Shown here: positions 1 to 64,000 of the stretch, piece by piece
Layout of the letters: each line of letters begins with the position of its first letter
Numbering within the stretch: the stretch's first letter is position 1
Assembly (NCBI RefSeq): GCF_017348835.2
Contig: NZ_CP071375.1
DNA length: 64,000 nt
Reading direction: 5' to 3' (one strand)
Origin: Escherichia coli
GTDB lineage: Bacteria; Pseudomonadota; Gammaproteobacteria; Enterobacterales; Enterobacteriaceae
Notes under the pieces: generated by a model
The model's input: the letters and a program-made list of their open reading frames with translations, nothing else
Told to the model about the DNA's origin: nothing
Databases searched by the model: none
Translations under genes and position numbers: made by a program

Positions 1-52
1 TCACGTTATACCCAATGTGCGCATTATCAAACAGACAAAGGGAATCAACGAG

Positions 53-529
53 ATGAAAACGCCCCTGGTTACCCGGGAAGGGTATGAAAAACTCAAACAA
101 GAGCTTAATTATCTCTGGCGTGAAGAACGCCCGGAGGTCACAAAAAAGGTGACCTGGGCCGCAAGTCTGGGCGACCGCAGCGAAAATGCTGACTATCAGT
201 ATAATAAAAAGCGTCTGCGTGAAATCGACCGTCGCGTGCGCTATCTCACTAAATGCATGGAAAATCTCAAAATCGTCGATTACTCCCCTCAGCAGGAAGG
301 CAAAGTCTTTTTTGGCGCGTGGGTGGAGATTGAAAACGACGATGGCGTGACTCACCGTTTCCGTATTGTCGGCTACGATGAAATTTTTGGCCGTAAAGAT
401 TACATCTCTATCGATTCCCCGATGGCCCGCGCATTGCTGAAAAAAGAAGTCGGCGATCTGGCTGTGGTGAATACTCCTGCCGGGGAAGCGAGCTGGTATG
501 TTAATGCTATCGAGTACGTGAAACCGTAA
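53..529 (+). CDS. greB: Transcription elongation factor GreB
   Basis: ORF-track frame 17..529 trimmed to internal Met; product MKTPLVTREGYEKLKQELNYLW... is 158 aa, matching GreB. Confidence 0.9.
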   Translation: MKTPLVTREGYEKLKQELNYLWREERPEVTKKVTWAASLGDRSENADYQYNKKRLREIDRRVRYLTKCMENLKIVDYSPQQEGKVFFGAWVEIENDDGVTHRFRIVGYDEIFGRKDYISIDSPMARALLKKEVGDLAVVNTPAGEASWYVNAIEYVKP

Positions 530-625
530 GGAAGAGTCTTAACCTCCTGCCGATGGCTGGCATTTTTGCCAGCCAGTCCGTATAACTATCCCCTGATTTT
601 TGATCCGAAAAGATGAACTCAAACC

Positions 626-2947
626 ATGATGAATGATTCGTTCTGCCGCATTATTGCGGGTGAAATTCAGGCGCGCCCGGAACAGGTTGACGCTGCCGTT
701 CGCCTGCTTGACGAAGGGAATACCGTGCCGTTTATCGCACGTTATCGTAAGGAAATCACCGGCGGTCTGGATGACACGCAGCTGCGTAATCTGGAAACGC
801 GTCTGAGCTATCTGCGCGAGCTGGAAGAGAGACGTCAGGCGATCCTCAAGTCCATTTCCGAGCAAGGCAAACTCACCGATGATCTGGCGAATGCCATCAA
901 CGCCACCCTAAGCAAAACCGAACTCGAAGACCTCTACCTGCCCTACAAACCTAAACGCCGCACCCGCGGGCAAATCGCCATTGAAGCAGGGCTTGAGCCG
1001 TTGGCTGACCTGCTGTGGAGCGATCCGTCACACACGCCAGAAGTCGCCGCTGCGCAATATATTGATGCAGATAAAGGCGTGGCAGATACCAAAGCCGCGC
1101 TGGACGGCGCGCGCTATATCCTGATGGAACGGTTTGCCGAAGATGCCGCGCTGCTGGCGAAAGTGCGTGATTATCTGTGGAAGAACGCGCATTTGGTTTC
1201 TACGGTGGTGAGCGGTAAAGAAGAGGAAGGGGCGAAATTCCGCGACTATTTCGATCATCACGAACCGTTGTCCACGGTGCCTTCTCACCGCGCGCTGGCG
1301 ATGTTCCGTGGGCGTAACGAAGGCGTACTCCAGCTTTCGCTGAATGCCGATCCGCAGTTCGATGAGCCGCCAAAAGAGAGCTATTGCGAGCAAATCATCA
1401 TGGATCATCTCGGCCTGCGCCTGAACAATGCTCCGGCGGATAGCTGGCGCAAAGGCGTGGTGAGCTGGACCTGGCGCATCAAGGTGCTGATGCATCTAGA
1501 AACCGAACTGATGGGCACCGTGCGCGAACGCGCGGAAGATGAAGCAATCAACGTCTTTGCCCGTAACCTGCACGATCTGCTGATGGCGGCCCCTGCCGGA
1601 CTGCGTGCAACGATGGGCCTCGATCCGGGTCTGCGTACTGGGGTAAAAGTGGCGGTGGTCGATGCCACTGGCAAACTGGTAGCGACCGATACCATTTACC
1701 CGCACACCGGACAAGCCGCAAAAGCAGCGATGACTGTTGCTGCGCTGTGTGAAAAGCATAACGTTGAACTGGTGGCGATCGGCAACGGTACAGCTTCCCG
1801 CGAAACCGAACGTTTCTATCTCGACGTGCAGAAGCAGTTCCCGAAAGTGACCGCACAGAAAGTGATCGTCAGCGAAGCTGGCGCGTCGGTTTACTCGGCT
1901 TCCGAGCTGGCAGCGCAGGAGTTCCCGGATCTCGACGTTTCGCTGCGTGGCGCGGTTTCTATCGCCCGCCGTTTGCAGGATCCGCTGGCGGAGCTGGTGA
2001 AAATCGATCCGAAATCTATCGGCGTAGGTCAGTATCAGCATGACGTTAGCCAGACGCAACTGGCCCGCAAACTGGACGCAGTAGTAGAAGACTGCGTAAA
2101 CGCCGTTGGCGTCGATCTCAACACTGCTTCTGTTCCGCTGTTAACCCGCGTGGCGGGCCTGACGCGCATGATGGCGCAAAACATCGTGGCCTGGCGCGAT
2201 GAGAACGGCCAGTTCCAGAACCGTCAGCAACTGCTGAAAGTCAGCCGTCTGGGGCCGAAAGCCTTCGAGCAGTGCGCGGGCTTCCTGCGCATTAACCACG
2301 GTGATAACCCGCTGGACGCCTCTACCGTTCACCCGGAAGCCTATCCGGTGGTGGAACGCATTCTGGCAGCAACACAGCAGGCACTGAAAGATCTGATGGG
2401 TAACAGCAGCGAACTGCGTAACCTGAAAGCGTCTGACTTTACTGATGAAAAATTCGGTGTGCCGACAGTAACTGACATCATCAAAGAGCTGGAAAAACCG
2501 GGTCGCGATCCGCGTCCGGAATTTAAAACCGCTCAGTTTGCCGATGGCGTCGAGACAATGAACGACCTGCAACCGGGTATGATCCTCGAAGGCGCTGTCA
2601 CCAACGTCACCAACTTTGGCGCGTTTGTCGATATCGGCGTGCATCAGGACGGCCTGGTTCACATCTCTTCATTGTCGAACAAGTTTGTGGAAGATCCGCA
2701 TACCGTGGTGAAAGCGGGCGACATTGTGAAGGTGAAAGTGCTGGAAGTGGATCTTCAGCGTAAACGTATCGCCCTGACTATGCGTCTGGACGAGCAGCCT
2801 GGCGAAACCAACGCCCGTCGCGGCGGCGGTAACGATCGCCCGCAAAACAACCGCCCGGCAGCCAAACCACGCGGTCGTGAAGCGCAGCCTGCCGGTAACA
2901 GCGCGATGATGGACGCGCTGGCGGCAGCAATGGGCAAAAAACGTTAA
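626..2947 (+). CDS. tex: Tex-like transcription accessory protein (YhgF), S1 domain at C-terminus
   Basis: 773-aa ORF; expected position after greB; S1-like C-terminal region and basic tail. Confidence 0.88.
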
Positions 2948-2964
2948 ACGCCCGGACTGGCCCC

Positions 2965-3008
2965 TAAACCTGCGCGATAAGGCGTTCACGCCGCATCTGG
3001 CAACGAAC
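2965..3008. repeat. REP-like extragenic palindrome downstream of tex
   Basis: gataaggcgttcacgccgcatc resembles the REP consensus family (GCCGGATGCGGCGTGAACGCCTTATC, reverse orientation). Confidence 0.45.
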
Positions 3009-3249
3009 GCCTTGTCTGACATAAAAGTGCCGGAGAATATCTCCGGCATATTTATTCCACAGCCAAACTCACAATATATTCCGTTAATATTTATCACTTC
3101 ATTAACAACTGAAACCTTAATTAAACATTAGCCAGTCCTGGTAATTCGCTATTCGAATTATATTTTCGCTGCGATATAACCTTGAGCCACATCAACATTG
3201 AGTCAGATTATTATTCAAACCAACATTCGCACACATTTTAAGTATTGCT

Positions 3250-3276
3250 GATAGAAACCATTCTCATTATCATTGT
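3250..3276. promoter_or_regulatory. Candidate Fur box in the feoABC promoter region
   Basis: AT-rich segment ...attctcattatcattg... resembling the GATAATGATAATCATTATC Fur consensus, about 110 bp upstream of feoA. Confidence 0.4.
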
Positions 3277-3384
3277 ACTGTTGATTATTTAATCTCTCCT
3301 TCGTTGGCAAATCATCTGGTCTCATGTCGCTGTCAAACGCCCCATGAGGTAGTTATCCAGTTAATGAGAAACAAGTAGGCACCT

Positions 3385-3612
3385 ATGCAATACACTCCAG
3401 ATACTGCGTGGAAAATCACTGGCTTTTCCCGTGAAATCAGCCCGGCATATCGCCAAAAACTGCTTTCTCTTGGCATGTTACCTGGCTCCTCTTTTAATGT
3501 GGTGCGCGTCGCTCCACTCGGCGACCCCATTCATATCGAAACCCGTCGTGTGAGCCTGGTATTACGCAAAAAAGATCTGGCCTTATTAGAAGTGGAAGCG
3601 GTTTCCTGTTAA
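3385..3612 (+). CDS. feoA: Ferrous iron transport protein A
   Basis: 75-aa [17 protein letters not shown]..., immediately upstream of feoB. Confidence 0.92.
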
Positions 3613-3628
3613 TACGGTGATAACAACA

Positions 3629-5950
3629 ATGAAAAAATTAACCATAGGCTTAATTGGTAATCCAAATTCTGGCAAGACAACCTTATTTAACCAGCTCACT
3701 GGCGCACGTCAGCGTGTAGGTAACTGGGCTGGCGTTACCGTCGAACGTAAAGAAGGGCAATTCTCCACCACCGATCATCAGGTCACGCTGGTGGACCTGC
3801 CCGGCACCTATTCTCTGACCACCATCTCATCGCAGACCTCGCTCGATGAGCAAATCGCCTGTCACTACATTTTGAGTGGCGACGCCGACCTGCTGATTAA
3901 CGTGGTGGATGCGTCTAACCTTGAGCGTAACCTGTACCTAACGCTACAACTGCTGGAACTCGGCATTCCCTGCATCGTGGCACTGAACATGCTCGACATT
4001 GCCGAGAAGCAAAATATTCGTATTGAAATTGATGCTCTGTCGGCGCGTCTTGGCTGCCCAGTGATCCCGCTGGTTTCAACCCGTGGTCGCGGTATTGAAG
4101 CGCTCAAGCTGGCGATTGATCGCTATAAAGCTAACGAGAATGTGGAACTGGTGCATTACGCACAGCCGCTGCTCAACGAAGCAGATTCACTGGCAAAAGT
4201 GATGCCTTCCGACATCCCGCTGAAACAACGTCGCTGGCTGGGCCTGCAAATGCTGGAAGGCGATATCTACAGCCGCGCCTACGCCGGTGAAGCGTCGCAG
4301 CATCTGGATGCCGCCCTCGCCCGTCTGCGTAATGAGATGGACGATCCGGCGCTGCACATTGCCGATGCGCGTTACCAGTGCATTGCTGCCATCTGTGATG
4401 TGGTAAGCAACACCCTGACGGCAGAACCCAGCCGTTTCACCACTGCGGTAGATAAAATCGTGCTCAACCGTTTCCTCGGTCTGCCGATTTTCCTCTTTGT
4501 GATGTACCTGATGTTCCTGCTGGCTATCAACATCGGCGGGGCGTTACAGCCGCTGTTTGACGTCGGCTCCGTGGCGCTATTTGTGCATGGTATTCAATGG
4601 ATTGGCTACACGCTCCACTTCCCGGACTGGCTGACTATCTTCCTCGCCCAGGGCCTGGGTGGCGGTATTAACACCGTGCTGCCACTGGTGCCGCAGATCG
4701 GCATGATGTACCTGTTCCTCTCCTTCCTTGAGGACTCCGGCTATATGGCGCGTGCGGCGTTTGTGATGGACCGTCTGATGCAGGCGCTGGGCTTGCCGGG
4801 GAAATCCTTTGTACCGCTGATCGTTGGTTTCGGTTGTAACGTACCGTCGGTAATGGGCGCACGTACGCTTGATGCACCGCGTGAACGTCTGATGACCATC
4901 ATGATGGCACCGTTTATGTCCTGCGGTGCGCGTCTGGCTATCTTCGCAGTATTCGCGGCTGCCTTCTTCGGGCAGAACGGTGCGCTGGCGGTCTTCTCGC
5001 TGTATATGCTGGGTATCGTAATGGCGGTGCTGACTGGCCTGATGCTCAAGTACACCATCATGCGCGGTGAAGCGACGCCGTTTGTCATGGAGCTGCCGGT
5101 CTACCATGTACCACACGTTAAAAGCCTGATTATCCAGACCTGGCAGCGCCTGAAAGGCTTCGTTCTGCGTGCTGGTAAAGTGATTATCATCGTCAGCATT
5201 TTCCTGAGCGCTTTCAACAGCTTCTCGTTGAGCGGGAAAATCGTCGATAACATCAACGACTCGGCGCTGGCTTCCGTCAGCCGGGTGATCACCCCGGTCT
5301 TCAAGCCGATTGGCGTGCATGAAGATAACTGGCAGGCAACAGTTGGCCTGTTTACGGGTGCAATGGCGAAAGAAGTGGTGGTGGGTACACTCAACACCCT
5401 CTACACCGCAGAAAATATTCAGGACGAAGAGTTCAATCCGGCGGAATTTAACCTCGGTGAAGAGTTGTTCAGCGCGGTAGATGAAACCTGGCAGAGCCTG
5501 AAAGACACCTTCAGCCTTAGCGTACTGATGAACCCCATTGAAGCTAGCAAAGGCGACGGCGAAATGGGTACCGGGGCGATGGGTGTGATGGATCAGAAAT
5601 TCGGTAGCGCAGCTGCCGCATACAGCTACCTGATTTTCGTCCTGCTGTATGTACCGTGCATCTCGGTGATGGGAGCCATCGCCCGTGAATCAAGCCGTGG
5701 CTGGATGGGCTTCTCCATCCTGTGGGGGTTGAATATCGCTTACTCGCTGGCAACATTGTTCTATCAAGTCGCCAGCTACAGCCAGCATCCAACTTACAGC
5801 CTGGTGTGCATTCTGGCGGTTATCCTGTTTAACATCGTAGTTATCGGACTGCTGCGCCGCGCGCGTAGCCGGGTGGATATCGAACTGCTGGCAACCCGCA
5901 AGTCGGTAAGCAGTTGCTGCGCAGCCAGCACCACCGGTGATTGCCATTAA
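3629..5950 (+). CDS. feoB: Ferrous iron transporter FeoB (GTPase plus permease)
   Basis: ORF-track frame 3617.. trimmed to [25 protein letters not shown] (G-protein P-loop); 773 aa; polytopic C-terminal region. Confidence 0.92.
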
Positions 5951-6186
5951 TGGCTTCACTTATTCAGGTACGTGATTTGCTGGCGTTACGGGGCCGTATG
6001 GAAGCGGCCCAGATAAGCCAGACATTGAACACTCCACAGCCAATGATTAACGCCATGCTGCAACAGCTGGAAAGCATGGGCAAAGCCGTGCGGATTCAGG
6101 AAGAACCTGACGGCTGCCTCTCTGGCAGTTGTAAAAGCTGCCCGGAAGGCAAAGCCTGTCTGCGCGAGTGGTGGGCGCTGCGTTAA
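5950..6186 (+). CDS. feoC: FeoC, small Fe-S dependent regulator
   Basis: Trimmed to [15 protein letters not shown]...; 78 aa; Cys cluster [15 protein letters not shown]; start overlaps feoB stop. Confidence 0.85.
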
Positions 6187-6210
6187 CCATACTCCATCGC
6201 CTGTTTTGAA

Positions 6211-6244
6211 AAGCCCGGTATGCGTTTGCATCCGGGCTTTTTTG
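6211..6244 (+). terminator. Rho-independent terminator after feoC
   Basis: aagcccgg-(12 nt loop)-tccgggctt followed by a T-run. Confidence 0.7.
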
Positions 6245-6388
6245 CGTGCGGCTTTCCATAAAAATGCAATTCTTGCAGCGCGACGTAAGTTCCTCTGAAA
6301 GCGTCTCGCAGGGATGAAAACTGGCTAATGCACAGGTGTGGAGTGGCGCGTAGAGTCGCGGCATTCAAACAACAGGTGAAGGAACGCC

Positions 6389-7267
6389 ATGAGCAAAAAG
6401 CAGAGTTCCACCCCACACGATGCGCTGTTCAAACTCTTTTTACGCCAACCGGACACGGCACGCGATTTTCTTGCGTTTCATTTACCGGCACCCATTCACG
6501 CGCTCTGTGATATGAAAACCCTCAAGCTGGAGTCGAGCAGCTTTATTGATGACGATCTGCGTGAAAGCTATTCCGACGTGCTGTGGTCGGTGAAAACGGA
6601 ACAAGGACCAGGATACATCTATTGTCTGATTGAACATCAAAGCACCTCAAACAAACTGATCGCATTTCGCATGATGCGCTACGCCATTGCCGCAATGCAA
6701 AACCACCTGGATGCCGGACACAAAACGTTGCCGATGGTAGTGCCATTGTTGTTTTATCACGGTATTGAAAGCTCCTATCCCTATTCGCTGTGTTGGCTGG
6801 ATTGTTTCGCCGATCCCAACCTGGCAAGGCAGCTTTATGCCTCTGCATTTCCGCTGATTGATGTCACCGTCATGCCTGATGATGAAATCATGCAGCACCG
6901 ACGCATGGCGCTGCTGGAGTTAATTCAAAAACATATTCGTCAACGCGACCTGATGGGGCTGGTAGAGCAAATGGCCTGCTTATTAAGTAGTGGATACGCT
7001 AATGACAGACAAATCAAAGGGCTGTTTAATTACATCTTGCAAACCGGCGATGCGGTACGTTTTAACGATTTTATCGACGGCGTTGCCGAACGTTCACCGA
7101 AACACAAGGAGAGTTTAATGACTATTGCGGAAAGATTGCGGCAGGAGGGGTTTCAGAAAGGTATACGTGCTATTGCCAAAACCATGCTGGATGCCGGAGT
7201 CCCTCTTGAGGACGTTCTGCGATTTACCGGGCTGTCAGAGGAAGAATTGGCTGCGGCGAACCAGTAG
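6389..7267 (+). CDS. rpnA: Rpn-family recombination-promoting nuclease / transposase-like protein (YhgA)
   Basis: 292-aa ORF at the expected position after feoC; matches recollection of YhgA. Confidence 0.8.
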
Positions 7268-7283
7268 ACACTATCCCCTGCTT

Positions 7284-7329
7284 AAGTGCTACTTTATGCT
7301 ATCTTGCATGTAACACAAAGTAGCACTTA
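7284..7329. promoter_or_regulatory. 13-bp perfect inverted repeat (taagtgctacttt / aaagtagcactta); candidate operator for the downstream toxin-antitoxin pair, or yhgA terminator
   Basis: Arms at 7284-7296 and 7317-7329 separated by 20 bp; sits 10 bp upstream of the antitoxin start codon. Confidence 0.45.
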
Positions 7330-7338
7330 GGAACTGAT

Positions 7339-7608
7339 ATGCAGACAGTGAAATTACGGCAACAAGGAGGAGCCATGATCGTTACTATCCCACGAGATCT
7401 TGCCACCGATCTTGGCTAGTCACCGGGCACAGAGCTTACCGTGGAGAAAAAGGGCGATAGCGTTAATTTACGCGCAACCGGGCACAAACCGCGTGGGCGT
7501 CTTACCGTCGCGCAGTTGTTGAGCCAGATCGATGAAAGCGAAATTACGCAGCTAAATCAGTCCACAGAAGGATGGGCTGAAGGGAAAAAAGGTAATGAAG
7601 CATGGTAA
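7339..7608 (+). pseudogene. PemI/MazE/ChpS-like (AbrB/SpoVT fold) antitoxin interrupted by an in-frame TAG at 7417-7419
   Basis: Hand translation MQTVKLRQQGGAMIVTIPRDLATDLG*SPGTELTVEKKGDSVNLRATGHKPRGRLTVAQLLSQIDESEITQLNQSTEGWAEGKKGNEAW; SD agga upstream of ATG 7339; 3' end overlaps toxin start by 7 nt. Confidence 0.7.
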
Positions 7609-7970
7609 AGGCACGGACGCCACATCGTGGTGAGATCTGGTATTTTAACCCTGATCCGGTTGCCGGGCATGAACTTCGGGGTCCACATCATTGCATTGTG
7701 GTAACGGACAAAAAACTCAACAATGTTTTAAAAGTTGCTATGTGCTGCCCGATTACAACAGAGGCAAATGCAGCACGTTCCACAGGGGTGACGGTGAACG
7801 TCCTCCCCCATGATACGCAAACCGGTAACCTGCATGGCGTTGTGCTCTGTCACCAGCTAAAAGCTGTCGATCTTATTGCCCGTGGCGCTAAATTTCATAC
7901 CGTTGCCGATGAAGCATTGATTAGTGAGGTGATCGGTAAACTGGTGAATTTAATCGACCCACAACAGTAG
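7602..7970 (+). CDS. PemK/MazF/ChpB-family endoribonuclease toxin
   Basis: 122 aa; RGEIWYFNPDPVAGHELRGPHHCIVV...CCPITT...LHGVVLCHQLKAVDLIAR parallels MazF/ChpBK/PemK; no counterpart at this position in my recollection of K-12. Confidence 0.8.
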   Translation: MVKARTPHRGEIWYFNPDPVAGHELRGPHHCIVVTDKKLNNVLKVAMCCPITTEANAARSTGVTVNVLPHDTQTGNLHGVVLCHQLKAVDLIARGAKFHTVADEALISEVIGKLVNLIDPQQ

Positions 7971-7984
7971 CCCTGACTTATCAC

Positions 7985-9476
<1,492 letters not shown>

Positions 9477-9534
9477 AGCCTCGATGATGGGCGTATTATA
9501 ACCAACTAAAATAGTCAACTATTAGGCCATTACT

Positions 9535-10110
9535 ATGATCCGTATTTCCGATGCTGCACAAGCGCACTTTGCCAAACTGCTGGCAAACCAGGAAGAAGGG
9601 ACACAAATCCGCGTATTTGTGATTAACCCTGGCACGCCTAACGCTGAATGTGGTGTTTCTTATTGTCCGCCGGATGCCGTGGAAGCCACCGACACTGCCC
9701 TGAAATTTGACCTGCTGACCGCGTATGTTGATGAGTTAAGCGCACCATACCTGGAAGATGCAGAGATCGATTTTGTTACCGACCAGTTGGGCTCTCAGCT
9801 AACACTGAAAGCGCCTAACGCCAAAATGCGTAAAGTGGCAGACGATGCACCACTGATGGAGCGCGTGGAGTATATGCTGCAGTCGCAGATCAACCCACAG
9901 CTTGCTGGTCACGGTGGCCGCGTTTCACTGATGGAAATCACCGAAGACGGTTACGCCATTCTGCAATTTGGCGGCGGCTGTAACGGTTGTTCCATGGTCG
10001 ATGTGACGCTGAAAGAAGGGATCGAGAAGCAGCTGCTAAACGAATTCCCGGAGCTGAAAGGTGTGCGCGATCTCACCGAACACCAGCGCGGCGAACACTC
10101 CTACTACTAA
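9535..10110 (+). CDS. nfuA: Fe/S biogenesis protein NfuA
   Basis: 191 aa; C-terminal Nfu domain with CNGCS motif. Confidence 0.9.
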
Positions 10111-10168
<58 letters not shown>

Positions 10169-10294
10169 GTTGAACATGTGCCAGACGTTGGCGCAGCATT
10201 GCTTTGGCAAATCCCTCCCTTCGTTTCCCCGCGATAATATGACCAACCTCTCATAATTTAAATTTACCCCGCTCTGGTGATTCTCAAATGCCAG

Positions 10295-10316
10295 ATGTTA
10301 CCCGTATCATTCACAT
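10295..10316. promoter_or_regulatory. Candidate GntR operator in the gntT promoter
   Basis: atgttacccgtatcattcacat shares the ATGTTACCCGTA half-site with the operator-like element upstream of gntK in this window. Confidence 0.4.
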
Positions 10317-10470
10317 GGGTACCAAACATACTCCTGACATCTGACTACAATAATTAGTTTTAGTGGGTATCAGTCGTGGTGCCGCAATATCTCTGTTCCC
10401 GATTGGGATAATTAGAGTTTGTCGTCAGAAAATTGACGTTACCCATAACAAATGAAAGGCCAGGTAAATC

Positions 10471-11787
10471 ATGCCATTAGTCATTGTTGCTATCGGTGTA
10501 ATCTTGTTGTTGCTCCTGATGATCCGCTTCAAAATGAACGGCTTCATCGCTCTCGTCCTCGTGGCGCTTGCTGTTGGATTAATGCAAGGAATGCCGCTGG
10601 ATAAAGTTATTGGCTCCATCAAAGCCGGTGTCGGCGGGACGCTCGGTAGCCTTGCCCTGATCATGGGTTTTGGCGCAATGCTGGGCAAAATGCTGGCAGA
10701 CTGCGGTGGCGCACAACGTATCGCCACCACGCTGATTGCCAAATTTGGTAAAAAACACATCCAGTGGGCGGTGGTACTGACCGGTTTTACCGTTGGTTTT
10801 GCCCTGTTCTATGAAGTGGGCTTTGTGCTGATGCTGCCGCTGGTGTTTACCATCGCGGCTTCCGCGAATATTCCACTGCTGTATGTTGGTGTACCAATGG
10901 CAGCTGCACTGTCTGTGACCCACGGCTTCCTGCCACCGCATCCGGGCCCGACTGCGATTGCCACCATTTTCAATGCCGACATGGGTAAAACCCTGCTGTA
11001 CGGTACTATTCTGGCAATCCCGACCGTGATTCTCGCCGGTCCGGTTTACGCTCGCGTGTTGAAAGGTATCGATAAGCCAATTCCGGAAGGTCTCTACAGC
11101 GCGAAAACCTTCAGCGAAGAAGAGATGCCGAGCTTTGGCGTCAGCGTCTGGACCTCTCTGGTGCCGGTAGTACTGATGGCGATGCGTGCGATTGCCGAAA
11201 TGATCCTGCCGAAAGGTCACGCTTTCCTGCCGGTAGCGGAGTTCCTCGGTGACCCGGTAATGGCTACGCTGATTGCCGTGCTGATTGCGATGTTCACCTT
11301 TGGTCTAAACCGTGGTCGTTCAATGGATCAGATTAACGACACGCTGGTTTCTTCCATCAAAATCATTGCGATGATGCTGTTGATCATCGGTGGTGGCGGT
11401 GCGTTCAAGCAGGTGCTGGTAGACAGCGGCGTGGACAAATACATTGCTTCCATGATGCACGAAACCAACATTTCTCCGCTGCTGATGGCCTGGTCGATTG
11501 CTGCCGTACTGCGTATCGCGCTGGGTTCCGCAACCGTTGCGGCAATCACTGCGGGTGGTATCGCGGCACCGCTGATTGCAACGACGGGTGTTAGCCCGGA
11601 GCTGATGGTTATTGCGGTTGGTTCCGGTAGTGTGATTTTCTCTCATGTGAACGATCCGGGCTTCTGGCTGTTCAAAGAGTACTTTAACCTGACTATCGGC
11701 GAGACCATCAAATCCTGGTCGATGCTGGAAACCATTATCTCGGTGTGCGGTCTGGTAGGCTGTCTGCTGCTGAATATGGTGATTTGA
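10471..11787 (+). CDS. gntT: High-affinity gluconate transporter
   Basis: 438 aa polytopic GntP-family permease at the expected locus. Confidence 0.92.
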   Translation: MPLVIVAIGVILLLLLMIRFKMNGFIALVLVALAVGLMQGMPLDKVIGSIKAGVGGTLGSLALIMGFGAMLGKMLADCGGAQRIATTLIAKFGKKHIQWAVVLTGFTVGFALFYEVGFVLMLPLVFTIAASANIPLLYVGVPMAAALSVTHGFLPPHPGPTAIATIFNADMGKTLLYGTILAIPTVILAGPVYARVLKGIDKPIPEGLYSAKTFSEEEMPSFGVSVWTSLVPVVLMAMRAIAEMILPKGHAFLPVAEFLGDPVMATLIAVLIAMFTFGLNRGRSMDQINDTLVSSIKIIAMMLLIIGGGGAFKQVLVDSGVDKYIASMMHETNISPLLMAWSIAAVLRIALGSATVAAITAGGIAAPLIATTGVSPELMVIAVGSGSVIFSHVNDPGFWLFKEYFNLTIGETIKSWSMLETIISVCGLVGCLLLNMVI

Positions 11788-11797
11788 TAACACTGAC

Positions 11798-11821
11798 TGC
11801 CGGATGCATCGCATCCGGCAT
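11798..11821. terminator. Hairpin between convergent gntT and malQ (bidirectional terminator candidate)
   Basis: gccggatgc-atc-gcatccggc palindrome. Confidence 0.55.
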
Positions 11822-11831
11822 CAACCGCACT

Positions 11832-13916
11832 CTACTTCTTCTTCGCTGCAGCTCTGCGCCGTCTGTCCAAATCCTTCAGCAACTTGTTCACGCCATCATC
11901 GGCAAACATCGTCTCAAGCGTTGCGGAAAGCTTGCGTCGCCAGTTTTTATACTGGTAACTGGTGCCAGGAATATTCACCGGTTCGGCCATATCCAGCCAG
12001 TCTTCCGGCTGTAGTCCTAACAGAGCACTGTTACTGTCGGCAATGTAGCGCTGCAAACCACGGTTCAGCGTCGGCGTCATCGACATCAACGATGCCTTAT
12101 GCCCGGCACGTTTTGGCAGACAACCATATTTATGCAGTGCATCCAGCAGCCCTTGCTTCGCCAGTTCGCGATCCTGATACAGACCGCGCAGTACCACTTC
12201 ATCCGGATACAGCCCCAGGGTTTTGCCCAGAGTTAGATCCCCGCTCTCCCAGTAGCCGCGTAGCGTAGGCAGGTCATGTGTCGCCGCAACCGCCATCGAC
12301 TGCTCCGGATACGCTTTCGGTGCACGGAACGTCTTCTCGTGGTCGTTTTCGAAATAGAGCACTTTGTAGGAGTACACACCGCTGCTGCGCAGCTTACCGA
12401 CAATCTCTACCGGTACGGTACCGAGATCTTCACCAATCACCATACAGCGATGACGTTTACTTTCGAGTGCCAGAATCGAGAGCAGATCATCCACCGGATA
12501 GTGAACATACGCGCCCTGATCCGCCGTCTCGCCATACGGTATCCACCACAAACGCAGCATCGACATCACATGGTCAATTCGTAATGCGCCGCAGTTTTGC
12601 ATATTGGCACGCAACAGCTCGATAAACGGTTCATAAGCACGCGCGGTGATGATATGCGGGTCCATTGGCGGCAATCCCCAGTTCTGCCCCAACGGGCCGA
12701 GGATATCCGGCGGCGCGCCAACCGACGCTTTCAGGCAATACAGTTCACGGTCACACCAGGTTTCCGCCCCACCTTCCGCTACGCCAACCGCCAGATCACG
12801 ATACAAGCCAATCGGCATTTCATAGCCCTGGCTTATCTCCCAGCAGGCGGCAAACTGGCTGTAAGCCAGCCACTGCAACCAGAGATAAAAATCGACGTCA
12901 TCGCGATGTTCTTCGCAGAACTGACGCACTTCTGGTGAATCCACGTTCTGATACATCTCTGGCCATGCAGGCCAGCCCCAGCGCATTTCGTCCTCTTTCA
13001 CTTGCTGGGCATGTAGCGCATCAAAAGCTGCCTGCCAGAACAGGCTGTCGCCTTGATCTGCAACAAACTGGCGAAACGCGGCCATCTGCTCATCATCACG
13101 TTGCGCGAAACCTTTCCACGCCATTCGTAATGCTGTCATTTTTAGGGCGGTAACCGTGGAGTAATCGACCCAGTCGGCATCCCGCGCCTGTTGCAGCGTC
13201 TGTTGCGTGGTCGGCAACTGCCACCAGGCCTGAGCCTCTTCGCTAAGATGGAAATCTTCGACGGCGTTAACGTCGATATAAATCACATTCAGCCAACGGC
13301 GAGAAGACGGGCTGTATGGGCTGGCACTCTCCGGATTTGCCGGATAGAGCGCATGAATCGGGTTCAGGCCGATGAACGACCCGCCACGTTTTGCCACATC
13401 CACCAGCATCGCTTTGAGATCGCCAAAATCCCCAATACCCCAGTTTTTTTCCGATCGCAGCGTATAAAGCTGGACGCAGGCACCCCACAGCTTTTGTTTA
13501 TTCAGCAACGCCTGCGGTTCGTAACAGCGTTTCGGGGCGACAATCACCCGGCAATGCGCGCGCTGGTCGTCCTGGGTGAGTGTCAGCGTGTGATAACCTT
13601 CCGGCAGCTTCGTCGGTAGATTGAACGCTTTGCCCCCCGTTACATGGCCTTTGTACTGCGTTCCTTCTTCGGTGGTCAGCAGCCAGCTATATTCGCCGCT
13701 GCCCTCCACCACCATCGGCATTTTTTTGCCGCTGGTATAAACCATGACATTCGGGACTGGCGTTACCGCCACTTTCGTGGCGGTACGTTGATGCATCGCG
13801 TCAAGCAAACGCCGTTTGGTTTCGGCGCTAATCGACTGCGGTTTACCGTGGGCATTGATGTAATTGGGGCTAATCCCCGCCGCCAGCGCGGCATTATCCA
13901 GACGTTTGCTTTCCAT
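11832..13916 (-). CDS. malQ: 4-alpha-glucanotransferase (amylomaltase)
   Basis: 694 aa, MESKRLDNAALAAGISPNYINAHGKPQ... Confidence 0.93.
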   Translation of the reverse strand: MESKRLDNAALAAGISPNYINAHGKPQSISAETKRRLLDAMHQRTATKVAVTPVPNVMVYTSGKKMPMVVEGSGEYSWLLTTEEGTQYKGHVTGGKAFNLPTKLPEGYHTLTLTQDDQRAHCRVIVAPKRCYEPQALLNKQKLWGACVQLYTLRSEKNWGIGDFGDLKAMLVDVAKRGGSFIGLNPIHALYPANPESASPYSPSSRRWLNVIYIDVNAVEDFHLSEEAQAWWQLPTTQQTLQQARDADWVDYSTVTALKMTALRMAWKGFAQRDDEQMAAFRQFVADQGDSLFWQAAFDALHAQQVKEDEMRWGWPAWPEMYQNVDSPEVRQFCEEHRDDVDFYLWLQWLAYSQFAACWEISQGYEMPIGLYRDLAVGVAEGGAETWCDRELYCLKASVGAPPDILGPLGQNWGLPPMDPHIITARAYEPFIELLRANMQNCGALRIDHVMSMLRLWWIPYGETADQGAYVHYPVDDLLSILALESKRHRCMVIGEDLGTVPVEIVGKLRSSGVYSYKVLYFENDHEKTFRAPKAYPEQSMAVAATHDLPTLRGYWESGDLTLGKTLGLYPDEVVLRGLYQDRELAKQGLLDALHKYGCLPKRAGHKASLMSMTPTLNRGLQRYIADSNSALLGLQPEDWLDMAEPVNIPGTSYQYKNWRRKLSATLETMFADDGVNKLLKDLDRRRRAAAKKK

Positions 13917-13925
13917 CGAGCTTCC

Positions 13926-16343
<2,418 letters not shown>

Positions 16344-16384
16344 TCAACACAACGTTATCGCTAGTTTGCCAGGCTCGATGTTGA

Positions 16385-16445
16385 CCTTCCTCATCCTGCG
16401 GGGGATTAGGCAGGGAGGAGTTGCGGGGATGAGCAAGGAAATGTG
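16385..16445. promoter_or_regulatory. malPQ promoter region with MalT-box-like GGATGA motifs
   Basis: cctcatcc (reverse GGATGAGG) and ggggatgag upstream of malP. Confidence 0.35.
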
Positions 16446-16788
16446 ATCTCAACCACTTAAAGCTAGTGCAAACCACAGGATTAGCAGCAAATCAATGCCA
16501 TACAGCGCAGAAAATCTGTATCTAAGTGCAAAAAATGGCCGTTGCGTATTTTCAAAAAGCGGAAGGTAACTCTATAAATTAAGTAAAGGAGTGAAACAGT
16601 TTCACAAGTAAAATATCCAGTGTGCTCCATCTCATTCTTAATAGATTTATTAAGATCATCTTTTTAGATAGCACTTTCATCAGGAATGAAGAAGAAACCC
16701 TTGCTTAAATGAATCTGATGAACATAAGGGAAACCAGTATTCACGCTGGATCAGCGTCGTTTTAGGTGAGTTGTTAATAAAGATTTGG

Positions 16789-16812
16789 AATTGTGACACA
16801 GTGCAAATTCAG
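16789..16812 (+). promoter_or_regulatory. Candidate CRP site of the malT promoter
   Basis: aattgtgacacagtgcaaattcag contains a TGTGA half-site about 120 bp upstream of the malT start. Confidence 0.4.
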
Positions 16813-16924
16813 ACACATAAAAAAACGTCATCGCTTGCATTAGAAAGGTTTCTGGCCGACCTTATAACCATTAATTACGAAGCGCAAAAAAAATAATATT
16901 TCCTCATTTTCCACAGTGAAGTGA

Positions 16925-19636
<2,712 letters not shown>

Positions 19637-19696
19637 GTTTGTATAGCGTTTTTATGTACACTCTTTATACTGTATATAAAATCGCACTACAGGCTC

Positions 19697-19981
19697 ATGA
19701 ATATGAAACCGGAAAGCAAAGAAGCGCCAATCAATATCAGAGCGAAAGCCTCACAGCGTGACCTGATTGATATGGCAGCGAATCTGGTCGCAAAATCGCG
19801 CACTGATTTTATGCTGGATGCCGCATGCCGTGAAGCGCAAGACATCTTATTAGATCAACGACTATTCATCGTTGATGACGAGCAATACGATGCGTTTCTG
19901 GCTGCCCTGGACGCCCCCATCACTGCTGAGCGTCAGGCCAAAATTAACGCATTGATGAATCGTAAATCGCCATGGGAATAA
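19697..19981 (+). CDS. DUF1778-type antitoxin (TacA/AtaR-like)
   Basis: 94 aa; ...INIRAKASQRDLIDMAANLVAKSRTDFMLDAA...KSPWE; overlaps downstream GNAT gene by 10 nt. Confidence 0.75.
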   Translation: MNMKPESKEAPINIRAKASQRDLIDMAANLVAKSRTDFMLDAACREAQDILLDQRLFIVDDEQYDAFLAALDAPITAERQAKINALMNRKSPWE

Positions 19982-20457
19982 CGGCTCCTACTCCCCTAAC
20001 GTCTGAACATAATCTGGCTGACTTTTGCTGTTCCGATCACGGGATGAATGAATGGCTAAAAAAGAAAGCGTTAAAAAATCACAGCTCCGGTCTGTCTCGT
20101 GTTTACGTTATCTGTATTGCCAATACCCGCCAGGTAATCGGCTATTACTGCCTTTCTACAGGCAGTATTCAACGTAATTTGGCTCCTGGAGCCATGCGAC
20201 GTAATGCTCCCGAATCGTTGCCTGTTGTCGTATTAGGCAGACTGGCAATTGATCAAGCCTGGGCAGGTAAAGGGTTGGGCGTCGCATTGTTGAAAGATGC
20301 AGTCTATCGCACAATGTCCATAGCTCAACAGGTAGGGGTTCGTGCGCTCATTGTTCATGCCTTAGACGATTCAGTACGCAATTTCTATCTGAAGTATGCC
20401 TTTGTACCTTCACCATTCCAGTCACTTACCTTACTGTATCCCATTACTCTGGAGTAA
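19972..20457 (+). CDS. GNAT acetyltransferase toxin (TacT/AtaT/ItaT-like)
   Basis: 161 aa; acetyl-CoA binding motif AWAGKGLGVALL; paired with the DUF1778 gene; no counterpart here in my recollection of K-12. Confidence 0.75.
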   Translation: MGITAPTPLTSEHNLADFCCSDHGMNEWLKKKALKNHSSGLSRVYVICIANTRQVIGYYCLSTGSIQRNLAPGAMRRNAPESLPVVVLGRLAIDQAWAGKGLGVALLKDAVYRTMSIAQQVGVRALIVHALDDSVRNFYLKYAFVPSPFQSLTLLYPITLE

Positions 20458-20506
20458 TTTACCTCTACCGGATAGTCACACTGATGAGTCTGATCCGGCA
20501 GGGATT

Positions 20507-21538
<1,032 letters not shown>

Positions 21539-22766
21539 TTATCCTTTTACGCACACCACCTGACGTAGGGTGTAGATAACTTCCACCAGATCGCTTTGTG
21601 CCGCCATCACCGCATCAATATCTTTATACGCCATCGGGATTTCGTCGATCACTTCGGCATCTTTACGGCATTCCACATGCGCGGTGGCACGAATTTGGTC
21701 TTCCACGCTGAACAGTTTTTTCGCTTTAGTTCGGCTCATTACCCGCCCGGCACCGTGGCTGCACGAACAGAACGACTCTTCATTTCCCAGTCCACGAACG
21801 ATAAAGCTTTTTGCCCCCATCGAACCGGGAATAATTCCATATTGACCAGCACGCGCAGACACCGCGCCTTTACGCGTCACGTAGATCTCTTCACCAAAGT
21901 GCTGTTCTTTTTGCACATAGTTGTGGTGACAGTTGATCTCTTCCATCGCCAGCGTTTGTGGCTGTCTGACCGTTTTCTGCGTAATGCTCTGCAACGCCGT
22001 TACCACGTTTTCCATCATCGCATCGCGGTTAAGGCTGGCGAAAAGCTGCGCCCAGGCCACGGCTCTTAGGTAATCATCAAAGTATTCCGTACCTTCCATA
22101 AAGTACGCCAGATCACGCGACGGCAACGTCTCAAGTTGGTCCTGCATCTCTATTTTGCGCCAGATCGATAAAGTAAGTCCCGATGGCATTACCAATTCCG
22201 CGTGAACCGGAGTGCAGCATAATCCACACCTGGTCCGACTCATCAAGGCAGATTTCAATAAAGTGGTTACCCGTTCCCAGCGTTCCCAGGTGTTTATAGT
22301 TGTTAGTGTTAAGGAAACGCGGATATTTTTGCGTTAACCACTGATAACCGGCTTCCAGCTCAGCCCATTTCGCATCGACGTTAACAGGCGGATTTTCCCA
22401 TGCACCTTTATCACGTTTACAACGTCCGGTAGTACGCCCGTGCGGCACCGCAGTTTCAATCGCCTGACGCAGCTCCGCCAGGTTTTCCGGCAGGTCAGCC
22501 GCCGTTAAAGCGGTACGTAGTGCGTTCATTCCACAGCCAATATCCACGCCCACCGCCGCCGGAATAATCGCCCCTTTGGTCGGGATCACGCTACCAATGG
22601 TGGAACCTTTACCCAGGTGTACATCAGGCATTACCGCAATATGTTTGAAAATAAACGGCATCTTCGCCGTATTAATAAGTTGCTGACGCGCATCGGCTTC
22701 TACCGGCACGCCTTTGGTCCACATTTTTACCGGGGCATTTTCAGTGGTCAGTAATTCGTAATTCAT
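21539..22766 (-). pseudogene. rtcB: RNA ligase RtcB, frameshifted
   Basis: Two overlapping minus-strand ORFs (22131..22766, RtcB N-terminus ending ...IDLAQ then 7 out-of-frame codons; 21539..22258, continuing in another frame from ...IEMQDQLETLPSRDLAYF to ...VVCVKG); frame switch at the T4 run at 22153-22156. Confidence 0.8.
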
Positions 22767-22802
22767 TTTGTTTTTCTCTTTTCGTTGGTATGTCCTGATA
22801 AT

Positions 22803-22818
22803 TGCAACCGTCGTGCCA
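22803..22818 (-). promoter_or_regulatory. Sigma-54 promoter of rtcBA
   Basis: Minus-strand TGGCAC-N5-TTGCA (ctggcacgacggttgcaa) upstream of rtcB; the divergent rtcR encodes a sigma-54 activator. Confidence 0.75.
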
Positions 22819-22952
22819 GAAAATCAAATAAGCAGATTAATTTTTTAATTCATTGTTTTAAAAAAGATTATATCTTTACGTCCGTAACCGGAGATTTCCC
22901 GCAAAGCCGATTTACCGATAATGAAATATCGTCTTTTATAAGGATATCTAAG

Positions 22953-24551
22953 ATGCGTAAAACAGTGGCTTTTGGCTTTGTCGGAACGGTGCTGGATTAT
23001 GCCGGGCGCGGCAGTCAGCGCTGGTCGAAATGGCGTCCGACGCTTTGTTTATGCCAGCAAGAATCGTTGGTCATCGATCGACTGGAATTATTGCATGACG
23101 CCCGCTCGCGCTCGCTATTTGAAACGCTTAAACGCGATATCGCCAGCGTTTCGCCAGAAACAGAAGTGGTGAGCGTTGAGATTGAACTGCATAACCCGTG
23201 GGATTTCGAAGAGGTTTACGCCTGCCTGCATGATTTCGCCCGTGGTTACGAGTTTCAGCCAGAAAAAGAAGACTATTTAATTCACATCACCACCGGCACC
23301 CACGTCGCGCAGATTTGCTGGTTTCTGCTGGCGGAAGCGCGTTACCTGCCCGCCCGGTTGATACAATCTTCACCTCCGCGCAAAAAAGAACAACCGCGCG
23401 GCCTAGGTGAAGTGACGATTATCGATCTCGATTTAAGCCGTTATAACGCCATCGCCAGCCGCTTTGCCGAGGAACGCCAGCAAACGCTTGATTTTCTTAA
23501 GTCCGGTATTGCCACGCGTAACCCCCACTTCAACCGCATGATTGAGCAGATTGAAAAAGTGGCGATTAAATCCCGCGCACCGATCCTGCTAAACGGCCCA
23601 ACCGGTGCGGGCAAGTCATTTCTGGCGCGACGTATATTTGAATTAAAACAGGCGCGGCATCAGTTTAGCGGCGCGTTTGTGGAAGTGAACTGCGCAACCC
23701 TGCGCGGCGATACCGCCATGTCGACGCTGTTTGGTCATGTGAAAGGCGCGTTTACCGGGGCGCGGGAATCTCGTGAAGGATTATTACGCAGCGCCAACGG
23801 CGGAATGTTGTTTCTTGATGAGATTGGCGAACTGGGCGCAGACGAACAGGCAATGCTGCTTAAAGCCATTGAAGAAAAAACCTTTTATCCGTTTGGCAGC
23901 GATCGCCAGGTGAGCAGTGATTTTCAGCTTATCGCCGGAACGGTGCGTGATTTGCGCCAGCTGGTTGCCGAAGGAAAATTTCGCGAAGACCTGTACGCGC
24001 GGATCAATCTCTGGACCTTCACCCTGCCGGGGCTACGCCAGCGCCAGGAAGATATTGAACCTAACCTGGATTATGAAGTGGAGCGTCACGCCGGGCTTAC
24101 CGGCGACAGCGTGCGTTTTAACACCGAAGCGCGGCGCGCCTGGCTGGCCTTTGCGACATCTCCCCAGGCAACATGGCGCGGTAACTTTCGTGAACTTTCT
24201 GCCAGCGTCACGCGGATGGCGACGTTTGCCACGAGCGGACGCATTACTCTGGAAGTGGTTGAAGATGAGATAAACCGTCTGCGCTATAACTGGCAGGAGA
24301 GCCGCCCCTCCGCGCTTACGCAGCTACTGGGCGCAGAGGCAGAAAACATCGATCTCTTCGACCGTATGCAACTGGAACACGTTATCGCAATCTGCCGCCA
24401 GGCAAAGTCGCTTTCCGCAGCCGGACGCCAGCTTTTTGACGTTTCGCGCCAGGGCAAAGCCAGCGTCAATGACGCGGATCGGCTACGCAAATACCTGGCG
24501 CGTTTTGGTCTGACGTGGGAAGCCGTGCAGGATCAGCACAGCTCCAGTTGA
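22953..24551 (+). CDS. rtcR: Sigma-54-dependent transcriptional activator RtcR
   Basis: ORF-track frame trimmed to [18 protein letters not shown]...; 532 aa; AAA+ motifs GPTGAGKS and GAFTGA. Confidence 0.9.
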
Positions 24552-25291
24552 ATATGGTGGTCCGTCAGCACCTGCATCACGCTTACTGGCGGCGGGGCGT
24601 CGGTGTAGACGGCATCTACCATGCTGATGCTGCCCATATTGACCATCGCGTTACGGCCAAATTTCGAGTGGTCGACCACCAGCATAACGTGGCGCGAGTT
24701 CTCAATAATGGCGCGCTTGGTGCGAACTTCGTGGTAATCGAACTCCAGCAGCGAGCCGTCGCTATCGATGCCGCTTATCCCCAGAATGCCGAAATCAAGG
24801 CGGAACTGGGAGATAAAATCGAGCGTCGCTTCGCCAATGATCCCGCCATCGCGGCTGCGTAATTCGCCACCGGCGAGAATAATGCGGAAATCTTCTTTTA
24901 CCATCAACGTGTTAGCAACATTGAGATTGTTGGTGACAATACGCAAATTGCTGTGATTAAGCAGCGCGTGCGCCACCGCTTCCGGCGTGGTGCCAATATC
25001 GATAAACAGCGTCGAGCCGTTGGGGATTTGCTCCGCCACTTTACGGGCGATGCGCTCTTTTTCTTCGGTCTGGGTGGCCTTGCGATCGTGCCACGGCGTG
25101 TTAACCGAACTGGAAGGCAGCGCCGCACCGCCGTGATGGCGCAGGATCAGGTTTTGCTCCGCCAGTTCGTTAAGGTCGCGGCGAATAGTCTGCGGGCTGA
25201 CGGAGAAATGCTCTACCAGCTCTTCGGTACTGACATAACCCTGCTGTTTAACCAGTTCGATAATACCGTTGTGACGTTGTGTTTGTTTCAT
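24533..25291 (-). CDS. glpR: Glycerol-3-phosphate regulon repressor (DeoR family)
   Basis: Trimmed to MKQTQRHNGIIELVKQQGYVSTEELVEHF...; 252 aa. Confidence 0.9.
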   Translation of the reverse strand: MKQTQRHNGIIELVKQQGYVSTEELVEHFSVSPQTIRRDLNELAEQNLILRHHGGAALPSSSVNTPWHDRKATQTEEKERIARKVAEQIPNGSTLFIDIGTTPEAVAHALLNHSNLRIVTNNLNVANTLMVKEDFRIILAGGELRSRDGGIIGEATLDFISQFRLDFGILGISGIDSDGSLLEFDYHEVRTKRAIIENSRHVMLVVDHSKFGRNAMVNMGSISMVDAVYTDAPPPVSVMQVLTDHHIQLELC

Positions 25292-25307
25292 TTCTAAATC
25301 CCTGGAA

Positions 25308-26150
<843 letters not shown>

Positions 26151-26182
26151 TTATTCCACACAAAAGGGGACAGTATAAAGCG

Positions 26183-26587
<405 letters not shown>

Positions 26588-26647
26588 TTATACATATCAC
26601 TCTAAAATGTTTTTTCAATGTTACCTAAAGCGCGATTCTTTGCTAAC

Positions 26648-26665
26648 ATGTTCGATAACGAACAT
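26648..26665. promoter_or_regulatory. GlpR operator in the glpD/glpE divergent promoter
   Basis: atgttcgataacgaacat, a near-perfect palindrome resembling the glp operator consensus TGTTCGATAACGAACA. Confidence 0.55.
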
Positions 26666-26698
26666 TTATGAGCTTTAACGAAAGTGAATGAGGGCAGC

Positions 26699-28204
26699 AT
26701 GGAAACCAAAGATCTGATTGTGATAGGGGGCGGCATCAATGGTGCTGGTATCGCGGCAGACGCCGCTGGACGCGGTTTATCCGTGCTGATGCTGGAGGCG
26801 CAGGATCTCGCTTGCGCGACCTCTTCCGCCAGTTCAAAACTCATTCACGGTGGCCTGCGCTACCTTGAGCACTATGAATTCCGCCTGGTCAGCGAGGCGC
26901 TGGCTGAACGTGAAGTGCTGCTGAAAATGGCCCCGCATATCGCCTTCCCGATGCGTTTTCGCCTGCCGCATCGTCCGCATCTGCGCCCGGCGTGGATGAT
27001 TCGGATTGGTCTGTTTATGTACGATCATCTGGGTAAACGCACCAGCCTGCCGGGATCAACCGGTTTGCGTTTTGGCGCAAATTCAGTGTTAAAACCGGAA
27101 ATTAAGCGCGGATTCGAATATTCCGACTGTTGGGTAGACGATGCCCGTCTGGTGCTCGCCAACGCCCAGATGGTGGTGCGTAAAGGCGGCGAAGTGCTTA
27201 CTCGTACTCGTGCTACTTCTGCTCGTCGCGAAAACGGCCTGTGGATTGTGGAAGCGGAAGATATCGATACCGGCAAAAAATATAGCTGGCAAGCGCGCGG
27301 CCTGGTTAACGCCACCGGCCCGTGGGTGAAACAGTTCTTCGACGACGGGATGCATCTGCCTTCGCCTTATGGCATTCGCCTGATCAAAGGCAGCCATATT
27401 GTGGTGCCGCGCGTGCATACCCAAAAGCAGGCCTACATTCTGCAAAACGAAGATAAACGCATTGTGTTCGTGATCCCGTGGATGGACGAGTTTTCCATCA
27501 TCGGCACCACCGATGTGGAATACAAAGGTGATCCGAAAGCAGTGAAGATTGAAGAGAGTGAAATCAATTACCTGCTGAAAGTGTATAACGCGCACTTTAA
27601 AAAACAACTTAGCCGTGACGATATCGTCTGGACCTACTCCGGTGTGCGTCCGCTGTGTGATGATGAGTCCGACTCGCCGCAGGCTATTACCCGTGATTAC
27701 ACCCTTGATATCCATGATGAAAACGGCAAAGCACCGCTGCTGTCGGTATTCGGCGGTAAGTTGACCACCTACCGCAAACTGGCGGAACATGCGCTGGAAA
27801 AACTGACGCCGTATTATCAGGGCATTGGCCCGGCATGGACGAAAGAGAGCGTGCTGCCGGGTGGTGCCATTGAAGGCGACCGCGACGATTACGCAGCTCG
27901 TCTGCGCCGTCGCTATCCATTCCTGACTGAATCGCTGGCGCGTCATTACGCACGCACTTACGGCAGCAACAGCGAGCTGCTGCTCGGCAATGCGGGGGCG
28001 ATAAGCGACCTCGGGGAGGATTTCGGTCATGAGTTCTACGAAGCGGAACTGAAATACCTGGTGGATCACGAATGGGTCCGCCGCGCCGACGATGCCCTGT
28101 GGCGTCGCACAAAACAAGGCATGTGGCTGAATGCGGATCAACAATCTCGTGTGAGTCAGTGGCTGGTGGAATATACGCAGCAGAAGTTGTCGCTGGCGTC
28201 GTAA
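26699..28204 (+). CDS. glpD: Aerobic glycerol-3-phosphate dehydrogenase
   Basis: Trimmed to METKDLIVIGGGINGAGIAADAAGRG (FAD-binding GxGxxG); 501 aa. Confidence 0.92.
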   Translation: METKDLIVIGGGINGAGIAADAAGRGLSVLMLEAQDLACATSSASSKLIHGGLRYLEHYEFRLVSEALAEREVLLKMAPHIAFPMRFRLPHRPHLRPAWMIRIGLFMYDHLGKRTSLPGSTGLRFGANSVLKPEIKRGFEYSDCWVDDARLVLANAQMVVRKGGEVLTRTRATSARRENGLWIVEAEDIDTGKKYSWQARGLVNATGPWVKQFFDDGMHLPSPYGIRLIKGSHIVVPRVHTQKQAYILQNEDKRIVFVIPWMDEFSIIGTTDVEYKGDPKAVKIEESEINYLLKVYNAHFKKQLSRDDIVWTYSGVRPLCDDESDSPQAITRDYTLDIHDENGKAPLLSVFGGKLTTYRKLAEHALEKLTPYYQGIGPAWTKESVLPGGAIEGDRDDYAARLRRRYPFLTESLARHYARTYGSNSELLLGNAGAISDLGEDFGHEFYEAELKYLVDHEWVRRADDALWRRTKQGMWLNADQQSRVSQWLVEYTQQKLSLAS

Positions 28205-28267
28205 ATTAACGTAAGGTGATCAGGTCAGATTTCAATCTGGCCTGAGACTGATGACAAACACAAAATT

Positions 28268-28365
28268 GCCTGATGCGCTACGCTTATCAGGCCTACGTGG
28301 TTTATGCAATATATTGAATTTGCATGATTTTGTAGGCCTGAGAAGGCGTTCACGCCGCATCAGGC
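28268..28365. repeat. BIME-like pair of REP elements downstream of glpD
   Basis: gcctgatgcgctacgcttatcaggcctac (28268-28296) and gtaggcctgagaaggcgttcacgccgcatcaggc (28332-28365). Confidence 0.65.
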
Positions 28366-28417
28366 ATGAACAACGTGCACTTTGTCAACAATCTGACCTA
28401 CTTTTTGAGTCAGAGAA

Positions 28418-29020
28418 TTACCGTAAAGCCCACGCCATCATACCCAACGTAACAAAACTCAGGCACGTTCCCCACTCACTCCACTTCCGTATCTGGCTTC
28501 TATTTTTGCTACGCCACTGGCAATAATATCCCAACGCAAAACCAAGCTGTGCGCTTATTGGACCGATAAAATCCGTCCACGGCTGAGGCCAAAATGGCGA
28601 AAAATTCAGGGGTAGCCAGACAACAAGCAGAAAGAAATTGCGGATACTTTCCAGCAACGCAATTTTCGCTGGCGCGATGTAAAAAATGATATTCCAGAGG
28701 ATCAACCATAAATAGACCGGTGCGAATACCAACCAACAATGGAGCCTGCTTTTCAATTCAGATTGAGTTCTACGAGTAAATTGCCAACCGACACAACATA
28801 TTACACAGAAAAAAAGCGCATATTCAGCCGATAACCAAAGTTGTAATTGCAGAAGTGAAATACGCCTGATCATGAGCGAGATTGAGAACAGCATTTCCCC
28901 CAGAAAACTCAGCGTGATAATACAAGCAGCCAGTGCAACCACCGTCGGCCACACCAACAACGGTACAATAACAAAGCCGAGAAATAACGGATAAATATAA
29001 AGTCTGATTATATTCATCAT
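28418..29020 (-). CDS. Small polytopic membrane protein, function unknown
   Basis: 200 aa, hydrophobic throughout (5-6 predicted TM segments); start overlaps the stop of the upstream gene (TAATG). Confidence 0.6.
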   Translation of the reverse strand: MMNIIRLYIYPLFLGFVIVPLLVWPTVVALAACIITLSFLGEMLFSISLMIRRISLLQLQLWLSAEYALFFCVICCVGWQFTRRTQSELKSRLHCWLVFAPVYLWLILWNIIFYIAPAKIALLESIRNFFLLVVWLPLNFSPFWPQPWTDFIGPISAQLGFALGYYCQWRSKNRSQIRKWSEWGTCLSFVTLGMMAWALR

Positions 29021-30552
29021 TATTGTCCTGATGATTCGGGGGATGCTTCATACAGCGGCACATACCCCACATCCTCTACCAACTGTTGCCCCTGCGGACT
29101 TAAAAACCAGTCAACAAATTTCTGCGTTTCCGGCGTGGCATTTTCACGCGTCACCATAAATGCATCGACGATGTACGCATATTTGCCGTTGCGAATGTTT
29201 TCCGCCGTCGGTGTAATATCGTTAATCGCTAGCAATTTTATATTTTTATCAGCATTCATTTGCGTCGCGTAATAGCGGAAGGTATAGCCTATTGCGTTGT
29301 TTGTATTACGATATTCGGCAACGACTTTAATCATTCCCTCCATTACGCTTGCCACTTCGGTTTCCTGCGGCGAGATCATACGGACATTTTTCATGACCTG
29401 TGATTGCATCACCGTCTGGCTGCCAGAGTCTTCCGGGCGTTGCCAGGTCTGGATCTCCTGATCGTTACCGTCAACAGTACGCCAGTTGGTAATTGCACCA
29501 CTGAAAATGTCACGCACCTGTTGTTCAGTCAGAGAATTAACCGGATTATCCGCATTGACGATGAAAACGAATGCTTCACGGGCAAATGGCGTGTATAGCA
29601 AAGTGACGCCCGATTCCTCTGCGCGTTTTTTCTGCCCACCGGAGGGTTGCGCCACAAAAATAATATCGGCATCACCTTTAACAATCCGGTTATATGCATC
29701 GGGGGTACGAGAGTTCTCCAGATATTCCCAGATGTGGAAATCTTCCGGTATAACGCTCAACGCATAAAAGGCAGAGGCATAAATTGGGTACGCCGCCGTA
29801 GCACCATCGAGTCGCGGCCAGTTTTGCGTAAACTGAATTTGCGGTTTACCACGCAGTGGTGTCAGTTGATTATTGAGTTTATCGGGTCGCCAGGCCCAGG
29901 TATCAATATTTTCACGGACACCGACGCCGGGATTAAGCTGTTTATATAAATAAGCCTGGTAACCGGCGACAAAACCAAGCATGAGAAGGATAAACAAGAG
30001 GGAATTACGGCAACGTAACCCGGACGTGCCCGTTAAAAGATGTCTGGTCGGCCAACCGTACCCCAGCGAAAAACTGATATGCGCGCCAACGGGTATAATG
30101 ACTATCCACCAGTACTCACCACCAACTAATGAGACTAACAAAACACCCAGCCAGGGAAGCATAAGATCAGCCAACCAACCCGATCCCATCTGGCGAAATT
30201 GATAATCTGCCAGATGCAGCGCGATTATCCAGCCAATCAGGGTTAATAGTGCGGGTAAGAGAAAAAAGCATTGTCGCCAGGCGGCTATTTCTCTTTTTTC
30301 TGGTGCACTATCGCCCGCCCATACTCGCCCCGAGAAAAATAGCATTATCGCACCCAGCGCCAACATAAAAATGTTAAGCAGAAGGTAAATTGTTGGCGTG
30401 AAGAGTAAATTGCAAACTTCAAGAATGGCGGCAAGCCCGCCCCCCAGCATAGCAACAACCGCTGCCAAAAATTGCGTCAGTATGGGGAGGCCGAAAAAAG
30501 TCATTACCAGCGAGGACAAAATCCATTTTCTGTTTTGCATTATTCTTTCCAT
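29020..30552 (-). CDS. Polytopic membrane domain fused to a PstS-like (phosphate-binding, PBP type 2) periplasmic domain
   Basis: 510 aa; N-terminal ~200 aa hydrophobic; C-terminal region has PstS-like motifs LDGATAAYPIY, RPEDSGSQTVM, NAIGYTFRYYA, KFVDWFLSPQG; likely the intact form of what K-12 keeps as the yzgL remnant. Confidence 0.65.
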   Translation of the reverse strand: MERIMQNRKWILSSLVMTFFGLPILTQFLAAVVAMLGGGLAAILEVCNLLFTPTIYLLLNIFMLALGAIMLFFSGRVWAGDSAPEKREIAAWRQCFFLLPALLTLIGWIIALHLADYQFRQMGSGWLADLMLPWLGVLLVSLVGGEYWWIVIIPVGAHISFSLGYGWPTRHLLTGTSGLRCRNSLLFILLMLGFVAGYQAYLYKQLNPGVGVRENIDTWAWRPDKLNNQLTPLRGKPQIQFTQNWPRLDGATAAYPIYASAFYALSVIPEDFHIWEYLENSRTPDAYNRIVKGDADIIFVAQPSGGQKKRAEESGVTLLYTPFAREAFVFIVNADNPVNSLTEQQVRDIFSGAITNWRTVDGNDQEIQTWQRPEDSGSQTVMQSQVMKNVRMISPQETEVASVMEGMIKVVAEYRNTNNAIGYTFRYYATQMNADKNIKLLAINDITPTAENIRNGKYAYIVDAFMVTRENATPETQKFVDWFLSPQGQQLVEDVGYVPLYEASPESSGQ

Positions 30553-30623
30553 TCTTTCTGAATGGCGAAATTATACTCCCCGAGTCCCCTTGCCCCTTCT
30601 GGACACTTTTCCGAAATGATGGC

Positions 30624-30651
30624 GAAAAAAACGGGACCCTTTGGCCCCGTT
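30624..30651 (-). terminator. Rho-independent terminator downstream of glgP
   Basis: Minus strand: GC-rich hairpin (aacggg...cccgtt) followed by T7. Confidence 0.6.
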
Positions 30652-30667
30652 CTATTTATTGGTGAAA

Positions 30668-33133
<2,466 letters not shown>

Positions 33134-34567
33134 CTATTTCAAGCGATAGTAAAGCTCACGGTACGACTTCGCCGCGACCTGCCAGCTAAAATCCATTGCC
33201 ATAGCCTGACGTTGCACAAACCGCCACAGTGAAGGACGGGACCACAGTACAAAAGCACGTCGAATAGCCCGTAACAGCGACCAGGCATTACTATCTTCAA
33301 AGACAAACCCACTGGCGACGCCATCTGCAAGGTTCTCAAGAGAACAGTCAGAAACCGTATCAGCAAGCCCACCGGTGCGCCGCACTAACGGCAGCGTACC
33401 GTACTTCAATCCATAAAGTTGCGTTAAGCCGCACGGTTCAAAACGGCTGGGCACCAGAATGACGTCCGCGCCGCCCATAATGCGATGCGAAAATGCTTCG
33501 TGATAGCCAATCTGAACGCCCACCTGGCCGGGGTATTCCGCTGCCGCCGCAAGGAAACCTTCCTGCAGCACCGGATCGCCCGCGCCGAGTAGCGCCAGCT
33601 GCCCGCCCTGCTCCAGAAGGCCCGGTAAGGCTTCCAGCACCAGGTCGAGACCTTTCTGGCTGGTCAGACGGCTCACCACTGCAAAAAGCGGCACTTTATC
33701 GTCAACCTTAAGCCCCATTGCGATTTGTAACTGGCGCTTATTTTCCGCTTTATCTTCCAACGTATCGCGGGTGTAACGCGAGGCCAACAGTAAGTCCGTC
33801 TCTGGACTCCAGATTTTCTCGTCCACGCCGTTCAGTACGCCGGAAAGACGCCCTTCACGGTGACGCTGTTGCAACAGACCTTCCATACCGTAGGCAAACT
33901 GCGGTTCGGTGATCTCGCGAGCGTAGGTTGGACTGACCGCCGTAATGTGATCGGCATAGTACAGACCGGCCTTCAGGAAAGAGATTTGTCCGTTGAATTC
34001 CAGCCCATGAATATTAAAGAATGACCATGGCAATTGGATGTCATTCATGTGATGTGCATAAAACATGCCTTGATAGGCCAGGTTGTGCACAGTAAACACC
34101 GACTTCGCCGGACGCCCGCGCGCCGCCAGATACGCAGGCGCAAGGCCTGCATGCCAGTCGTGCGCATGCACCACATCAGGACGCCAGAATGGGTCAAGCC
34201 CACTGGCCATTTCTGCCCCAACCCACCCCAGTAGCGCAAAACGCAATACGTTGTCGGTATAGGCAAATAAGTTGGTATCGTGATACGGGCTTCCCGGACG
34301 ATCATAGAGATGCGGCGCGTCAATCAGGTATATGCCAACCCCGTTGTAATGACCGAACAACAGCGTGATATGCCCGGCGAAGGTATCACGACGGGATACT
34401 ACCTGCGCATCGGTCACGCCACGGCGAATATCGGGAAATGCAGGCAACAGTACGCGAGCGTCAACGCCGTCTGCGATTTGTGCTGCGGGTAATGCCCCAA
34501 TAACATCAGCCAGACCGCCGGTTTTAAGCAGCGGGAACATCTCTGAACATACATGTAAAACCTGCAT
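33134..34567 (-). CDS. glgA: Glycogen synthase
   Basis: 477 aa; [22 protein letters not shown]... Confidence 0.93.
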
Positions 34568-35862
34568 TATCGCTCCTGTTTATGCCCTAACTTCCGTAGC
34601 ATTTCGCGCGTTACCAGCACGATGCCTTCTTCTGAACGATAGAAACGACGTGCATCTTCCTCTGCGTTTTCACCAATCACCATGCCTTCCGGAATAACAC
34701 AAGCACGATCGATGACGCAGCGGCGCAGACGGCACGAGCGACCTACCCATACTTCCGGTAACAATACGGCGGAATCAATGTTGCAGAATGAATTCACGCG
34801 AACGCGCGAGAACAGAACGGACTGCACCACCACCGAACCGGAGATCACACAACCGCCGGAAACCAGTGAGTTAAGGGTCATCCCGTGGCTACCGGAGCGA
34901 TCCTGCACGAATTTCGCTGGCGGTAATGATTCATTGTAGGTGCGAATTGGCCAATTGCGATCGTACATATCCAGTTCCGGCACCACAGAGGCCAGATCGA
35001 GGTTCGCTTTCCAGTAAGCTTCCAGCGTACCCACATCGCGCCAGTACGGCTCGGCATCCGGGTCGGATTGTACGCAAGAGAGCGGGAACGGGTGCGCATA
35101 GGCCAGACCGGCTTCGGTGATCTTGGGAATCAAATCTTTGCCAAAGTCGTGGCTGGAGTTCTCATCGCGATCGTCTTCTTCCAGCAGTTCATACAGATAG
35201 TCGGCGTCAAAGACGTAGATACCCATACTCGCCAGAGATTTGCTCGGATCGTTCGGCATTGACGGCGGGTTAGCAGGTTTTTCAACGAATTCGATAATTT
35301 TATCGTTCTCATCAACCGCCATAACGCCAAATGCGGAGGCTTCTTCAATCGGTACTGGCATACAAGCAACAGTGCAACGTGCGCCTTTTTCGACGTGATC
35401 GATAAGCATACGCGAGTAGTCTTGCTTGTAGATATGGTCGCCCGCCAGGATCACCACGTATTCCGCTTTATAACGGCGGATAATGTCGAGGTTTTGGGTG
35501 ACCGCATCTGCGGTGCCGCGATACCAGTTTTCCCCTTTCATTCTCTGCTGTGCTGGCAGCAGATCGACAAACTCGTTCATTTCTTCATTGAAGAATGACC
35601 AGCCGCGCTGAATGTGCTGCACCAGAGTGTGGGACTGGTACTGGGTGATCACGCCCATACGACGGATCCCGGAGTTGATGCAGTTAGACAGCGCAAAGTC
35701 AATAATGCGGAACTTACCGCCGAAGTGTACGGCCGGTTTTGCTCGCTTATTGGTTAAATCCTTCAGGCGGGTACCACGTCCTCCCGCCAGTATCAGGGCA
35801 ACAGATTTCAATGGCAGCTGGCGCGCCAACATTAAGTGATCGTTCTTCTCTAAACTAACCAT
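34567..35862 (-). CDS. glgC: Glucose-1-phosphate adenylyltransferase
   Basis: Trimmed to [33 protein letters not shown]; 431 aa. Confidence 0.92.
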
Positions 35863-35879
35863 GACTAACTCCTTTTTTA

Positions 35880-37853
35880 TCATCTCTGGAACACACACAA
35901 TCCGTGTGCAGGTCCCTGCCAGACAGCCGTAATCACTGGGTTATCCTCTCCAGCGAATGGGGGAATGGCGTGCCACTCCCCAGCAGGTAAAACAATCTCT
36001 GTTACCTCAAGCGTGGCGTTAATTGCGATCAAAAAGCGATCCGAGAGCAGAATTTGCAGCTGTTTCGGCCCGTTTTGCCACTCATCCGTGCTTAAAGGTT
36101 GAGCATATCGATTTAGCCAACGGACATTGCCGTCGCCTTCTTCCCACCAGCGATTCTCCACCAAAGCGGGAATACGCTTGCGCAGATGGATTAACGCGGC
36201 GGTAAATGCGGTTAAACCACTGCTTGCCTGCGACCAGTCCAACCAGGTTAATTGGTTATCCTGACAGTAGGCATTGTTATTGCCATGCTGGCTGTGACCA
36301 TGTTCGTCACCGGCCAGTAACATCGGCGTACCCTGGGAGAGCAACAACGTTGTTAACAGGGCATGAATGCTGTCGCGCCGCCGTTCAACCAGGTCAAGAG
36401 AACCGCCTAACCCTTCTTTACCATGATTGTTACTGTAATTGTTGTTGGTCCCGTCGCGATTTTCTTCTCCGTTTGCTTCATTGTGTTTATGGTTGAAACA
36501 AACGCAGTCGCGAAGCGTAAAACCGTCATGCGCGGTGACGAGATTAATCGCGGCACTCGGCAGACGACCATTACGTTTAAAAACATCGCTGGAGGCAGCA
36601 AAACGCCCGGCAAACGCCCCCAGAGGCAAATCATAATGTAGCCAGAAACGACGGGCAGCATCGCGGAAATGATCGTTCCACTCGGCAAACAGCGGCGGGA
36701 AATTTCCCACCTGATAACCACCAGGAGCGATATCCCACGGTTCAGCAATTAACTTCACCTGCGAGAGCACCGGGCAGTTCTGGATAGCGGTAAACAACGG
36801 CGCATCCTGACGGAACTCAGGCGTACGGCCCATGACTGCCGCCAGATCAAAGCGGAAACCATCGACGTGGCAGGTTTCTACCCAATAACGCAGGCAGGCG
36901 CAGGCATAATCCACCACCGCCGGATGACTCAAATTGAGCGTGTTGCCACAACCGGTCCAGTTGTGATAATCGCCGTCTTCTCTTATCCAATAATAGCTAC
37001 GGTTGTCGATCCCACGCAGCGAGAATAACGGGCCGTCGAGGTCCAGTTCCGCACTATGGTTGAGCACGATATCAAGAATGACTTCGATACCCGCTTTATG
37101 CAGTGCTTTGATTGCATCGCGAAACTCATCCAGCGCCGTTTCTGGCGAGCAGGCATACGCCGGATACAGCGCAAACATCGCCACCGGGTTGTAACCCCAG
37201 TAGTTACTTAGTCCCATGCGTTGCAGACGTGGTTCACTGGCAAACTGCGCCACCGGCAGCAGTTCCAGCGCGGTAATGCCCAACTGTTTCAAATAGTTGA
37301 TCATCACCGGATGCCCGAGGGCTTTATAAGTGCCACGGATCTCGACCGGGATCTCCGGGTGCAGGTACGTTAATCCTTTGACATGGGCTTCATAAATGAT
37401 GGTGCTGCCCCACGGCGTGCGCGGCGGAGCATCATCTTCCCAGTCATAGTGATCAACCACCACTACGCATTTCGGCGCAATGGCGGCGTTGTTGCGATAG
37501 TCAGGTTCATTATGACCGGCGTGCAGCAGCGGGTTATCTTTAAACTCCCCGTCAATTTGCCGCGCGCAAGGATCAATCAACAACTTCGCCGGGTTAAAGC
37601 GATGCCCCTCGGCGGGTTGCCAGGGGCCATGAACGCGATAACCATAACGTAAACCCGGGCGCGCATCCGGCAGATAACCGTGCCAAATGTCGCCACTGTG
37701 CCCTGGCAAGTCATAGCGATGTTCCTGGCCATTGGCGTCAAAGACACACAGCTCTACCCGCTCGGCATGAGCGGAGAAAAGTGTGAAGTTGACGCCCTGA
37801 CCGTCGTAATGCGCGCCGAGGGGAGCGGGTTTGCCAATGGCGAGTTGTGTCAT
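35880..37853 (-). CDS. glgX: Glycogen debranching enzyme
   Basis: 657 aa; GH13 family. Confidence 0.92.
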
Positions 37854-40036
37854 TCTGCCTCCCGAACCAGCCAGATAGTGGCCAGCGGTGGTAGCGTCAG
37901 GCTTAGTGAATGCTGACGACCGTGGCTGGCAATCTCATCGCTGTGTACCGTGCCGCCATTGCCTGCATTACTGCCGTGATAGTGCATGGAATCGGTATTG
38001 AGGATCTCACGCCATTTGCCTGGCTGATTAATGCCGAAGCGATAATCATGACGCGGCACCGGCGTAAAGTTACTGGCAACGATGATTTCGTTACCCTCTT
38101 TATCGCGACGCACAAAGATAAGCACCGAGCGTTCTTTGTCATCCACCACCAGCCATTCAAAGCCGTACGGGTCAAAATCCAGTTCATGCATCGCTTTATG
38201 GTGGCGGTAGGTGAGGTTCAGATCGCGCACCAGACGCTGGACACCGTGGTGCCAGTTATCGCCGCCTTCCAACAGATGCCAGTCGAGGCTGGCGTCATGG
38301 TTCCACTCGCGGCCCTGGGCAAATTCGTTCCCCATGAACAGCAGTTTCTTGCCCGGGAATGCCCACATCCAGCCATAGTAGGCGCGCAGGTTAGCGAATT
38401 TCTGCCATGCGTCGCCCGGCATCCGGTCGAGAATCGATTTTTTACCGTGGACCACTTCATCATGCGACAACGGCAGGACGAAGTTTTCAGTGTAGTTGTA
38501 GAGCATCCCGAAGGTCAGTTTATCGTGATGATACTGACGATAAATCGGGTCGAGTTTCATGTAGTCCAGGGTGTCATGCATCCAGCCGAGGTTCCACTTG
38601 TACCAGAAGCCCAGACCGCCCATATCCTGCGGACGAGAAACGCCAGGGAAATCGGTAGACTCCTCAGCCATTGTCACCGCACCGGAAACCTGCTCACCAA
38701 GAATACGGTTGGTATTACGCAAGAATTCAATCGCTTCAAGATTCTCGCGCCCGCCAAATTCGTTCGGGATCCACTCCCCCTCTTTACGGCTGTAGTCGCG
38801 ATAAATCATTGACGCCACCGCATCGACGCGCAGCGCATCAATACCAAAACGTTCAATCCAGTAAAGCGCGTTACCGACAAGGAAGTTACTGACTTCACGG
38901 CGACCATAGTTGTAGATTAGCGTGTTCCAGTCCTGATGATAGCCTTCACGCGGATCGCTGTGTTCATACAAGTTCGTGCCATCAAATTCGGCAAGCGCAA
39001 AGTCATCAGTCGGGAAGTGGCCTGGCACCCAGTCGAGAATCACGTTCAGACCAGCTGCGTGTGCGGCATCAATGAAATAACGGAAGTCGTCGCGAGTACC
39101 AAAACGGCGGGTCGGTGCATACAGGCCGGTTGGCTGATAACCCCAACTGCCATCGAAGGGATGCTCGTTAATGGGCAGTAGTTCGAGGTGGGTAAAGCCC
39201 ATCCATTTAGCATAAGGCACCAGTTGATCGGCCAGCTCGCGGTAGCTCAACCAGAAATTGTTGTCGGTGTGGCGACGCCAGGAGCCCAGGTGAACTTCAT
39301 AAATAGAGATTGGCGCATCAAACTGATTCGCTTTTTTGCGCTCTTCAGTCTGTACAACCTTTTCCGGCAGCCCGCAAATAAGAGACGCGGTTTCCGGGCG
39401 CATTTGCGCTTCGAAGGCATAAGGGTCGGACTTCAGACGCAAGTTGCCATTGGCATCAATCATCTCGTATTTATAGAGCTGACCGTTATGCGCCCCAGGG
39501 ATAAACAGTTCCCAGATGCCGCTCTCTTTACGCAGACGCATCGGGTGACGGCGACCGTCCCAGTAGTTGAATTGCCCAACCACCGAGACCCGACGGGCGT
39601 TTGGAGCCCAGACAGAGAAACGCGTACCTGTGACGCCATCCATAGTATCTGCATGCGCGCCTAAGGTTTCATACGGGCGCAGGTGAGTACCTTCAGATAA
39701 TAGCCAGGCATCCATTTCCTGGATTAGCGGACCAAAACGGTAAGGATCATCAATCAGGTTTTGCTGACCATGCCAGACAACAGCCAACTGATAGCGGAAA
39801 AAATTCTTACGTCGCGGAATGACGCCGCTAAAGAATCCCCGTGAGTCGAGACACTCCAGTTTTGCGAGTTTGCGCCCGGTTTTCGGTTCAATCACCCACA
39901 CATCGGTAGCGTCGGGTAAAAGGGCACGGACTTCCAGTCCCGCGGTGGTTTTATGCATTCCCAGTACGGAAAAAGGATCCGCAAAATGGCCTGCAATTAG
40001 CGCGTTAATCACGTCTCTATCGATACGATCGGACAT
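37850..40036 (-). CDS. glgB: 1,4-alpha-glucan branching enzyme
   Basis: 728 aa; start overlaps the glgX end. Confidence 0.93.
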
Positions 40037-40308
40037 GCTTGTCTTCCTGTTTTATTGTGTCACCCCATCCAATTGGATTTTTGACTTCTGGTTGTGACAT
40101 TTTTTTGACCTGAACGGCGCAGCACTCTGTGCATCCTCTCTGCGTCGTCCTCACTTCAGGTAAGGCTGTGAATACTCATGTATTCAGCCACCCTTAAAGA
40201 ATAGCCAATGCTCTATTTAACTCCCGGTAAATCATGAAACATCTGCGCTTACTCCTGTATTACGCACTAACAGGGGCGGCATCGCGCCCCAGATTTAATG
40301 AATAAAGA

Positions 40309-41412
40309 TTACGCCAGTTGACGAAGCATCCGACGCAGCGGCTCCGCGGCCCCCCACAGCAGCTGGTCGCCCACGGTAAAGGCTGACAGGAACTCTGGTC
40401 CCATATTCAGCTTACGCAGGCGGCCTACCGGCGTGGTCAGCGTGCCGGTAACGGCAGCTGGGGTTAGCTCACGCATAGTGATTTCCCGATCGTTCGGAAC
40501 GACTTTCGCCCACGGATTGTGCGCAGCCAGCAGTTCTTCCACGGTCGGAATAGACACATCTTTTTTCAATTTAATAGTGAATGCCTGGCTGTGGCAGCGC
40601 AATGCACCGACACGCACACATAAACCATCTACCGGAATTACGGAAGATGTGTTGAGGATCTTGTTGGTTTCCGCCTGCCCTTTCCACTCTTCGCGGCTCT
40701 GACCGTTATCGAGCTGTTTGTCGATCCACGGAATCAGGCTACCCGCCAGTGGCACGCCAAAGTTATCCACCGGCAGCTCACCGCTACGGGTTAAGGTTGT
40801 GACTTTGCGTTCGATATCGAGAATAGCAGAGGACGGGGTCGCGAGTTCATCTGCTACATGGCCATACAGATGGCCCATCTGGGTTAATAACTCACGCATA
40901 TGTCGCGCACCACCGCCGGAAGCGGCCTGGTAGGTTGCAACGGACACCCAATCAACAAGATCATTGGCGAATAAACCACCCAACGACATCAACATCAGGC
41001 TTACGGTACAGTTACCGCCAACAAAAGTCCTGATGCCATTATTTAATCCGTCGGTAATGACTTCCTGATTGACGGGGTCAAGAATGATGATGGCGTCATC
41101 TTTCATGCGCAGAGACGATGCTGCGTCAATCCAGTAACCCTGCCATCCGCTTTCACGAAGCTTTGGATAGATTTCGTTGGTATAATCGCCGCCCTGACAG
41201 GTCACAATGATATCGAGGGCCTTTAGCGCCTCCAGATCAAAGGCATCCTGAAGTGTGCCAGTGGTTCCGCCAAAAGACGGCGCAGCCTGACCAAGCTGAG
41301 AAGTAGAAAAGAAGACAGGGCGAATGGCGTCGAAGTCGCGCTCTTCAACCATGCGTTGCATGAGAACGGAGCCGACCATACCGCGCCAGCCGATAAAACC
41401 AACATTTTTCAT
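40309..41412 (-). CDS. asd: Aspartate-semialdehyde dehydrogenase
   Basis: Trimmed to [21 protein letters not shown]...; 367 aa. Confidence 0.92.
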
Positions 41413-41603
41413 AAGCGTTTTTTCCTGCAAAGATGTGTGCTGTATAAATGTGCCGGTCTCCTCTTGGCACATCTTTCACCATACAAAAAGCAGCCAAAGT
41501 CGCAAGTGAAATTAATCAATGATAGCGAAGCCATCAGTAATGCGACTTATCCTGCTTTGTTAGCACGCAGAAAGTCCGCGGCAATTATCAGGGAATTTGA
41601 GTT

Positions 41604-42197
41604 ATGAATGAAATCATTTCTGCAGCAGTTTTATTGATCCTGATTATGGATCCGCTCGGAAACCTACCTATTTTCATGTCCGTACTGAAACATACTGAAC
41701 CGAAAAGACGGCGGGCAATCATGGTGCGAGAGTTGCTTATTGCTCTCCTGGTGATGCTGGTGTTCCTGTTTGCGGGTGAGAAAATTCTGGCATTTCTCAG
41801 CCTGCGAGCAGAAACCGTCTCCATTTCTGGCGGCATCATTCTGTTTCTGATCGCCATTAAGATGATTTTCCCCAGCGCTTCAGGAAATAGCAGCGGGCTT
41901 CCGGCAGGTGAAGAGCCGTTTATCGTGCCGTTGGCAATTCCGTTAGTCGCCGGGCCGACTATTCTCGCCACGCTGATGTTGTTGTCTCATCAGTACCCGA
42001 ATCAGATGGGACATCTGGTGATTGCTCTGCTGCTGGCCTGGGGCGGCACCTTTGTCATTCTGCTACAGTCTTCGCTATTTTTACGTCTGCTGGGCGAGAA
42101 AGGGGTGAACGCACTTGAACGCCTGATGGGATTGATTCTGGTGATGATGGCAACCCAGATGTTCCTCGACGGCATTCGAATGTGGATGAAGGGGTAA
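41604..42197 (+). CDS. yhgN: MarC-family inner membrane protein YhgN
   Basis: 197-aa polytopic membrane protein at the expected position. Confidence 0.85.
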   Translation: MNEIISAAVLLILIMDPLGNLPIFMSVLKHTEPKRRRAIMVRELLIALLVMLVFLFAGEKILAFLSLRAETVSISGGIILFLIAIKMIFPSASGNSSGLPAGEEPFIVPLAIPLVAGPTILATLMLLSHQYPNQMGHLVIALLLAWGGTFVILLQSSLFLRLLGEKGVNALERLMGLILVMMATQMFLDGIRMWMKG

Positions 42198-42202
42198 GGT
42201 TC

Positions 42203-42240
42203 AAACAGGTGCTGCACACAACCAGACGCGGCACCTGTTT
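42203..42240. terminator. Hairpin between convergent yhgN and the DprA-like gene
   Basis: 10-bp arms aaacaggtgc / gcacctgttt with an 18-nt loop, then ttatt. Confidence 0.5.
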
Positions 42241-42242
42241 TA

Positions 42243-43445
42243 TTACCTGAACTGATAATGACCTTCGCCCAATCGGATAACCCTTCCCTCTTCTTCTGCG
42301 CGGTTCAGCCACACACTAATTTGTTCGATGGTTAAACCAGTACAAGACGCCAGCCTTTCAATACTTATCGATTCCTTTGCAAGGATCGCCAGTTCCGCCA
42401 CAAAGAGTTGATAAAAATCGACAGGCGTATACGCGGGCATTACTGCGTAATTTGCGTCATCTTCATGCAGCGAAAACAGTTCTGGTTGAGCGTTACGGAG
42501 TGCTCTGTCATACATCAGCCCAGGAACGTCTGGCAGTCTGATCGTCACATTCTCAGCCTGTTCAGCACTCCATGACGCCCCATTTTCTACTAATCGTGAA
42601 TTGGCTGATTGCATATCCTGATTTGGTTTAACCTGCACAGGCAGCCACTGATGTTTTAATGCCTCCATCGCCCCGGTTATCGTTCCACCGGTCATTCCCG
42701 CACGTACAACCATTGCGCTTTCAGCAAGGCAATAAATATATTTATTTCGCGCCATCGCATTGCCGACGGTGAAACGTACCTCTGGGTAAAACGGCGAAAT
42801 CAACACCAGGTTGCCTGCTATAAGCCCTTCACGCCATTTCACTAACGTACTCGTTTTTAACAAGCTATCAGCTAATACGCCAACGGCAGTTCCCCCGGCC
42901 TCCAGTGCCGACGCCATTGCACATTCATCAATACCTCGCGCACCACCAGAGATAACGCAAATCCCCTGTTGGGCCAGTTTCGCGGCCAGTTGTTGGGTAT
43001 AGCGCAAATCGTCAGTCGGAGCATCTCGCGAGCCAACAATCGCCATACCTTCCGCTTGCAGTAATGCTTTATTCCCGCAGCCAAATAAAACGGGAGGTGC
43101 ATCCGTTCGCAATCGGTTTTTCAAGCGAACGGGATAATCGGCATCTCCGCGGGTTAAGATCCATAAACCGGCGCGTTGCCACTTATCTACCGCCAACGCC
43201 AGACTATGACCGCGCGCCAGCAAGCCAAGAATACGCTCCTGAGAAATACGCGGATCGCTCCAGCCTGTAAGTTTATCTTGCGGTTGCGGCACCAGAAGCT
43301 CGGCGGGACTGATACGTTGGTGCTTCAGCCATAATGCAAACTTCCCCCATTCACTATTACTAAGAGGTTTATACTCACTCGCCGCCGCGCGAGAAAAATC
43401 GCTGGTTAGCAGGAGAGTTGCTTGTGCATTGGCTGAAAGATTCAT
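42243..43445 (-). CDS. DprA/Smf-like (Rossmann/SLOG) protein; candidate antitoxin/partner of the upstream helicase
   Basis: Motif GMAIVGSRDAPTDDLRYTQQLAAKLAQQGICVISGGARGIDECAMASALEAGGTAVGVLADSL is typical of the DprA core; start set at Met overlapping the helicase stop (TGATG); an alternative upstream Met at 43538 would give 431 aa. Confidence 0.75.
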   Translation of the reverse strand: MNLSANAQATLLLTSDFSRAAASEYKPLSNSEWGKFALWLKHQRISPAELLVPQPQDKLTGWSDPRISQERILGLLARGHSLALAVDKWQRAGLWILTRGDADYPVRLKNRLRTDAPPVLFGCGNKALLQAEGMAIVGSRDAPTDDLRYTQQLAAKLAQQGICVISGGARGIDECAMASALEAGGTAVGVLADSLLKTSTLVKWREGLIAGNLVLISPFYPEVRFTVGNAMARNKYIYCLAESAMVVRAGMTGGTITGAMEALKHQWLPVQVKPNQDMQSANSRLVENGASWSAEQAENVTIRLPDVPGLMYDRALRNAQPELFSLHEDDANYAVMPAYTPVDFYQLFVAELAILAKESISIERLASCTGLTIEQISVWLNRAEEEGRVIRLGEGHYQFR

Positions 43446-45541
43446 CAATTTTTTACCGAGGTAGAAGCAAGGGCAAGAGGATAAACCGTCGGGCAACCTG
43501 CCTGGCCTAACAGTGCTGTCAGAACTGTCAGCGTCCATGCAGAATCCACGATATCGTCAACCAGCAACGCCGGACCAGGCATCAAAGGAGGGGTAATCAC
43601 AAACGCCCCGTCGAGATTTTGACACTGGTGGAAACGGTTTTGCTGCATTTTCTGCGGTGGATTGTCCACGACTTTTTCAATGGCATCAATAAAAGGTAAG
43701 CCAAGTTTCGCCGCCAGTCGCCGGGCAAAATCAGGAACCAGGTCGAGGTGCTTTAATGAAGGAACGCAGCATACCCAGGTTGGTTCAGGATGCGGATTCC
43801 AGCGTTGGCGAACCATTTCCGCACATGCCTCCACCAGTTCATCACTGAATCGCCCCGTTTTTTTCTCCTGTGCTACCTGCTTTCCCCACCCGGAATCTCC
43901 CCAACGAGAAAGGATTCGCCCCGTAGATCCTTGTAAACTCGCAGGCAAGTTCCCTTTAAATCCGTATTGCGTAAAAGCCCCAGCTGCCACCTGTTTATTG
44001 AGATTTAATGGCAGGTCAGCGTGTTTAATAAATAAGTTTGCCGCATGGAGTAAGCCGCTATCAATGTCGGGCGACAACAACGGATGCTGAAGACAACTGC
44101 TACATTTACCACAATGTTCGGCACCTGGCTCATCGAGTGCGCGGCGCAGAAATTGCATTTTGCACTCCTTGGTCGTGATATAGCTTTCAACGTCTGCCAG
44201 CTCACTTTTTCTCTGATTCATCAAATGGTTAATTCGTTCATGGTCAGGAGAAAAACTGACAATTGTTCTGCGCCATAATTTCTCGGTATACACCACAGGC
44301 GATGGATTTTCAGCTACCAATAATTTCAGTGCTTTTTCTATTTGCCCGTAACGGAGATTCGTCCGTTGTTCAATGCCTCGTAAGGTAAGACCGTCATTCA
44401 CGCTAAGTACGTTGAGTATTTCATGAATTTGCGCCTCCGCAGGAAAGGCGCTTTCACGGAAGAATTTATGAATAGCACGGTCTTCACTGCCGCAAAGCAG
44501 TATGCCAACAGCAGAATCGATACCGCGACCGGCACGCCCCACCTGTTGGTAGTAACCAACTATCGAACCTGGCATCTGGTAATGAATAACAAACCCCAAA
44601 TCCGGTTTGTCAAAGCCCATTCCCAGCGCCGTTGTCGCAACCAGCACTTTAATTTTATTTGCCAGCAACGCCTGCTCCAGATATTCCCTGGCAGTATTAG
44701 AATCTTCCGCGCCTTCACAAGTCACGCCGCTGTAGTAAGCAAATGCACTGATACCATTTTTCCTTAACCACTCGGCGACAAGTTCGGCATCGCGAGTAGT
44801 CAGGGTATAAACAATTCCCGATTTGGAAAACTGAGGGATAACTGTTGCTAACCATGCCAGACGGGATGACTGTTCACCTAAGACTAAGGCATCAAGCGCC
44901 AAACTTTCGCGAGCCAGCGTTCCACGCTGAATCACAATGTCACCCAATTGCTGACGGATATCCTCAACGACACGGTTATTCGCTGTCGCGGTTGTACCCA
45001 GAACAGGGGTATTCGCAGGTAGTTGGCGCAAAATATCTAATATACGTCGGTAATCCGGGCGAAAATCGTGGCCCCAATCAGAGATGCAGTGCGCCTCGTC
45101 GACCACAAGCAAGCCAATACGATCGGCTATAGGATATAAAACCGTTTCGATAAAGTCCTGGTTTGCCAAACGTTCCGGGGAAACCAGCAAGCAATCGACC
45201 TCACCTTGCAGCAACTTATCGCTAATGCGCTGCCATTCTTCTCTGTTTGTAGAATTCAACGTTTCAGCCGTAATACCTAACCGTTCAGCGGCGGCAACCT
45301 GGTTACGCATCAGGGCAAGCAAAGGAGAGATGATAATTGTCGGGCCAGCGCCGCGATCGCGGAAGATTTTACTGGCGATGAAGTACACAGCACTTTTCCC
45401 CCAGCCAGTGCGTTGGACAACCAGCAGTTTTCGCCGTTGGTTCACCACCGCGTCTATGGCTTCCCATTGCCCTTCCCTGAAAGTAGCGGTGGTATTTCCT
45501 AACATCCGCTGTAAAAGCAATTCAGCTGCGTGCTTTTCCAT
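43445..45541 (-). CDS. RecQ-like SF2 DNA helicase fused to a C-terminal ComF/PRTase-like domain; candidate toxin/effector
   Basis: 698 aa; Walker A TGWGKSAV, DEAH box VVDEAHCISDWGHDFRPDY, motif VI QQVGRAGR, Cys cluster CGKCSSC, C-terminal PRTase motif ALLVDDIVDSAWTL; strong SD aggag upstream of ATG. Confidence 0.8.
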   Translation of the reverse strand: MEKHAAELLLQRMLGNTTATFREGQWEAIDAVVNQRRKLLVVQRTGWGKSAVYFIASKIFRDRGAGPTIIISPLLALMRNQVAAAERLGITAETLNSTNREEWQRISDKLLQGEVDCLLVSPERLANQDFIETVLYPIADRIGLLVVDEAHCISDWGHDFRPDYRRILDILRQLPANTPVLGTTATANNRVVEDIRQQLGDIVIQRGTLARESLALDALVLGEQSSRLAWLATVIPQFSKSGIVYTLTTRDAELVAEWLRKNGISAFAYYSGVTCEGAEDSNTAREYLEQALLANKIKVLVATTALGMGFDKPDLGFVIHYQMPGSIVGYYQQVGRAGRGIDSAVGILLCGSEDRAIHKFFRESAFPAEAQIHEILNVLSVNDGLTLRGIEQRTNLRYGQIEKALKLLVAENPSPVVYTEKLWRRTIVSFSPDHERINHLMNQRKSELADVESYITTKECKMQFLRRALDEPGAEHCGKCSSCLQHPLLSPDIDSGLLHAANLFIKHADLPLNLNKQVAAGAFTQYGFKGNLPASLQGSTGRILSRWGDSGWGKQVAQEKKTGRFSDELVEACAEMVRQRWNPHPEPTWVCCVPSLKHLDLVPDFARRLAAKLGLPFIDAIEKVVDNPPQKMQQNRFHQCQNLDGAFVITPPLMPGPALLVDDIVDSAWTLTVLTALLGQAGCPTVYPLALASTSVKN

Positions 45542-45643
45542 CTTTATCTCCTGCGATCTTTAGGCAGTGATTAGAACGGATTATTTGCAGGTAAATTTGC
45601 GAGAGAGATCAAAAAGATGAAGAGAGGAGAAAAGAGAAATGAA

Positions 45644-45667
45644 TTACTGCGAGCAAGCTCGCAGTAA
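45644..45667 (-). terminator. Hairpin downstream of gntU
   Basis: ttactgcgagc-aa-gctcgcagtaa palindrome followed on the minus strand by a T-rich tract. Confidence 0.5.
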
Positions 45668-45680
45668 TTTGTCGCAGTAA

Positions 45681-47021
45681 TTAACTCAACAGCTGGAACG
45701 CAATCATCCCAACGATGGCACCAACAGTGCCGAGGATGGTTTCCATCATGGTCCAGGTTTTCAGCGTTTCGGCTTCGGTCGCGCCGGTAAATTTACCGAA
45801 CAACCAGAAACCGGCGTCGTTAACGTGGCTGACAACAATCGAACCACCGGCGATACAAATCGACAGCGCCGCCATTTGCGCACCGGAATAGTTCAGTTGT
45901 TCAATGACCGGCATCACCAGCCCCACCGCCGTTAAACAGGCAACGGTGGCAGACCCCTGAATGATGCGCACTGCAGCTGCCAGCACGAAGCAGGTGATAG
46001 CAATCGGCAGGCCCATGCCGGTTAACGCTTCGCCCAGTGCCGGACCTACGCCAGAGTCAACCAGCACCTGTTTGAACACGCCGCCCGCACCAATCACCAG
46101 CAGAATGATCCCCGCCGGTTGCAGCGCGTGACCGCAAATCTCCATCACTTTGTCTTTTGGCATGCCCTGACGCATTGCCAGACCGTAAATCGCCACCAGA
46201 CAAGCAACCAGAATCGCGGTAAACGGATGACCAATAAACTCGAACCATTCGTAAGCGGTAGAGCCTTCCGGCACAAAACGCGCGGCAATGGTTTTCAGCC
46301 CCACCAGCACCAGCGGCAGCAGGATCAGCGACAGGCTGAATCCGAAGGACGGCATTTTGCCTTCGCCGAGATGCGGCTCGCTGATGTCGTCAGGAATATG
46401 CAGCTCAACGTAACGGCTGATGAAGTTACCCCACAGCGGCCCGGCAATAATCATTCCCGGAATTGCCGCACACAGGCCAATCAGGATCATCCAGCCAAAA
46501 TCGGCGTTCATCTGCGATGCCAGCAGCATTGGCGCTGGCCCTGGCACCAGGAACGCCGCCGCTGCCGCCACGCCTGCGAATAATGGGATTACCAGCTTCA
46601 CCAGGTTCGTACCGGTGTGGCGCGCCATTGAAAAAGCAACGCTAATCAGCAGAACAATCGCCACTTCAAAGAACAGCGGTAGCGCACAGACCAGCCCCGC
46701 AAGGCCGATGGCATAATGCGCGCGGCTGTGACCGAAGGATTTGAGCATTTTGACGGCAATCTGATCGACTGCGCCGGTTTCATGTAAGATCTTGCCAAAC
46801 ATAGCTCCCAGGGCGACAACCACCGCCAGGAAGCCGAGGGTGCCTCCCATCCCTTTTTCCATCGTCGCTGCGATTTTATCGAGCGGCATACCGGAAAAAA
46901 GGCCAGCCCCCATGGACACCACCATCAAAGCCAGGAAAGCGTGCATACGCGCCTTCATGACTAAAAACAGCAGCAGTAAAACAGACCCTACTGCTGTTAA
47001 AACAAGCGTTAATGTAGTCAC
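45681..47021 (-). CDS. gntU: Low-affinity gluconate transporter
   Basis: 446 aa GntP-family permease, paralogous to gntT. Confidence 0.92.
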   Translation of the reverse strand: MTTLTLVLTAVGSVLLLLFLVMKARMHAFLALMVVSMGAGLFSGMPLDKIAATMEKGMGGTLGFLAVVVALGAMFGKILHETGAVDQIAVKMLKSFGHSRAHYAIGLAGLVCALPLFFEVAIVLLISVAFSMARHTGTNLVKLVIPLFAGVAAAAAFLVPGPAPMLLASQMNADFGWMILIGLCAAIPGMIIAGPLWGNFISRYVELHIPDDISEPHLGEGKMPSFGFSLSLILLPLVLVGLKTIAARFVPEGSTAYEWFEFIGHPFTAILVACLVAIYGLAMRQGMPKDKVMEICGHALQPAGIILLVIGAGGVFKQVLVDSGVGPALGEALTGMGLPIAITCFVLAAAVRIIQGSATVACLTAVGLVMPVIEQLNYSGAQMAALSICIAGGSIVVSHVNDAGFWLFGKFTGATEAETLKTWTMMETILGTVGAIVGMIAFQLLS

Positions 47022-47024
47022 TAC

Positions 47025-47552
47025 TTATTTGCCTTTTTTAATAACCTCAATGGTGCTTGCCACAACACCTTCCAGCGGTTGATCGATATCCACCACCAGT
47101 ACATCGGTTTCGTCCGCACCCGGCTCCTGCAGCGTTTCAAACTGCGTCACCAACATTTGGGTTTTAAAGAAATGGCCTTTGCGCGCTTTCAGGCGGCTTT
47201 CAATCACATCAAAATCGCCTTTCAGGTAGATGAAAGAGAGATTCGGATTACCTTCACGCAGCAAGTCGCGATAGTGTTTTTTCAATGCAGAACAGACGAT
47301 CAGTGACACTTTATTAGTGCGCTGCATAGCAAACGCGGCGTCGTTCAGCGCCTGCAACCACGGTTTGCGATCATCGTCATTCAGCGGTTCGCCAGACGCC
47401 ATTTTTTCGATATTGCGCCGTGGATGGAGGAAATCGCCATCAAGAAACGCGGCATGAAGTTGATGCGCCACTTCACTGGCGACCGCAGATTTGCCGCTGC
47501 CCGATACGCCCATCAAGACGTAAATGTGGTGATCATGGTTAGTCGTGCTCAA
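47025..47552 (-). CDS. gntK: Gluconokinase (thermoresistant)
   Basis: 175 aa if started at the TTG codon giving (M)STTNHDHHIYVLMGVSGSGKSAV; ORF-track frame is longer. Confidence 0.88.
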   Translation of the reverse strand: MSTTNHDHHIYVLMGVSGSGKSAVASEVAHQLHAAFLDGDFLHPRRNIEKMASGEPLNDDDRKPWLQALNDAAFAMQRTNKVSLIVCSALKKHYRDLLREGNPNLSFIYLKGDFDVIESRLKARKGHFFKTQMLVTQFETLQEPGADETDVLVVDIDQPLEGVVASTIEVIKKGK

Positions 47553-47582
47553 AGTGGTGCCCCCACAATACAAGAATTAAAA

Positions 47583-47611
47583 ATGTTACGGGTAACTGTT
47601 ATCGGTAACAT
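47583..47611. promoter_or_regulatory. GntR operator(s) upstream of gntK
   Basis: atgttacgggtaactgttatcggtaacat matches my recollection of the gnt operator consensus. Confidence 0.6.
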
Positions 47612-47690
47612 TGTCCGGCCGGACAATATCAGAAGCAATATCCATCCGTGCCTTAAGTGTATAAGTGTGAGCTACTTCAAATTTGTGGGC

Positions 47691-48686
47691 TTAAATAGAT
47701 CCACCCGGTGACAAGGTGAAACCTAAATCTAACATTTTCGGTGTCACAGATTCGCCACGAATACGCGCCAGCAGGCGTTCAGCGCCAATACTGCCCATCC
47801 GCTCACGCGGCGTCAGCACGCTCGCAAGTCGTGGCTCCATCACCTGACCAATGTCATGACCGTGGAAACCGGCAATCGCCATATCGTCAGGAACTTTTAA
47901 CCCCAGACGCTGACATTCAAACGCCGCACCGACCGCCAGATCATCATTAGTACAGAACACGCCATCCAGCTGCGGATATTCCCGCCGCGCCTGGCGAATC
48001 AGTTCAATACCGGAAGAGTAAGAAGAAGATTGCTCAACCATCACGCTATACGGCACCAGGCCTGCATCCCGCATCGCCTGTTCGTATCCCTTCTGTTTGA
48101 TGATAGTACGTTCGTCGAGACGTGCGCCGAGATAGGCAATATGGCGATGCCCGCGAGCAATAATGGCGGCGGTCATCTGGCGTGCCGCTTCAAAGTTATC
48201 AAAACCGACGGCGATATCGAGACACGGCGACTGGCTGTCCATCAACTCCACCACCGGGATCCCCGCCACTTCAATCATCTTTAAGGTGCGCGGCGTGTGG
48301 GTACGTTCGGTGAGGATCAGTCCGTCGATATTCCATGAGAGCATTGATTCGAGACGTTCTTGCTCCATTTCCGGTTTATAACCGTAGTGGGCCAGCATGG
48401 TCTGATAACCGTGCGCGTCGGTGACGCTTTCGATTCCGCGTAATACTTCCGCAAAAACCTGGTTGGTGAGAGAAGGTAACAGGACGCCAATCGCCCGGCT
48501 GGTGGCGTTAGAGAGGATATCGGGCGCACGATTGGGAATATAGCCCAGTTCATCAAGAGCCGCGGCAATCTTGCCGCGTAGAGCGACGGAAACCTGATCC
48601 GGGTTGCGTAAAAAACGGCTGACCGTCATTTTGGTCACGCCTACACGGTCAGCCACATCCTGAAGTACGGGTCTTTTCTTTTTCAT
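47691..48686 (-). CDS. gntR: Gluconate repressor GntR (LacI family)
   Basis: 331 aa; N-terminal HTH ...VLQDVADRVGVTKMTVSRFLRN... Confidence 0.92.
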   Translation of the reverse strand: MKKKRPVLQDVADRVGVTKMTVSRFLRNPDQVSVALRGKIAAALDELGYIPNRAPDILSNATSRAIGVLLPSLTNQVFAEVLRGIESVTDAHGYQTMLAHYGYKPEMEQERLESMLSWNIDGLILTERTHTPRTLKMIEVAGIPVVELMDSQSPCLDIAVGFDNFEAARQMTAAIIARGHRHIAYLGARLDERTIIKQKGYEQAMRDAGLVPYSVMVEQSSSYSSGIELIRQARREYPQLDGVFCTNDDLAVGAAFECQRLGLKVPDDMAIAGFHGHDIGQVMEPRLASVLTPRERMGSIGAERLLARIRGESVTPKMLDLGFTLSPGGSI

Positions 48687-48909
48687 CGTCCTGAAGGTAC
48701 AAAAGAGATAGATTCTCTTAGTTTAACACGGACGCATCAGAACCTTCCCGGGGAAAACAGTGCTTGTTTACAATTATTAGATATACACTAAATCAATTGC
48801 ATCGCATTGTGCTAACGACGCGGCAAAACCCCGGAAGCGTACATCAGCACGCGACCAGAGCGAGCGAGGAAGCCTGCAAAAAGGCAGGCTTCAAAGATGC
48901 TGTTGAGTT

Positions 48910-49605
48910 TTAAACCGGCGGCAGATCGAACAGTAACACTTCGCTGTCGCTATCCGCATGGATGGAGATTGCCTGCTCATCCCAGATTGCCAGACCATCG
49001 CTGGTCGAGGCTTTCGCGCCGTTAATGGTGACATTGCCTTTCACCACCTGGATCCAGACGCGGCGTTCAGCGGCAATCTGATGCACCGACTGCTCATCTT
49101 TCAGCAACGCCCAGCGGTACAGTTCCATATCCTGATGCACTTTCAATGAACCATCTCGCGCATCTGGCGAAAGCACCAGTTGTTTGCCCTGCACGGCATC
49201 GAAGCGACGCTGTTCATAACGCGGCGTAATACCGTTTTCTTCAGGCATGATCCAGATCTGATACAGATGCAGACGCTCGGTGCTGCTTGGGTTGTACTCT
49301 GAGTGACGAATACCCGTACCCGCACTCATAATCTGGAACTCGCCCGCCGGAACCTGCTCTTTATTGCCCATGCTGTCCTGGTGCTCAACAGTACCTTCCA
49401 GCACGTAGGTCAAAATTTCCATATCTTTATGCGGGTGAGTGCCGAAGCCCTGCCCTGCTTCAATCACGTCGTCGTTAATCACGCGCAGCGCGGAGAAGCC
49501 CATAAAGTTCGGATCGTAATAGTTGGCAAAAGAGAAAGTATGCCAGGAGTCCAGCCAGCCATGATTTGCATGACCACGTTCATTTGCTTTGCGTAAGTAG
49601 ATCAT
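48910..49605 (-). CDS. yhhW: Pirin-like quercetin 2,3-dioxygenase YhhW
   Basis: 231 aa; cupin His motifs. Confidence 0.88.
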   Translation of the reverse strand: MIYLRKANERGHANHGWLDSWHTFSFANYYDPNFMGFSALRVINDDVIEAGQGFGTHPHKDMEILTYVLEGTVEHQDSMGNKEQVPAGEFQIMSAGTGIRHSEYNPSSTERLHLYQIWIMPEENGITPRYEQRRFDAVQGKQLVLSPDARDGSLKVHQDMELYRWALLKDEQSVHQIAAERRVWIQVVKGNVTINGAKASTSDGLAIWDEQAISIHADSDSEVLLFDLPPV

Positions 49606-49727
49606 TTGTATTCGCCCCCTGAATGATTTCGATGGGCTTAGTGTGGACCCGATCTGCCTGGGATGATAGAGGGTGAAAATTGACCCCTCTGTTCAAAAAA
49701 ATTGAACTATTTAAGGGGCCATCAAAC

Positions 49728-50765
49728 TTACTTCGCGAGAGTCACGGTGGAGGGAGAGGCTTGCTCAAATCCGCGTTCAAGGATTTCCAGATTGGTAAGA
49801 ACTTCAGATTCCTTGACGTAATTTGGCGCACCGTGGGTGATGGTTTGATACAACGCATCATAAACGCACCCGTAATCGCCCATCTCCGGCTTCATCTCTT
49901 CTCTGACCGTCACGCCCTCGTCATTGACATACTCCAGCACACCGACCGAATCATCCGCTGCGAATCCCGGTTCGCCCGGCATAATATTAGCCTTCAGGCT
50001 GGTTTCCTGCTGGTCGATACCGTATTTAATAAACGAACCTTTCTTACCGTGAACGATAAATTTCGGATAATCGATTTTCACCAGATGGCTGGTTTTGACG
50101 ATGGCTTTCAGGTCACCATAAAACAACTGCGCTTCGAAGGTGTCGTCAGGATTGGCTTTATCACGCAGGCTGCGGATGTCATAAGCGACGTGATCCGGGC
50201 GACCGAACAGAGAAATAATCTGGTCCATCGTATGCACACCAAGGCCATAGAATGCGCCATCCTGCGGCAACCCAGGTTTGGTTTCTGCGACCGGGCGGTA
50301 ATAGTCAAAATGGCTTTCCACTTCAACAATCTCTCCCAGCTTGCCGCTTTCAATCGCTTTTTTCGCCGTCAGGAAGCAGGAATCAAAGCGACGATTCTGA
50401 TACGGCGTGACGGTCAGCCCTTTGCTTTTCGCCAACGCAAACAGCTCCTTCGCCTGGGCAAGCGTCGGGGTGAACGGTTTTTCGACCAGCACATTTTTCC
50501 CGGCTTCCAGCGCGCGTTTCGCGTACTCGAAATGGCTGTCCGCGTGGGTGCAGACAACAACCAGCTTAACATCGGGATCGTTTAGTACTTCGTCGAGATC
50601 GCTGGTGAAATGGATATGGGAATAAATGGGAGCCTGTTCTTCCGGCTTCGCATGGCGACGAAAAATATGCGCGACATGCCAGCTATCCTTGCGGTTAAGT
50701 ACATACGGCAGATGGTAACGGGTGGTGCTTTTGCCGAAGCCAATAAAGGCGCAGTTGATGACCAT
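49728..50765 (-). CDS. yhhX: Gfo/Idh/MocA-family NAD(P)-dependent oxidoreductase YhhX
   Basis: 345 aa; N-terminal Rossmann fold. Confidence 0.88.
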   Translation of the reverse strand: MVINCAFIGFGKSTTRYHLPYVLNRKDSWHVAHIFRRHAKPEEQAPIYSHIHFTSDLDEVLNDPDVKLVVVCTHADSHFEYAKRALEAGKNVLVEKPFTPTLAQAKELFALAKSKGLTVTPYQNRRFDSCFLTAKKAIESGKLGEIVEVESHFDYYRPVAETKPGLPQDGAFYGLGVHTMDQIISLFGRPDHVAYDIRSLRDKANPDDTFEAQLFYGDLKAIVKTSHLVKIDYPKFIVHGKKGSFIKYGIDQQETSLKANIMPGEPGFAADDSVGVLEYVNDEGVTVREEMKPEMGDYGCVYDALYQTITHGAPNYVKESEVLTNLEILERGFEQASPSTVTLAK

Positions 50766-50881
50766 GATTTCGTCCTTTTTAAGGTGGTTATTTACACCTT
50801 AGCGCAAAGCGGACGTGGTTCCTACTGGAGTGCGCATAACGAACACAAGCACTCCCGTGGATAAATTGAGAACGAAAGATC

Positions 50882-50976
50882 AAAAAAAAAGCCAGCACCC
50901 GGCTGGCTAAGTAATACTGGAAGCAATGTGAGCAATGTCGTGCTTTCAGGTTCTCCGCGAGGGTCTTCCTGATCGC
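50882..50976 (-). ncRNA. ryhB: Fur-repressed small RNA RyhB
   Basis: Minus strand reads GCGATCAGGAAGACCCTCGCGGAGAACCTGAAAGCACGACATTGCTCACATTGCTTCCAGTATTACTTAGCCAGCCGGGTGCTGGCTTTTTTTTT, matching RyhB including the terminator hairpin and U-run. Confidence 0.9.
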
Positions 50977-50978
50977 GA

Positions 50979-51012
50979 GACAATAATAATCATTCTCATT
51001 CGCACTTGTCCA
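50979..51012 (-). promoter_or_regulatory. ryhB promoter with overlapping Fur box
   Basis: Minus strand ttggacaagtgcgaatgagaatgattattattgtctc just upstream of the RyhB +1; Fur-box-like gaatgagaatgattattatt. Confidence 0.6.
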
Positions 51013-51098
51013 ACACTTTTTGCAAAAAAATGCATTTGACTCGTATTTGAAAGTCAATGATGTTGAAAGGGACATTTACCCCAAATGAGGACAAAGGA

Positions 51099-51587
51099 AT
51101 GAGTGAGATAGTGATACGCCATGCTGAAACGCGCGATTACGAGGCCATCAGGCAGATTCACGCCCAGCCGGAGGTGTATTGCAACACGCTACAAGTGCCT
51201 CATCCTTCCGATTATATGTGGCAGGAGCGACTCGCCGATCGTCCCGGCATCAAGCAACTCGTCGCCTGTATTGATGGAGACGTCGTGGGCCATCTCACCA
51301 TTGACGTGCAACAGCGCCCACGCCGCAGTCATGTTGCCGATTTTGGTATCTGTGTCGACTCCCGTTGGAAGAATCGCGGCGTCGCCAGCGCCTTTATGCG
51401 AGAGATGATTGAAATGTGCGACAACTGGTTGCGGGTAGATCGTATCGAGCTAACGGTGTTCGTCGATAACGCGCCAGCAATTAAGGTCTATAAAAAATAC
51501 GGCTTTGAAATTGAAGGGACTGGTAAGAAGTACGCATTGCGTAATGGTGAATATGTTGATGCGTATTATATGGCGCGGGTGAAATAA
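51099..51587 (+). CDS. yhhY: GNAT family N-acetyltransferase YhhY
   Basis: Trimmed to MSEIVIRHAETRDYEAI...; 162 aa. Confidence 0.88.
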   Translation: MSEIVIRHAETRDYEAIRQIHAQPEVYCNTLQVPHPSDYMWQERLADRPGIKQLVACIDGDVVGHLTIDVQQRPRRSHVADFGICVDSRWKNRGVASAFMREMIEMCDNWLRVDRIELTVFVDNAPAIKVYKKYGFEIEGTGKKYALRNGEYVDAYYMARVK

Positions 51588-51647
51588 AGAATTTGCAATC
51601 TAAGTTTGCCATTTAAGCCCTCACCTACCGGGAGAGGGCTTAAGATA

Positions 51648-53381
51648 TTAATAACCCGCCGTTAAATCATCCACCGAGCGCGGATCGGATGCGCCGTACA
51701 ACTCACCGTCCGGCCCAACCATAATGCTTTGTGTACTGCCCATCGCCTCTTTCAGCGCCACTTTCTGACCTTTTGCTTCCAGCAGCTTGAGCGTATCCGG
51801 GCTAAACCCTTTTTCGACACGCAGCTCGTCCGGCAACCACTGATGGTGGAAACGCGGCGCATTGGTCGCTTCGGCGACGTTCATGCCATAATCGATGCTA
51901 TTCACCACCATTTGAAGCACTGTAGTGATGATCCGGCTCCCGCCAGGGCTACCGGTGACCAGCCAGGTTTTACCGTCTTTCACCAAAATGGTGGGTGACA
52001 TCGACGACAGCGGGCGTTTATTCGGCCCGACCGCGTTGGCATCACCGCCCACCAGCCCGTAAACGTTCGGTACGCCCGGTTTGGCGGAGAAATCATCCAT
52101 CTGGTTATTAAGCAGAATACCGCTCTCGCCCGCGACAATACCCGTACCGAAGGTGGTGTTCAGCGTATAGGTCACCGCCACGGCGTTACCGTCTTTATCC
52201 ACCACTGAGTAATGGGTAGTTTGATTACTCTCATAAGGCGCAAGCTTGCCAGGGCGAATCTCGCTGGACGGTTTCGCTTTATTGATATCGATTTGCTCGG
52301 CAATAGATTTGGCATAGGCTTTATTGGTCAGCGCCTGCCACGGGACTTTCATAAAATCCGGGTCGCCAAGATATTCCGAGCGGTCAGCGTAGGCATATTT
52401 CTCCGCTTCTGCCATGATCTGCATCGCATCGGCGCTGCCAAAGCCGTATTTCTTCATATCGAAGTTTTCCAGAATATTGAGGATTTGTACGATATGGATC
52501 CCGCCGGAGGATGGCGGTGGCATGGAGTAAACCTGATACCCGCGATAATCGCCGCTTATCGGTGTGCGTTCGACCGCTTTATACGCCGCTAAATCTTCTT
52601 TAGTGATCAGGCCACCGTTTTTCTGCATCTCCTGGGCAATCTGTTCCGCTATCGTGCCTTTGTAGAATTCGTCCGGGCCGTTTTCGGCAATCATCTCCAG
52701 GCTCTTTGCCAGGTTCGCCTGCACCAGCTTGTCGCCCTTTTTCAGCGGCTCGCCCTCTTTCCAGAAGATAGCCTTGCTGTTTTCGTGATTCGGCAGCACT
52801 TCGCTCCCGTAGGTTTTGAGATCGTCAGCCAGCGCGTCGTTAACGATAAAACCATCGCGTGCCAGTTTAAACGCTGGCTGCACCACTTTGTTCAACGGCA
52901 TTGTGCCGTATTTATCCAACGCCAGCGAGAAACCAGCGACCGTACCGGGCGTGCCGGAAGCCAGATGCGAAGTGAGTGATTTTTTGCTGTCCGGGTTACC
53001 CTGATCATCAAGGAACATATCGCGGGTCGCTTTGGCGGGTGCCATTTCGCGGAAATCGATAGCGGTGGTATTGCCATTTTTCGAGCGGATCAGCATAAAA
53101 CCACCACCGCCCAGATTCCCTGCCTGCGGATGCGTTACCGCCAGCGCGTAGCCCACAGCCACGGCGGCATCAACGGCATTCCCGCCCTCCTTGAGGATAT
53201 CCACCCCCACCTGAGTGGCAGTAGCATCTACAGATGCCACCATCCCCTGTTTCGCGCGTACCGGATGGAAGACATCTTCCTCCACGCCGTAAGAAACAGG
53301 AGGCGCAGCGGCGGCGCTAAAACAACTTCCTGAGAGCAGAGCAGCAATGGCCACCCGGCGTAAAAACGTCGGTTTTATCAT
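51648..53381 (-). CDS. ggt: Gamma-glutamyltranspeptidase
   Basis: Trimmed to MIKPTFLRRVAIAALLSGSCFSAAAA (signal peptide); 577 aa; catalytic Thr in ...NQTTHYSVVD... Confidence 0.9.
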   Translation of the reverse strand: MIKPTFLRRVAIAALLSGSCFSAAAAPPVSYGVEEDVFHPVRAKQGMVASVDATATQVGVDILKEGGNAVDAAVAVGYALAVTHPQAGNLGGGGFMLIRSKNGNTTAIDFREMAPAKATRDMFLDDQGNPDSKKSLTSHLASGTPGTVAGFSLALDKYGTMPLNKVVQPAFKLARDGFIVNDALADDLKTYGSEVLPNHENSKAIFWKEGEPLKKGDKLVQANLAKSLEMIAENGPDEFYKGTIAEQIAQEMQKNGGLITKEDLAAYKAVERTPISGDYRGYQVYSMPPPSSGGIHIVQILNILENFDMKKYGFGSADAMQIMAEAEKYAYADRSEYLGDPDFMKVPWQALTNKAYAKSIAEQIDINKAKPSSEIRPGKLAPYESNQTTHYSVVDKDGNAVAVTYTLNTTFGTGIVAGESGILLNNQMDDFSAKPGVPNVYGLVGGDANAVGPNKRPLSSMSPTILVKDGKTWLVTGSPGGSRIITTVLQMVVNSIDYGMNVAEATNAPRFHHQWLPDELRVEKGFSPDTLKLLEAKGQKVALKEAMGSTQSIMVGPDGELYGASDPRSVDDLTAGY

Positions 53382-53500
53382 CGTTATTCTCCAGAGATTA
53401 ATGGGCAACCCCAGCTAAGCCTGGTATATAACTCTGAATTAATCCTGATGATTGCAGGAAAGGAGTAAACTTAAAGAATATCTTCAGAGGAGGATACGCG

Positions 53501-53941
53501 ATGAAACGACTTCTGATTCTTACGGCACTCCTGCCGTTTGTCGGCTTTGCACAGCCCATTAATACTCTGAATAACCCTAACCAGCCGGGGTATCAGATCC
53601 CCAGTCAGCAGCGGATGCAAACCCAAATGCAAACGCAGCAAATCCAGCCAAAAGGGATGCTGAATCAGCAACTGAAAACGCAAACTCAGTTGCAACAGCA
53701 GCATTTAGAAAACCAGATAAACAATAATTCTCAGCGGGTGTTGCAGTCACAGCCGGGGGAGCGAAATCCCGCCCGGCAGCAAATGCTGCCCAACACCAAC
53801 GGCGGGATGTTAAACAGCAACCGTAATCCGGATAGTTCGTTGAATCAGCAGCATATGCTGCCGGAGAGGAGAAACGGCGACATGCTGAATCAGCCCAGCA
53901 CGCCGCAGCCTGATATACCGTTGAAAACTATTGGGCCGTAA
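53501..53941 (+). CDS. yhhA: Gln-rich secreted protein YhhA (DUF2756)
   Basis: 146 aa; signal peptide then Q-rich low-complexity sequence. Confidence 0.85.
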
Positions 53942-54671
53942 AGTTCGGACCTATCACGTCAATGGCATCGGTACAGATGCAATCCACGCCCCAGCGCAGC
54001 AACTCTGCCGCGCGCTGGGGTTTATTGACGGTATAAACCAGAATCCGTAATCCGGCGTCTTTTAACTGCATCACTCGCGCTTTATCGAGCAACTTATGAT
54101 TGAGATGAATAGAGACGCAGCCCAGCCGCGTGGTCAGTTCGCGCCAGTCGTCGCGCCATTCATCCAGCAACAAACCGCGCGGCAGTTCTGGTACTGCCTG
54201 TTGTGCGGCTTCTAAAGCATCAATCTCAAACGATGACAGCAGCGGCGGCGTCATTCCGGCCCACAGTTCGCGTGCCGCCAGCGCCACCATTTTGCCCGTT
54301 AATGGCCCAGTGCCAGTGGTGGGTTTGATTTCGATATTCGCCATCATCCCATGTTCGCGACAGCGTTCCGCCACCTGCGAAAGCAACGGCAGCGGCTCAC
54401 CTTTAAACGCTTTGCTGTACCAACTGCCCGCATCCACGCGCAGTAAATCCTGCCAGTTCAGTTCACCCGCGACGCCCCAGCCGTTGCTGGTGCGTTCGAG
54501 GTTGTCATCATGGAGCAGAAAGATCTCGCCATCTTTCGATAACTTCGCGTCAAATTCGATCATCTTATGACCGTATTTTGCCCCAACGTCGATTGCCGCC
54601 AGGGTGTTTTCCGGGGCCAGCTTACCGCCGCCACGATGAGCGACGATGCGGGGATAAGGCCAGTTACTCAT
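53928..54671 (-). CDS. ugpQ: Glycerophosphodiester phosphodiesterase (cytoplasmic)
   Basis: 247 aa; [16 protein letters not shown]... Confidence 0.9.
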
Positions 54672-55738
54672 ACTCGTTGTCCTGTTTCACCATCAAAAAG
54701 ATGCAGCTGATTTTCCGCCAGATGCAGCCACAGCGTGCTGCCTGCCGTCGGGCGCTCCTGATGCGCCAGTCGCACCACCAGCTTCTGTTCGCCCCAGCGT
54801 CCGTGCGCCAGGTTATCTGCGCCGAGGATCTCCAGCGTGTCCATCACCAGCGGAACGCCACCTTCTGCCTGCGAGCTTAGCGCAATATGTTCCGGGCGAA
54901 TGCCGAGAGTCATTTTACGCCCGGCATACTGACGGTAGCCACCGTTTAGCGGCAGCACAATACCGCCGTCCAGTTCGAAATGCGTGCCTTCGTTATTCAC
55001 GCGGCCTGTCAGCAGGTTCATCGCCGGGCTACCGATAAAACTCGCCACAAACAGACTGGCGGGCTTTTCGTAGACTTCAACTGGCGTGCCAATCTGTTCA
55101 GCAACGCCGCCGTTCATCACCATTACTCGCTGGGCGAGGGTCATCGCCTCAACCTGATCGTGAGTAACGTAGAGTGAAGTCGTTTTCAGGCGACGGTGCA
55201 GCTGTTGCAGTTCAAGACGCATCTGTACGCGCAGCTTGGCATCGAGGTTAGAGAGCGGCTCATCAAACAGGAACACCGCCGGATCGCGCACAATTGCGCG
55301 GCCCATCGCCACACGCTGACGCTGACCACCGGAAAGCTCGCGTGGGCGACGTTTGAGCAGGCCGTCCAGCTCCAGAATGCGCGCCGCTTCTTTAACGCGC
55401 TCGGCAATTTGCTGCTTGCCCATGCCGCGAATTTTCAGCCCCCACGCCATGTTTTCTTCAACACTCATATGCGGATAAAGCGCGTAGTTCTGGAACACCA
55501 TCGCAATCCCGCGATCTTTCGGCTCCATTTCGGTCACCCGCTGGTCGTTGATCCAGATATCGCCTTCCGTCACCCGCTCCAGCCCAGCAACCATGCGCAG
55601 CAGCGTCGATTTCCCGCAGCCTGACGGCCCGACCATCACGATAAATTCGCCATCCGCCACATCAAGGGTCAGCGGTTTAATCACCTGGGTTTTGCCATCC
55701 CAGCTTTTAGTTACTGCCTGTAATTTCAGTCCTGCCAT
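54668..55738 (-). CDS. ugpC: sn-glycerol-3-phosphate ABC transporter ATPase
   Basis: Trimmed to [15 protein letters not shown]...; 356 aa; Walker [10 protein letters not shown]. Confidence 0.9.
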
Positions 55739-55739
55739 C

Positions 55740-56585
55740 TTATTTCTCACTATCGACCAGGCCGCGCACGAAGGCACGCTGCATCACTAAAACAATCACT
55801 ACTGGTGGGATCAGGGTTAACAACATCGCAGCCATCACCGAGTTCCATTCTGTGGTGCCTTCGCCAGTGGCGATCATCCCTTTGATCCCTGCCACGGTGG
55901 TGCCGAGATCCACGTCGGTAATAATCAACAACGGCCACAAATACTGGTTCCAGCCGTAAATAAAGGTGATCACAAACAACGCCGCCAGATTAGTTTTGGA
56001 CAACGGAAAAACGATGTCGCAAAAGAAGCGCATTGGCGACGCGCCGTCGATCCGCGCGGCTTCCACCAGTTCATCCGGTAGGGTCATAAAGAACTGGCGG
56101 AAAAGAAACGTCGCGGTCGCCGAGGCCATCAGCGGCAGCGTTAAACCTGCGTAGCTGTCGAGCATCTTCAGGTTGGCGATGACTTCCACCGTCGGGAAGA
56201 TACGTACTTCAACCGGCAACATCAGGGTGATAAAAATCATCCAGAAAAAGAGGTTACGCAGCGGAAAACGAAACCAGACAATGGCGAATGCCGAGAGCAT
56301 CGAGACGGTAATTTTGCCGAGCGTAATGCTGAACGCCATCACGAAGCTGTTAAGCAACATCCGCCAGAACGGCGCACTATTTGTGCCTACCCCGTTTACC
56401 CAGATGTTGTGGATGTTTTCCAGCAGATGCGTGCCGGGGATGAGCGTCATCGGCGCGGCGTAGACGGCCTGTTTATCCAGCGTCGCCGCGACAAACGCCA
56501 CGTACAGCGGGAAGAGGATCACCGCGATCCCGAGGATCAGCATGGTATGGCTGAATATCGTCAGCCACGGACGGTTCTCAATCAT
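55740..56585 (-). CDS. ugpE: sn-glycerol-3-phosphate ABC transporter permease
   Basis: 281 aa polytopic. Confidence 0.9.
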
Positions 56586-57469
56586 TGGTAACGCACCTTG
56601 CTTTCAACATAGCGGAACTGCACCACCGTCAGCACGATGACGAGGAACATCAACACCACCGACTGTGCGGCAGACGAAGCCAGATCCAGTCCGGTAAAGC
56701 CTTCGCGGTAGATCTTATAAATCAGCGTCGTGGTGGCCTGAACCGGCCCGCCGGACGTGGCGGCGTCGATCACCGGGAAGGTGTCGAAGAAGGCATACAC
56801 CAGGTTCACTACCAGCAGGAAGAAACTCACCGGGGCGATAAGCGGCAGCGCAATCTTAAAGAAGCGGCGAATCGGCCCTGCACCGTCGATGGCTGCGGCT
56901 TCGATCAACGAACGGGGAATGGATTGCAGCGCGGCATAGAAGAACAGGAAGTTGTAGCTGATTTGCTTCCACACCGAGGCAAACACCACCAGAAACATTG
57001 CCTGACCGCTGTTTTGTGCGTGGTTCCAGTCGTAGCCGAACTCAGCGAGAAAATGGGTGATCAGCCCGCGACCGGGGTTAAACAGGAAGATCCACAATAC
57101 GGCGGCAACGGCGGGAGCCACGGCATACGGCAGCAGCATCAAGGTTTGATAGAAACGACTGCCGCGCACGATGTACTCCACCAGCGCCGCAAAGAACAGC
57201 GATACCAGCAAACCGCTGACGGTGACAAAGGTGCTGAATTTAATCGTCGTCCAGAAGGAGTCGATATAGTAGCTGTCATGAAACAGCGCGACGAAGTTAT
57301 CCAGGCCGACAAACTGGCTGGAGAAACCAAACGGATCGACGCTTTGCAGCGAGTACCACAACGCTTCGCCCGCAGGCCAGATAAAAAAGATAACGGTGAT
57401 GATGAGCTGCGGCGCGACCAGCAAATAAGGCAGCCAGCGCGAGCGGAACACCAGACGGGATGATGACAT
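56582..57469 (-). CDS. ugpA: sn-glycerol-3-phosphate ABC transporter permease
   Basis: 295 aa polytopic; overlaps the ugpE start. Confidence 0.9.
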
Positions 57470-57490
57470 TACGGTTAATTCCTGAACTGT

Positions 57491-57560
57491 GCCGGATGCG
57501 CTTCGCTTATCCGGCCTACACGCGATGCCAGGTCAGATAAGCGAAACGCATCCGACATTA
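57491..57560. repeat. REP/BIME elements between ugpB and ugpA
   Basis: gccggatgcgcttcgcttatccggcctaca plus an inverted REP-like copy (gataagcgaaacgcatccg). Confidence 0.6.
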
Positions 57561-57566
57561 CACTGA

Positions 57567-58883
57567 TTAAGACTTCGTCGATTTCTCAAAGCGGCGCAGC
57601 AACTGATTTCCACGCTCAACGGCGGTATCCAGTGCCTGCTGTGGTGTCTTCTTACCGGTCCACACGCTCTCCAGCTCTTCATCCACAATCACGCGGATCT
57701 GCGGCATGTTGCCCAGACGCAGACCTTTGGTGAACGGCAACGGCGGCTTGTTCAGCATCTGACGCGTCGCGGTATCCGCCCCTGGGTTTTTCTCGTAAAA
57801 GCCCTGCTCACGAGTCAGGTCATACGCCGCTTTGGTGATTGGCAGATAACCGGTTTTCTGATGCCACTCGGCAGCATTTTCTGGCTTCGCGAGGAAGTCG
57901 AGGAACTTCGCCACACCTGTATACGTTTCTTTATCTTTGCCCTGCATCACCCACAGGCTGGCTCCGCCGATAATGGCATTTTGTGGCGCATCTTTCGCAT
58001 CAGCGTCGTAAGGCATCATGCCTACGCCGTAGTTAAATTTGGCGTACTCGCGAATGTTGGCAAGAGAACCGGAAGAGGCGGTCGTCATCGCGCAATCACC
58101 GTTATAGAACTTCTCGGTGGATTCATCCTTACGCCCGACGTAGCTGAAATCGCCCTTCTTGTTCATATCTTCGAGCATGGCGATGTGTTTCACCTGCTCC
58201 GGCTTGTTGAACTCCAGCACCGCATCCGTGCCGTCAAAGCCGTTGTTTTTGCTGGCAAACGGCAGACCGTTCCAGGCGCTAAAGTTTTCCAGTTGGATCC
58301 AGCCCTGCCAGCCGCTGGCGTAGCCGCACTTCATTCCGGAGGCTTTCAGTTTTGCAGAATAGTCCGCCAGATCCTGCCAGGTTTTCGGCGGCTGTTCCGG
58401 GTCTAATCCTGCTTTCTTGAAGGCGTCTTTGTTGTAATAGAGAACGGGGGTCGAGCTGTTGAATGGCTGGGAGAGTAAGTGGCCCGTTTTGCTGTCGGAG
58501 TAGTAACCGGAAACCGTCGGCACAAACTGCGACTCATCGAATTGAATCCCCGCCTCTTTAAACACGTCATATACCGGTTTAATGGCATTCGACGCCATCA
58601 TGGTGGCGGTGCCAACTTCATAAACCTGCAAAATAGCCGGAGCATTGCCGGTACGAAATGCGGCAATCCCCGCGCTTAAATTCTGTTCGTAGTTGCCTTT
58701 ATAGGTCGGTACAATTTTGTAATCCGGGTTTTCGGCGTTAAAACGTTGGGCCAGAGAATCCACCTCTTTACCCAGTTCCCCTTCCATAGAATGCCAGAAC
58801 GGAATGGTTGTCACTGCCTGTGCATTCCCCATTAACGCCAGTCCGAGCGCCAGTGCTGAAGCTGTATAATGTAACGGTTTCAT
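57567..58883 (-). CDS. ugpB: sn-glycerol-3-phosphate periplasmic binding protein
   Basis: 438 aa with signal peptide. Confidence 0.92.
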
Positions 58884-59001
58884 CGTTTATCTCTCTTGTT
58901 GTACCGAATGCGCGAATTCACGCGTTTTATGCTCGCGGGGTAACATGAAATGCTCGAATTACAGAAAAATAACTTTTTTGTTACATTTGTAAGATAGTAA
59001 G

Positions 59002-59030
59002 GTGTCAGAAAGATGACAAGGCGGTGACGG
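59002..59030 (-). promoter_or_regulatory. Candidate Pho boxes of the ugpB promoter
   Basis: Minus strand ccgtcaccgccttgtcatctttctgacac, repeated (C/T)TGTCA(T/C)-type half-sites. Confidence 0.45.
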
Positions 59031-59242
59031 TACGGGTGAGGGAAAATGGGAGAAGGGGCACGGATATCCCGAGAATGCACTGAAAAGAGGCGATTAACGG
59101 CCAGCTAATCGCCAGAACTCCTTACCATGAAGAGCAAAAATGGCAGCAAATTCTGCGTCCAGTTTTGCTGCCCGATGAGAGCTACATTTTTCAATTTTAA
59201 CAAAAGATTGCCGCGACACTGGTCTAACGGCAAAGAAGATTT

Positions 59243-59989
59243 TCATTGCACCACACTCTGCTTCAACCATTCATTGGCGGTCTTAATCCATTCCCGGTGG
59301 TGTTTTCTATAATGAGGTCTTGAGCGTTTAGCCGTATCAACTACAGCAACATACTGCTCGTTGGCTTCACGTAACCGACTCATTTTCGCCAACATTTCCG
59401 CATAGTAAATACGCGCCTGCGGGCCGGGGTAATAAGAAATCAATACTTCAAACTCGCTTTCCGCATCAGCGTATTTTTCTTGTGCGGCTAACGTTCTGGC
59501 AAATAACAAATGCCCGTCTGCCGACTGAAAATCAGGGTTATAACGCATCACATCTTCCAGCGTCTGCTGACAGGCGGCGAACTCCTGAATAGCAAACTGT
59601 GCCTGCGCCAGGCTTAGCATCATTGCCGCTTCATGGGCGAATATCCCGCTTAACGCCTGCTGATAATGGGGAACAGCTTCGTGATAACGCCCCAGGCGCG
59701 CCAGTTCATTAGCCAACGCATAATGGTTTTGATTCGTCTCGGCAATCGCCAGTTCTTCGGTTAATTTGCGCAGGTGGCGCTCAGGGTTGAGTTTGTCCTG
59801 CAGGCGCATCAGCAAAGTATGCCCGTGACGGTCAGCGCCCGTTTCAGGCAGCATCACTATGACGAAATACGCCACGCAGCCAATCACCGGAAAACAGAAA
59901 ATGATAAAAATCCAGTACCGCTCTTGTCCGGTACGGTAAGCGTGAATACAGCAAAGCAGTTCAAGCATGACAACAACGGCATAATGCAT
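59243..59989 (-). CDS. Membrane protein with PLDc_N-like N-terminal hairpin and TPR-like repeats, function unknown
   Basis: 248 aa; N-terminus ...RYWIFIIFCFPVIGCVAYFVIVM...; helical repeat region (ALANELARLGRYHEAVPHYQQAL...); not expected between ugpB and livF from my recollection of K-12. Confidence 0.55.
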   Translation of the reverse strand: MHYAVVVMLELLCCIHAYRTGQERYWIFIIFCFPVIGCVAYFVIVMLPETGADRHGHTLLMRLQDKLNPERHLRKLTEELAIAETNQNHYALANELARLGRYHEAVPHYQQALSGIFAHEAAMMLSLAQAQFAIQEFAACQQTLEDVMRYNPDFQSADGHLLFARTLAAQEKYADAESEFEVLISYYPGPQARIYYAEMLAKMSRLREANEQYVAVVDTAKRSRPHYRKHHREWIKTANEWLKQSVVQ

Positions 59990-60107
59990 GGGAGGGAACC
60001 TTTCCGTGGCAAATAAGTGGTCTGGTTTTAATCCTCCCGGTCAGTTGAAACAAGTCTGTATACGGACGAATAACCCGGCAGAACTTAGCTGCCGGGTTAT
60101 CGATAAT

Positions 60108-60821
60108 TTACCCGCCTAAATACGCACTTCTCACTGCTTCGTTCGCCAGCAGCGCATCGCCGGTATCGGAGAGCACAACATGGCCGTTTTCCAGCACGTA
60201 GCCGCGATCAGCGAGCTTCAGCGCCTGGTTGGCGTTCTGCTCGACGAGGAAGATAGTCATCCCCTGCTCGCGCAGCTGCTCGATGGTGTCGAAAATTTGC
60301 TGGATGATAATCGGCGCAAGACCGAGCGATGGCTCATCAAGCAACAACAAACGCGGGTTGCTCATCAGCGCGCGACCAATCGCCAGCATCTGCTGTTCAC
60401 CGCCGGACATGGTGCCTGCCCGCTGAACACGGCGCTCATGCAGACGCGGGAACAGTTCATACACCCACTTTATGCGCTCCTGGAACTGGTCGCGTTCGGC
60501 AAAGAAGCCGCCCATCGCCAGGTTCTCTTCCACCGTCATCCGCGAGAAGACGCGACGCCCTTCCGGGACAATCGCTACCGCTTCGCGCATGATTTTCGCC
60601 GTCTGCCAGTCGGTAATGTCTTTATCATCAAACACAATTCGCCCGCTGGTGGCGCGTGGATCGCCGCATAATGTGCCAAGCAAGGTGGTTTTCCCCGCCC
60701 CGTTCGCGCCAATGAGGGTGACAATCTCACCCTGATTGATATGCAGGCTCACCTCATGCAGCGCCTGGATTTTGCCGTAGTGGGCGCTGACTTTGTCAAA
60801 GGACAACATGACTTTTTCCAT
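60108..60821 (-). CDS. livF: Branched-chain amino acid ABC transporter ATPase
   Basis: Trimmed to MEKVMLSFDKVSAHYGKIQAL...; 237 aa; Walker A GANGAGKTT. Confidence 0.9.
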   Translation of the reverse strand: MEKVMLSFDKVSAHYGKIQALHEVSLHINQGEIVTLIGANGAGKTTLLGTLCGDPRATSGRIVFDDKDITDWQTAKIMREAVAIVPEGRRVFSRMTVEENLAMGGFFAERDQFQERIKWVYELFPRLHERRVQRAGTMSGGEQQMLAIGRALMSNPRLLLLDEPSLGLAPIIIQQIFDTIEQLREQGMTIFLVEQNANQALKLADRGYVLENGHVVLSDTGDALLANEAVRSAYLGG

Positions 60822-60822
60822 C

Positions 60823-61590
60823 TTATGCCTCACCTAAATAGGCACGGATCACGTCCGGGTTATTACGGATTTGCTCCGGCGTACCGTTTGCCAGCGGCGT
60901 CCCCTGATTGACCACGTAAATTCGGTCCGAAATTCCCATCACCAGCTTCATATCGTGTTCAATCAACAAGATAGTGGTGTTGTGATGATTGCGCAGTTCG
61001 GCAATCAGCTCATCCAGCTCTTTCGTTTCTTTCGGGTTAAGACCTGCCGCAGGTTCGTCGAGCATTAAAATCTCCGGCTGCGTCACCATGCAGCGGGCGA
61101 TCTCCAGACGGCGCTGGTCACCGTAGGCCAGGTTACTCGCCTGACGGTTGGCGTGTTCCAGCAAACCAATGCGCTCAAGCCAGGTGGCGGCGCGGTCGAG
61201 CGCTTCACTTTGGGCGCGACGGAAAGACGGCGTTTTCAACAGGCCTGAGAACAGCCCGGTTTTCAGTTGCTGATGCTGCGCCACCAGCAGGTTTTCAATT
61301 ACTGTCATTTCACGGAACAGACGCACATGCTGGAAGGTACGCACCACGCCCATGCGGGCGATTTGCTGCCCCGGCAAACCCTCCAGATGCTGATCGCGCA
61401 GTAAAATAGTGCCGCCGGTGGGTTTGTAGAATCCGGTCAGGCAGTTGAAGACCGTCGTTTTTCCGGCACCGTTAGGGCCGATTAACGAGACGATCTCCTG
61501 CGGGTACAGTTCGAGATTGACGTTGTTCACCGCCAGCAGGCCGCCGAAGCGCATCATCAGGCCGTTAACAGATAATAATGGCTGACTCAT
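60823..61590 (-). CDS. livG: Branched-chain amino acid ABC transporter ATPase
   Basis: 255 aa; Walker [10 protein letters not shown]. Confidence 0.9.
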
Positions 61591-62864
61591 GCCTGCTCTC
61601 CTTTCGCTGCGCCGTTTTTCAGCTTCAGTTGCGGGCGCGTCATGGGCAGCAAGCCCTGCGGACGCCAGATCATCATCAGCACCATCAAACCACCGAGCAT
61701 TAACATGCTGTATTCGTTGAAATCACGCATCAACTCGCGCGATACCACCAGCAGAACAGCCGCCAGAATCACTGCAAATTGCGAGCCCATACCGCCGAGC
61801 ACCACTATCGCCAGTACAAAGGCTGATTCGGCAAAGGTGAAGGATTCCGGGCTGACAAAGCCCTGGCGCGCAGCAAACAGCGTTCCGGCAAAACCGGCAA
61901 ACGCGGCGCTGATGGTAAAGGCAGTCAGCTTGATACGACGCGGGCTTAAGCCCAGCGAACGGCAGGCGATCTCGTCTTCACGCAACGCTTCCCACGCACG
62001 CCCCAGCGGCATCCGCAGCAGGCGGTTAATGACAAACAGGCTTAACACCACCAGCAGCAACGCCACCAGGTAGAGGAAGATGACGCGATCGGAGGGATCG
62101 TATTTCAGGCCAAAGAAATTACTGAACGTGTCCCAGCCGCCTTCGCGGGCGGTACGGCTGAACTCAAGGCCGAAGAAAGTCGGTTTCGGGATCTGACTGA
62201 TACCGTTCGGGCCGCCGGTAATTTCGGTGTTATTGAGCAGCAATATGCGCACAATTTCGCCGAAACCGAGGGTAACGATCGCCAGATAGTCACCGCGCAG
62301 ACGCAGCACCGGAAAGCCGAGCAGGAAGCCCGCCGCCGCCGCCATTAACCCGGCAATCGGCAGACAGGTCCAGAAGCCCAAACCGTAATAGTGATTGAGC
62401 AGCGCAAAAGTGTAAGCGCCGATGGCGTAAAAGCCGCCGTACCCCAGCACCAGCAGACCAGAAAGACCAACAACCACGTTCAGCCCGAGTCCGAGGATAA
62501 TGTAGATCATGGTCAGGGTGGCGATATCCACCGTCCCGCGTGAGACCATAAACGGCCACGCCACCGCAAGCACCAGCAGCGCCACGAGAAACAGCTTTTG
62601 CTTCACCGTGGAGCCATCAATGGCGGGCAGAATAAACTTCGGTCCGGAAACGCTTTTCAACCCTTTCTGGAAAGCCGGTCGCAAAAGCTGGAAGAAAAAG
62701 ACCACCGCCGTGCCGATAAACACCCACTGCCAACGGATGTCTGAAGCCGTGTCGACCACCAGTTTGGTGCCATCCAGCTCCAGTTGTACGCCCATAAAGA
62801 CGCCCGCCAGGACAAAAAACATCGCGGCAGAGAGCAACGCCATTGCAATATGCATCGGTTTCAT
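61587..62864 (-). CDS. livM: Branched-chain amino acid ABC transporter permease
   Basis: 425 aa polytopic. Confidence 0.9.
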
Positions 62865-63787
62865 ACTTTCTCTACCTCCGGGCGACCCAGAATACCGGTC
62901 GGCATCACCAGCAGCACCAGAATCAGCAAGGCGAATGAGACCACATCTTTATATTCCGTACTCAGATAGGCAGAAGAGAGCGCCTCCGCAATCCCCAGGA
63001 TCAGCCCGCCAATCATCGCTCCCGGAATGCTGCCAATCCCACCGAGCACCGCCGCGGTAAAGGCTTTCATCCCGGCCATAAAGCCGATATAGGGGTTAAT
63101 GACGCCGTAGAACTGACCGAGCAGTACACCGGCCACCGCCGCCATCGCTGCGCCAATTACAAAGGTCAGCGCAATCACCCGGTCGGTGTTAATGCCAAGC
63201 AGACTCGCCATTTTCAGATCTTCGGCGCAGGCACGACACGCGCGCCCCATGCGGGAATAGCGAATGAAAATCGTCAGCGCCAGCATGGCGAGGAAGGTGA
63301 CAATCCAGATCACCGCCTGCATGGTGGTAATAGAGGCAGAGAAGTTTTCGCTATGACCCACTACCCACTGACCATTAAACAAGCTGGGCAGCGCCACGTC
63401 GCGCGAACCTTCAGTCAGGCTGACGTAGTTTTGCAGGAAGATGGACATACCGATTGCCGAGATGAGTGCAATCAGGCGCTTAGAGTTACGCACCGGGCGG
63501 TAAGCCACCCGTTCGATACTCCAGCCGTAGGCGCTGGCAATGACGATTGCGCCGACGAATCCCGCCGCTACCAGCAGCCAGCCGGTATCAATGCCCATCA
63601 TCATCAGTGCGGCGATGATCATAAATGAGACGTAGCTGCCGATCATGTAAACCTCGCCGTGGGCGAAGTTGATCATGCCGATAATGCCGTAAACCATGGT
63701 GTAGCCGATGGCAATCAGCGCGTAAGTACTGCCCAGCGTGACGCCGTTAAACATCTGCTGCAAGAAATACAAAAACTGCTCAGACAT
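62861..63787 (-). CDS. livH: Branched-chain amino acid ABC transporter permease
   Basis: 308 aa polytopic. Confidence 0.9.
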
Positions 63788-63800
63788 AAGGTAACCTTTC

Positions 63801-63830
63801 TAAACCCGCCCGCATTTCACGGGCGGTGGG
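63801..63830 (-). terminator. GC-rich hairpin between livK and livH
   Basis: cccgcccg-catttca-cgggcgg inverted repeat in the intergenic space. Confidence 0.4.
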
Positions 63831-63834
63831 ATTT

Positions 63835-64000
63835 TCACTTGGCTGCCGTGGATGAACCGTCGGCGTGCCACTGGAAGACACCAAAATCAAATCCCTTAAG
63901 ATCGCCTTTTTCATCCCAGTTCAGCGGCCCAATCACGGTGTTTGCACCGTTAGCTTTTAAATCTTTCACCAGCGCCAGCGGCTCATCGCTGCCGGTACGC
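63835..64000 (-). CDS. livK: Leu/Ile/Val-binding protein LivK, 3' end only (truncated by the window edge)
   Basis: Minus-strand translation ends ...[12 protein letters not shown]; gene continues beyond position 64000. Confidence 0.8.

Follow-up and report, generated by a model that had tools for sequence, protein, structure and literature searches.

The rqlH-rqlI operon at the yhgN-gntU junction

In the 64,000-nucleotide stretch of Escherichia coli DNA analysed here (hereafter the window), yhgN and gntU are separated by 3483 bp, compared to 56 bp in K-12, and the two sequences are unlike over the entire interval bounded by the stop codons of these two genes. The intervening module consists of two minus-strand genes: rqlH (or psyrT; 43445-45541), encoding a 698-aa toxin in which a RecQ-like helicase is fused to a PRTase, and rqlI (or psyrA; 42243-43445), encoding a 400-aa DprA-like antitoxin. 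The TGA of rqlH and the ATG of rqlI overlap by 1 nt (TGATG). An earlier reading of the window, made from the letters alone (the sequence-only reading), had described this minus-strand pair and stated that its flanking genes are adjacent in K-12, and both statements hold. The first ATG in the rqlI frame opens a longer ORF of 431 aa (42243-43538, minus strand), of which the PsyrA model covers residues 32-431; this places the true start at the ATG at 43445 and yields 400 aa, and RqlI is likewise given as residues 1-400 by Russell & Mulvey (PMC4670107). The RefSeq start of this gene lies 31 codons too far upstream.

Both ends of the module carry genuine hairpins, as the sequence-only reading had proposed. 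At the upstream edge lies the gntU intrinsic terminator (45642-45669, minus strand), a 12-bp stem with a T-rich tail behind it, which folds at -16.6 kcal/mol (z -4.3). At the other end, the convergent yhgN and rqlI genes share a hairpin at their 3' ends (42203-42240, assigned to neither strand) with 13-nt arms that are 92% complementary, folding at -25.1 kcal/mol on the plus strand (z -5.0) and -22.4 kcal/mol on the minus strand (z -3.8), and likely to be a bidirectional terminator. The untranslated region upstream of rqlH, a putative promoter region (45542-45641, minus strand), includes a Shine-Dalgarno sequence (AGGAG, 45548-45552) 6 nt before the ATG; this 100-nt leader folds no better than shuffled sequences (z -0.9). 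There were no matches to the sigma-70 consensus anywhere in 42100-45800, and no Rfam match at E<=0.1.

The module is AT-richer than its surroundings, as had been judged by eye, although the difference is modest in overall GC (0.495, against 0.526 for the window) and clearer in GC3, which is 0.46-0.475 here and 0.56-0.64 in the genes on either side. That the pair was "inserted" here, as the same reading put it, is not established: target-site duplications, terminal (inverted) repeats and an integrase were sought around the 3.48-kb segment and none were found, and in Citrobacter the site is occupied too. The sole repeat related to the ends of the segment is 11 nt long and copies part of the terminator arm of gntU. 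The clone SG127 of Millman et al. begins 11 nt upstream of the gntU hairpin, at the module edge (window position 45680).

Domain architecture and family membership

The N-terminal part of RqlH is an SF2 helicase core (residues ~20-357; 44471-45484, minus strand), matched by Pfam DEAD (4.9e-25) and Helicase_C (9.5e-13), with Walker A (GWGKS, residue 46), DEAH (148) and motif VI (QQVGRAGR, 332). Among solved structures, RecQ-family catalytic cores come closest to it (E ~4e-53 to ~1e-33) and distant DEAD-box helicases score more weakly; RqlH also exceeds the cutoff of the NCBIfam recQ_fam model TIGR00614 (253.8 bits against 219.8). A RecQ-type zinc-binding motif follows at residues 443-484 (44090-44215, minus strand; Pfam RecQ_Zn_bind, i-E 0.0031), in which the translation places cysteines at the RecQ-type spacing C460-x16-C477-x2-C480-x2-C483; PF16124 is precomputed for several homologues. 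Each helicase element named in the sequence-only reading, the zinc cluster included, was thus located. However, Pfam finds neither RQC nor HRDC in RqlH, and a housekeeping RecQ was rejected, given scores of 298 bits against a cutoff of 640 (TIGR01389) and 226 against 1015 (PRK11057).

The C-terminal, toxic part of RqlH is a ComF-like type I PRTase domain (residues ~509-698; 43448-44017, minus strand) that shares with ComF/GntX the layout Q..NR..N.DGAF followed by a hydrophobic-DD PRPP loop. This loop, LLVDDIVDSAWT (residues 659-670), contains LLVDDIVDS with D663. In sequence, it resembles PRTases in general only weakly (Pfam Pribosyltran, i-E 0.018; best NCBIfam match GntX/ComF, E 0.017), although PF00156 is precomputed for most RqlH homologues, and because of this weakness a test of the fold was needed. 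An AlphaFold (AF2) model of the C-terminal 215 aa has a mean pLDDT of 66, with 10-residue blocks of 58-96 over residues ~67-210, and all Foldseek matches listed for it are type I PRTases, ComF and ShosT among them (best E 8.8e-4; ShosT, 8zvc, at rank 23). The modelled C-terminus of RqlH accordingly appears to be a PRTase with a PRPP-binding loop, the ComF-type domain that had been anticipated, and we found no report of biochemical PRTase activity for any PsyrT in the literature searched. In the E. coli and Shigella alleles a PRPP-loop glycine is replaced by alanine (Gly668Ala; DSAWT), while 103 of the 120 homologue clusters listed have DSGWT; this alanine could mean that activity is altered in the E. 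coli clade.

RqlI contains a DprA (DNA_processg_A) Rossmann-like domain (residues ~89-292; 42570-43181, minus strand; Pfam 5.6e-51), in agreement with the expected DprA/Smf-fold protein of about 400 aa, and also matches Pfam LDcluster4 (5e-11). Its nearest solved relatives are DprA and ShosA structures (E 2e-11 to 4e-7); no solved PsyrT or PsyrA was present among the structure matches. A putative helix-turn-helix region at the C-terminus (42246-42428, minus strand) is matched faintly by Pfam HTH_26 (E 0.39), and such a motif has been described in RqlI, where truncations found it dispensable for antitoxin activity (PMC4670107). A canonical DprA was rejected (101.7 bits against an equivalog cutoff of 191.15, TIGR00732). 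While RqlHI shares a RecQ-type helicase core with zinc finger with E. coli RecQ, and a Rossmann-like domain with DprA/Smf, it differs from housekeeping RecQ, DprA and ComF in joining three activities within a two-gene unit of toxin and antidote, one that 70% of strains lack.

Both proteins match the PADLOC models of the PsyrTA family over nearly their full length: PsyrT against RqlH at E=0 (1063 bits, profile positions 5-687 of 689) and PsyrA against RqlI at 3.8e-202 (669.7 bits, positions 1-397 of 398). PsyrTA as catalogued in PADLOC and DefenseFinder (Millman et al. 2022) has the same toxin-to-antitoxin gene order and the same domains as the pair described here; in the verified system of Bacillus sp. 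FJAT-29814 the toxin is 53% identical over the first ~400 residues and the antitoxin 32%, and RqlI is 98% identical to PsyrA of E. coli STEC 1299.

The sequence-only reading had offered PsyrTA/RqlHI or a ShosTA-like system, and only the former stands. ShosTA (E. coli KTE181; PMC11961720, PMC12961424) likewise pairs a PRTase-fold toxin that needs PRPP binding with a DprA-like antitoxin, and shares with RqlHI a phenotype of DNA damage and filamentation. However, ShosT is a stand-alone PRTase, whereas RqlH has a 350-residue helicase core, and ShosTA membership was rejected; ShosT models match neither full-length RqlH nor its isolated C-terminal domain, even at E<=1. The ShosA model does match RqlI (3.2e-27), yet with 93.6 bits against 669.7 for PsyrA; the DprA fold is shared and the subfamily differs. 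Moreover, no binding is involved when ShosA neutralises ShosT (type IV), whereas RqlH and RqlI co-immunoprecipitate. In the Millman table ShosA is given first and its IMG gene number is the lower of the two, suggesting a gene order opposite to that of RqlHI.

We are consequently highly confident that this locus is a chromosomal rqlH-rqlI operon of the PsyrTA family (P. syringae; DefenseFinder/PADLOC), to which the toxin-release mechanism proposed below would apply. The name PsyrTA comes from the P. syringae toxin-antitoxin pair of Sberro et al. 2013. The module is already known, as the rqlHI pair described in E. coli and as PsyrTA in catalogues of phage defence, and since some 30% of E. coli genomes have it at the same site, the finding is correct but ordinary.

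Distribution and ancestry

Among 5426 complete E. coli genomes the yhgN-gntU site is either occupied or empty: 1650 carry the module, always on the chromosome and never on plasmids, and 3774 have the K-12-type 56-bp junction. The comparison with other E. coli genomes that the sequence-only reading had proposed thus shows that these are not universal core genes. In the ExPEC strain CFT073 the pair occupies the same site in the same gene arrangement, with RqlH 97% and RqlI 99% identical (19 and 4 differing residues, respectively). Nucleotide divergence from the CFT073 rqlH is patchy, with three blocks of ~200 nt at ~15%, and the rqlH leader (45542-45641) forms one of the three patches where divergence is high.

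A diverged pair with the same gene arrangement lies at the same site in Citrobacter freundii, its two proteins 73% and 63% identical in amino acid sequence to those of E. coli, compared to 90-97% for the flanks. A simple recent insertion is not supported, as the Citrobacter site is occupied too, and ancestral presence followed by loss is as likely as gain at this site. The divergence of the pair, twice that of its flanks, may reflect either shared ancestry or allele replacement. Further afield, an Alcaligenes genome holds a 66%-identical pair within a type I R-M operon (hsdM-hsdS-psyrT-psyrA-hsdR), on a short island with a phage-type integrase gene ~8 kb upstream, and copies from Alcaligenes, Proteus and Pseudomonas are identical over the C-terminal 215 residues compared. 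The R-M context, the identical copies across genera, the high divergence and the atypical GC3 lend support to a role of the family in genetic conflict.

Carriage by phages and plasmids was assessed with the PsyrT-specific C-terminal half. By tblastn, none of 50,697 phage records gave a match; across 72,556 plasmids there were only 12, all distant, of which the best lies on an E. coli plasmid (53% identity). With a single fixed chromosomal site, no hallmarks of mobility and no phage match, the E. coli module is unlike a typical mobile defence island.

Proposed toxin release, phage defence and competing explanations

The rqlHI pair of ExPEC F11 was characterised by Russell & Mulvey (2015, PLoS Pathog, PMC4670107) as toxin-antitoxin-like, with PRTase-dependent genotoxicity. 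The two genes are co-transcribed. On its own, RqlH induces the SOS response, is mutagenic, and makes cells filament and stop growing; in the E. coli orthologue this toxicity is abolished by D663A and by deletion of residues 509-690. RqlI binds RqlH in co-immunoprecipitation and suppresses the toxicity through the N-terminal and DprA-like region of RqlI. The F11 operon comes from the same species and has the same architecture and numbering (PRTase 509-690, DIVD663, RqlI 1-400), and differences from it are allelic only, as measured on the CFT073 copy.

The mechanism we propose for RqlHI is modelled on the related ShosTA, in which ShosT binds PRPP and disrupts purine metabolism (PMC11961720, PMC12961424). 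In resting cells the RqlH-RqlI complex would be inert, and a disturbance of DNA or protein homeostasis would free the PRTase. Such a disturbance could arise when the antitoxin is lost, or when the helicase or DprA-like subunit encounters phage ssDNA or replication intermediates. Once free, the PRTase may use up or transfer PRPP, harm DNA replication and arrest the infected cell (abortive infection).

Whether the E. coli pair acts against phages is a separate matter. Millman et al. (2022) list PsyrTA (alias RqlHI) as a defence system, and report that a psyrA deletion was not obtainable. In their Table S2 the Bacillus sp. FJAT-29814 system (SG128) is marked "v" for observed defence, whereas the entry for SG127, a clone of this same locus from E. 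coli STEC 1299, reads "observed defense: x"; SG127 is 3485 bp long and has 3 mismatches to the window within its first ~150 nt. For the PsyrTA of E. coli NILS69, a native-host study found no detectable change in phage protection on its deletion, and no detectable protection, only a growth defect, when it was expressed in MG1655. The anti-phage function put forward in the sequence-only reading is therefore retained for the family, and for the present allele by homology, where it remains a prediction: phage protection has been observed with the Bacillus homologue alone, and the E. coli allele at this locus has shown none.

These negative tests, two in number and independent, count in favour of a different and possible, though doubtful, explanation, namely that the E. 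coli module is a vertically kept TA-like or fitness module, engaged in control of DNA stress and in gut/host colonisation, and that the defence label belongs only to distant homologues. The fixed chromosomal site in 1650 genomes, never plasmid-borne and likewise occupied in Citrobacter, conserved expression between strains and the lineage-specific Gly-to-Ala change in the PRPP loop are all consistent with such a role. However, the phage panels were small, the Bacillus homologue (53% identical over the first ~400 residues) protects, other alleles sit in R-M operons, and patchy presence across phylogroups is typical of defence genes. Moreover, the in vivo phenotypes of rqlI mutants are due to unrestrained RqlH and are gone when rqlH is also deleted (PMC4670107), and so show toxicity and not a positive function. 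A further proposal, which we regard as unlikely, is that the RecQ-like helicase brings the PRTase to DNA and that bases are phosphoribosylated directly, in a DarT-like manner and not by draining nucleotide pools, in which case the fixed-site Gly668Ala allele of Escherichia might be attenuated or domesticated for a non-phage role; modification of DNA by RqlH was raised as speculation by Russell & Mulvey (PMC4670107).

It is very improbable that the pair is a DNA-repair or recombination accessory, a RecQ paralogue with a DprA-like RecA loader acting on ssDNA gaps, whose toxicity is an artefact of overexpression. Membership of the RecQ family (TIGR00614 above cutoff), the DprA-fold partner, the binding of RecA and ssDNA by ShosA and the bona fide 3'-5' helicase activity reported for M. 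smegmatis RqlH (PMC3378886) would fit this. Yet even when nothing is overexpressed, a native strain deleted for rqlI shows rqlH-dependent SOS induction and growth defects, and toxicity maps to the PRTase domain and not to the helicase (PMC4670107). RqlHI is, furthermore, missing from 70% of E. coli genomes, RqlH has no RQC or HRDC and scores 298 bits against the RecQ equivalog cutoff of 640, and the rescue data of Russell & Mulvey already suggest that the rqlHI double deletion would have neither DNA-damage sensitivity nor a recombination phenotype. The module is almost certainly not a fragment of a system for 7-deazaguanine DNA modification (Dpd), even though many PADLOC DpdF models match RqlH (E 5e-93 and weaker) and NCBIfam DpdF gives 150 bits: the latter is far under its cutoff of 550, and the PsyrT score is more than three times that of the best DpdF model and covers the full length. 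Some short models in the PADLOC DpdF set match the RqlH PRTase tail alone (PDLC02869, 74 positions), which suggests that this set contains PsyrT-like sequences. Gene content refutes the Dpd interpretation, as other dpd genes are absent and the neighbours of the module are yhgN and gntU.

At this locus, the RefSeq labels ("RecQ family ATP-dependent DNA helicase" and "DNA-processing protein DprA" only) are better read as rqlH/psyrT and rqlI/psyrA. Although it is no discovery, an E. coli allele that is called a defence system by homology and has proved negative in direct tests provides a useful caution for the counting of defence systems.

The module between yhgN and gntU and its published counterpart

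The two-gene module between yhgN and gntU is the E. coli operon published as rqlHI, and is therefore already known: it is catalogued by PADLOC and DefenseFinder, and was dissected experimentally in E. coli in 2015. In the window, 3483 bases separate the stop codon of yhgN (42197) from that of gntU (45681), with hairpins on both sides that are significantly stable on folding, whereas the corresponding spacing in K-12 is 56 bp; the two sequences differ over the entire interval separating the stop codons. The extra segment noticed in the sequence-only reading is thus borne out, as are its two coupled minus-strand genes. The upstream gene of the pair, rqlH (psyrT, 43445-45541, minus strand), encodes 698 amino acids. 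From its first ATG, rqlI (psyrA) would span 42243-43538 (minus strand, 431 aa), yet the PsyrA profile alignment begins only at residue 32 of this ORF, so that the real start is taken to be the ATG at 43445, giving 400 aa and sharing one base with the helicase TGA (AAT TGATG AAT). RefSeq/PGAP places the start of the DprA-like gene of CFT073 and PE164 at the ATG corresponding to 43538 (431 aa, a 94-nt overlap with rqlH). As 43445 is favoured by the PsyrA alignment, by the 400-aa length published for RqlI and by the TGATG junction alike, this public annotation is probably wrong. The segment is also AT-richer, as had been judged by eye, though slightly (GC 0.495 versus 0.526 for the whole window), and the contrast is clearer at GC3 (0.46-0.475, versus 0.56-0.64 in flanking genes).

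The helicase motifs anticipated in RqlH could all be located by translation: Walker A (GWGKS) at residue 46, DEAH at 148, motif VI (QQVGRAGR) at 332 and a cysteine cluster with RecQ spacing (C460-x16-C477-x2-C480-x2-C483), while a PRPP-type loop, LLVDDIVDSAWT, occupies residues 659-670. Both proteins give full-length matches to PADLOC profiles (PsyrT, E=0, 1063 bits; PsyrA, 3.8e-202, 670 bits), which settles the earlier choice between PsyrTA/RqlHI and ShosTA in favour of the former, as ShosT profiles do not match RqlH. Within NCBIfam, RqlH scores 253.8 bits for the RecQ family, whose cutoff is 219.8, but falls short of the 640-bit cutoff for RecQ itself (298 bits). DpdF is rejected, its PADLOC matches being many but far weaker and its NCBIfam score 150 bits against a cutoff of 550; RqlI likewise does not reach the DprA equivalog cutoff (101.7 against 191). 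Pfam finds DEAD, Helicase_C, a marginal RecQ_Zn_bind and a faint Pribosyltran in the toxin, and a strong DNA_processg_A in the antitoxin, in line with the DprA-fold partner proposed. With so weak a generic signal for the PRTase, we tested the fold of the toxin C-terminus, modelling the last 215 residues with AlphaFold from an input of 13 homologues (mean pLDDT 66; 10-residue blocks of 58-96 over residues ~67-210). All Foldseek matches listed for this model against the PDB are type I PRTases, including HGXPRT, APRT, PurF, Helicobacter pylori ComF and, at rank 23, ShosT, upholding the ComF-type domain first suggested; PF00156 is also precomputed on most RqlH homologues. The PDB copy searched holds no PsyrT or PsyrA structure, and of 34 papers found to mention PsyrTA, not one names it in the title.

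The same two genes lie between yhgN and gntU in the ExPEC strain CFT073 (97% protein identity for RqlH, 99% for RqlI), and the residue numbering used by Russell & Mulvey (PLoS Pathog 2015, PMC4670107) for the rqlHI operon of ExPEC F11 fits the window proteins exactly (PRTase domain 509-690, DIVD663, RqlI 1-400). According to that study, rqlH and rqlI are co-transcribed, RqlH without RqlI leads to SOS induction, filamentation and mutagenesis, toxicity disappears if the PRTase is deleted or D663A introduced, RqlI rescues via its N-terminal plus DprA-like region, the two proteins co-immunoprecipitate, and gut persistence requires RqlI. The defence systems listed by Millman et al. (2022) include PsyrTA, with RqlHI as its alternative name; PsyrTA is named after the P. 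syringae toxin-antitoxin pair of Sberro et al. (2013).

Distribution and history of the site

Among 5426 complete E. coli genomes, the 3.48-kb segment is present in 1650 (about 30%; median one copy), including O157:H7, O55:H7 and CFT073, and never on plasmids in this survey. A K-12-type junction occurs in 3774 genomes, which with the occupied sites accounts for the 5424 genomes matching the probe for the junction; in effect, then, a genome has this site either filled or empty. Enrichment in phylogroup E2 has been published, as has conservation of genomic context and expression between strains.

That the module was inserted, as the sequence-only reading had it, is not established, since we found no direct or inverted repeats bracketing the segment, and the same place is occupied in Citrobacter freundii (gntR-gntK-gntU-rqlH-rqlI-yhgN-asd-glgB; pair at 6001-9302 of loci L004/L005) by a diverged pair. 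The E. coli and C. freundii proteins share 73% and 63% amino-acid identity (~69% nucleotide), as against 90-97% amino-acid and 84-87% nucleotide identity for the flanking genes, making rqlH-rqlI about twice as diverged as its neighbours. Both ancestral presence followed by loss in K-12-like lineages and allele replacement via flanking homology are compatible with these data. Relative to CFT073, nucleotide identity is 99.0% for rqlI and 94.7% for rqlH, the lower value being due to three ~200-nt blocks of ~15%, mostly synonymous, divergence (44450-44649, 45050-45249 and 45450-45649; 27-31 mismatches each, against a background of 1-3%), one of which covers the rqlH leader/promoter. Such a distribution points to the import of short tracts from a diverged allele by recombination.

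The rqlHI segment of strain PE164 is 100% identical to that of the window. The window rtcB (21539-22766, minus strand) appears split into two ORFs that overlap (21539-22258 and 22131-22766), which agrees with PE164, where rtcB is annotated as a "frameshifted" pseudogene. Two further minus-strand genes lie between glpD and glgP (28418-30552), encoding a phosphate-binding-like protein of the PstS family (510 aa), whose C-terminal half alone matches TIGR02136, at 2.6e-37 and below cutoff, and a hypothetical protein of 200 aa; in K-12 this interval presumably retains only a yzgL pseudogene remnant. Between ugpB and livF (59243-59989, minus strand) is a gene for a 248-aa tetratricopeptide-repeat protein with weak YbgF-like TPR matches. 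PADLOC matched neither the 28418-30552 genes nor this one.

A possible anti-phage role and mechanism

Membership of a listed defence system, as first proposed, stands, but anti-phage defence by the E. coli allele is unproven. In Table S2 of Millman et al., "observed defense" is marked v for the construct SG128 (Bacillus sp. FJAT-29814) and x for SG127 (E. coli STEC 1299). The 3485-bp SG127 insert begins ATTACTGCGACAAATTACTGCGAGCTTGCTCGCAGTAATT..., the gntU terminator end of the window locus, with 3 mismatches over the first ~150 nt, and the PsyrA it encodes shares 98% identity with that of the window; for the protective Bacillus pair, identity to the window proteins is only 53% over the first ~400 residues of the toxin and 32% for the antitoxin. 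Likewise, PsyrTA deletion in E. coli NILS69, or its expression in MG1655, is reported to give no detectable protection, only a growth defect. The PRPP loop of RqlH (DDIVDSAWT) carries alanine at the usual glycine position (A668, 43532-43534); among the best 120 homologue clusters, 103 have DSGWT, 9 have DSAWT (all Escherichia/Shigella) and 8 lack a recognisable motif. This substitution might be related to the negative defence tests, although F11 RqlH is still toxic in a D663-dependent manner (PMC4670107).

In near-identical orthologues, the toxic moiety is the PRTase domain, which needs the PRPP-loop aspartate, and RqlI binds and blocks RqlH (PMC4670107). The complex would represent a poised toxin-antitoxin pair from which an infection-linked cue may free the PRTase. 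The helicase or the DprA-like subunit might encounter ssDNA or replication intermediates, or else the antitoxin might be lost after host shut-off; the freed PRTase would then use PRPP and derail nucleotide or DNA metabolism, stopping the cell. This scheme is modelled on ShosTA, in which the PRPP-binding ShosT disturbs purine metabolism and makes cells filament, and the DprA-like ShosA binds ssDNA and RecA. The analogy is partial, given that ShosT, unlike RqlH, has no helicase, and that ShosA acts without binding ShosT whereas RqlI binds RqlH.

PsyrTA beyond the E. coli chromosome

Outside E. coli, the PsyrTA family resembles a mobile conflict system in its behaviour. On the Alcaligenes chromosome CP088159.1 (locus L006, 4634-14743), a type I restriction-modification operon (hsdM-hsdS-psyrT-psyrA-hsdR) includes a psyrT-psyrA pair of 66% identity and lies within a short island bearing a phage-type integrase gene at its upstream end, about 8 kb from psyrT. 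Over the C-terminal 215 residues compared, the Alcaligenes, Proteus terrae and Pseudomonas sp. copies are identical, which implies that the genes moved between genera recently. Matches to PsyrT are few among plasmids (12 in 72,556), and the phage collection searched has none. One E. coli plasmid, NZ_OX030731.1, carries a second, divergent PsyrT-like gene (38516-39478; 53% identity over the C-terminal 318 residues), so that more than one PsyrTA lineage is accessible to E. coli.

Follow-up and report, generated by a model that had tools for sequence, protein, structure and literature searches.

The locus examined here lies in a 64,000-nucleotide stretch of Escherichia coli DNA (the window), in which two overlapping minus-strand genes, rqlH and rqlI, occupy an accessory segment between yhgN and gntU. 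The relevant features are listed below, with gntX, the canonical ComF-family gene of the genome, as comparator.

8793..9476, plus strand: gntX, comparator
42198..45680, no strand assigned: rqlHI island, a 3483-bp accessory segment in place of the 56-bp yhgN-gntU spacer of K-12
42243..43445, minus strand: rqlI (psyrA), 400-aa DprA-like protein (predicted antitoxin), joined to rqlH by a TGATG overlap
42570..43181, minus strand: DprA/SLOG Rossmann domain of RqlI (Pfam DNA_processg_A, SLOG cluster4)
43445..45541, minus strand: rqlH (psyrT), 698-aa RecQ-like helicase with a ComF-like PRTase C-domain (predicted toxin)
43448..44071, minus strand: ComF-like PRTase domain, residues 491-698
43532..43558, minus strand: PRPP-loop motif DDIVDSAWT, residues 662-670, with the DD pair (D662, D663) intact
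44090..44215, minus strand: RecQ-type tetracysteine zinc-binding module (C460, C477, C480, C483)
44471..45487, minus strand: SF2 helicase core, approximately residues 19-357, with Walker A GWGKS (K49) and DEAH (D148)
45642..45669, minus strand: terminator-like hairpin (12-bp stem, then a T-rich tail) inside the insert, just downstream of gntU and upstream of rqlH

Homology to MG1655 stops exactly at the yhgN stop codon (42197) and restarts exactly at the gntU stop codon (45681). These junctions were placed using local pairwise alignments, as a three-way MAFFT alignment was uninformative. The GC content of the segment is 49.5%, compared with ~53% in the flanks. Of 5426 complete E. coli genomes, 1641-1650 (~30%) carry the segment between yhgN and gntU, always on the chromosome. 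Copies at 95% nucleotide identity or more occur in 1650 of the 5426, ST131 and O157:H7 among them, and alleles within E. coli are about 96-100% identical at the nucleotide level. The neighbours are asd, yhgN and gntUKR, the annotated surrounding genes are chromosomal, and no competence genes flank the pair. A mobile-element origin was considered and is not favoured by the junctions, which coincide exactly with two stop codons, by the chromosomal genes annotated around them or by the chromosomal location of all copies. The two further accessory gene sets in the window gave no matches to defence systems. The window is nearly identical to the corresponding DNA of a pig isolate, PE164 (2 mismatches in 42 kb).

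The K-12 sequence differs at the site of the terminator-like hairpin. A promoter scan of positions 42100-45800, including the region upstream of rqlH, found no match to the sigma-70 consensus. A Shine-Dalgarno sequence (AGGAG) was identified upstream of the rqlH ATG.

The RqlH product is named 'RecQ family ATP-dependent DNA helicase' in RefSeq. In Pfam, the DEAD (E 4.9e-25) and Helicase_C (E 9.5e-13) domains cover residues 23-339, and residues 19-357 score above the cutoff of the NCBIfam recQ_fam model TIGR00614 (253.8 bits; cutoff 219.8). The score against the RecQ equivalog TIGR01389 is below its cutoff (298 bits; cutoff 640.2). The zinc-binding module is matched weakly by Pfam RecQ_Zn_bind (residues 443-484, E 0.0031). 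Pfam identified no HRDC or RQC domain in RqlH. In profile scores the best families for the helicase are RecQ (TIGR01389, TIGR00614). Judged by these profiles, the helicase is a RecQ-family enzyme and not a ComFA homologue, which contradicts the role of ComFA counterpart that the sequence-only reading had given it. It has been described in the literature as 'a distinct SFII helicase' (PMC5512222). By motif position, the catalytic residues of both halves of the protein are intact (Walker A K49, DEAH D148, PRPP-loop D662/D663).

RefSeq annotates rqlI as a longer, 431-aa ORF (42243-43538) with the name 'DNA-processing protein DprA'. We place the most likely start at M32 of this ORF (position 43445), giving a protein of 400 aa. 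The PADLOC PsyrA model (PDLC03927) matches with 669.7 bits (E 3.8e-202, positions 1-397 of 398), its position 1 aligning with residue 32 of the long ORF, and RqlI is also 400 aa in the published study of strain F11 (PMC4670107). A start codon here shares one base with the stop codon of rqlH in the TGATG at 43447-43443, and rqlI is probably translationally coupled to rqlH through this overlap. An arrangement with rqlH upstream of and overlapping rqlI is typical of the family (PMC4670107). The Rossmann domain is confidently assigned (PF02481, E 5.6e-51, residues 120-323 of the long ORF; SLOG cluster4, E 5e-11), so that the neighbour does carry a DprA-family domain, as had been claimed. It scores below the curated cutoffs for DprA itself (TIGR00732, 101.7 bits against 191.15; PRK10736, 79.6 against 495).

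RqlH matches PADLOC PsyrT (PDLC03928) over almost its whole length (1063.1 bits, E 0; residues 3-697 against positions 5-687 of the 689-position model). Very probably, the pair is the E. coli rqlH-rqlI operon (PsyrTA), a two-gene toxin-antitoxin module catalogued as anti-phage and carried on an accessory 3.5-kb insert between yhgN and gntU. The pair shares with RqlH-RqlI of the extraintestinal pathogenic E. coli (ExPEC) strain F11 (Russell & Mulvey 2015, PMC4670107) the species, the operon order, the protein lengths (698 and 400 aa) and K49, D148 and D663, which occupy the same positions as the residues mutated in F11 RqlH. By these features the window differs from F11 only by allelic variation. 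The name PsyrTA comes from Sberro 2013 and Millman 2022, and PsyrTA (RqlHI) was listed among phage-resistance systems in 2022 (bioRxiv 10.1101/2022.05.11.491447). The literature thus already covers this locus, the arrangement of its domains, the comparison with ComF and DprA and the toxin-antitoxin behaviour, and since the pair is already characterised, its likeness to competence proteins is genuine but long known. Defence-system annotators already detect rqlHI, and the locus has no discovery value.

The C-terminus of RqlH was compared with GntX, which is itself an unambiguous family member (432.6 bits against the NCBIfam GntX equivalog, cutoff 304; 272 bits against comF, cutoff 233.55). BLASTP aligned residues 498-698 of RqlH with GntX at E 1e-5 (26% identity over 76 aa) across the PRPP loop (LLVDDIVDSAWT in RqlH, VIVDDVVTTGST in GntX). 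A profile built from 66 C-domain sequences matched GntX in hhalign with a probability of 94% (E 1.2e-7), and a match to GntX was also obtained with the PsyrT HMM (E 4e-9, positions 607-684 of the model). On these alignments, the C-terminus of RqlH is homologous to GntX, with a similarity beyond chance. The shared PRTase signature first noticed from the sequence alone is therefore real. The domain had been put at about 100 aa and is in fact about 200 aa long (roughly 491-698).

Among proteins of known structure, the same profile matches the PRPP loops of PRPP synthetases, HGPRT and PurF, with E-values down to 5e-7, and also reaches the zinc region of RecQ (4q47, E 0.005). When the C-domain was searched against PDB sequences as a single sequence with phmmer, the one match was not meaningful (E 0.71), and the profile from 66 homologues was thus needed. 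Pfam Pribosyltran matches full-length RqlH weakly (E 0.018), a result insufficient alone to settle the fold. The C-domain is specifically ComF-like, and the present analysis confirms a ComF-type PRT fold. The possibility that the C-terminus is instead a RecQ HRDC/RQC region was rejected, as the fold is that of a PRTase and no such Pfam match exists. In genome H40, a split-off C-terminal fragment of RqlH is labelled 'ComF family protein' by PGAP.

Within the C-domain, D172, D173, D176, S177, W179 and T180 (domain numbering) are invariant or nearly so across the 66 homologues. The PRPP loop retains the DD pair, but DSAWT stands in the place of the TTGxT that binds the 5'-phosphate (family consensus DSRWT, with a nearly invariant W); the loop of ComFC is DDIITTGTTL (PMC9005727). 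GntX has eight N-terminal cysteines arranged as CxxC pairs (C8/11, C23/26, C37/40, C51/54). A zinc finger of this ComF type is absent ahead of the PRT domain of RqlH: residues 491-698 contain no CxxC pairs, their cysteines are scattered (573, 591, 592, 640, 683), and the RecQ zinc module (C460-C483) lies upstream. The comF model (TIGR00201) is not among the best 25 NCBIfam matches of RqlH.

These results bear on the suggestion that the locus is a repurposed or fused competence module, in which the helicase corresponds to ComFA, the PRTase to ComFC and the neighbour to DprA, and the whole serves to take up or process DNA that enters the cell in natural transformation. The neighbour does have a DprA-family domain, and the analogy with ComF and DprA was drawn in 2015 (PMC4670107) and 2017 (PMC5512222), following recognition of the ComF resemblance in 2012 (PMC3378886). 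An interaction between ComFC and DprA has also been reported (PMC9005727). However, both the helicase and its zinc module are of the RecQ family, RqlI falls under the DprA equivalog cutoff, and the C-domain has neither the ComF zinc finger nor TTGxT. The window already has its own canonical gntX, the flanks are devoid of competence genes, and the locus is accessory. Moreover, no transformation events were detected in ExPEC, where the phenotype is toxin-antitoxin-like (PMC4670107). We consider a role in transformation highly improbable. Of the proposed triad, the ComF-like domain and the DprA-family partner stand, and together they make it plausible that the module is evolutionarily linked to the ComFC-DprA pair; the ComFA member and the transformation function do not.

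The function of the RqlH-RqlI pair has been studied in the E. coli orthologue, in which operon RT-PCR indicated that the genes are co-transcribed (PMC4670107). RqlH alone causes an SOS response, filamentation and mutagenesis. This genotoxicity requires the PRTase domain with its PRPP-pocket residue D663, and also the remainder of the protein; the D663A mutation abolishes toxicity. RqlI co-immunoprecipitates with RqlH via the PRTase domain and neutralises it, and the interaction is lost with RqlH 1-509 (all PMC4670107). The psyrA deletion could not be transformed (bioRxiv 10.1101/2022.05.11.491447). By analogy with F11, the present allele is predicted to behave as a toxin-antitoxin pair.

Protection from phage has been reported for a PsyrTA homologue (bioRxiv 10.1101/2022.05.11.491447). 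For the native E. coli PsyrTA of strain NILS69, no protection was detectable with the phages used, whether the system was in its original host or expressed in K-12, and expression impaired growth (bioRxiv 10.1101/2024.12.20.629700). For this reason, the defence role of the E. coli allele is putative.

Russell and Mulvey (PMC4670107, Fig 10 text) proposed in 2015 that RqlH and RqlI instead cooperate on chromosomal DNA, with the PRTase altering a nucleotide exposed by the helicase, RqlI resolving the product, and toxicity arising as a by-product of imbalance. RqlI does not relieve the harm that the helicase-dead K49A and D148A proteins still cause, which suggests a role for the helicase in resolution. 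Furthermore, many Gram-positive bacteria have RqlH without RqlI, which would be odd for an obligate toxin, and Mycobacterium smegmatis uses RqlH where RecQ is absent. In mouse gut colonisation, however, deletion of rqlHI caused no defect, whereas deletion of rqlI did (PMC4670107). The locus is also patchily distributed, the family was found through its association with defence islands and is listed as a defence system, and no modified nucleotide has been identified. We regard a genome-maintenance or DNA-modification function as quite unlikely.

If the module acts in defence, a mechanism can be outlined by analogy with ShosTA. RqlH combines a RecQ-like 3'-5' helicase with a ComF-like PRTase, and RqlI is a DprA-family protein. 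Phage infection might remove or divert RqlI, either because the host is shut off or because phage ssDNA accumulates. The putative PRTase activity of RqlH would then be freed, damaging DNA replication and integrity so that the infection aborts. The trigger may not transfer from ShosTA, because RqlI binds its toxin and ShosA neutralises ShosT without direct binding.

A more specific version of the defence reading is that RqlH acts on ssDNA bared by its own RecQ-type motor, phosphoribosylating a base or binding a nucleotide there, with RqlI as a DprA-derived sensor of phage ssDNA and the module descended from a ComFC-DprA partnership that handles ssDNA. Such a DNA-directed PRTase is conceivable because the C-domain is structurally closest to ComFC, an ssDNA binder, and we consider it an unlikely proposal. 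If true, it would represent new DNA-directed PRTase chemistry at a locus that is still a known system. The remaining biology (the PRTase target, the trigger, and restriction of phages or mobile elements) concerns the RqlHI family as a whole and not this window.

Comparison with known systems places the pair among relatives that share its parts. The RqlH of M. smegmatis (Ordonez, Unciuleac & Shuman 2012, PMC3378886), whose helicase biochemistry has been described and which is reported to be 41% identical to E. coli RqlH, has the same RecQ-like ATPase, linker, tetracysteine zinc module and ComF-like PRTase C-domain. It is a 3'-5' helicase without HRDC, like the E. coli protein, but its gene has no RqlI partner and the organism lacks a classical RecQ. 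RqlH shares the SF2 core and zinc-binding module family with E. coli RecQ, and differs in having no HRDC/RQC, an extra linker, a PRTase C-domain and a score under the RecQ equivalog cutoff. Compared with ComFC/GntX, the RqlH C-domain is without the ComF zinc finger, and its PRPP loop reads DSAWT in place of TTGST. In the ComFA-ComFC-DprA system (PMC9005727) ComFC is partnered with ComFA, whereas the RqlH PRTase is fused to a RecQ-type helicase; the former are competence proteins, and RqlHI is a toxin-antitoxin or defence pair for which no role in transformation was found. ShosTA (DprA-PPRT; PMC11961720, PMC12961424) also combines a PRTase toxin with a DprA-like antitoxin. The PRTase of ShosT is fused to a pyrophosphatase domain and that of RqlH to a helicase, ShosA acts via RecA and ssDNA whereas RqlI co-precipitates with its toxin, and the RqlH PRTase is structurally nearer to ComF than to ShosT.

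The window follows the E. coli chromosomal gene order (bioH-gntX-nfuA-gntT ... glgBXCAP-asd-yhgN ... gntUKR-yhhW-yhhX-ggt-ugp-liv) and, from 22000 onward, shows only 2 mismatches with pig isolate PE164 across 42 kb. Homology to K-12 MG1655 breaks off precisely at the stop codon of yhgN and restarts precisely at that of gntU. Thus, a 3483-bp segment replaces a 56-bp spacer. Two co-oriented minus-strand ORFs lie between these stops.

Features between yhgN and gntU
42197: yhgN stop
42198-45680: inserted segment, 3483 bp, GC 49.5% (flanks ~53%)
42243-43538, minus strand: DprA-like protein, long ORF
43445-45541, minus strand: 698-aa protein ORF (rqlH)
45669-45642, minus strand: terminator-like hairpin downstream of gntU, within the inserted segment
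45681: gntU stop

The hairpin is unlike the K-12 sequence at the same site, and we conclude that the insert supplied its own gntU terminator. The helicase gene rqlH has an AGGAG ribosome-binding site; a promoter scan found no sigma-70 consensus upstream of it.

Other features were identified in the window. A probably accessory two-gene pair between glpD and glgP (28418-30543, minus strand) encodes a hypothetical protein of 200 aa and one of 507 aa with a C-terminal half similar to PstS-family substrate-binding proteins (128.7 bits, under the 206.6 cutoff). Between ugpB and livF is a gene for a 248-aa tetratricopeptide-repeat protein (59243-59989, minus strand), with weak matches to TPR-type families. 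PADLOC returned no match for any of these three proteins. The rtcB gene (21539-22766, minus strand) is broken into two ORFs (22131-22766 and 21539-22258) that overlap in different frames, consistent with its flag as a "frameshifted" pseudogene in the near-identical strain PE164.

The helicase and its DprA-like partner are the known toxin-antitoxin/defence pair RqlHI, also named PsyrTA, and are therefore not new. PADLOC gave full-length matches of RqlH to PsyrT (1063 bits) and of RqlI to PsyrA (670 bits), and the residue numbering of the E. coli F11 study (K49A, D148A, DIVD663; RqlI 1-400) coincides exactly with the window sequence. RefSeq assigns the DprA-like gene of PE164 to a 431-aa ORF that shares 94 nt with rqlH. 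The PsyrA profile alignment begins at residue 32 of this long ORF, where an ATG (43445) overlaps the rqlH TGA by one base (TGATG) and would give a 400-aa RqlI. Both this alignment and the 400-aa length of published RqlI favour this ATG over the RefSeq start.

At ≥95% nucleotide identity, the rqlHI genes were found in 1650 of 5426 complete E. coli genomes, including O157:H7, O55:H7 and ST131, and are chromosomal in every case; the flanks also match in 1641 genomes. In O157:H7 genomes (hits H18-H21) the locus aligns in two pieces with a span ~28 bp longer than in the window. In another genome (NZ_OZ501598.1, H40), the single-place match covers just 54% of the locus and includes a feature annotated as "ComF family protein", which appears to be the RqlH C-terminus split off.

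The N-terminal half of RqlH is an SF2 helicase (Pfam DEAD and Helicase_C) of the RecQ family (TIGR00614, 253.8 bits; curated cutoff 219.8), with Walker A K49, DEAH D148 and a RecQ-type tetracysteine cluster (C460, C477, C480, C483). A Pfam search detected no HRDC or RQC domain. The C-terminus is instead a ComF-type PRTase fold, as the sequence-only reading had proposed from its likeness to GntX, the canonical ComF-family protein of the window; the domain is ~200 aa long, not ~100 aa. This follows from four matches: BLASTP to GntX (E 1e-5, 76 residues across the PRPP loop), hhalign profile-sequence comparison with GntX (probability 94%, E 1.2e-7), a GntX match at the C-terminal end of the PsyrT model (E 4e-9), and PRPP-loop matches between a profile of 66 diverse homologues and solved structures of PRPP synthetases, HGPRTs and PurF (E down to 5e-7).

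The same reading held that the pair is a competence-type triad akin to ComFA, ComFC and DprA. This stands in part as an evolutionary analogy, given the genuine domain-level likeness and the known partnership of ComFC with DprA (PMC9005727), but not as function. The helicase belongs to the RecQ type and has been called "a distinct SFII helicase" (PMC5512222). The DprA-family domain of RqlI is a strong match (PF02481, E 5.6e-51; SLOG cluster 4, E 5e-11), and the protein falls well under the curated DprA cutoff (101.7 vs 191.15 bits), so it is not a DprA equivalog. Canonical gntX is retained, the rqlHI locus is accessory, and a search for transformation in the E. coli study was negative (PMC4670107). 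All elements of the idea were previously published: the ComF-like C-domain in 2012 (PMC3378886), the analogy with the ComF operon and DprA in 2015 (PMC4670107), and an explicit comparison of ComFA plus ComFC with a helicase-PRTase fusion coupled to DprA in 2017 (PMC5512222).

Published phenotypes of E. coli RqlH and RqlI orthologues are those of a toxin and antitoxin. The two genes are co-transcribed, and RqlH without RqlI causes SOS induction, filamentation, mutagenesis and growth inhibition. Toxicity is lost on deletion of residues 509-690 or by the PRPP-pocket change D663A; the PRTase domain by itself is not toxic. Co-immunoprecipitation recovers RqlI with full-length RqlH and not with RqlH 1-509. 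In mice, delta-rqlI is attenuated and delta-rqlHI is not. As a caveat, many Gram-positive bacteria carry RqlH without RqlI (all PMC4670107). The M. smegmatis RqlH, with a reported 41% identity, has DNA-dependent ATPase and 3'-5' helicase activity and does not need its ComF-like C-domain for unwinding (PMC3378886). PsyrTA was later listed among phage-resistance systems, and delta-psyrA was not transformable (bioRxiv 10.1101/2022.05.11.491447); the native PsyrTA of E. coli NILS69 did not measurably protect against the phages tested (bioRxiv 10.1101/2024.12.20.629700).

Unlike ComF and GntX, the RqlH C-domain lacks the N-terminal CxxC zinc finger, and its PRPP loop reads DDIVDSAWT rather than DD..TTGxT. 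Residues 662-670 (43532-43558) place D-S-R/A-W-T where the 5'-phosphate-binding TTGxT is canonical. The substitution is clade-wide (consensus DSRWT, with Trp nearly invariant, in the 66 diverse homologues), and may reflect a non-standard ligand. In the sister system ShosTA, the PRTase must bind PRPP to be toxic, its DprA-like antitoxin partner binds both ssDNA and RecA, and the proposed triggers are T7 Gp0.7 host shut-off and phage ssDNA (PMC11961720, PMC12961424). By analogy, RqlHI would likewise be triggered by host shut-off or phage ssDNA.

Follow-up and report, generated by a model that had tools for sequence, protein, structure and literature searches.

The window analysed here is a stretch of 64 kb from Escherichia coli, taken at its full length, in which the core genes yhhY and ggt converge on a short spacer. 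The following features were assigned at this locus:

51099..51587, + strand: coding sequence of yhhY (GNAT N-acetyltransferase), from the ORF list and the mapped RefSeq annotation of strain F2_81; left border of the variable site.
51588..51647, no strand: convergent intergenic spacer of 60 bp, apparently the allele of the variable site that is unoccupied and of ancestral type.
51613..51643, no strand: stem-loop TTAAGCCCTC-N11-GAGGGCTTAA, with a 10-bp perfect stem and about -21 kcal/mol on either strand.
51648..53381, - strand: coding sequence of ggt (gamma-glutamyltransferase), from the ORF list and the F2_81 annotation; right border of the variable site.

Both borders follow from the sequence and the ORF list, which place the yhhY stop codon (TAA) at 51585–51587 and the ggt stop codon at 51648–51650 (given on the + strand). 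The chromosome of E. coli F2_81, isolated from a pig in Australia, matches a segment of 1.3 kb across the junction (51000–52300) with 100% identity, and the RefSeq annotation of that strain yields matching yhhY and ggt borders. The gap of 60 bp proposed by an earlier reading of the sequence alone (the sequence-only reading) is therefore exact by sequence, ORF list and F2_81 annotation. The spacer reads AGAATTTGCAATCTAAGTTTGCCATTTAAGCCCTCACCTACCGGGAGAGGGCTTAAGATA and is made up of an AT-rich stretch of about 25 nt and, after it, the conserved stem-loop. In an Rfam scan of 50700–51800 at E <= 1 the spacer gave no match, and significance was reached by the RyhB sRNA alone (RF00057, 83 bits; 50883–50947 on the minus strand), which is located between yhhX and yhhY as in K-12 and followed by a canonical terminator at 50908–50890; a PrrF overlap (E = 0.58) was far below the cutoff.

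The stem-loop at 51613–51643 folds more stably than shuffled sequences (z = -3.25 on the plus and -2.67 on the minus strand), and a repeat search found it to be the only GCCCTC...GAGGGC palindrome within the 64-kb window. Its position is conserved across the Escherichia spacers compared, and its stem varies in sequence between species with the pairing kept, for example TTAAG/CTTAA in the window, which E. whittamii has as TTCAG/CTGAA. The stem-loop of E. albertii (compared over 6457–6518 of its locus) is the reverse complement of window positions 51613–51643 (AAGCCCTCTCCCGGTAGGCGAGAGGGCTT versus the reverse complement AAGCCCTCTCCCGGTAGGTGAGGGCTT) and its stem is 2 bp longer; judged from this comparison, the hairpin is flipped in orientation between E. 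albertii and the window. The element has the GC-rich stem-loop of a Rho-independent terminator, but neither strand carries a U-tract, the tails being GAUAUUAA (plus) and AUGGCAAA (minus), and a terminator consensus scan made no call at these positions. The allelic hairpin beside the ggt stop codon of K-12, AGCCCTCTTCCCACGAAGAGGGC, does carry UAUUUUGU on the ggt strand. From its positional conservation, and from that only, we take the stem-loop to be probably a 3'-end structure for the yhhY and/or ggt transcripts.

The corresponding interval of K-12 MG1655 is far longer than that of the window, with 3,454 bp between the yhhY and ggt stop codons, and is annotated in RefSeq as follows:

K-12 MG1655, b3442-b3446: yhhZ, yrhA::IS1E (annotated pseudogene), yrhD and yrhB.

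The sequence-only reading had named yhhZ, yrhA, IS1 and yrhB as the genes that K-12 carries here and the window lacks; this list is correct except for the omission of yrhD. In blastn comparisons the homology breaks exactly at 51587 and resumes exactly at 51648, the aligned parts being 97.4% identical towards yhhX-yhhY and 95.2% identical towards ggt, and gene order and orientation are conserved, i.e. the flanking core genes are orthologous and collinear between the window and the occupied K-12 locus. No trace of YhhZ, YrhA, YrhD, YrhB or the DUF4225 protein of O157 strains (see below) was detected in the 64-kb window by tblastn (none below E = 0.05). The absence of the K-12 block was thus confirmed by annotation, blastn and tblastn alike. 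Local alignment of the 60-bp spacer with the K-12 island gave nothing better than a 12-nt chance match, and no cassette remnant. The spacer and the left flank of K-12 also agree in 9 of 10 positions over TGTCATTYAA, a match that was set aside, since chance expectation covers it.

The window and K-12 share the flanking genes, their orientation, the stop-codon borders and a GCCCTC...GAGGGC-type hairpin beside the ggt stop codon, and differ in that the 60 bp of the window stand against 3,454 bp of foreign DNA (33.6% GC) plus IS1 in K-12. The two alleles are not related as a spacer with and without an insert. In K-12, the yhhY stop codon is followed by unrelated sequence that includes a different hairpin (GCCCTTTTTC…GAAAAAGGGT), and the sequence before the ggt stop codon is AGCCCTCTTCCCACGAAGAGGGCCGCTAACC; ~30 nt on the left side of the spacer are missing and have been replaced, and only the hairpin allele persists beside ggt. 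The K-12 junction zones have no direct or inverted repeat of more than 8 nt in common and show no target-site duplication, and the island lacks mobility genes apart from the later IS1. K-12 thus shows neither of the marks of a clean insertion, namely retention of both spacer halves and a target-site duplication. The avian pathogenic (APEC) O78:H4 strain E12049 has a 59-bp hybrid spacer in which a window-type left half is joined to a K-12-type hairpin. Because this hybrid shows the right-hand hairpin of K-12 to be an allele of the window hairpin, the K-12 block is best described as a replacement of the spacer left of the hairpin and not as a clean insertion. Accordingly, the term "empty site" used in the sequence-only reading is apt for the unoccupied allele of the window but not for a view of K-12 as spacer plus insert. 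Residual repeats, proposed as a check of the junction, were limited to the hairpin and chance matches of 8–19 nt in the window, and to 8 nt or less at the K-12 ends. The yhhY gene is itself unusually divergent, that of E12049 (8517–9005 of its locus) having only 84–85% DNA identity to that of the window. Enterobacter YhhY proteins, encoded at the same yhhX-ggt position, fall into two classes, with 83–85% and 62–67% protein identity to the query.

The IS1E copy in K-12 yrhA is flanked by its own 9-bp target duplication, GACATTAAA, and its arrival was therefore an event independent of that of the block. We read it as a separate, later and lineage-specific transposition.

A census of 5,426 complete E. 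coli genomes revealed several alleles at this site: 1) The K-12 block (query without IS1, at least 80% coverage) is present in 3,758 genomes (69%), of which 371, mostly K-12-derived, bear the IS1 copy. 2) The 60-bp spacer (at least 80% coverage) was found in 911 genomes (17%), always between yhhY and ggt. 3) A 1.86-kb cassette encoding a DUF4225 protein occurs in 343 genomes (6%), those of O157:H7 and relatives (the O157:H7/O55:H7 lineage). 4) Short alleles, comprising yrhB alone (431 bp; strains 042 and 2e) and hybrids, account for about 330 genomes (6%), a number estimated by subtracting the 911 genomes with the spacer from 1,242 near-contiguous junctions and not counted directly; it agrees with the 336 genomes giving partial matches to the K-12 block. 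With the K-12 type, yrhB alone, the O157 DUF4225 cassette and a hybrid short spacer all at one site, the earlier description of the region as an insertion hotspot is fair. The enteropathogenic strain E2348/69 carries a 60-bp allele of the phylogroup-B2 type that is alike in length and hairpin and 97% identical to that of the window. From this and the other Escherichia spacers of the 60-bp type the window differs by point substitutions only, apart from the reversed stem-loop of E. albertii.

Two further observations were made on the sequences flanking these alleles. Where the Ggt signal peptide ends (window 53300–53320, codons ~25–30), an indel tracks the intergenic state in the four strains compared, with AAPPVSYG in the window and E2348/69, AAPPAPPVSYG in K-12 and AAPPAPSPVSYG in EDL933, which suggests that ggt haplotypes may travel with the cassette alleles, at least in these four strains. 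In the nominally complete genome of E. coli HS-02, about 350 bp of extremely GC-rich, low-complexity sequence (8648–9000 of its locus) replaces the yhhY 3' end and the left part of the spacer, most likely through an error of assembly or polishing.

Both cassettes are considered foreign because their GC contents (33.6% for K-12 and 31.9% for O157) are well below the 52.9% of the flanks. In the K-12 cassette, the N-terminus of YhhZ matches the Pfam family T6SS_HCP (E = 1.6e-11), in keeping with its earlier designation as Hcp-like, and residues 322–343 give an HNH match of 17.4 bits, below the Pfam cutoff of 21.4. YrhB matches Imm35 (E = 4e-23). YrhA and YrhD have no Pfam match, and an immunity role for YrhA is thus without Pfam support. 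The protein encoded in the O157 cassette matches DUF4225 (E = 1.6e-36). Proteins with Hcp fused to an HNH-DNase make up the T6SS effector class Hcp-ET1 (Ma et al. 2017, as reviewed in PMC6730261), and experiments have shown that DUF4225 is a T6SS toxin domain with antibacterial activity (PMC9765294). The K-12 cassette is like the orphan T6SS islands of the Hcp-ET class in that YhhZ combines Hcp with an HNH-like C-terminus and YrhB belongs to Imm35, and the O157 cassette is like the DUF4225 effectors (PMC9765294) in encoding a DUF4225 protein. On this domain content, the cassettes of the site look like orphan T6SS toxin/immunity modules, and YhhZ may be equivalent to Hcp-ET1, to the extent that domain architecture, the only basis of this assignment, can tell. 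The window itself differs from orphan T6SS effector/immunity islands in representing the unoccupied state and is not a member of the class. No recombinase is annotated in the intervals of K-12, O157, 042 or 2e, which sets them apart from integrase islands and integrons.

The state of the site outside E. coli was surveyed in one genome per GTDB species with YhhY as the query, which returned 41 loci; in the 3 most distant of these, no Ggt match lies in the neighbourhood. Orthologous yhhY-ggt spacers of 59–70 bp occur in E. albertii, E. whittamii, Escherichia sp. E1V33 and the representative E69. Spacers of 34–122 bp are present in 30 of the 34 other Enterobacteriaceae representatives, with ggt convergent to yhhY in genera including Citrobacter, Enterobacter, Klebsiella, Lelliottia, Pluralibacter and Huaxiibacter, and also in a fifth representative, labelled E. 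coli SCPM-O-B-8794. The remaining four are wider or damaged: the gap widens to 231, 369 and 2,859 bp in three outgroups, where it encodes no relative of the E. coli cassette proteins, and the locus of Leclercia is damaged. YhhZ, YrhA, YrhB and the DUF4225 protein are encoded at none of the outgroup loci, with the sole exception of contig CABHOW010000200.1, a metagenome-assembled sequence labelled uncultured Flavihumibacter. This contig encodes yhhX-yhhY-yhhZ-yrhA-yrhD at 99–100% protein identity (YhhY compared with that of the window, the island proteins with those of K-12) and looks like an E. coli contamination of the Flavihumibacter bin.

The spacers of the four Escherichia representatives align end to end with that of the window, including the left half that is missing from K-12, with identities over aligned columns of 95% (E69), 90% (E1V33), 83% (E. 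albertii) and 72% (E. whittamii). Since its left half is orthologous to the spacers of other Escherichia, the 60-bp allele is not the product of a deletion of the K-12-type block. It looks like the ancestral-type allele and not like a derived loss or a deletion scar. We therefore consider it very likely that the window retains an ancestral-type spacer, that in other lineages cassettes replaced the spacer left of the hairpin and were spread by recombination, and that IS1E was added later.

The alternative of a secondary loss, in which an ancestor that carried a cassette of the K-12 or another type deleted it and was left with 60 bp, is improbable. With the block in 69% of complete E. coli genomes, such a loss would be conceivable on frequency alone, and shorter derivatives do exist, such as yrhB alone in 042 and 2e and an O157 cassette with a truncated yrhB-like start at its end. 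Against this, the 60 bp contain no cassette remnant and are collinear with the other Escherichia spacers throughout, and a deletion would be unable to regenerate the ~30 nt that K-12-type alleles lack. Only recombination with an empty allele would restore the spacer, and what it restored would be the ancestral-type allele in any case.

A second alternative, less probable still, is that the site is a dedicated capture site, its hairpin being targeted by site-specific or hairpin-directed, integron-like loading of toxin/immunity cassettes. The K-12 type, yrhB alone and the O157 type all end directly upstream of the ggt-side hairpin allele. Moreover, in the O157:H7 strain TR01 (9006–10864 of its locus) a DUF4225 cassette lies within the 60-bp spacer, starting in the hairpin loop and flanked by a duplication of about 24 bp, TGCCATTTAAGCCCTCAC(C)TACCG. 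Entry of the cassettes at or close to the stem-loop beside the ggt stop codon by a hairpin- or template-switch-dependent route would, if true, explain both the common right border of three unrelated inserts and the TR01 junction, but we regard it as very doubtful. The TR01 junction is unique among the 5,426 genomes, and TR01 was for this reason rejected as general evidence for a true occupied counterpart of the spacer; EDL933 and the other sampled carriers of the cassette have different flanks. The split spacer of TR01 may have come from a rare recombination or from an assembly error. Nor do the cassettes come with an integrase, recombinase or transposase, except for the later IS1. The K-12 junctions share no repeat of more than 8 nt, the left junctions differ among the cassette types, and selection on the ggt 3' end would explain retention of the hairpin equally well.

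That the short junction is an artefact of assembly collapse or misjoining is hardly credible: nothing specific points to it beyond the fact that other assemblies err at this site, as in the GC-rich junk of HS-02, and the junction recurs in 911 independent complete genomes, including E2348/69 and the 100%-identical pig isolate, as well as in other Escherichia species.

Under the preferred reading, that of a retained ancestral-type spacer, positions 51588–51647 would be the original spacer that separates the core genes yhhY and ggt, which converge on it, and the lineage of this strain would either never have received an insert or have regained the empty allele by homologous recombination. The flanks are mosaic, with 93–100% identity to K-12 in 300-bp bins, and these two histories are therefore inseparable from a single window. 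In other E. coli lineages, low-GC foreign cassettes would have displaced the spacer left of the hairpin, one of the K-12 type with YhhZ (Hcp plus an HNH-like region), YrhA, YrhD and YrhB (Imm35), and one of the O157 type with the DUF4225 toxin-domain protein. The cassettes may have entered by illegitimate recombination, and their alleles may then have spread through homologous recombination in the flanking yhhY and ggt regions, with the hairpin presumably retained for its service to the 3' end of ggt and/or yhhY. IS1E would have entered yrhA of K-12 later, in a lineage-specific transposition.

The difference between the window and K-12 is an ordinary accessory-gene polymorphism, already evident in public annotated genomes, and reveals no new kind of element. 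The window documents the cassette-free, ancestral-type allele of a polymorphic core-genome interval, which is of little consequence beyond bookkeeping. The yhhZ-yrhB block of K-12 appears as the derived state, low in GC, T6SS toxin/immunity-like in content, carried by ~69% of complete E. coli genomes and absent from other Escherichia. The site could be used as a lineage marker or as an example of turnover of orphan effector/immunity genes.

Two other variable segments were noticed in the window. About 3.5 kb between yhgN and gntU (42198–45680) is absent from K-12 and APEC O78 and represents another variable site. It contains two ORFs, both on the minus strand, at 42243–43538 (431 aa) and 43445–45541 (698 aa), whose counterparts in O157:H7 TR01 bear the annotations DprA and RecQ-family helicase; in the portion of F2_81 compared, the RecQ helicase alone is seen, truncated by the locus edge. 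The second segment, between ugpB and livF (59067–60107), contains an ORF of 248 aa on the minus strand (59243–59989), in place of which APEC O78 E12049 has a Phd/Doc toxin-antitoxin pair.

Follow-up and report, generated by a model that had tools for sequence, protein, structure and literature searches.

Membrane-tethered tetratricopeptide repeat (TPR) proteins such as LapB, YfgM and NlpI act as adaptors in bacteria. LapB (YciM) is essential and consists of one transmembrane helix, nine TPRs and, at its C-terminus, a zinc domain of the rubredoxin type; YfgM, CpoB (YbgF) and NlpI are periplasmic and have either a single helix as anchor, a signal peptide or a lipid anchor. MamA, which belongs to the magnetosome coat, and YrrB, from the cytoplasm of Bacillus, are soluble TPR proteins with five repeats. 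ClsA-type enzymes begin with two hydrophobic helices, the second of which carries a W-x7-P-x2-G-x3-Y motif and is followed by a basic stretch and then by two HKD/PLD catalytic domains. We analysed a 64,000-nt stretch of Escherichia coli DNA, referred to below as the window, in which a gene between the liv and ugp operons encodes a protein with an N-terminal hairpin of this ClsA type and with a TPR domain in the place of the catalytic domains.

Like LapB, the protein starts with a membrane anchor, continues with TPR repeats and lacks an enzymatic domain, and the docking at the inner membrane that we propose for it would be a further likeness. It differs from LapB in its two-helix hairpin, its four TPRs, the absence of a zinc domain and of a Cys-rich C-terminus, and its apparent dispensability. 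The combination of a single helix, about nine TPRs and a zinc domain that defines the LapB/YciM type was therefore not found in it, and its Pfam and NCBIfam matches included no link to LapB. Its anchor is unlike those of YfgM, CpoB (YbgF) and NlpI, and its similarity to these proteins is no greater than to any TPR protein. MamA and YrrB are 15–16% identical to it, lack the membrane hairpin and have an unrelated biology.

A catalogued but uncharacterised TPR gene lies between livF and ugpB

The ORF listing of the window contains an ATG-started ORF of 248 aa on the minus strand, downstream of livF (60108-60821, minus strand) and upstream of the ugpB promoter and ugpB (57567-58883, minus strand), so that all three genes are co-oriented. 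The gene and its putative ribosome-binding site are as follows.

59243..59989, minus strand: TPR gene encoding a membrane-anchored protein of 248 aa, called from the ORF, the RefSeq annotation, purifying selection and family conservation
59999..60005, minus strand: Shine-Dalgarno-like sequence GGAAAGG, 9 nt upstream of the ATG, read from the sequence

The start codon is consistent with the N-terminus of all relatives, which reads M-P/H-L/Y. The original prediction had placed a 248-aa ORF at 59243-59989 on the strand of livF, and its coordinates, strand and length all proved correct; the peptide that it quoted, WIFIIFCFPVIGCVAYFV, corresponds to residues 26-43. A mechanical ORF call extends livF to 60108-60833 by using a GTG start 4 codons before the annotated ATG (241 aa versus 237 aa), which is without consequence for the TPR gene.

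Over the TPR gene, the window matches E. coli strain PE164 at 100% identity; in that strain, RefSeq names the product 'tetratricopeptide repeat protein' (WP_053883615.1). WP_000558842.1 is another RefSeq entry with this name for the same gene. The orthologue in O157:H7 Sakai, ECs_4300, is annotated as 'hypothetical protein', occupies the same livF/ugpB locus and is 99.2% identical to the gene of the window. The gene is thus already known as an accessory gene catalogued in RefSeq from hundreds of genomes and in Sakai as ECs_4300, but it is uncharacterised. We found no dedicated Pfam or NCBIfam model for its product. Literature searches retrieved no paper that mentions ECs4300 or ECs_4300, and searches on PLDc_N or PF13396 retrieved nothing relevant to the protein.

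Transcription signals around the gene

Two hairpins and a short ORF border the TPR gene on its two sides.

60069..60101, minus strand: 13-bp GC-rich hairpin without a U-tract, directly after the livF stop codon; -22.8 kcal/mol, z-score -4.7
59079..59113, minus strand: intrinsic-terminator-like hairpin followed by CUCUUUUC (U-tract), from a terminator scan; -19.5 kcal/mol, z-score -3.5
59094..59246, minus strand: ORF of 50 codons, the ATG of which overlaps the stop codon of the TPR gene (ATGA) and which ends inside the terminator hairpin

The hairpin after livF contains a perfect 12-nt inverted repeat and could be a weak terminator or a stabiliser of the mRNA end. A search of the 118-nt spacer between livF and the TPR gene found no sigma-70-like promoter. 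Since the hairpin is U-less and no such promoter was found, partial read-through from livKHMGF into the TPR gene is plausible. The gene would be expressed at a low level, in part perhaps by transcripts that run past this hairpin. Its transcription would end at its own terminator, the hairpin located about 130 nt past its stop codon. No Rfam family was found in 58700-60300.

We considered whether the 50-codon ORF is a translationally coupled second gene, but its lack of conservation outside E. coli and of any family led us to reject this. The ORF is 99–100% identical among E. coli alleles and has no Pfam or PHROG match. The 127-nt stretch that holds it is absent from Escherichia sp. E1V33 and E. 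whittamii, and 68 nt of it are recognisable in E. albertii. The ORF is probably untranslated 3' sequence of the TPR gene.

The protein combines a membrane hairpin with a four-repeat TPR domain

An AlphaFold2 model built from an alignment of 28 sequences had a mean pLDDT of 88 and consisted of helices at residues 2-20 and 23-50 followed by 13 further helices. The model and the family alignment divide the protein into three parts.

59840..59989, minus strand: two-helix membrane hairpin, codons 1-50, from the AlphaFold2 helices, family conservation and the PLDc_N match
59780..59839, minus strand: basic linker of low confidence, codons 51-70 (pLDDT 54-71), ending in a conserved D/N-P69 helix cap
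59249..59779, minus strand: TPR domain, codons 71-247, a confident all-helical repeat in the AlphaFold2 model

The TPR domain is made up of an N-terminal capping helix, helix pairs at residues 86-112, 121-150, 157-186 and 191-222, and a basic C-terminal helix, and it contains an NPDFxSADGHLL[YF]AR motif that is conserved among the closer relatives. Tandem antiparallel helix pairs wound into a right-handed superhelix, the hallmark of the TPR superfamily, were found in the model. In Pfam searches, TPR_19 scored 38.7 bits (cut-off 25) and TPR_2 29.9 bits (cut-off 27), and all 28 of the aligned relatives matched TPR_19, TPR_14, TPR_16 and TPR_6. The same HMM searches, which had been proposed together with the claim that the remainder of the protein is TPR-like, thus bore out this claim, with both models above their cut-offs, and left PLDc_N below its gathering score.

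Searches with the family profile against PDB sequences returned generic TPR matches only and nothing on a ligand, and structure matches of the model were likewise limited to generic TPR folds without a hint of a ligand. The hairpin alone had no significant match among PDB sequences and hence no solved structure that would fix its topology. Taken together, the profile matches and the model show a predicted protein of two modules, a ClsA-type membrane hairpin and a four-repeat TPR domain, without a catalytic domain.

The hairpin is of the ClsA type and is the most conserved part of the protein

In the AlphaFold2 model the hairpin is tight, turns at the sequence RTGQER and is kinked close to P34. 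Two hydrophobic helices, the second with the W...P..G...Y motif, are what marks an N-terminus as PLDc_N-type, and both were found: helix 2 carries W26-x7-P34-x2-G37-x3-Y41, and the hairpin has H16 and P48 in addition. We translated the N-terminus of E. coli cls for comparison. Residues 26-44 of the TPR protein, WIFIIFCFPVIGCVAYFVI, and residues 40-58 of E. coli ClsA, WLLIIYILPLVGIIAYLAV, could be aligned without a gap, with 7/19 positions identical and 13/19 similar. H16, at the end of helix 1, is invariant in the family of the TPR protein and specific to this family.

The match to PLDc_N (PF13396) was 20.0 bits, against a cut-off of 23.3, with E=6.9e-4 and over residues 26-44 only; nine of 28 family members matched PF13396 at E<=0.01, the best of them at 2.2e-5. 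The resemblance to the N-terminal hairpin of cardiolipin synthases that had been noted from the sequence therefore holds at the level of the motif and does not extend to formal membership of Pfam PLDc_N. We also considered the protein as a cardiolipin synthase itself and rejected this, since Pfam detected no PLD/HKD domain and the protein ends at residue 248, with residues 71-247 all taken up by TPRs. The cardiolipin synthase model TIGR04265 covered only residues 22-46, at 11.6 bits (cut-off 290).

Among 140 family representatives, W26, G37 and Y41 were each conserved in 99%, H16 and P48 in 97% and P34 in 92%. The most conserved residues of the whole protein thus sit in the hairpin and not in the TPR domain.

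A compact family without conserved neighbours

A word-indexed search retrieved full-length relatives from E. fergusonii (94% identity), Citrobacter (75%), Pseudomonas (43%) and Exilibacterium (37%). A profile search that covered 1.84 billion cluster representatives returned at least 681 clusters (50% identity) at E<=1e-30, nearly all of 240-255 aa and matched end to end. The family was seen in Pseudomonas (alcaligenes/mendocina-type species), Xanthomonadales, Bradyrhizobium, Rhodopseudomonas, Thiotrichaceae and many proteobacterial MAGs. The ClsA-type hairpin joined to a TPR domain is thus a compact, conserved and uncharacterised family of Pseudomonadota. Two N-terminally extended homologues (P0166 and P0178) were examined as possible fusions and set aside; their extensions are most likely mis-called starts upstream of the canonical M-P-L start.

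For analysis of the gene neighbourhood, ORFs were called in 85 loci and their products clustered by BLASTP, which gave 27 locus groups. No conserved neighbour gene was found: none was common to more than 4/27 locus groups or kept a fixed position. The genomic context of these 27 groups therefore gives no clue to function, and outside the enterobacteria the gene behaves as a free-standing unit.

Membrane orientation

The mean number of Lys and Arg residues in the family was 0 at the N-terminus, 2.2 in the 8-residue turn between the helices and 4.1 in the 20 residues after helix 2 (residues 48-67), reaching 7.2 in the 35 residues after helix 2. In one homologue, RRRR follows helix 2 directly. 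By the positive-inside rule, the basic flank of a membrane helix stays on the cytoplasmic side; the larger number of basic residues after helix 2 than in the turn accordingly favours cytoplasmic termini, with a small margin between the two counts. On the strength of these charge counts we lean, weakly, towards a protein that would have both termini and the TPR domain in the cytoplasm.

In the opposite orientation the RTGQER turn would be cytoplasmic and the N-terminus and TPR domain periplasmic, and the protein would be an envelope adaptor like YfgM, CpoB (YbgF) and NlpI. The turn, with about two K/R in eight residues, does precede helix 2 in the manner of the n-region of a signal anchor, and the best NCBIfam match of the protein is the periplasmic CpoB/YbgF model TIGR02795, though at 31.5 bits against a cut-off of 90.1. 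Moreover, TMHMM-based predictions place the C-terminal domain of two-helix cardiolipin synthases, which have the same hairpin, in the periplasm, a location that has likewise been suggested for E. coli Cls (PMC4966929). Against a periplasmic TPR domain stand the excess of basic residues after helix 2 over those in the turn, the RRRR sequence of one homologue, the very basic C-terminal helix and the single Cys of the TPR domain (C140), which is unpaired. In Sec-dependent export, a high density of positive charge hinders translocation. We left the ClsA analogy out of the orientation call, because the published topologies are predictions only and disagree with the view that the ClsA C-terminal domain is cytoplasmic. 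On balance we regard a periplasmic TPR domain as rather unlikely, and proceed with the cytoplasmic orientation.

A proposed docking adaptor at the inner membrane

The best explanation of the data overall, which we favour with moderate confidence, is an ancestral gene for a dispensable TPR docking adaptor of the inner membrane, probably facing the cytoplasm. In such an adaptor, the hairpin would fix the protein in the inner membrane, and the TPR groove would be the place where another protein docks, to be held at or recruited to the membrane surface. That the most conserved residues sit in the hairpin argues against a purely passive anchoring role, and this conservation is left unexplained by the adaptor model.

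This conservation is one of the observations that would fit a lipid-linked role, with the hairpin recognising anionic-lipid or cardiolipin domains or docking to ClsA and the TPR domain bringing a client. A further one is the W-x7-P-x2-G-x3-Y motif common to the hairpin and helix 2 of ClsA; according to a review, a conserved motif whose function is unknown lies in the second hydrophobic region of ClsA (PMC9385802). The protein nevertheless lacks any HKD or PLD domain and falls far below the TIGR04265 cut-off, and in no locus was the TPR gene linked to cls or another lipid gene. We consider a lipid-linked role improbable and retain the docking adaptor as the preferred reading.

The gene is under purifying selection

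Compared with six other E. coli alleles, the TPR gene had dN/dS values of 0.05-0.19; those of livF and ugpB were 0-0.04, at similar dS. These values, together with the full-length homologues of 240-255 aa across Pseudomonadota, indicate more than a chance ORF. The gene was intact in 7/7 alleles examined and in 59 of 60 sampled annotations. These results show an intact chromosomal gene under purifying selection.

Disrupted copies were seen in two places. The copy of the E. albertii type strain NBRC 107761 (locus 5001-5744) is interrupted, with a longest ORF of 202 aa, and that of E. coli ECO2947 (locus 1146-3153) is split by an IS3-family element; the two are independent inactivations of the gene. 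From these disruptions and from the loss of the gene in about 85% of E. coli, described below, we infer that it is conditionally dispensable.

A functionless relic, decaying slowly in Escherichia and surviving by chance only, would account for such disruptions, for repeated loss of the gene or wide spread of a deletion allele, for its low codon adaptation and for a dN/dS several-fold above that of the flanking genes. This dN/dS is, however, far from neutral, almost all examined alleles and sampled annotations are intact, and the family has kept its length and motifs across Pseudomonadota. We therefore give this alternative little credence, slightly less than the lipid-linked role, and keep to a gene maintained by selection.

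The two halves of the gene differ in their divergence from some alleles. Codons 1-125 (59615-59989) share only 90.7–91.7% identity with the alleles of E. coli 100416, M6 and UTME-3, to which the C-terminal half, both spacers, livF and ugpB are 95–100% identical; in its N-terminal half the gene is further from these three strains than from E. whittamii. The pattern points to recombination with a breakpoint within the gene, or else to an allele class of long standing.

The gene is ancestral and was lost from most E. coli lineages

Comparison of the spacers bore out the premise of the original prediction that K-12 has no gene at this position. The K-12 spacer between ugpB and livF is 398 bp long. 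Only its first 183 bp, on the side of the ugpB promoter, match the window, and the remaining 215 bp, which reach the base beside the livF stop codon, are unrelated to it. Alignment to K-12 thus delimits the following segment.

59067..60107, no strand assigned: polymorphic segment of 1,041 bp, in the place of which K-12 has an unrelated 215 bp

We take the 215-bp segment of K-12 to be a small hairpin together with sequences recognisable as REP (palindromic unit) elements. The segment matched a median of 11 places per genome, in agreement with this reading.

Among 5,426 complete E. coli genomes, the TPR gene was present in 659 (about 12%) and the K-12-type REP allele, counted where at least 80% of the segment was covered, in 4,630 (about 85%). 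All 659 copies were chromosomal, none being found on a plasmid in the 5,426 genomes, and every copy inspected lay at the livF-ugpB locus. The carriers include O157:H7, O55:H7, O145:H28 and SMS-3-5, and their copies of the gene are 94–100% identical in nucleotide sequence. About 137 of the 5,426 genomes had neither the TPR gene nor the K-12 segment at >=80% coverage; they may have a third arrangement, with a different REP copy number or another insert.

We examined synteny in outgroups by scanning a single genome from each species. In Escherichia sp. E1V33, E. whittamii and E. albertii, the TPR gene has livF upstream and the ugpB promoter and ugpB downstream. The order livF-gene-ugpB was also found in Citrobacter sp. 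NCU1 and in a Pseudocitrobacter MAG, and in Escherichia sp. MOD1-EC7003 livF lies upstream of the gene, at which the contig ends. C. freundii keeps the order with four extra ORFs inserted after the TPR gene. No Salmonella, Klebsiella or Enterobacter locus was present among the best 80 matches of the genome scan.

The extra ORFs of C. freundii (locus 6850-8324), which lie on the ugpB side of the TPR gene, encode proteins of 93 aa and 135 aa without a family, a PhdYeFM antitoxin and a Fic/Doc protein. This spacer thus appears to take up small cargo recurrently. Elsewhere in the liv region, at 16978-17778 of the O157:H7 Sakai locus and past the end of the window, an acetyltransferase and antitoxin pair (ECs_4307 and ECs_4308) lies between panM and the next livK-annotated gene. 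K-12 presumably lacks this pair, which would then be another small accessory insert in the liv region.

Between E. coli alleles, dS was 0.03-0.22 for the TPR gene, 0.06-0.23 for livF and 0.08-0.19 for ugpB. The gene and its flanks are accordingly of the same age. Neither direct nor inverted repeats were found at the edges of the segment (59066/60107), and the ORF listing contains no transposase, integrase or other mobility gene within it. The protein had no PHROG or PADLOC match, the PADLOC defence models being searched at E<=0.1. Mobility genes, boundary repeats, a tRNA or other att site and a patchy, non-syntenic spread are the marks of a mobile element or genomic island, and by these marks the segment is not one. 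GC3 of the TPR gene was 0.53, compared with 0.64-0.74 in the flanking liv and ugp genes, and its codon choice was the least typical of the eight genes compared. The proposed check of GC content and codon usage did therefore reveal a GC3 below that of the flanks, and this fits weak expression or an old acquisition, before the split of Escherichia and Citrobacter, and not a recent one.

These results show that the ancestor shared by Escherichia and Citrobacter already had the TPR gene in the livF-ugpB spacer, and that the gene has been lost from most E. coli lineages, among them K-12, which have REP-type repeats in its place. The suggestion of a strain-specific insertion was not borne out, since the synteny comparison proposed for it revealed the same slot in other species and genera and the dS is like that of the flanks. 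A recent insertion of foreign DNA between livF and ugpB could appeal to the absence of the gene from K-12 and most other E. coli, to its low GC3 and untypical codons, and to the extra cargo, including a Phd/Fic(Doc) pair, in the C. freundii spacer, but it is very improbable in view of the syntenic copies in other Escherichia species, cryptic Escherichia clades, Citrobacter and Pseudocitrobacter, the dS equal to that of flanking core genes, E. coli alleles that differ by up to 6%, the absence of flanking repeats, integrase, transposase and tRNA, and the lack of plasmid copies and of PHROG or PADLOC matches.

Discussion

The original prediction thus stands for the ORF, its absence from K-12, the cardiolipin-synthase-type hairpin, the TPR-like remainder and the lack of an assigned function, and fails for the strain-specific insertion. 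Synteny in outgroups, a flank-like dS and segment edges without repeats give the event the reverse polarity: K-12 lost the TPR gene, and the present strain did not gain it. The livF-ugpB spacer of E. coli consequently exists in two main forms, one with the TPR gene and one with REP repeats. Natural isolates of E. coli differ by exactly this gene, so a phenotype could be sought cheaply. If the lipid-linked reading were true, it would provide a first function for the conserved motif in the N-terminus of cardiolipin synthases, and the presence/absence polymorphism of E. coli would be a ready-made genetic test.
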